Below are positions 1-25,893 of a DNA stretch of 25,893 bases, one piece after another. The notes under the pieces are model-generated. The model saw only the letters and a program-made list of their open reading frames with translations. It made no database searches and had not been told where the DNA came from. Position 1 is the first letter of the stretch. Every line of letters begins with the position of its first letter. Location of the stretch: positions 1-25,893 of IMG/VR virus record IMGVR_UViG_3300014168_000015, one strand, 5' to 3'. The translations under genes and the position numbers were made by a program. Origin of the DNA: a virus (Duplodnaviria; Caudoviricetes).

Positions 1-66
1 CTGCACACCCGCTACGGTGGAGCCGATGGGCATCAAATATGAGAAAAATCCAAGAAACGTTGACAT
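1..66 (-). CDS. 5' end of the next gene of the structural operon (partial, runs off window start); MSTFLGFFSYLMPIGSTVAGVQ...
   Basis: ATG at 66 on the minus strand, preceded by a strong SD (TAAGAGGAGTAAGT-ATG) just after the upstream stop; 22 open codons to the window edge. Confidence 0.75.
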   Translation of the reverse strand, partial: MSTFLGFFSYLMPIGSTVAGVQ

Positions 67-77
67 ACTTACTCCTC

Positions 78-1073
78 TTATTGCATCTTTAGGGTTTGCA
101 TTGTTATAGTTATGACGGCTGGTACGGTTCCGGTGTTCTGGATAGAGATGTACATATTTTGGTTTGCCGGTGAGTCCTGATTTGCCAACGTAGGCATTGG
201 GGAATTAACCCAGCTAAGCACCCCAGGAATCATGACCATTTCCAAGTACAGCCCATTGTTTCCCGTAGCCTTGATGGAAGCGGGGCGAGAATAGTCCATC
301 GTAGCAAATTGCTGAGTGCCGTAAATCCGGAATCGACACGCCACATTAGAGTAAACATTGCGAATTTGGAACTGATAGGCTTGCATCGGAACCGTGTAGA
401 CAGCCCCTTGCCCAACTCCAAGAGATCCAGTCGTATAAGTGATGGTAAAGGGCTGCATCAGAGCAAATCCCACCCCAACCTGAACCCCTACTTCGATCTT
501 TACTACTCCAGTCGTCGTAGAATCAGCCACAAAGAGGGGTTTTGCCACCTCGCTCTGTGAGATGGGACGGTTCAGCATCATCTGCCCAGGTGTTACATCG
601 GATAAGAAATAAACGTTACCTGGAGTCAGGCCACTCAGCCCTCCAACATGGCCACCTATCGTTAGGGTAAACTGGTTGGCAGATGGAACAGAAGTGACCA
701 TACCCTCTACTTCAGAGGTGGCAAAGGAGGTGGCGATAGCTAAAGCCCATATGGTGCCGTTGAAGTAGAGCCACTGGCCGATTGAGAAACCGTGAGCAGT
801 TTGGTTGACCAGGAACGAGCCATTGCCCGTAACATTGGTCCAATTTATATCAAGGATTCCACCCTGAAGCTGCCAAGTCTGCTGATCACTGGATGTATAG
901 CAAGTCATGCCCTCGCGTCTACGATCAGCCGGAATGGCATTACGGGCCGTCTCATCCGCAACTTCATGACTACCACCCAAACCAAACTGTGAATCATGAG
1001 TCGGATAAATGTCCGAAGTATCGGTTGGTGCGATGAATCCTGTGACTTGAACCCCACCCGGATATCCACTCAT
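78..1073 (-). CDS. Putative tail fibre/adhesin-type virion protein (331 aa)
   Basis: The N-terminal segment (YPTH...GG...VADETARNAIPADRRREGMTCY) resembles a module common in phage fibre proteins. A central beta-rich AHGF...GLTPGNVYFLS...PLFVADS module is paralogous to that in the 1708-2730 gene. It lies at the distal end of the baseplate operon and overlaps the endonuclease gene by ATGA. Confidence 0.65.
   Translation of the reverse strand: MSGYPGGVQVTGFIAPTDTSDIYPTHDSQFGLGGSHEVADETARNAIPADRRREGMTCYTSSDQQTWQLQGGILDINWTNVTGNGSFLVNQTAHGFSIGQWLYFNGTIWALAIATSFATSEVEGMVTSVPSANQFTLTIGGHVGGLSGLTPGNVYFLSDVTPGQMMLNRPISQSEVAKPLFVADSTTTGVVKIEVGVQVGVGFALMQPFTITYTTGSLGVGQGAVYTVPMQAYQFQIRNVYSNVACRFRIYGTQQFATMDYSRPASIKATGNNGLYLEMVMIPGVLSWVNSPMPTLANQDSPANQNMYISIQNTGTVPAVITITMQTLKMQ
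519..539. repeat. 21-bp exact direct repeat, copy 1 (AGAATCAGCCACAAAGAGGGG; encodes PLFVADS on the minus strand)
   Basis: Identical to 2395-2415; flanking bases differ. Confidence 0.95.
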
Positions 1074-1708
1074 GCGACCACCCTGAACCTTTTGATAGGC
1101 GTATTCTGTTGAACTGCCTTACTCAACTCTTTTCTGTCTATTTTTAACGTAGAACTAGCTTCATGTTTTGAGGAGAAGACAAATATCTCCCCAGTATCAA
1201 TATTTTGTATAGTAAGGGGGTGGGCTTTGGCACGTTTAGCCAGCCTCATTTTTTCCAAAGTTGTATCGGAAAACACTCTTCCCTTATGTGCAGCCCCAAT
1301 TTTTGCTTTAGTTTCTTCACTTTGCTTGTACCCAGTCCTGTCAGGGCGGCTTATTTCTCCATCAGCACACATCTGTTTTACTTTAATTGATATCCTTTTT
1401 TTACATTCATCAGAGTGAGAGAAACCAGACCTTACCCCAGCTACTGGGCATATATTAAGTTCTGGTTTGAGTTCATCCATAAATTTTTGTTCCATCTGAA
1501 TTTGAATTTTTGAGTCTTCACTTTCGAATAAAATCTCAAATTTAAAACAATCCTCCCCATATTTATTCCAGGATCTCTGTAATAAAATAGAATAGTGACG
1601 ATTATGTCTCAACATCCATAAATGCACACGCTTACGTCCTGGGAAATTGACCGTGCTCCCAATGTAGCGTTTGCCATTTTGAGTGTTTTGTATTGAGTAC
1701 ACGATCAT
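1070..1708 (-). CDS. Free-standing GIY-YIG homing endonuclease with NUMOD3-like repeats and a C-terminal HTH (212 aa)
   Basis: N-terminal IVYSIQNTQNGKRYIGS motif, LQRSWNKYG..F.FEIL, EQKFMD and LN motifs of the GIY-YIG fold; three NUMOD3-like repeats (HSDECKKRIS, QSEETKAKIG, FSDTTLEKMR); C-terminal FSSKHEASSTLKIDRKELSKAV NUMOD1-like helix-turn-helix; visibly more AT-rich than its flanks. Confidence 0.92.
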   Translation of the reverse strand: MIVYSIQNTQNGKRYIGSTVNFPGRKRVHLWMLRHNRHYSILLQRSWNKYGEDCFKFEILFESEDSKIQIQMEQKFMDELKPELNICPVAGVRSGFSHSDECKKRISIKVKQMCADGEISRPDRTGYKQSEETKAKIGAAHKGRVFSDTTLEKMRLAKRAKAHPLTIQNIDTGEIFVFSSKHEASSTLKIDRKELSKAVQQNTPIKRFRVVA

Positions 1709-2730
1709 TATGCCACCACTATTGCGACTGCGCCGCCGAGTTGGTTAAATGACTGGTAGACATTGTAGGCTATAACTACTCCGTGAGTATTGGTGACGTT
1801 AACCACATAGGGGGGATTGAATGGCACATTCAAATTTGTGCTCTGATCCCTGAAAGAGGTGGCCGTCCCCATAGAAACTGGGATACAAAGGTATTTATAT
1901 TCACTCGGAGAAGCAATAAAATCATAGACTCCGGCAAAGGCTGATTGTAAACCACTGACTCGGAGACCCGTAATGCCTGAAGAATCCAGTGTGGTGGCTG
2001 CGTTCTCCCCATAATAGACTCTATCATACCAAGAAATGGTGAAATTAGCAGAGAAAGTATCACTTTGCGTATCAGTCCCCGTTATTCTGAAATTTTCCGA
2101 GCTTACGGAAGTCTTGGTGATTCCCGCATACGTAGAATCAAAGGGTGGGGTCACTGAAAGACCAGTGCCTAGCATAACTGAGGCTGTGGTATCAGAAATT
2201 GCAATCGTATTAGCCAGAACATTGCTCAGATTGGTGATGGACCACGTGAATATCGGGTTTGCAGAGCTTGTGGCCCCAACTTCCAGTGAGTTGCTCTGAG
2301 ATTCAATGGCGAAGCCGGAAAAAGCAGGAGTCTGGTAAGGATTCCCACCTCCACCACCCCCACCACCTCCAATTTTTACATATCCGGAGGTAGCAGAATC
2401 AGCCACAAAGAGGGGCATTACATTTGTCCCAGAAATTGGACTCATCCCACCAGGAGTTCCGTTAGAGAGGTAATAAAGGGCTCCAGGGGACAACCCGGTG
2501 AGGCCGACTGAGGAGTCAACGTAACCTTCGAGGGTCATCACAAATACATCGGCAGTCGCAACTGCACTTACCATACCAATAATTACAGAAGAATTTGCCG
2601 CATTGGCCTGTCCCAACGCATAAGCGGTCCCATTAAACCAAAGCCAATCCCCCACGGCAAAGCCATGAGCAACCTGAATGATTTGCTTTACGCTTGCCTG
2701 AAGGGCACTTAATTGATTTGGATTGTTCAC
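1708..2730 (-). CDS. Putative tail fibre/adhesin-type virion protein (~340 aa; likely GTG start at 2730 rather than TTG at 2751)
   Basis: AGGGAG SD 9 nt upstream of GTG 2730. N-terminal AHGF...LSPGALYYLS...PLFVADS module, a Gly9 linker (2344-2370), then Ser/Thr-rich beta domains ending in YYG...YKYLCIP...YNVYQS. Confidence 0.65.
   Translation of the reverse strand: MNNPNQLSALQASVKQIIQVAHGFAVGDWLWFNGTAYALGQANAANSSVIIGMVSAVATADVFVMTLEGYVDSSVGLTGLSPGALYYLSNGTPGGMSPISGTNVMPLFVADSATSGYVKIGGGGGGGGGNPYQTPAFSGFAIESQSNSLEVGATSSANPIFTWSITNLSNVLANTIAISDTTASVMLGTGLSVTPPFDSTYAGITKTSVSSENFRITGTDTQSDTFSANFTISWYDRVYYGENAATTLDSSGITGLRVSGLQSAFAGVYDFIASPSEYKYLCIPVSMGTATSFRDQSTNLNVPFNPPYVVNVTNTHGVVIAYNVYQSFNQLGGAVAIVVA
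2395..2415. repeat. 21-bp exact direct repeat, copy 2
   Basis: Identical to 519-539 and read in the same codon phase (CCC CTC TTT GTG GCT GAT TCT). Confidence 0.95.
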
Positions 2731-2777
2731 CTGACTCGGCTCCCTCAACAAAGGATTGAGAAGTGAGAAAACCTTTG

Positions 2778-5700
2778 TTATGAAGCGTAAGCGGTCCCAG
2801 CAGTCGGTAAAAGGAAATTCAGCACGATGGTCCCGACTCCATCGAAGGTTAGATCACGAGCCACATCATTTCCATTCGTGTCGATGACAGAAATATTCAC
2901 ATAATGGCCTGTGGGGTTGGGGAATGTCCAGGTAAGCTCTGGAGTGGGCTGCTCATACTCGAAGTATTTGACCAAGGCTCCCCCATTTCCACCCGTATCC
3001 ATGGGGATATTGGGTTGATAAATGAATTTATCCACATCCGTGGCACGACCCACTGCAATAACCCATCGGCAATTGGTACTCACATAGTTAAAATCATGGG
3101 TCAGTAATCCACCAGGACCAACGTAGAGAATCTGACCCGGAAGAAGATTTCCAGAGGAGGTCAGTGGGGTAGTATTCGAGCCTGCAACTCCTGAAGGGGA
3201 TGCACTGGCCTGTACGGGCATGATGGTGGAGGTGGTGATCTGATACTCCTGGCCATACATCAAAGCTGTAGAAACGGTCTGGTTGGCCGCAGCATTGTTC
3301 AGGACCACTCCATCATAGTAAGGAGTGTCTGGTTGGTCTACTTCCGGAGTGATCGGAAGGGCTTTTCCATCGGCATTCGTATAGACTGCGGTCAATGAAA
3401 CCAATGGGGTGGCTGCTGGTTGCTGTTTAATCCCACTTCCAAGAATACCCCATGTGTATTTTCCATACACCGGCTCCGTGTCTGTCCCAGATAACTTGAG
3501 ATTGGAAGTGATTTTTGCAATTAATTGGTCTACCGAGACAGCCGCAGCGGACTCAGAGGTGTCAGAGGTGGTGGGAATAGTGCTAATCCCACCCGATTGA
3601 ATGATTTGGCCATCCGCTGAGACAGTAAATCCGTAGGAAGAGGTATCCAGTGTGAAGGCGAGGCACTGGAAATTGAAATCAGGGAGCAGCGTGGCGGTGC
3701 TCTGACCATTTGTGGAGGCGTATATCTGCACTGTGTCATTTTTGTTGAAAACTATCGTCTCATTCAACTGAATCGTCACCTGATCAATCACATTGTGCGA
3801 TTCCTGAGTGAAGACGGGAACTCCATTAATCCAAATTTGGATTTCGCGCACAGCGGGAACAGTTAGGGCTCCAAATACGTAAGTTCCGGTTAATAAATAA
3901 CTTCCAGCCGTCTGGATAGTGAAGAGGCCAGAAGAGGTGACATTTCCAACAATATCCAAAGGGGTCGTATCAAAACGAAGCAGTGTAGCGGTCGAAGGGC
4001 TGATGGAGGCAGACACACTACTGGAGACCTGGAAGCCTTGGATCACCGAATTGGCAACAATGGCCTTTAGGTTGGAGATTTCTTGTGAAGCGACAGCAAT
4101 GGACTTATTCCCATTGTTTAGAGCGGTTGCCCACGCACTATTCAGATCCAGCATAGTCAATTGAGTCGTAACCGGAAGAGCCTGGATGTCAGGACGACTC
4201 AGGAAAGTCTGAGCATCAAACGTCAAATTGGGAGAAATCCCACTCCAGCCTGCTGAGGCATCATCAGGGGGAACCCAAAGCCCTTGAGCATTGGCACTCG
4301 TGTCAATTTCGGTAGGCAAATTAATCAGATCTACCCCCGGAGTCCAACCAGCAGATCGGGTAGTTGCATCAGTGTAGAGATAAGTGTAGAGTGCCGTAGA
4401 ACCTAGCGGATTAACATTGGAATCGATGGTCTGCCAGTAATTCATCACGTATGGTAGGGCTACGGGGCTCTCAGAATTTGAGTTACTGGAAGCCACCAAT
4501 GCGTTGAAGCTGGCTGCCCACTCACGCCAATACTGGCTGTAACGATCCACTTCAGTCGCAAAAGCAAACTGGTCATAAATGAAACGGTAGCTTGGGTTCT
4601 GAGACTGGAATTGCGGATTATTCTGAATAGCAATCTGGCCGACTGCAATCGCAGCATTGACTTGCTTAGTCCAAGCCGGATCAATCATAATCGTTGAAGG
4701 ATAAGTAGCCAGACCATCGGAACTCAGCGTAACCGCCAGGGTACGAGTATCAATAGTTGTTTCAGAAAAATCTAGCGCCCCATCCGTATACCCAAAAAAT
4801 GAAGAAGTGGCGGAGGAATCCCATGTGGCGTTACGTGTATAGCCAAGGAGTGAGGCTTCCACGTAAGAAAGCTGCCATAAAAGAACACTGAGTTCTGGAT
4901 CCTGCATACTGTTGAGGATAGAGAGAATGGGGAGATCAGCGGGGCCACTCAGGATGTTATTAGGGTCCAGACCATTCCAGGGGGTGGGGGTGTTCTGCAA
5001 ATAAGAGACAGAGGGAACGATGTATTGCTGGTAGATAGCCTCGTACTCTGGAATCCAAGAACCGGCCCGACCTTGACGGCACAAGTAGAGATAGATGATC
5101 CATGCGGCGGAAATGTTGGAGTCTCGGTTAGCATTTACCTGTCCAAGGTTAATCGCAGAGACAACCTCAGCCTTGAATACGGCTGAATCAACCGTAGGAG
5201 CAATCGGAAGATTCGCCGCAGAGGCTATATTAGCAATGTACACTGCTGAGGGTAAGCTGTAGTTGTTTATGATGGATGCGGGAGCCGGAAGGGAACCCTG
5301 AAAATCAGTCGTTGGGTTAAATGAGGCCGGATAAAGGGGGGTTGTGGTGGTCGGAGGATTCAGGAACAGGGATTGGAACCCAGGGTCAGCCTGCTGATCC
5401 GGAGAGACGACAAAACCAGCAAATGGGCTGCTGCCGGGAGCATCCGGAGTGCCAAGAGCCGGGTTAACCGGTAGAGTAACCGAAGGAGCTACCGTTCCTG
5501 CGGTTACGGGAGTTGGAGAAACGAATGAAGCTGAAGCGATAGGTGAGGTTGCGTTGGTGATCGTATTCCCATAGGGGGCGATAGCAATACCGGGGGAGTA
5601 AAAAGGTTTGGGTGACTGAATCGTGCATTGAGGGAATGTAAAATGCAAATTCATCGAAGGCAGTCCTAGTTTGAGCCCCTTTAGGTTGAATCCCTGGAAG

Positions 5701-6191
5701 TTGAATAGGTTTCCAAGCAAGAAAGCCAAAGAAGGGAGCTTGGGGAGATGGAAATTGCAAATCTGGCTCAAAAGCAAGGCAATGGCATTCAAAATCGATT
5801 GAATCATTGCCACCATATTGCGAATCATCGTTTCAATCAGAGCAATAATCTTGATAATCGCTTGAACGGTCTTGATTACGTTATCGATAAACGTAACCAT
5901 CTGCTTAATAAACACGATTACCTGAGCGATACAAGCCGGAGGGGCTGAAGTCGGTGGCAACGCAGCCAACATGGCATTGATGATGTGATTCAGTTCTGAC
6001 TGAATCCACTGCATCAACTCCTGCTCCATCTTTTTTACTTCGTAGATGAGTTGACCAATTTCCTGCTCAATCATTCTCCCATCAGTCATGGCCGTATGAT
6101 ATTGGCTCTCAATCCAAGGTAGGCATGGAACATTAGAGGGCTGACTGACACCAGCCGGGGCATTGATGGGAAGAAAAGTAGAGGCAGGCAT
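2778..6191 (-). CDS. Large multidomain baseplate/fibre-associated virion protein (1137 aa)
   Basis: N-terminal hydrophobic heptad helices, Pro/Ser/Thr-rich linker, helical middle region, a C1q/TNF-like jelly-roll segment (LRFDT...SGLFTIQTAGSYLLTG...IWING...FNKNDTVQIY, ~3655-4040), a LLPGQILYVGPGGLLT module, and a C-terminal TWTFPNPTGHYVNISVIDTNG fibre-like domain; directly downstream of the spike gene. Confidence 0.6.
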   Translation of the reverse strand: MPASTFLPINAPAGVSQPSNVPCLPWIESQYHTAMTDGRMIEQEIGQLIYEVKKMEQELMQWIQSELNHIINAMLAALPPTSAPPACIAQVIVFIKQMVTFIDNVIKTVQAIIKIIALIETMIRNMVAMIQSILNAIALLLSQICNFHLPKLPSLAFLLGNLFNFQGFNLKGLKLGLPSMNLHFTFPQCTIQSPKPFYSPGIAIAPYGNTITNATSPIASASFVSPTPVTAGTVAPSVTLPVNPALGTPDAPGSSPFAGFVVSPDQQADPGFQSLFLNPPTTTTPLYPASFNPTTDFQGSLPAPASIINNYSLPSAVYIANIASAANLPIAPTVDSAVFKAEVVSAINLGQVNANRDSNISAAWIIYLYLCRQGRAGSWIPEYEAIYQQYIVPSVSYLQNTPTPWNGLDPNNILSGPADLPILSILNSMQDPELSVLLWQLSYVEASLLGYTRNATWDSSATSSFFGYTDGALDFSETTIDTRTLAVTLSSDGLATYPSTIMIDPAWTKQVNAAIAVGQIAIQNNPQFQSQNPSYRFIYDQFAFATEVDRYSQYWREWAASFNALVASSNSNSESPVALPYVMNYWQTIDSNVNPLGSTALYTYLYTDATTRSAGWTPGVDLINLPTEIDTSANAQGLWVPPDDASAGWSGISPNLTFDAQTFLSRPDIQALPVTTQLTMLDLNSAWATALNNGNKSIAVASQEISNLKAIVANSVIQGFQVSSSVSASISPSTATLLRFDTTPLDIVGNVTSSGLFTIQTAGSYLLTGTYVFGALTVPAVREIQIWINGVPVFTQESHNVIDQVTIQLNETIVFNKNDTVQIYASTNGQSTATLLPDFNFQCLAFTLDTSSYGFTVSADGQIIQSGGISTIPTTSDTSESAAAVSVDQLIAKITSNLKLSGTDTEPVYGKYTWGILGSGIKQQPAATPLVSLTAVYTNADGKALPITPEVDQPDTPYYDGVVLNNAAANQTVSTALMYGQEYQITTSTIMPVQASASPSGVAGSNTTPLTSSGNLLPGQILYVGPGGLLTHDFNYVSTNCRWVIAVGRATDVDKFIYQPNIPMDTGGNGGALVKYFEYEQPTPELTWTFPNPTGHYVNISVIDTNGNDVARDLTFDGVGTIVLNFLLPTAGTAYAS

Positions 6192-6194
6192 GGG

Positions 6195-8759
6195 TTAATC
6201 ACCAGTGGGGGAGAGGAAGGATGGAGAGGACGGGTTTGTCGGTGGAAGCGAGTCATCCGTCTGATTAATTACGTCTGCACCACCCTCATACTGCTGGATT
6301 CCACCAGTTCCAGATTCGCGGTAATTGATAGAATTGCCGACATCCAGGATTGCTGTTGCTCTTCGGATATCAGCCGTATGAGTCAATGCGAGTCGATGGT
6401 TAGTTTCAGAAATTATGTCTCCCGTCACATTGAGATGAAGATTTCCTTTAATTACAATGTCCACATCTCCGTTAATCTCTAAACGAATGGCCTTGGTGTA
6501 GTTAGTAGCAGAACTAGTCTGATTTGACCCAATTGTTGCCTCAATCCCCCCATCCAACTGTGCGATGAGTGAACGACCCATGCTATCCGCACCAATAGCG
6601 GCAAGAATCGCCCCGGCCAGATCAAATGTGGCAGATAATCCCACGTTATCATTCTTCCCAGCCCGAACAAAAAGATCTCGAACCGCATGAATATCAGCAG
6701 AGCTTCCAAGATAATCCACAAATCCACCCGTTGCATCCCCGGCCCATGAATCATAGGGGGAGATTCCGATAGGTGGAGCATTTCCGAGCAGAGGCTGACC
6801 AACCTTGGTTAAATCATGGAATTGATAGATCGTATCCAGGGCCGCACCCTTAGTGGCAGTCTGAGCAAGCTGGTACACGGGGCGATTAGGGCTACGGGAG
6901 TCCAGACGATTCGAATCCGTAATCGCATAAGGTGTTTTACCCGGCCCATCCTGGTAGCCGTTGAAGAAATGGCGGCGTTTCGAGCCCTTGTTTCGGCCAC
7001 CCAGACGAAGCACCAGTCCACCGTCCAATGCAGCCCTGAGACTCACATTTTCTGCCCCAGTTTTCGCACTAAGATTTCCTGCATCCCCAGGAGTCAACTT
7101 AACCCCGCTGGTCCACTGACCCAGCAGGTTTTTAGACTGAGTGCCCCAATACTGAAGAGAGCGATCAGTAATCATATCCTTCTTTCCGCGAATTTGTGTC
7201 TGTGAGACACGGCGGAAGTTAGGAGTAGAGGCATCATCGGCCCCGAGACGCAGCACAGCCCCACCGGTAGTCTGAATATCTAAACTTTCCTCTTCGTCAC
7301 GGTTCTTGCCTAGCACCAACTTGACTGAACCGGTGAAATTGCCCTCAAGAGATCGACCTGCACCATGAGGGTGTTCATATTTTCCGGAATCCCAGACAAT
7401 ATTCTCTTTTGGGAGGGTTGAACCAATTTCAAATAAAGCCATTCCCTCTTTGGTGACTTCAAATCGAGTCGTATTATACTCATAAGGGAATCTGAGGGAC
7501 CACGCAGAGGCGGCTAGACGGGCCTCAGACTGGTCTGGAAGTTTTGTGACCGCAGAGTAGCCAGACATCGTGTCAGCGGCAAAGCGGCCTGCTGTGGTGA
7601 GAGGAAACACCATCGGCTTGAGCACTTTGCCATAGGTTGTCGCATCAAACATGTTTGACCCAACGAGGGTGCCTTCAGCTTTTTCAATAATCCATCCACG
7701 ACGACGAGGGGTGGGGCCATCATTCAAGGCGGGACCGACTCCAGGGTTCTCGGCGGGATTATTTGGATGATCCCAAGGTTGGGTGAAGGGCCACGCCTGA
7801 TCCTCAACATACATGCTTTCATTCGAAGAAGCCCCTTCCGACTCATCAATCATGGTGGTCCGATTCCACCAGTTCTGGTTATCCGTTGGAGAAGAGGGAT
7901 CAGGGAAGGGTTGAACCGTCCCCAGAATCTTGTCCCACATATCGGTCTCATAAATCTCATGCGGAACCGGATAATCCAGACCAAATTCCTGAATTTTCTC
8001 CACATGCTCTACGAAAGGAATCATATCCTGAATCAAGAGGTCATTCTGGCCAAAATAACGGGCTGACCAGTCTGTAACGGTTGGGTTCAGATAGAGAACC
8101 CATTCTTTTGATCCATCTGGGAGCACATGGGGTGTGATATCGGATGAATTAGCCTGGGGGCGATGCACAAACCCCTCATACTTCAATGCAGTATCAGTCC
8201 TGGTAACCTGCCGACCAGTGCTGGATATGCGAGTGCGGCGGAAAGGGTCAAGCTGATCCCGACTCAAATCCATCGCAGCCTGATCCCAACCGTTAGCAAA
8301 TTTAGCTGTGTACCCGTCTGTTTTAGCAATTGTATGCTGACCCGGATAGGCTTTCCGATAGACTCCACGAGTCCGATCCGTCCACTCTCCTAGTGGCCCA
8401 TCAGAAGAAGAGATGGCACGTTGGGCTACCGCATCCTGAGAGGTAGTTGTAGCGGAGAGCAGGTAGCATATAATAACATGTTGAGAGGCCCCTTTATTCC
8501 ATTCTAATGTTGCGGCTAAGCACTGAGTGCCCTCTTCAGGCATATCCACATCTGTCCCCTCCGTTGAGGAAGAGTTTGCTGGGAAAGCGACAACATCTTG
8601 GTATATCTGGTTATGTCTGGAATCTCGTATAGCAACAACCTTCCGCTCGTAGTCTACCCTAACTACCGTTGCGGAGAAAACTTGATACTGCTCATCTGAA
8701 CGAGAAGACTGAGAAAGAGGCAGCGGAATAGGTTTTTTAACAAAACTTTTAACAACCAT
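6195..8759 (-). CDS. Baseplate central spike, gp5/gpV/VgrG-like (854 aa)
   Basis: N-terminal OB-fold-like pattern (ATVVRVDYERKVV...DMPEEGTQCL) and C-terminal beta-helix repeats (LEINGDVDIVIKGNLHLNVTGDI); follows the hub-like gene. Confidence 0.7.
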   Translation of the reverse strand: MVVKSFVKKPIPLPLSQSSRSDEQYQVFSATVVRVDYERKVVAIRDSRHNQIYQDVVAFPANSSSTEGTDVDMPEEGTQCLAATLEWNKGASQHVIICYLLSATTTSQDAVAQRAISSSDGPLGEWTDRTRGVYRKAYPGQHTIAKTDGYTAKFANGWDQAAMDLSRDQLDPFRRTRISSTGRQVTRTDTALKYEGFVHRPQANSSDITPHVLPDGSKEWVLYLNPTVTDWSARYFGQNDLLIQDMIPFVEHVEKIQEFGLDYPVPHEIYETDMWDKILGTVQPFPDPSSPTDNQNWWNRTTMIDESEGASSNESMYVEDQAWPFTQPWDHPNNPAENPGVGPALNDGPTPRRRGWIIEKAEGTLVGSNMFDATTYGKVLKPMVFPLTTAGRFAADTMSGYSAVTKLPDQSEARLAASAWSLRFPYEYNTTRFEVTKEGMALFEIGSTLPKENIVWDSGKYEHPHGAGRSLEGNFTGSVKLVLGKNRDEEESLDIQTTGGAVLRLGADDASTPNFRRVSQTQIRGKKDMITDRSLQYWGTQSKNLLGQWTSGVKLTPGDAGNLSAKTGAENVSLRAALDGGLVLRLGGRNKGSKRRHFFNGYQDGPGKTPYAITDSNRLDSRSPNRPVYQLAQTATKGAALDTIYQFHDLTKVGQPLLGNAPPIGISPYDSWAGDATGGFVDYLGSSADIHAVRDLFVRAGKNDNVGLSATFDLAGAILAAIGADSMGRSLIAQLDGGIEATIGSNQTSSATNYTKAIRLEINGDVDIVIKGNLHLNVTGDIISETNHRLALTHTADIRRATAILDVGNSINYRESGTGGIQQYEGGADVINQTDDSLPPTNPSSPSFLSPTGD

Positions 8760-8762
8760 CGT

Positions 8763-11726
8763 TTAACCCCCACCACTAATAATTTGGCCAATATTTGTTA
8801 ACGTCTGCCCCAAAGAATCTCCTGTATATGTAGCATTTGTACCAGTCGTATAAGCCGGATTCTGAGTTGCGCCTGTTGGTCTGAGACCCAAAATTGCACC
8901 ATAAGGAGACCTAGTAAATGTTGCACCCATACTAAGTAATACTCCGCTTAGTGGACCATTTGGTGGGGCATACCCACCAATATCAGTGTTTTGAGGTAGT
9001 GTAGAAACTGCATAGGGTCCAACATTGTTGCTGTTAGTGGGTCCAATATACCCTTGTAGAAATACCTGTAATGCATCCACTGAATTTGACCAAGTTTGTA
9101 AGGCAGAAGAAGACGAGGACTGAGAGACTGCTGAAGAGGCTCCGGGGGCTCCAGAAACAGTCCCTGATCCATTATTTGGGCTAGACCAGTTAGGGATAGC
9201 AAAGTTGGTTTCAGTGACTCCCACATCCCCATCGGAATATGCGAGTTCAAAGTAAGGCACGTTAGTCTTATCAAATCTTTGGAAGGGGAAAGTGGATGTC
9301 ACCAACGTATCTTGGCTAGATAGAGTATTCTGAACAGTCAGAGGAGGTGTTAATACAGCGAGTTGATATGCAGGAGAGGAGGGAGTGGTTGAAGTGGTTA
9401 GCCCCGCAGTTAGAAAAGCAGAAATTGCGATACTTGTCGATGAGGTAGGGGCAACAATCTGACTCTCTGGCCAGCCATCATTGCGAGTAAAAGTGGCCAA
9501 GGCATCAGTCAGAGTAGCATAACGCCCCCACGGAAAGGGAGAAATAACCTCATACCCTTTTTCATTGGTGTAGGGCTGAACCATTGTAGTTCGATCAATA
9601 TAGTTGCCATCTGCAACCTTTGGAGCAGAAAAGATGGTGCCTGTGGCAGCATCCAGCCCACCATTATACCAAGTGTTAGTAGAGTCGGGGGCGGAAGAAT
9701 TACCACTTTTATTTTTGGGAAAAGGCACCTTTGTACCGTCAGTCCCATTAGGGCCACTTCCCCCGTCATTTTGTATTCTCCAAGTCGGAGTGGAGGTGTT
9801 AGCAGGTTGGTCTGTCCATGTCTCATAAATGCCCCCCAATTTCTGGGTAAGGTAATTGTAGACTGCTCTTTGAGTAGAATCAGGTTCCCCACTTGGCACC
9901 AAGGGGACGGATGAAATAGTCCCAGATTCAGAGAGAACATTTCCACTATTAGGGTCATACTGAGTGGCGGAAGCAGTAGTAAACGCATGGACTAGATTAG
10001 GTTGGGCTGCAAACACTTGAATAGTGGTAGGGGTGTTGACCCCGTTAATTACCTGGGAGGTATTTTGTGTTTGCAGAAACAAAGGGCGTTTTCTTACGAA
10101 ATTGCAAGTAATGCTCGTAGTGGCCTGACCCCCAACATTATAGCTCATGGCAATCCCAGTTATGTAAGCATATATGTCTTTATGGGGAAAATAGACAGTA
10201 AAGCCTAAACGAAGTTCGGGGCGAAGGGGGATTGAGACCGTGTAGGTAGTGAACCCCCGGTTTGCCTTTGCTAACTCCGCAGCACAAAATCCATAGGTCG
10301 CTCTCATATCGTTGTGTAAAAAACCTACCGCTTTAGCCGGTTCTTGGCGAACCCCAAACTTCCTCACTAGATTAACATCAGTGAACCTTGAGACTTTAGT
10401 GTATTCCGTGGGGGGAGCTATCTGGTACCCAGAGGGATTGTTAAAATTTGCGGTTATTGACATCGAAGTCTTAATAATAGCCGCCTCATCCTCTTGGTAA
10501 TTTTCAGAGAGGATCTCAGACATATGAATAATAAAAGGATTGGTGTCAGAAGTAATTCCGTCATTGACTAAACTTCCTGATGCTGGGGCTGAAGTGGAAT
10601 CCCCAACGATTGTGCAATCCAAGTTGTATAGGGGGGGCTTGATTATTATCAACCCATCTACATCCTGATACCCCTCAAAACCCATGATTTCAGTCAGGTA
10701 ACGAATCCGTTCTAATCGAGAGACTAGCTGGCTTCCAAATAATTTCAAACTTGCCAGAGACATATCAAAACTGTAATTATGGATAAGAGAAATGATAGCT
10801 GCATTTTCTTTACACATCTCCGTTTGCTTTTTAAGAACCGAGGGTGCGGCCCCAGAAATTACAGCAATAGAGCTATTCATAAGTGCATTGGTGTCACCAG
10901 AGACTACAGGAGAGGATATGGCATTATTGGCGGATGACCAGCCAAATAATCGCACATCTCGGCATAAATCCTGAAGATTTGTGGCCCATTTAGTGGCATA
11001 CTCCTTGCTAATGGCAAGTTTATCCCTATCTTGATTACTACCAGCTAATTTCTGTTGAAAGGCTTCCTGAAGGAACTCACTAAAGTCAATCCCCCTATGA
11101 AAAGTGTCATAAAGAGCCCCATAAATATTCAATGAAGATTGATTAGTCCTAAAGACGGTTAGGAGAGAGTTTGAAGCAGAAATGATAGCGCGATTAAGTT
11201 CAATCTGCGTTATTTCGAGAAGACGGCATATCCCCACGATACCAATTGATATCTCAAGACTGGTGGGAGTTTCGGTTAAAGCAACAGACTTTATCAGTCC
11301 ATTAAATATGCGTCTAAAAACAGTATTACCGTCCGGAGAATAAAAATAACCTTTGGCATAAATACGAACTGCACTCATTATGTCAATAATCGTATTACCC
11401 CCAGGAGCCATAAATAGCTGCTTTGAGCCGTTGGGGACAGAGAGGTTGATAGTTCCAGAAGGCATAAATGAGTCAATACTGTAAGAGGTTGAAATAGCAG
11501 TGATATAGTCATTAAAGTTAACTGCAACCAAATTCGTAGAGCCCTGACTCAAGTATGGATTATTAATAAACGGAAGGGCATCAATATAAACTACCATGTC
11601 GGGGGCAGTTTTGATAATCTCTCGTTCTTGTGCAGTTTGCACAATATTACGAATCTTATTCGAAGCCAAAATGACAGTCGAATGAGAGTGAGAGCGGGGG
11701 TCAACAATGACTTCTTGGTCAGACAC
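8763..11726 (-). CDS. Baseplate hub protein, T4 gp27/Mu gp44-like (987 aa)
   Basis: GTG start with TAGGAG SD. Hub-like motifs (YITAISTSYSIDSF.PSGTINL, RIFNGLIKSV, FEGYQDVDGLIIIKPP.YN, KFGVR, IPLRPELRLGF, YITGIAMSY) and a low-complexity S/T/G-rich C-terminal extension; lies between the tube-initiator-like genes and the spike. Confidence 0.65.
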   Translation of the reverse strand: MSDQEVIVDPRSHSHSTVILASNKIRNIVQTAQEREIIKTAPDMVVYIDALPFINNPYLSQGSTNLVAVNFNDYITAISTSYSIDSFMPSGTINLSVPNGSKQLFMAPGGNTIIDIMSAVRIYAKGYFYSPDGNTVFRRIFNGLIKSVALTETPTSLEISIGIVGICRLLEITQIELNRAIISASNSLLTVFRTNQSSLNIYGALYDTFHRGIDFSEFLQEAFQQKLAGSNQDRDKLAISKEYATKWATNLQDLCRDVRLFGWSSANNAISSPVVSGDTNALMNSSIAVISGAAPSVLKKQTEMCKENAAIISLIHNYSFDMSLASLKLFGSQLVSRLERIRYLTEIMGFEGYQDVDGLIIIKPPLYNLDCTIVGDSTSAPASGSLVNDGITSDTNPFIIHMSEILSENYQEDEAAIIKTSMSITANFNNPSGYQIAPPTEYTKVSRFTDVNLVRKFGVRQEPAKAVGFLHNDMRATYGFCAAELAKANRGFTTYTVSIPLRPELRLGFTVYFPHKDIYAYITGIAMSYNVGGQATTSITCNFVRKRPLFLQTQNTSQVINGVNTPTTIQVFAAQPNLVHAFTTASATQYDPNSGNVLSESGTISSVPLVPSGEPDSTQRAVYNYLTQKLGGIYETWTDQPANTSTPTWRIQNDGGSGPNGTDGTKVPFPKNKSGNSSAPDSTNTWYNGGLDAATGTIFSAPKVADGNYIDRTTMVQPYTNEKGYEVISPFPWGRYATLTDALATFTRNDGWPESQIVAPTSSTSIAISAFLTAGLTTSTTPSSPAYQLAVLTPPLTVQNTLSSQDTLVTSTFPFQRFDKTNVPYFELAYSDGDVGVTETNFAIPNWSSPNNGSGTVSGAPGASSAVSQSSSSSALQTWSNSVDALQVFLQGYIGPTNSNNVGPYAVSTLPQNTDIGGYAPPNGPLSGVLLSMGATFTRSPYGAILGLRPTGATQNPAYTTGTNATYTGDSLGQTLTNIGQIISGGG

Positions 11727-11735
11727 TTACTACTC

Positions 11736-12635
11736 CTATGGGTTACCAGCGATAGCCAGGGCAGCACTTGGGGAAGTAGTGGAGTCAGCTTGAGGTGGCG
11801 TGGAAATTCCGGCAGAAAGAGGGTTTATTATCTCGCGGGAGTGTCCCCGATACACATTATTTCTAATGGAGGAGAGCCAGGGAGAGCCAGAACCAAATCT
11901 TTCTTTCCATGCAATAAATCCTATATCAAATGTGCTATAAAATGGGTTTTCAGCAGACTTAACATGGGTCATATTAGTGAACATCCCACTCCATTTGAAA
12001 TTCCCGACAGTAATTACCACATCTCCGTGGCTTTTTATCCTTTTTCTGGAGTAATCTGGAGCGTACCAGGCAGGGTTCTGCTCCTCACCTTCAAACCAAT
12101 AACCATTATTGAGAACTGCATTAGTAAGTTCTGACAAACTACGATAGCTTAAACTATACTCCTCCCACTGGTCTGTTAACCCATTTTGAAAGTAATCTCC
12201 AGCAGTCATACCTGTCATGTGCAACTCAACCACATCTTCACCCCAGATACCAAACTGCCATCCACCACGAGCCATACTCTGGCTATCCGCAGTTTGATGA
12301 GACACACTGAGTGTGTGTGGATTTATTAAGAATCTGTAAGTATAGTAGGGATCCATATAATTTGCAGTATTTTTGGTACGAGAAGGGATACTCACCGTCA
12401 CGAAATCAGTAAAAGTGGATTTTGCAAAAGAGATTGCCTCATATGCTGTGGGAACTTGTAAGGCGTCATCCGATCCAGAAGCATTAAGCTGGGGAGGGGG
12501 GGCCACAGAAGAGGCAGTCATAGAAACTGGGACTAATCTGGTCTCTCCACGAACGGGGAGGGTGCCAGTCTTAGTGGCGGAGGTCAAATCGAAGTTTGGG
12601 GAGTTCCAAATGGGGTTAAGAGAGTCATCTGACAT
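11736..12635 (-). CDS. Tail-tube-fold baseplate/tube initiator-like protein (299 aa), paralog of 12654-13724
   Basis: FLINPHTLSV, RGGWQFGIWGEDVVELHMTGMT and WSGMFTNMTHVKSAENPFYSTFDIGF motifs align with the neighbouring gene; downstream of the tape measure. Confidence 0.6.
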   Translation of the reverse strand: MSDDSLNPIWNSPNFDLTSATKTGTLPVRGETRLVPVSMTASSVAPPPQLNASGSDDALQVPTAYEAISFAKSTFTDFVTVSIPSRTKNTANYMDPYYTYRFLINPHTLSVSHQTADSQSMARGGWQFGIWGEDVVELHMTGMTAGDYFQNGLTDQWEEYSLSYRSLSELTNAVLNNGYWFEGEEQNPAWYAPDYSRKRIKSHGDVVITVGNFKWSGMFTNMTHVKSAENPFYSTFDIGFIAWKERFGSGSPWLSSIRNNVYRGHSREIINPLSAGISTPPQADSTTSPSAALAIAGNP

Positions 12636-12653
12636 TTTAGTTATCGTCCATGG

Positions 12654-13724
12654 TTATCCAACAAGCTCCTGACTACCAACCGCACCCGAGGCAGAGAGGG
12701 AGTTGGCCGCACCTGTAACTCTAGCATTGAAAGCAGCGTTAGAGGCAGCCTGGGCCGCAGCAGAACTCTGTGTGTAGAACACATAGTTTATCGCTCGTTC
12801 TACTTGAAAAATAAAGTCAAATTTCCACTGATAAGGAGAATTGGCATCCATGGTCCAAGTTAGAGATTTGAAGTAGCCCTGGTAGACGTTCCCCTTGAAA
12901 TTCATGATAACTTGCCCTTTGACCATTACATCATTATTTCTGGCATTTCTCTGAAAAGTATTTGACCCATATTGAGCAGACCATATAGTGGGAGAAAGTT
13001 GAGTTCGGTTATTAAAGGGGGAGTCTGAGTCTGTTGCGACAAATCGAGTCACCCCATTATTTTTAAAAAGGCTTAATAATTCAATGAAAGCATCTTGAGC
13101 GGCCACACGAAATCTGTGATTATAATACATCCCCCGTAGCTTCTCTAAGGCAATCGGTGAAGCATCTGGACCTGTGTATGGGTAACCGTAGGAATTAGGA
13201 GAAGACTGACCATACGCAGATTTATCAATGGAATCTTCAAGAGCATCGGTGTTATTTTCTAGAGACATTATTTCAGTAATGCCATAACGATTCATAAAAA
13301 GCCCAGTGCTCCCAGATCCGGTAATAATATCCGGTTCCATCCCCCAGAAGGTCAGGTGGACACCCGATCTGGTGTTGGCTTTATTGATAATATGCTTCAT
13401 TTGATGAGATACTTGATTAAGGCTGCAATTCAATTTTACCGTCAGGGGGGATTGGTTAGCCAAGGAGTTGGGCAGCATAACTGAAGGCTTAGTGGAATCC
13501 AAGCAAACTTGGAATGTAACAGGGGACTTCAAGCGTTTCAGTGTGGGGTTTCCCGTGAATCCAATCTGCCACCATGGAGCATTTGCTAAGTTAGTATATC
13601 GGACCAAAGTGTCTAATGCTTGACTCATTTGACCCGTAACATCGGAAGCCGACAAAGAAGATTGGACGGTCTGGGCTGTGGATATCCCTAAGTCTGTATT
13701 TGGATTGGTTGGGGTGTTACCCAT
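12654..13724 (-). CDS. Tail-tube-fold baseplate/tube initiator-like protein (356 aa)
   Basis: RSGVHLTFWGMEPDIITGSGST and YQGYFKSLTWTMDANSPYQWKFDFIF motifs; TGATG overlap with the tape measure stop codon. Confidence 0.6.
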   Translation of the reverse strand: MGNTPTNPNTDLGISTAQTVQSSLSASDVTGQMSQALDTLVRYTNLANAPWWQIGFTGNPTLKRLKSPVTFQVCLDSTKPSVMLPNSLANQSPLTVKLNCSLNQVSHQMKHIINKANTRSGVHLTFWGMEPDIITGSGSTGLFMNRYGITEIMSLENNTDALEDSIDKSAYGQSSPNSYGYPYTGPDASPIALEKLRGMYYNHRFRVAAQDAFIELLSLFKNNGVTRFVATDSDSPFNNRTQLSPTIWSAQYGSNTFQRNARNNDVMVKGQVIMNFKGNVYQGYFKSLTWTMDANSPYQWKFDFIFQVERAINYVFYTQSSAAAQAASNAAFNARVTGAANSLSASGAVGSQELVG

Positions 13725-16700
13725 CAGACCTTACCCCCTTTTCCTGCTTCATAAACAATCTGGCCATCCCCTCTAAGAGGAGCCTGTTCCCCAGCATGAC
13801 TAGGAACCGTCACTGCCCCGTCCGTGTTGACAGAGGCATCAGCACTAAGTATTGTAGTATTATTTATATGCATGGCCCTAAGTTGTCTATTTACAGCTTT
13901 GACACTTTCCCCTCCAGCTATGAGATTACGCTGTTCAGCATACACTTGTGGCCAATCTACCTTTATTCCAGTAGCTCTCCTTCTATCTGCTTCTTCCATG
14001 GCTGCCTTAACTGACCCTTCTCCTGATGCACTTGAAGCTAACTGAGCAAGGAGGCGATGGGGTGCATCTTTAAACATTTTATCTGAATAGTCTAAACGAG
14101 CACTTTCTATTTTAGTTTGATAAGCCACTGTATCTTGAGGTGTAGCCCCTGGTTTAGCGCCTCTCCATAGGGGCTCGTCAAATTTTTTTTCCTTAAGAAG
14201 ATTTTCAGATACCCACTTGGCTGTAGCTGGAAACTGTTGATACTTCCCCCAAGCAGCAGAGCCACCCTTATTAGGCAAATTATAAGATTTTGCATCGGGT
14301 AGCCCGCTAGATTCACTCTGAGCTATACCTGCTAGGACTTGCTCCCTTGAGGGCATATTTTCATCAAGAACATCCCAGGGCTTAGTCTCTCCCGGTGCCA
14401 ACCCTTTTTCCATTACAGCAGTAGCTTCGTGAGAGGTGAGTGCTGCCTGCACACTTGACTTTAAATCAGCTACACGCATAGAACTCATCTCATTATTAGC
14501 AAGGGGGCCAGAGCGAAGAACTGATGAAATGTCTCTGCGAAGTGCTGAGATTTCATTAGTCCCTGTACGTGAATTTGCGGCTAATCCTTGAGCCTGCTTT
14601 ATAGTGGAAACTACATCAGCTATCCTCTTTTTATCCTCCCCAGAAGCTTTTTCGGCGGCTTCTTCAAATTGCTTCAACGGTCCCATTTCCATCGGTAGTT
14701 CTTTCTGAGCATAATCCGCAGCACTAGTTTTTTGATCAGCAAGTGTTTGCATATCCGTTTTGAAGAAATATCTATTAACAAAATTCACCACCGTTTCGAG
14801 TAGGGTGATGATATGCTCAACCAGGGCTTTCAGTGCCTTCTGAATATAATCTAACGGCCCTGTTATATACCTTTGATTCTCTTCTGCGGTATCCTTAGCT
14901 GCCTTTGTCTCAGCTTCGGTGATGTTATCGGCTAACCTTTGAGCAGCAAGATCATTAAATACAGCCTGAACTGGTTTCATTTCAGTAATGTCTTTTCCGG
15001 CTTTTACATTCTTTGCAATGCTTTCCCACTCTTTGGGGCCTATACTAGAGAATTGAGCCCTGGCAGCTTTTCCTTCTTCAGTAGCGGGGTTCATTTGGGC
15101 AGCTTCCTTGATTCCGGCTAGAATCTGGTGTCCAGCTTGCCCAAGTTGAGTGGTGAGGTTTTCCGGATGAACATTAAGATGCTCTGCCACTTTCAAAAAT
15201 TCAGGGCTTTTCTCTAAACTTTGAACTCTATTGGAGGCCCCAGCCGTAGTGCCCATAAAATCTGATAGCTTGGTGCCTGACGGCATTGCTACTTTGAGTA
15301 AAGATAGTTGCTTAGCTATTTTTCCTTGAAGAGTCTCTCCAGTCGTAGCCTCTTGAGTAGCAAGAGCAAGAGCAGAGTGATCCTTCATGGCACCTCTTCC
15401 CTTCTTTCGCTCCTTGATAAACCGCTCCATTTCCGCAGTTTCCTCTGGGTGGCCTGGGGTCACTCGGTTCCTTAGTTCTTCATCAGAAATACTCTCCAAC
15501 TCATTGGTGTCTTTTATTTTTCCCTCTCCAATGAGTTTAGCTCCGGTGGCCTGATAGGTGGCTTGCATACTTTTGGCAAAGCCTAATCTTCCTTTTTCCC
15601 CCATGCGCTCATAGGCAAAGATACTCTGCTCATATGTTTTCTTATCACCCTCTAAGCCCTTCACCATCTTAGAGATATCATCTGTGGTAAAAGTGGCATT
15701 TTTACCCAAAAGTAGCATCAATCCACATGTAAAATTCAAGGATTTATTCAGTTTATCAAACTGTCCTGTCACATCATCAAGCAACTTCAGATAGGAAACA
15801 GTGCTAATCCCAGTTGATTGCACCGCTTTACCAATATGAACGAACATATCCTCTACTTCACCCATAGAGAGGCTAAATTCATGCATGAGCTTCATTGTCA
15901 ATTGAGTAGATTCAGTGGTATCTAGTCCAATATTTTTCCCAAACATTGCACCATTTCTGATCACTCCGCTGTATATGTTGGATGCACGAGGGGCCGCTAA
16001 CGCCTGATCAGGGGTCATACCTTGGTTGATCTTCCCATAATTGGTTTGGAGTGCCTGACCCGATTCCACCACAATTTTCATCATATCTGTCATTTTTTCA
16101 AAGTCCAGATCATAGTATCGAGCGGCTCCCTTCCCTTGGCCCCCCATGCCAAATCCTCCGGGTTCCAGAGCCTGACTCCAAGCGTTATAATTCTCCCCCA
16201 TTCGACCACCACCTTGGACGATCCCACCCTTACCAAGTTTGGAGTATATATCTTTATTTCTGTCAAATCCTTGTTGGAATAATTGAAGAAGACCATAGAT
16301 AGCAGCAGCAGGCCCAGCCATTTGCATAGCTGCACCCCCCAGAACCGAGCCTCCTCCGGCCTCCATCATTCCCATCCCTGCTTTACCTAGGAGTCCCATA
16401 GACCCCGATCCTGCGGATGCCAAAGCTCTCTTACCAAGCTGGCGATCCAGGATGCCCATGACCCCAGTCTTGCCAGATAGTTGTCGAACTAATCCAGCCC
16501 TAGCTTCTGGAGTTTCAGCATTTCTGTATAACCCTCCTAGCTGAGCAAATCCCTTTTCTCGCCTTATTGTGTCCCCAGAGGTAAATTCCTTATAGGCACT
16601 CCCAGCGGCCCGGTTATACTGCCCCGCTCTCGCCTGACCACTTTTGATGGTCTCCTCTTTGATTTGCTTGATCTTCATCTGCATATTGGCCAGATTTCCA

Positions 16701-17314
16701 AACAAGCCCTTAAACCCAAAATTATCAAGAAGTTTCAATCCTCTCAGGGCTCCGCTGATTCCATCATCAAGGGATTTTCCAAGTTTATGAGCACTGGAGA
16801 TAGGTTTTGAAAAGTCCATATCATCAAAAGCCTCATTTACCCCACGTGCATTCTTTGCTGCTGCTTTTAGTTTATCACTAACATCCGCAGCCCCAGTAGC
16901 CACTGCATCTTCGGCATCACCAATAGAGTTCAGAACCTTATCAATATCTTGGAGTTTCTTCAAATCCCCTGTGTGAAGGGTTTTCAAATCAGTGTATTCT
17001 GCCTTAAGATCTCGTAACAGTTTAATGCTTTTTTCCTTATTCTTGATGTCTTCAGCATCCAAGCGATGGATTCTCATTGTCAAAGCATTTAGCTGCTTAA
17101 ATTTGTCAATCCCATCAGAGACAAAATCGGCTACATGATGAAGGGAGTCCCCCCAATCCTTCAAAACTTTCTCGCTTTTTTCAATAGGATTGTACATTTG
17201 GTCAAGAACAGTTTTGAGGTCAGCCGCGACTGATAGATTATCCCCCAAAATAATTTTCATACCCTTGAGTGTCTCAAGAGTCTCCCTACTGATTGCGCTA
17301 GCCCTTGCTGCCAT
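13724..17314 (-). CDS. Tail tape measure protein with C-terminal lysozyme-like/lytic transglycosylase domain (1196 aa)
   Basis: Long helical Ala/Lys/Gly-rich protein with a Gly-rich hydrophobic segment (GLLGKAGMGMM...AAAIYGLLQLF). C-terminal IAQSESSG...YN...SAAWGKYQQFPATA (~14220-14330) matches the catalytic-Glu and GxYQ motifs of lysozyme-like folds. Located between chaperone-like and baseplate genes. Confidence 0.8.
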   Translation of the reverse strand: MAARASAISRETLETLKGMKIILGDNLSVAADLKTVLDQMYNPIEKSEKVLKDWGDSLHHVADFVSDGIDKFKQLNALTMRIHRLDAEDIKNKEKSIKLLRDLKAEYTDLKTLHTGDLKKLQDIDKVLNSIGDAEDAVATGAADVSDKLKAAAKNARGVNEAFDDMDFSKPISSAHKLGKSLDDGISGALRGLKLLDNFGFKGLFGNLANMQMKIKQIKEETIKSGQARAGQYNRAAGSAYKEFTSGDTIRREKGFAQLGGLYRNAETPEARAGLVRQLSGKTGVMGILDRQLGKRALASAGSGSMGLLGKAGMGMMEAGGGSVLGGAAMQMAGPAAAIYGLLQLFQQGFDRNKDIYSKLGKGGIVQGGGRMGENYNAWSQALEPGGFGMGGQGKGAARYYDLDFEKMTDMMKIVVESGQALQTNYGKINQGMTPDQALAAPRASNIYSGVIRNGAMFGKNIGLDTTESTQLTMKLMHEFSLSMGEVEDMFVHIGKAVQSTGISTVSYLKLLDDVTGQFDKLNKSLNFTCGLMLLLGKNATFTTDDISKMVKGLEGDKKTYEQSIFAYERMGEKGRLGFAKSMQATYQATGAKLIGEGKIKDTNELESISDEELRNRVTPGHPEETAEMERFIKERKKGRGAMKDHSALALATQEATTGETLQGKIAKQLSLLKVAMPSGTKLSDFMGTTAGASNRVQSLEKSPEFLKVAEHLNVHPENLTTQLGQAGHQILAGIKEAAQMNPATEEGKAARAQFSSIGPKEWESIAKNVKAGKDITEMKPVQAVFNDLAAQRLADNITEAETKAAKDTAEENQRYITGPLDYIQKALKALVEHIITLLETVVNFVNRYFFKTDMQTLADQKTSAADYAQKELPMEMGPLKQFEEAAEKASGEDKKRIADVVSTIKQAQGLAANSRTGTNEISALRRDISSVLRSGPLANNEMSSMRVADLKSSVQAALTSHEATAVMEKGLAPGETKPWDVLDENMPSREQVLAGIAQSESSGLPDAKSYNLPNKGGSAAWGKYQQFPATAKWVSENLLKEKKFDEPLWRGAKPGATPQDTVAYQTKIESARLDYSDKMFKDAPHRLLAQLASSASGEGSVKAAMEEADRRRATGIKVDWPQVYAEQRNLIAGGESVKAVNRQLRAMHINNTTILSADASVNTDGAVTVPSHAGEQAPLRGDGQIVYEAGKGGKV

Positions 17315-17925
17315 TAAGAATCCCTATCGGTATTGGCAATCTCAGAAATTGCTTCCTTATACACTTCCTGTTGAGCATTTTGAATTTCTTGAAGGGCTTG
17401 TCCGATAAACCGTTTCTCTACCTCAGTCATAACCTGACTATCAGGTAGGGACTCAAATAATCGGTCCTCAATTTTTTGGCAATGAACCATAAGGATTTTC
17501 CACAGAATGTTAACCACTTCTTGCCCCCATCCCATGATGAGATTACGGATCACCACCCGCATGGCCATTTCTTGATTAGTCGTAGGGTCCATAATGAACT
17601 CATCCTTACGGGCTTTGAGATCAATTCCATTTACCCAGCTAATTGCACGAGACAAAATCTCAGCCTTGACTCTAGATACCCAGGCATGTCCTTTATATTC
17701 TTCAACTGCCAGGAGGGTCTCAATCTCTTCTTCAGTGGGGATGTTAGAAAGGCGAAGCTGAATCTGCTTCCCGCTGGCCCCAAAACTGATCAATTCAGAG
17801 GTTTCTTCAATCCCAAACCCTTTTAGATCTGCAATAATATCCTCAAGCGAGAGTTGAGGGGGGGCAGGAATCTGAACTGGGGCTTTCTTGATTTCAGTGA
17901 TTTGCTTAGTATATTTTCGAGTCAT
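17314..17925 (-). CDS. Putative tail assembly chaperone (203 aa)
   Basis: AGGAG SD; GKQIQLRLSNIPTEEE hairpin-helix pattern, ILSRAISWVNG; TAATG-coupled to the tape measure gene. Confidence 0.5.
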   Translation of the reverse strand: MTRKYTKQITEIKKAPVQIPAPPQLSLEDIIADLKGFGIEETSELISFGASGKQIQLRLSNIPTEEEIETLLAVEEYKGHAWVSRVKAEILSRAISWVNGIDLKARKDEFIMDPTTNQEMAMRVVIRNLIMGWGQEVVNILWKILMVHCQKIEDRLFESLPDSQVMTEVEKRFIGQALQEIQNAQQEVYKEAISEIANTDRDS

Positions 17926-17955
17926 TAAAGCTCCTGGGCTACATCAGAGAGACGG

Positions 17956-19059
17956 CTACCCTTCTCTTTCAAAATACTTTGTGATTCTTTCTGAACTTGG
18001 AGGGGCTTCATCAGATTGACTGGCTAGTTCAGAAATGGACTGTTGCACCACTCCCTGAGATCTGGCACGGATCTCTCGCTCTCTTCGTTTTACTTCAGCA
18101 TCAGTCACCACTACCAGGGATCCATCATCCTCAAGAGTAGCCAGTTCTGATCTACGCTTTTGTACACGAATCTGAAGTTCCCGTTCTCTCGCTTGTGCTT
18201 CATTTACTTGCTTGTTATAGAACTGCTGCATAAGTTGTTCATGTTTATCCCCATGCATCATTCCATCCATCTCACGAAGCAAACCTTGAACTGTGTTATC
18301 TTCGTGAGAGTGACCAAACCCATCCTCAAAATGTGGGGCATCGGACTGTAGTTTAGTGTAGTCAACAACCTCTGTCCAAGGTTCAATCTGATCCATTTTC
18401 AAAGAGTTGAGTTCACGAACCAATTCTTTTACATACTTATCCGCACTCTTCCCCACCTGGGCACGAACGATAGCACTCAGGTTAAGGCTCTCTTCCAATC
18501 GCGTAATAGATCGATTTCTAATAGCAGTAAGCAAAGCCCAGAGGCTAAGATGATTGGAAGGGGCCAGAAGTTTTATACTTTTCCCATCTGGTAGGGTGAT
18601 TACCTTTTGTTCAAACGTATGGTCATGTTTTGATTCCCATAAAAGTTGGCTAGTCTGAGTGGAACAAAAAGCAGAGATATAGGGGAATAGCGAGATATCT
18701 GCAATGTTAGCAGAGTAGATTCGGTGGAGGATAGAATTGATTTCATATATATCTAGGTCATTAACCTCATCCTCAGTAAGAGTAGTGCAATGAGTGAGCA
18801 CCAACAAGATTTTTTCCTCCTCATTTTCTATCATTCTATCTAAAATTTTGCGCTCTGAGGGTGCTAGAGGTCTGATCCACCCAATTCGTCTCCCATTTAA
18901 CTTAAGAGGGCGCACCCTAGCCCCTATAGTAATGATTTCTTCCATGGCGGAGGAGACCTTTTCTTTCACCTCAAGTGCTATGTTGGACTGCTTGTATTTC
19001 AATTCGCCAAGACTGATTTGGTTCATCAGATCGACGCCAGATGGGATTTCGCTCACCAT
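17956..19059 (-). CDS. Putative tail assembly chaperone-like protein (367 aa)
   Basis: LKLNGRRIGWIRPLAPSE chaperone-like motif, charged coiled-coil C-terminus, upstream of the tape measure; 7-nt overlap with the previous gene. Confidence 0.45.
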   Translation of the reverse strand: MVSEIPSGVDLMNQISLGELKYKQSNIALEVKEKVSSAMEEIITIGARVRPLKLNGRRIGWIRPLAPSERKILDRMIENEEEKILLVLTHCTTLTEDEVNDLDIYEINSILHRIYSANIADISLFPYISAFCSTQTSQLLWESKHDHTFEQKVITLPDGKSIKLLAPSNHLSLWALLTAIRNRSITRLEESLNLSAIVRAQVGKSADKYVKELVRELNSLKMDQIEPWTEVVDYTKLQSDAPHFEDGFGHSHEDNTVQGLLREMDGMMHGDKHEQLMQQFYNKQVNEAQARERELQIRVQKRRSELATLEDDGSLVVVTDAEVKRREREIRARSQGVVQQSISELASQSDEAPPSSERITKYFEREG

Positions 19060-19595
19060 TCCTCCTGATCCGTGCGGCCTTGTTTGGCCCTATTCATAAA
19101 GTTTTCTTCAATTTTCATGGCCCCCGCATAACCAGTTCCGGCCACGATTTTTTGGGCCAACGCCTTTTCATCTTCAACAGCCTGTCGGCCAAACTTCTGC
19201 GTTAAGAGTTCTTCCACTTCATCCATTTTCTCATCAGTCTCATTTTCTTCCTCTGCTAGCCCTTGACGATAATCCGCAGCATCCGGGGCCTTCCACCATG
19301 GAAGGACTTCAAACATTCGGTGAGGGTCCAGACTTCCTTTGTAGAATTTGTATACGGTCTCCAGAGCCCCCCGAGGGATTGAAGTCAAAACTTTCAGGGA
19401 CTCTTCGGGAGTTACATCTTTTCCAGATATATTATGAAGTGCGTGAGCGGTGATGGCCAAACGATCAGCCATCTTGTATTTTTCAATCCATTCGCTCACC
19501 ATAGACATATCTCCCCATCTAAGTCTACGGAAATGAAACACATGGTTCAAAACCTTCATTTCAAGGTCATTTTTAACTTCAGGAAGGGGGGTCAT
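19053..19595 (-). CDS. Putative tail assembly chaperone-like protein, first gene of the operon (~180 aa; ATG at 19595)
   Basis: GAGG SD 5 nt upstream of ATG 19595; LEMKVLNHVFHFRRLRWGD motif; acidic helical C-terminus. Confidence 0.45.
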   Translation of the reverse strand: MTPLPEVKNDLEMKVLNHVFHFRRLRWGDMSMVSEWIEKYKMADRLAITAHALHNISGKDVTPEESLKVLTSIPRGALETVYKFYKGSLDPHRMFEVLPWWKAPDAADYRQGLAEEENETDEKMDEVEELLTQKFGRQAVEDEKALAQKIVAGTGYAGAMKIEENFMNRAKQGRTDQEEW

Positions 19596-19813
19596 CAAAG
19601 CCTCTAAAGGGGTGTACAGAAGTCAAACGGGAAAAGTTCCAATTTTATGTGTTTCAGAGGCTCTTGGAATGGTCAAACCCGCATGAATCCTAGATTCTTG
19701 ATTCCACTGACCCTGAAATTCCCTATATAACTCCAATAAAAAGAAGAAGGGAATATATACACATATTATTTATTCTTTTCTTGTAAGGTTCTCTCAAGGA
19801 TGGGGAAGAAGTT
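19596..19813. promoter_or_regulatory. Divergent intergenic control region
   Basis: Non-coding gap between oppositely oriented gene blocks with an AT-rich core (19724-19790). Contains a minus-strand stem pairing 19597-19608 with 19653-19664 and a plus-strand imperfect inverted repeat at 19744-19755/19771-19782. No clean sigma70 -35/-10 pair was found. Confidence 0.55.
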
Positions 19814-21193
19814 TTGCTCACGGAACCTTCAGAAGGAATTGACTTCGAGTATCATCATGAGATGAAGCAGCTTTCCAGGACTACCCTTTTGATCACCCCA
19901 GGCACCCTTCCGGCTCTGCCGGAACCAGCCGGGTACTTTCGCAAGGGCGAGAAGTTCTTCTGGTACCAGTCCCCCGCGAGTGGAATCAAATGCGAAGGTG
20001 ACTGGCTTCATGATCGCCGGAGCGGATTCCAAAGCTGCCAGTCTGGTGGTATTCTTCCTGGCCTTCGCCAGGAGACAGACTACCGGGATGAGAATGGAGT
20101 CGTAGTGTTCCAGGCCCCATTTGATGAGTCGGATTACTCTGAGCAAACCCTGCGGCTTCGCAAGCTGGTCAAACTTCCGCCAGAGGCATCTGACACCTTG
20201 CTTCCTCATTTCAAAGCCTATCAGGTGGTATGGAATCGACTCGTTCATCTGGATCGTTCAGGAACTCTCATAAAAGCTAATACTGGAGACCCCTGTGAGC
20301 GAAAGGTTCGGCGGGATTATGTAAATCGTCGCAGCCAAGCGTCTAATCCGTTGAGGCTGAAGACTTGGAGAAGAGTAAACTCACTCCCCGTCACTGCCGA
20401 AATTCGGGTAGAACTCAAGCGGATGCTTCACTTAGACTGGCGACTCGTCATATCCATGCGTCTTCTTAGGCGAGGGAATACAGTGTGGCTAGCCTACACC
20501 CACAAGGAAGTTCGGGTTCACGAGGTGAATTTGAACCGCCGCAGCATCAACTCCTGCCGGGATCCTAGGTTGTGTGACATGGGTATCTGCTTCAGTCCCA
20601 ATGGGATGGCTGTACAGATTCAAAACCCCACGGAAGATCGACGGGGGAGTTTTATCCCCAAGGAAAAACTTACAAAGCAATACATTAATCAACTTGTAGC
20701 CCAGATGGTGGGAAAGATCAGGGTCGTAGCACTGGATCCGGTTTGCCCCGCTAATTTGTGCAACATTAAGACTTACCTAACACGTAAGCTCAGAACCCTA
20801 CAGGCGGAAGGTGCCATAGAGTTCCGATCACCCAAGCTGGTCTCCTTGGGTGCGAGATACAAGGACTGTCCTCAGCATCACCCGCTCCACCTACACGTGT
20901 GGCAGAGGAGCCTGATCAAGGAATGGTTTGACTACTCGTTAATCTTGGGACTAACTGGAAGGCCCCTGATGGTTCGGGAGGTAAATGGAACTCTGATCGG
21001 AGGAGACAGCCGACAGGTTATAAACCCGCTTACCCGAGCGAACCACGCCATCCAAACTGCTTTGGCTAAGATGGACTTGTGGCATGGAGCCACCTTTCTT
21101 CGTAGTAAAAGCTGGCAAAGAGTGCGATCAGCGTTCTACCGTCAACAATGTAAACTCCAATCAAAAGAAGAAAAACATCATGAGGATATGTAG
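19814..21193 (+). CDS. Degenerate IS607-TnpB/Fanzor-like protein, probably nuclease-inactive (459 aa; true start could be ATG 19862)
   Basis: Colinear motif resemblance by eye: LRLRKLVKLPPEASDTLLPHFKAYQVVWNRLV (TnpB N-terminal strand and helices), MRLLRRGNTVWLAY (WED), SCRDPRLCDMGICFSPNGMAVQI (cf. RuvC-I LDPGVRTF.TGYSPDG), YINQLVAQMVGKIRVVALDP (RuvC-II region), IKTYLTRKL, YKDCPQH (zinc-finger remnant). No DRD.N RuvC-III motif. Confidence 0.5.
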   Translation: MLTEPSEGIDFEYHHEMKQLSRTTLLITPGTLPALPEPAGYFRKGEKFFWYQSPASGIKCEGDWLHDRRSGFQSCQSGGILPGLRQETDYRDENGVVVFQAPFDESDYSEQTLRLRKLVKLPPEASDTLLPHFKAYQVVWNRLVHLDRSGTLIKANTGDPCERKVRRDYVNRRSQASNPLRLKTWRRVNSLPVTAEIRVELKRMLHLDWRLVISMRLLRRGNTVWLAYTHKEVRVHEVNLNRRSINSCRDPRLCDMGICFSPNGMAVQIQNPTEDRRGSFIPKEKLTKQYINQLVAQMVGKIRVVALDPVCPANLCNIKTYLTRKLRTLQAEGAIEFRSPKLVSLGARYKDCPQHHPLHLHVWQRSLIKEWFDYSLILGLTGRPLMVREVNGTLIGGDSRQVINPLTRANHAIQTALAKMDLWHGATFLRSKSWQRVRSAFYRQQCKLQSKEEKHHEDM

Positions 21194-21371
21194 CCTTGTT
21201 CCTCAACCTGAGTGTTACCGCATCCCCCTCCGGGGGTAACACCATACCCCAACTTGGACTTGCCGCCTAGTCTAGCTATGAGAAGGCCGCTCTACACCAC
21301 GCAAGACCCGCAATACCTACCGTAACACTAGAAGAAATACCAAAAATTGGCTCCCAACAGGGGGTAGAGTG
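21181..21371 (+). ncRNA. Candidate structured RNA (omegaRNA-like?) downstream of the TnpB-like gene
   Basis: Several stems in ~190 nt: TGAGGA/TCCTCA (21181-86/21200-05), GTGTTAC/GTAACAC (21212-18/21236-42) with inner CCCC/GGGG, TTGGACT/AGTCTAG (21254-60/21269-75), CGCTCTAC/GTAGAGTG (21288-95/21364-71), CCAA/TTGG (21340-50). Expression is unproven. Confidence 0.3.
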
Positions 21372-21379
21372 AGTATTAT
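21361..21379 (+). promoter_or_regulatory. Putative promoter motif GGGGT-N6-AGTATT overlapping a TATTAT -10-like hexamer
   Basis: The same motif occurs at 22223-22239; TATTAT (21374-79) ends 6 nt before ATG 21386. Confidence 0.4.
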
Positions 21380-21385
21380 CTAGGT

Positions 21386-22189
21386 ATGCCACAAGACTTG
21401 AACCTGATCTGCAACGAAGATATCCGCATCGACAAAGGGATGTTGGAGGACTACAGCTTTTTTCATTTTCAGGAACTTGTTGCATTTCCAAAAATGAACG
21501 ACTTGATCTTCAGAAGTCGGCTCTTTTCTACCGCTTGGCTATCACGCAAAGAGATACTTCAAAAAATTCAAAAATTCTTTTTTGAGGGTAACCGGTTAGG
21601 TCAGTCCCTAAACAAAAAAGAGTTGTCTCTGGAGCGTGATTACCATATCCTGTTTGACCCCAAAGAACAACTTGATTTACTCCTGGCTGAGGAAGCAGAT
21701 TTCCTTCCCCGAAACCAGACTCACAGAGGCCACGAAGACTATGCCCTTTTGGCTGAGTTAGCTAGACTGCAAACCAGGGAAGCTCTTCCCGAAGAAGGGG
21801 AGCAGCTATTCAAGGCCACCAATCTTGCTCTCAGTAGAAAGACGCCAAAAATTTCCTCAATTTGGTTGTCTTGTCAATTGATGAGTGAAAAAGGGCTGTA
21901 TATTGGCCCTCAGTTCTATGCTCCCAATGTCAAATCCGCTGAAGCATTTGCGGGGATTGTGGATGCGGCCTTGGCTCAAGAGACTCCCCTGACTGACAAG
22001 AAAGTAGTGGGGCTATATGCCCTTGGATTCCTGCCCCCTGATCCTACACTCATGACCAAAAAGGCTATTGATGAGGAGTTTCTGTTGGTGGAGAAAATCA
22101 TAACCACTAAACGAGCCCAGATGGCACCGAGCGAAGAGCTTAACGAGCCTAGTTGGAATCCTGAGAATACTACAACCGAAGAACTTTGA
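21386..22189 (+). CDS. Hypothetical protein (267 aa)
   Basis: Long ATG-initiated ORF filling the gap before nrdJ; largely helical with an acidic tail; no recognised motif. Confidence 0.8.
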   Translation: MPQDLNLICNEDIRIDKGMLEDYSFFHFQELVAFPKMNDLIFRSRLFSTAWLSRKEILQKIQKFFFEGNRLGQSLNKKELSLERDYHILFDPKEQLDLLLAEEADFLPRNQTHRGHEDYALLAELARLQTREALPEEGEQLFKATNLALSRKTPKISSIWLSCQLMSEKGLYIGPQFYAPNVKSAEAFAGIVDAALAQETPLTDKKVVGLYALGFLPPDPTLMTKKAIDEEFLLVEKIITTKRAQMAPSEELNEPSWNPENTTTEEL

Positions 22190-22219
22190 TGCAGAGAATG
22201 TTTTTTGCATTTCTACATC

Positions 22220-22239
22220 ACTGGGGTTAACCCAGTATT
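22220..22239 (+). promoter_or_regulatory. Putative nrdJ promoter/operator: GGGGT-N6-AGTATT motif overlapping the inverted repeat ACTGGG-GTTAA-CCCAGT
   Basis: Inverted repeat 22220-22225/22231-22236; motif shared with 21361-21377; AGGAG SD follows at 22248-22252. Confidence 0.4.
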
Positions 22240-22258
22240 TGTAATTTAGGAGCGGTGC

Positions 22259-25200
22259 GTGATCGACAAGATTTTGACCTATCAGGAACTCTATGATGAA
22301 TACCTCACAAGCAAAGGATCAAATGTAAATAGTGCATCTGCCTCACTTAAGAGTGAAGCGAACGCCTATGCCAAATGCTACGAGTGGTATATTGAGAAGA
22401 TGAAGGTTTTACCAGAAAATGCAACTTTGGCTTCTCGTATTTGGGTAGATAAATATGCCCTTCATACTCAAACTGGAGAATGCTGTGAGCAAACTCCTGC
22501 GGAAATGTGGGATCGCATTTCCATAGTTTTGGCAAATGAAGAAATGAAAAGCCCTTCCAACACCAAGGAGTTTTCCTATTGGAAAGATAAGTTTTATGGT
22601 GTGCTGGACGGGTGGAAATACTCCCCACAGGGCTCAGGGCTGTTTGCGTTGGGGAACCCCTACGTGAAGGCCAGCAGTTCAAATTGCTTCACCCTGCCCC
22701 CACCGGAGGACAATCTGGAGTCCATCTTTGATACGGCCAAGAACATGGCTCGAATCTTTGCGTTCCGAGGTGGGGAGGGGCACGATATCAGCAATCTTCG
22801 ACCCCGAGGAGCAGCTACAAATAATGCGGCCCGATCCTCTACGGGTGCGGCCAGCTTCATGGATTTTTACTCGTATGTGACAGGAATGATTGGACAATCA
22901 GGCCGTAGAGGGGCGAACCTTCAGACCATGAGGATCAGTCACCCTGACATTGAGCTTTTCATTGAAGAGAAATCAGATATGAGGAAGCAACCATTCTTTG
23001 AGGAATTGGCTGGGGTAGGAATCAACATCAATGACTACAAATGGGCAGCCATAGCTGATCGCCTCAAGTCAACAAGCCACTCCAATGTGTCGGTTCGGAT
23101 CAACGATAAGTTCATGAAAGCCGTCAAGGAAGATGGGGAATACGAACTTTGGTTTGAGTTCAAAGATAACGCCTATCCTCGAATCTCTAGAATGATTCAA
23201 GCCCGAGTCTTATGGGACAAGTTGATGCATCATGCTTGGAGTTCGGCGGAACCAGGGATCCTCAACTGGGATCACATTATTCGTGAATCACCAGCGGATC
23301 AATACACAAACCTCCCTGAGATAGAGTTCACTGATCCGGCAACCGGAGAAACTAAGTGGGTCAGCTATTCATTTGAAACGGTGGGATTGAACCCATGCCT
23401 TACTGGTGACACCTGGATACTCACAGACGAGGGAGCTAGGCAGATTAAAGATTTGATAGGTGTTCCCCACCTCACCACCCTTGATGGTGAGCGGTTCTCA
23501 GCCACAGGATTTTGGTCCACTGGGGTCAAACCTGTGTTTAAAATCTCAACTAATCGAGGACACTCTGTTAAAGCTACGGCAAACCACAAGTTTCTGACCA
23601 AGCGCGGATGGGTAGAGGTGCAGGATCTTCAACTCAAGGATGAACTCCTCCTAAGTCAAAACAATAACCAGCTTGAGTGGGAGGGGGAGGGAGGCACCTT
23701 TGAAAATGGGTACCTAGTGGGCTCCTTGCTAGGTGATGGACATTATCTTACCTCCAGTAAGTCTGCTATTTTAGGGTTCTGGGGAGACGGAAAGCAGACG
23801 GCACAAAAGGCCATTGATTTTATTAAACTCCTCCCACCCCTATCAGAGAAGCCCCCCATACCTTTTGGATCAAAAATCAATTTAGACCCCGTGGGGGACC
23901 GAATTTACATCAGGTCTGCCCAGCTATTTGACCTCTGTCAAAGGTATCTTGAGTTTCCCACCAAGAAACCCCTAGATAGCGTCGAACGCGCAAGTTCTGA
24001 TTTTACCAGGGGCTTCTTGTCTGGTCTTTTTGATGCTGATGGAACCGTGTTGGTTAGCTTACAGAAGGGTAGTTCTGTTAGACTTAATCAGTCTAATGTC
24101 CCCCTACTCCAGCTTGTCCAGAGGCTCCTAGCTCGTCTAGGTATTAACTCCTCCATATATGAGAATCGACATAAGGCAGAATTTCGTGAGATGCCCCTCA
24201 ATGATGGGACCGGTGCCTCACAGCCTTACTGGTGCAAAGCTAATCATGAGTTGATAATCTCTCGAAGCAGTATCGCTGTGTTTAGTGACCGAGTTGGGTT
24301 TCTTCAAGACAGCAAGGCCGAGAAATTAGCATCAATCCTGTTCTCTCGTAAGCGTAGCCCATATAAAGACTGCATTACCACTAAGGTGATATCTATTGAG
24401 CCTGCTGGAGAGGAAGAGGTATTTGATTGTACGGTTGAAGGCCCTCATGCATTTGATGCTAATGGCCTAGTGTCCCACAATTGTGCTGAAGAAACCTTGA
24501 GTGCATTCGACTCATGTAATCTGGGTCTATTCCTTCTCCCCGCTTTTGTGAAGAATCCGTACACTCCAGAGGCTAGCTTTGATTTTGAGGCTTATGGAGA
24601 AGTCATTGCCATGGGGGTTAGGGCTCAAGATAATATCAAGTCCTGGGATCTGCCAATCCTTCCACTTGAGGGCAACCGCATTGCTGGAGTGCTGGGTCGG
24701 CGTATTTCTGTGGGCAACACGGGATTGGCTGATGCGTTGGCTATGTTGGGACTCCGTTACGACACGGACGAGGCAATTCAGATGGCTGAGTCTATCTATG
24801 ACTTCTTGGCGAATGCTGCCTATCAGACTTCTGCTCGTTTGGCTGAAGAAAAGGGTAGCTTCCAGATTTTTGACTGGGAACGCCACAAGAAAAGTCCTTT
24901 CATTCAGCGTCTGAGTAAAGAAACTCAGAAACTAATCCGAACCAAGGGTCTCCGGAATATTGGTCTTCTGACTCAATCTCCTGCCGGTTCTCTGAGCATC
25001 GAGATGCGGAATTGCACCTCTGGGATTGAACCACTCTTCCTAGCAGCAATGAGCCGCAGCGTAAAGGTTCCAGGATCCGGAGATACGGTGCAGTATATCG
25101 TCTATCACCAGGGTATCCAGGATGCACTGAACATTAATCCTGATTTTGACAAATCTATCTATGTGGAGGCCAACTCCATTGACTATCACAAGCGGATCAA

Positions 25201-25893
25201 GATGCAGGCTGCAATTCAGCGACACATTGATCACAGTATTAGTTCCACTGTCAATCTACCAAATGATGCCACCGTTGAGGATGTGAGTCAGCTTTACATG
25301 GAAGCCTTTGATAGTGGTCTTAAGGGGATCACGGTCTACCGAGATGGGTGCCGAACTGGTGTGTTGAACAGCATCAAAAAGGAAGCGGCAGAGCCAGTAG
25401 TTCGAAGAGAACGGCCCAAGACGACTGATATCAAAATCCACAAGGTCAAGTACCGCAACCTCAATTACATGGTCCTGGTGGGACTGGCAGATGGGAAGCC
25501 GATTGAAGTCTTTGGGGGTCTCGAAGATGGACTCAGCCTTCCTACCAAGTACCAGTCGGCCACTCTGACTAAGAAATCCAGGGGGCACTACAGTCTTGTC
25601 GTTCAGCTTTCAGATGACCCTGAAGATGTATTGAAGGTCAATAATGTTTCGGCCCGATTCCCCGCTGAAGATATCATGACTATCACCCGTCTGATCAGTT
25701 TGAGCATGAGGAATGGAGTTCCGGTCAGTGAAATCACAGATCAGCTTCAGAAGTCAGCCGGAGGAATGTTCGACGCTCCCGCCATTTTTGCCAGAGTGTT
25801 GAAGAACTATCTGGAAGATGAGGATCTGGTTCGAATGGCCGCTTCAAAGACATGCCCTCAGTGTGGTGGGGATATTGAAATCCGCCGCGAATC
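22259..25893 (+). CDS. nrdJ: Class II adenosylcobalamin-dependent ribonucleotide reductase, intein-containing (3' partial)
   Basis: Manual translation from GTG 22259 (AGGAG SD): IWVDKYAL, SNCF (Cys 22685), RGG.GHDISNLRPRG, GRRGA, HPDI, AEPG, NP|CAE...CNLG, SGIEP, SISSTVN, LKGITVYRDGCR (class II type, no class I C-terminal YY), then a C-terminal extra domain and the start of a CPQCGG zinc ribbon (25853). The frame stays open to the window end. Confidence 0.95.
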   Translation, partial: MIDKILTYQELYDEYLTSKGSNVNSASASLKSEANAYAKCYEWYIEKMKVLPENATLASRIWVDKYALHTQTGECCEQTPAEMWDRISIVLANEEMKSPSNTKEFSYWKDKFYGVLDGWKYSPQGSGLFALGNPYVKASSSNCFTLPPPEDNLESIFDTAKNMARIFAFRGGEGHDISNLRPRGAATNNAARSSTGAASFMDFYSYVTGMIGQSGRRGANLQTMRISHPDIELFIEEKSDMRKQPFFEELAGVGININDYKWAAIADRLKSTSHSNVSVRINDKFMKAVKEDGEYELWFEFKDNAYPRISRMIQARVLWDKLMHHAWSSAEPGILNWDHIIRESPADQYTNLPEIEFTDPATGETKWVSYSFETVGLNPCLTGDTWILTDEGARQIKDLIGVPHLTTLDGERFSATGFWSTGVKPVFKISTNRGHSVKATANHKFLTKRGWVEVQDLQLKDELLLSQNNNQLEWEGEGGTFENGYLVGSLLGDGHYLTSSKSAILGFWGDGKQTAQKAIDFIKLLPPLSEKPPIPFGSKINLDPVGDRIYIRSAQLFDLCQRYLEFPTKKPLDSVERASSDFTRGFLSGLFDADGTVLVSLQKGSSVRLNQSNVPLLQLVQRLLARLGINSSIYENRHKAEFREMPLNDGTGASQPYWCKANHELIISRSSIAVFSDRVGFLQDSKAEKLASILFSRKRSPYKDCITTKVISIEPAGEEEVFDCTVEGPHAFDANGLVSHNCAEETLSAFDSCNLGLFLLPAFVKNPYTPEASFDFEAYGEVIAMGVRAQDNIKSWDLPILPLEGNRIAGVLGRRISVGNTGLADALAMLGLRYDTDEAIQMAESIYDFLANAAYQTSARLAEEKGSFQIFDWERHKKSPFIQRLSKETQKLIRTKGLRNIGLLTQSPAGSLSIEMRNCTSGIEPLFLAAMSRSVKVPGSGDTVQYIVYHQGIQDALNINPDFDKSIYVEANSIDYHKRIKMQAAIQRHIDHSISSTVNLPNDATVEDVSQLYMEAFDSGLKGITVYRDGCRTGVLNSIKKEAAEPVVRRERPKTTDIKIHKVKYRNLNYMVLVGLADGKPIEVFGGLEDGLSLPTKYQSATLTKKSRGHYSLVVQLSDDPEDVLKVNNVSARFPAEDIMTITRLISLSMRNGVPVSEITDQLQKSAGGMFDAPAIFARVLKNYLEDEDLVRMAASKTCPQCGGDIEIRRE
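23396..24481 (+). mobile_element. Intein (362 aa) with LAGLIDADG homing endonuclease, inserted just before the thiyl-radical Cys of NrdJ
   Basis: Block A CLTGDTWI, block B ATANHKFLT, LAGLIDADG blocks GYLVGSLLGDG and GFLSGLFDADG, blocks F/G VFDCTVEGPHAFDANGLVSHN followed by +1 Cys (24482-84). Splicing restores GLNP-CAEETL. Confidence 0.96.

Follow-up and report, generated by a model that had tools for sequence, protein, structure and literature searches.

An intact, predicted TnpB-fold gene of large phages with a putative in-gene guide matching a site directly upstream

The locus, its neighbours and its relatives

The analysed DNA (the window) is a 25,893-nt stretch of a Caudoviricetes virus record (IMGVR_UViG_3300014168_000015). 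At positions 19814–21193 of its plus strand lies an uninterrupted open reading frame (ORF) for a TnpB-fold protein, 459 aa long from a TTG start. An alternative start at ATG 19862 is possible and would give 443 aa; forms of that length are on record. A preliminary description of the window had reported an intact 459-codon frame with TnpB-like motifs, divergent from the tail operon and without a neighbouring tnpA. Each of these points was borne out: the frame and the quoted motifs are present, a leftward tail-like operon adjoins the gene, and no transposase was found among the 15 window ORFs scanned. The gene is single-copy in each of two records, not multi-copy as would be the case for an IS200/IS605 or IS607 element.

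The first gene of the leftward operon (19053–19598, minus strand) is a conserved neighbour. Downstream of the TnpB-fold gene, a conserved 267-aa gene with no family assigned (21386–22189, plus strand) is followed by a ribonucleotide reductase with a LAGLIDADG intein (22259–25891). The reductase copy in locus L004 is 871 aa long versus 1236 aa in L001, which suggests an intein-free or split allele. Within the virion operon, a GIY-YIG/NUMOD3 homing endonuclease is encoded at 1070–1708 on the minus strand.

A word-indexed search returned 12 relatives with 41–90% identity to the window protein, and 31 matches, down to 18–24% identity, came from a full profile search over 1.84 billion representatives. 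Neither the window protein nor 13 relatives matched anything in Pfam, PHROGs, NCBIfam or PDB sequences, and three family members used as tblastn queries on cultured phages gave nothing or noise (E > 0.1). Two scans of bacterial and archaeal genomes confirmed 0/128 and 0/118 candidate stretches; viral scans for P0011 and the distant zinc-ribbon clade confirmed 0/6, 0/126 and 0/61. One zinc-ribbon-bearing distant relative, P0067, falls in a cluster that includes a Geothrix mesophila protein, encoded on a 1.65-Mb contig.

Among loci with DNA, the same neighbours surround the gene in large phage records, one of which is complete at 313 kb. This synteny holds across 29–43% protein identity. In all related loci that extend far enough, the gene is found at this position, and its 5′ part has diverged at synonymous sites to a degree similar to its neighbours. 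The dN/dS ratio was 0.087 between the window and L001 and 0.19 between the window and L003; for L008 it was 0.31, with dS near saturation. An intact frame, low dN/dS and synteny together identify a maintained gene and not a relic, and the earlier suggestion of selection rather than decay holds for the close relatives (dN/dS 0.09–0.19).

Several variations were seen around the locus. A large gene (614–915 aa) lies between the TnpB-fold gene and the 267-aa homologue in a distant clade (L035:5626-8373, L039:5665-8367, L009:817-2661). A membrane-protein-like gene, absent from the window, heads the leftward operon in L008 (2073–2753), L035 (3247–3726) and L039 (3125–3646). L040 carries a single-base difference from L039 at position 4931 that creates a premature stop, either an assembly error or a null allele.

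Other features were recorded in the related genomes. The 313-kb relative, G001, contains a CRISPR-like array of about 11 repeats of 35–36 nt (C1:239560-240335; end of L029, start of L030), in which two spacers share their first bases; no cas gene was recognised among 112 scanned G001 ORFs of 200–700 aa. The same genome has 49 tRNA calls at 9–17 kb and 201–262 kb, one of them read as Pyl (CTA anticodon), together with a tmRNA, and encodes a volactin-like actin homologue, RecA and an Acb1-like anti-CBASS protein (L026, L031). A large inversion distinguishes G001 from G003. Genome G002 carries an ordinary 349-aa TnpB (L034:1216-2265, minus strand; PF01385, PF07282) with no adjacent tnpA among the ORFs listed. 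This gene is absent from G001, in its clade the customary glutamate of RuvC-II is missing and a VNE motif contains an invariant E, and it served here as a reference only.

Predicted fold and catalytic residues

An AlphaFold2 model built on 13 sequences had a mean pLDDT of 70, rising to about 85 over aa 111–420. The first 110 aa mostly fell below 50; this part, which the preliminary description had taken for an unrelated N-terminal extension of about 110 aa, is also absent from several relatives. The best structural match among 48,161 chains was the TnpB-omegaRNA-DNA complex 8h1j (Z 11.2, rmsd 8.6, 247 aligned residues, aa 111–422), followed by Cas12k (Z 9.5), ISFba1 TnpB (8.9) and Fanzor2 (8.4). 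RNase-H-like and kinase folds reached Z 7–8.8, covering aa 250–425 only. In Foldseek, the first 13 matches listed were all Cas12f, TnpB or Fanzor2 (E 6e-4 to 1e-2, TM 0.17–0.27). The affinity once assigned specifically to IS607 TnpB and Fanzor2 does not follow from this ranking, in which 8h1j stands ahead of both ISFba1 TnpB and Fanzor2.

In the predicted structure, a WED/REC lobe and a RuvC fold are present in TnpB order, with modest fold scores. The WED/REC-like lobe (aa 111–233; 20144–20512, plus strand) superimposes over aa 113–233 on Cas12n (rmsd 2.9, Z 7.0); the core as a whole aligns to TnpB. The RuvC-like domain (aa 252–422; 20567–21079, plus strand) is modelled with only a short stretch between its third and fourth strands, in agreement with the shortened bridge-helix region noted earlier.

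Sequence profiles gave a weaker signal. Curated TnpB profiles (PF01385, PF07282, NCBIfam) matched neither the protein nor its relatives. The profile of the distant zinc-ribbon clade aligned end to end, over 277 columns, with ordinary TnpBs (hhalign, E 0.0037, probability 9%; reference set of 55 of 120 listed), and the full-family alignment reached a probability of only 0.4% against the TnpB profile. A language-model search was mixed, with TnpB-named clusters at 0.90 for the window protein and none for P0048. A CDPS/DIT1 lead from the language-model search was rejected, with a score under 0.9 and no support from the fold. The fold check proposed at the outset thus came out in two parts: the structural searches rank TnpB, Cas12f and Fanzor2 first, and the profile match is weak. 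Overall, TnpB ancestry appears highly likely, if remote.

Based on the model and alignment, the first RuvC strand spans aa 254–261. G257, kept in 36/40 aligned rows, matches the glycine of the TnpB GID motif, which places C259 at the position of the catalytic aspartate; none of the 38 non-gap rows (of 40) has an acid there. For RuvC-II, L307 and P340 occupy the two possible acid positions. L406 stands at the RuvC-III position, which is acidic in at most 5/40 rows. D308 is kept in 36/40 rows, one residue past the usual glutamate position, and D255 is a conserved acid in 28/40. These readings revise two assignments of the preliminary description. Its RuvC-I motif, D250-P-R, precedes the modelled first strand and D250 occurs in 17/40 rows only, and the VVALD308 segment, considered there as possible RuvC-I, is the fourth strand, i.e., RuvC-II. 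Its placement of RuvC-III at PLTRANHAI was correct: A409 is kept in 39/40 rows, and the segment aligns with the DVNAA region of TnpB.

By alignment, the D-E-D triad is absent in register, and the protein is probably nuclease-dead. The persistence of D255 and D308 leaves a small chance of a rearranged active site. The distant relatives carry CxxC...CxxC ahead of a G-x-L-L-A-x-R-A motif, a zinc ribbon whose CPxCG aligns with LGLTG of the window protein. As judged from this alignment, the zinc ribbon is lost in the window protein, where the CxxC pairs had already been described as gone, and is kept by the distant relatives. Fold searches, selection and synteny together support the initial view of a domesticated, catalytically eroded TnpB-fold protein.

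Predicted in-gene RNA structure and the putative guide/target pair

Two segments of the ORF may form conserved RNA structure. Two hairpins at 20793–20852 (plus strand) may represent the 5′ part of a putative scaffold or a separate element. A long hairpin and a short one at 21059–21144 (plus strand), ahead of the putative guide, form a candidate omega-RNA scaffold core. Consensus folds over six sequences were compared with codon-column shuffles, giving −20.4 versus −5.9 kcal/mol for the first segment and −19.9 versus −5.8 kcal/mol for the second, each equalled by 0/200 shuffles. Two-sided changes were found in 6/19 to 7/23 pairs of the first segment (six sequences). In the hairpins at about 21061–21136, 121/126 cells were paired and 6/21 pairs showed two-sided change. 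Control windows also beat shuffles at times (0, 4, 70 and 2 of 100), at energies of only −1 to −2 kcal/mol, so that the shuffle counts alone overstate the case. Single-sequence folding energies were not unusual.

Synonymous change drops toward the 3′ third of the gene, from 76/152 to 17/107 same-residue codons between the window and L003, and from 80/127 to 34/81 between L035 and L039. Two comparisons with L009 went in the same direction and were not significant. Recombination could contribute to the 3′ conservation between close lineages. RNA contigs covering 21061–21138 occurred in 6/6 RNA runs; the runs were chosen for holding the region and the contigs carry no strand, ends or level, making them a weak hint of in-gene RNA.

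A conserved 3′ non-coding stretch with hairpins follows at 21173–21330 (plus strand), 82–90% identical to L001 and L003. It has one short stem in common with L008, and its folding is not unusual (MFE z −0.32 for 21170–21385). A scaffold located 3′ of the guide, as in the IscB/Cas9 layout, was considered and rejected: this stretch folds no better than shuffles, and L035 and L039 have in common the sequence 5′ of the guide, not that 3′ of it. An Rfam search of 19500–22300 gave one chance match only.

By sequence alone, a predicted structured stretch followed by a putative guide is present at the 3′ end of the gene. The putative guide (21153–21172, plus strand), in the last codons of the ORF, matches the putative target (19729–19748, plus strand) at 19/20 positions and keeps the same register in five lineages. 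In the window, 85 nt separate the target from the TTG start and 131 nt from that of the leftward gene; across all lineages the target is upstream of the gene, at a distance of 85–165 nt from its start. Its 5′ flank, CTATAT (19723–19728, plus strand), is a candidate TAM or −10-like hexamer. The flank reads CTATAAT in two other lineages, and one of these two forms is found in 4/5 lineages, L008 not keeping it.

The self-match was found in 8/8 loci first tested and in 0/200 shuffles for each of three lineages shuffled. L003, L004 and L007 share one substitution that is present in both the guide and the target copies, and a single guide/target mismatch is kept across the window, L001–L004, L006 and L007. 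L008, at 43% identity, has a different, perfect 21-nt pair. A further search returned ten loci, six of them new; at 35% identity, five of these had perfect 27-nt pairs (5/5; 0/60 shuffles for each of two loci so treated). In the sixth, L040, guide and target are unchanged despite the premature stop. Overall, the self-match holds in 14/14 testable loci from five lineages, between which the sequences differ. This count leaves out L009, which is without the upstream region, and L005, the window's own record; the zinc-ribbon clade and P0004–P0013 are likewise outside the self-match counts.

Between L035 and L039, the same seven positions (3, 4, 7, 18, 19, 21 and 27) differ in both copies, so that 7/7 changes are mirrored. 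The 3′ flanks of the copies are unrelated (7/30 and 11/30 identical), and the 5′ flank of the in-gene copy is 28/30 identical. The in-gene copy of L035 spans the stop codon; protein coding therefore does not account for it. Within three mismatches, the 20-mer occurs only as the guide and target copies in the 313-kb and 147-kb records, and one extra two-mismatch match to a 17-nt pattern was found in 1/4 records. Inverted self-matches were at chance level only. In L039, positions 3842–3875 hold a long palindrome made up of the upstream target copy and the sequence 3′ of it; a second AT-rich hairpin follows.

RNA-guided binding of the phage's own locus appears likely from these sequence comparisons. 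The preliminary description had suggested RNA-guided DNA binding in a TldR-like repressor and did not include the guide/target pair. The covarying pair and the in-gene RNA structure favour the first part; repression is one of two near-equal outputs, and the target is the phage's own locus instead of a host promoter.

Possible roles at the target site

On the distal side of the target lies an AT-rich tract with an imperfect inverted repeat in DNA folds (19749–19783), the lowest-GC tract of the window. The distal tract has a GC content of 17–30% in all five lineages and ranks first for AT in the window, first to second in G003 and third to fourth in G001. In G001 and G003, the two near-complete relatives used for this purpose, the gap holding the target is also the best genome-wide divergent split of gene orientation, with 31/35 ORFs running one way and 135/160 the other in G001, and 75/77 and 57/62 in G003. 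An AT-rich unwinding tract at a gene-divergence point is accordingly present in both relatives and in the window. In G001, where the site is at 55 kb, the GC-skew extremes fall at 119 and 272 kb, and the skew maximum of G003 is 6.5 kb from the site. Third-position skew follows the gene strand, which makes GC skew uninformative on an origin. A promoter scan called no sigma-70-type promoter at the target. The target is immediately preceded by TATAAT in L035 and L039 and by TATAT in the window and L003. Sigma-70 region 2 (PF04542) was found in 0/3 related records, one of them complete, a search that a divergent sigma factor could escape.

Several known systems come close to this arrangement. TldR proteins bind TAM-flanked promoter targets and exclude RNA polymerase; they use a seed of about 6 nt, and their mature guides are 16 nt long (10.1101/2023.11.30.569447). 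Repression of promoters is likewise described in a second source (PMC13622181). The present protein resembles TldRs, among which a phage-borne clade is known, in being TnpB-derived, with eroded RuvC acids and no transposase (the zinc finger is lost in some TldRs) and with a guide (putative here) matching an intergenic site beside an AT-rich pentamer. It differs in its putative target, a site of the phage itself just ahead of the gene, in having the putative scaffold and guide within the 3′-terminal codons of the ORF, with a match of 20–27 nt, and in being too divergent for any TnpB profile, with a very short bridge-helix region. In dCas12f-sigmaE activators, one guide auto-regulates its own operon (PMC13472631). 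Those proteins share with the present one membership in the TnpB superfamily, a dead nuclease (predicted here), a T-rich stretch adjoining the target and a guide aimed at its own operon (putative here); unlike them, the phage locus has no repeat or multi-guide array, no sigma-70-family gene was found in the three related records, and the setting is a phage and not a host chromosome.

The predicted WED-REC-WED-RuvC order agrees with IS200/IS605 and IS607 TnpB (PDB 8h1j, 8exa, 8iaz) and Fanzor2 (9b0l). In native ISDra2, an RNA element lies within the 3′ part of the coding sequence (10.64898/2026.09.09.750255), and the putative element here likewise would overlap the 3′ coding region, with the guide at the RNA 3′ end. 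Unlike TnpB nucleases, the present gene is single-copy, has no tnpA and is missing the catalytic acids in register, and the guide's sole genomic match is its own upstream site, not an empty allele. A published cyanophage tnpB was also considered and is unrelated to this family. In the literature searched (main texts, with few subscription papers), neither this protein family nor a phage TldR that targets its own locus was described, and an RNA-guided initiator was likewise not found. Dead phage-borne TnpBs are already known; no in-gene guide aimed at its own upstream site at a genome's divergence point was found in the same literature.

We propose the following course of events. An intact, selected and syntenic gene would give a protein with the predicted TnpB-like WED/REC/RuvC fold, which, judging from the residue register, would not cleave. 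Covariation and synonymous constraint suggest a scaffold in the last 90–380 nt of the ORF, followed by the guide, which matches and co-evolves with the target. By analogy with TnpB biology, the complex may then bind as an R-loop beside the AT-rich, TAM-like flank. These six steps are likely to hold jointly. In the seventh and least certain step, the far end of the R-loop, the expected location of the 3′ end of the RNA, would point into the AT tract and help to melt or prime it; the same binding would, just as tentatively, damp the gene's own transcription. With this step included, self-RNA-guided binding that most likely opens a replication origin has somewhat less than an even chance. Stated in full, the tentative reading is of a nuclease-dead TnpB as an RNA-guided replication initiator: it would load a guide cut from the tail of its own mRNA and form an R-loop that opens, and perhaps primes, the origin in a jumbo-phage family.

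In plasmids and phages, an initiator gene often lies next to the origin that it serves. In the R-loop-primed origins of phage T4 and ColE1, RNA is made in cis at the origin. The proposed initiator would share with these and with Rep-ori cassettes an RNA:DNA hybrid by an AT-rich unwinding tract and an initiator gene by its own site; unlike in R-loop-primed origins, the RNA would arrive in trans through a TnpB-fold protein.

Nearly as plausible, and similarly short of an even chance, is a TldR-like transcription switch, in which the same self-binding complex would occupy the start site of the rightward promoter (serving the gene itself, the 267-aa gene and the reductase) and repress it, and may favour the leftward virion operon. 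The TldR and dCas12f precedents provide for promoter exclusion and operon auto-regulation; the distance of 85–165 nt between target and gene start in all lineages fits the switch, as do the TATAAT and TATAT elements that abut the target. Several points count against the origin reading: GC skew marks no origin here, promoters too have AT-rich tracts and divergence points, TATAAT precedes the target in 2/5 lineages, and L008 does not keep the 5′ flank. Against the switch, no sigma-70-type promoter was called at the site, and, going by the three records searched, a dCas12f-type activator would be without its known partner. Moreover, mirrored changes up to position 27 exceed the needs of a seed-dependent repressor: coupling over guide positions 18–27 goes beyond both the seed and the mature guide of TldR and counts for the origin. 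A purely self-regulating loop would not persist this long, and binding must therefore act at the site. Origin opening is slightly favoured over the switch on account of the extreme AT tract on the side of the RNA 3′ end, the genome-wide divergence and the coupling to position 27. The two outputs are not mutually exclusive.

Two other explanations are unlikely. The copies could be DNA direct repeats (an operator pair, recombination sites or gene-conversion copies) with no guide RNA; no small RNA was observed in the RNA data, which consist of contigs without ends or strand, the upstream copy in L039 is half of a palindrome, and gene conversion would mirror substitutions too. Yet a site read by a protein should keep its sequence, and the repeats differ across five lineages; the 3′ copy lies at a fixed register after conserved hairpins, the position of a TnpB guide; and the mismatch shared by the window and its close relatives has been retained. 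Similarly improbable is a homing-type nuclease that cuts or nicks by way of a rearranged active site, for which the upstream copy would be a protected duplicate from insertion. The conserved D308 and D255 and the many homing endonucleases of these phages are in its favour, against an acid that is missing at RuvC-I and rare at RuvC-III, a gene fixed at the same place in all sufficiently long loci with neighbour-like 5′ synonymous divergence, and an upstream-copy flank that is conserved in 4/5 lineages and resembles a TAM, not an element end. A relic of a decaying insertion sequence or chance resemblance to TnpB, which could be argued from the missing profile matches and the premature stop in one record, is very improbable and already contradicted by the selection and covariation results, as well as by synteny at 29–43% identity and the fold ranking.

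Known domesticated TnpBs are repressors, activators or transposon guides aimed at other loci. The present family escapes TnpB profiles and is fixed in a large-phage lineage, and its defined candidate guide, target and flank make it testable at once. If it opens an origin, this would be a new use of RNA guidance, a programmable replication start; if it acts as a switch, the main divergence point of the phage genome would carry an RNA-guided regulator complete in itself. With either output, the protein would be a compact natural RNA-guided DNA binder, with a core of about 310 aa and a much reduced predicted bridge-helix region.
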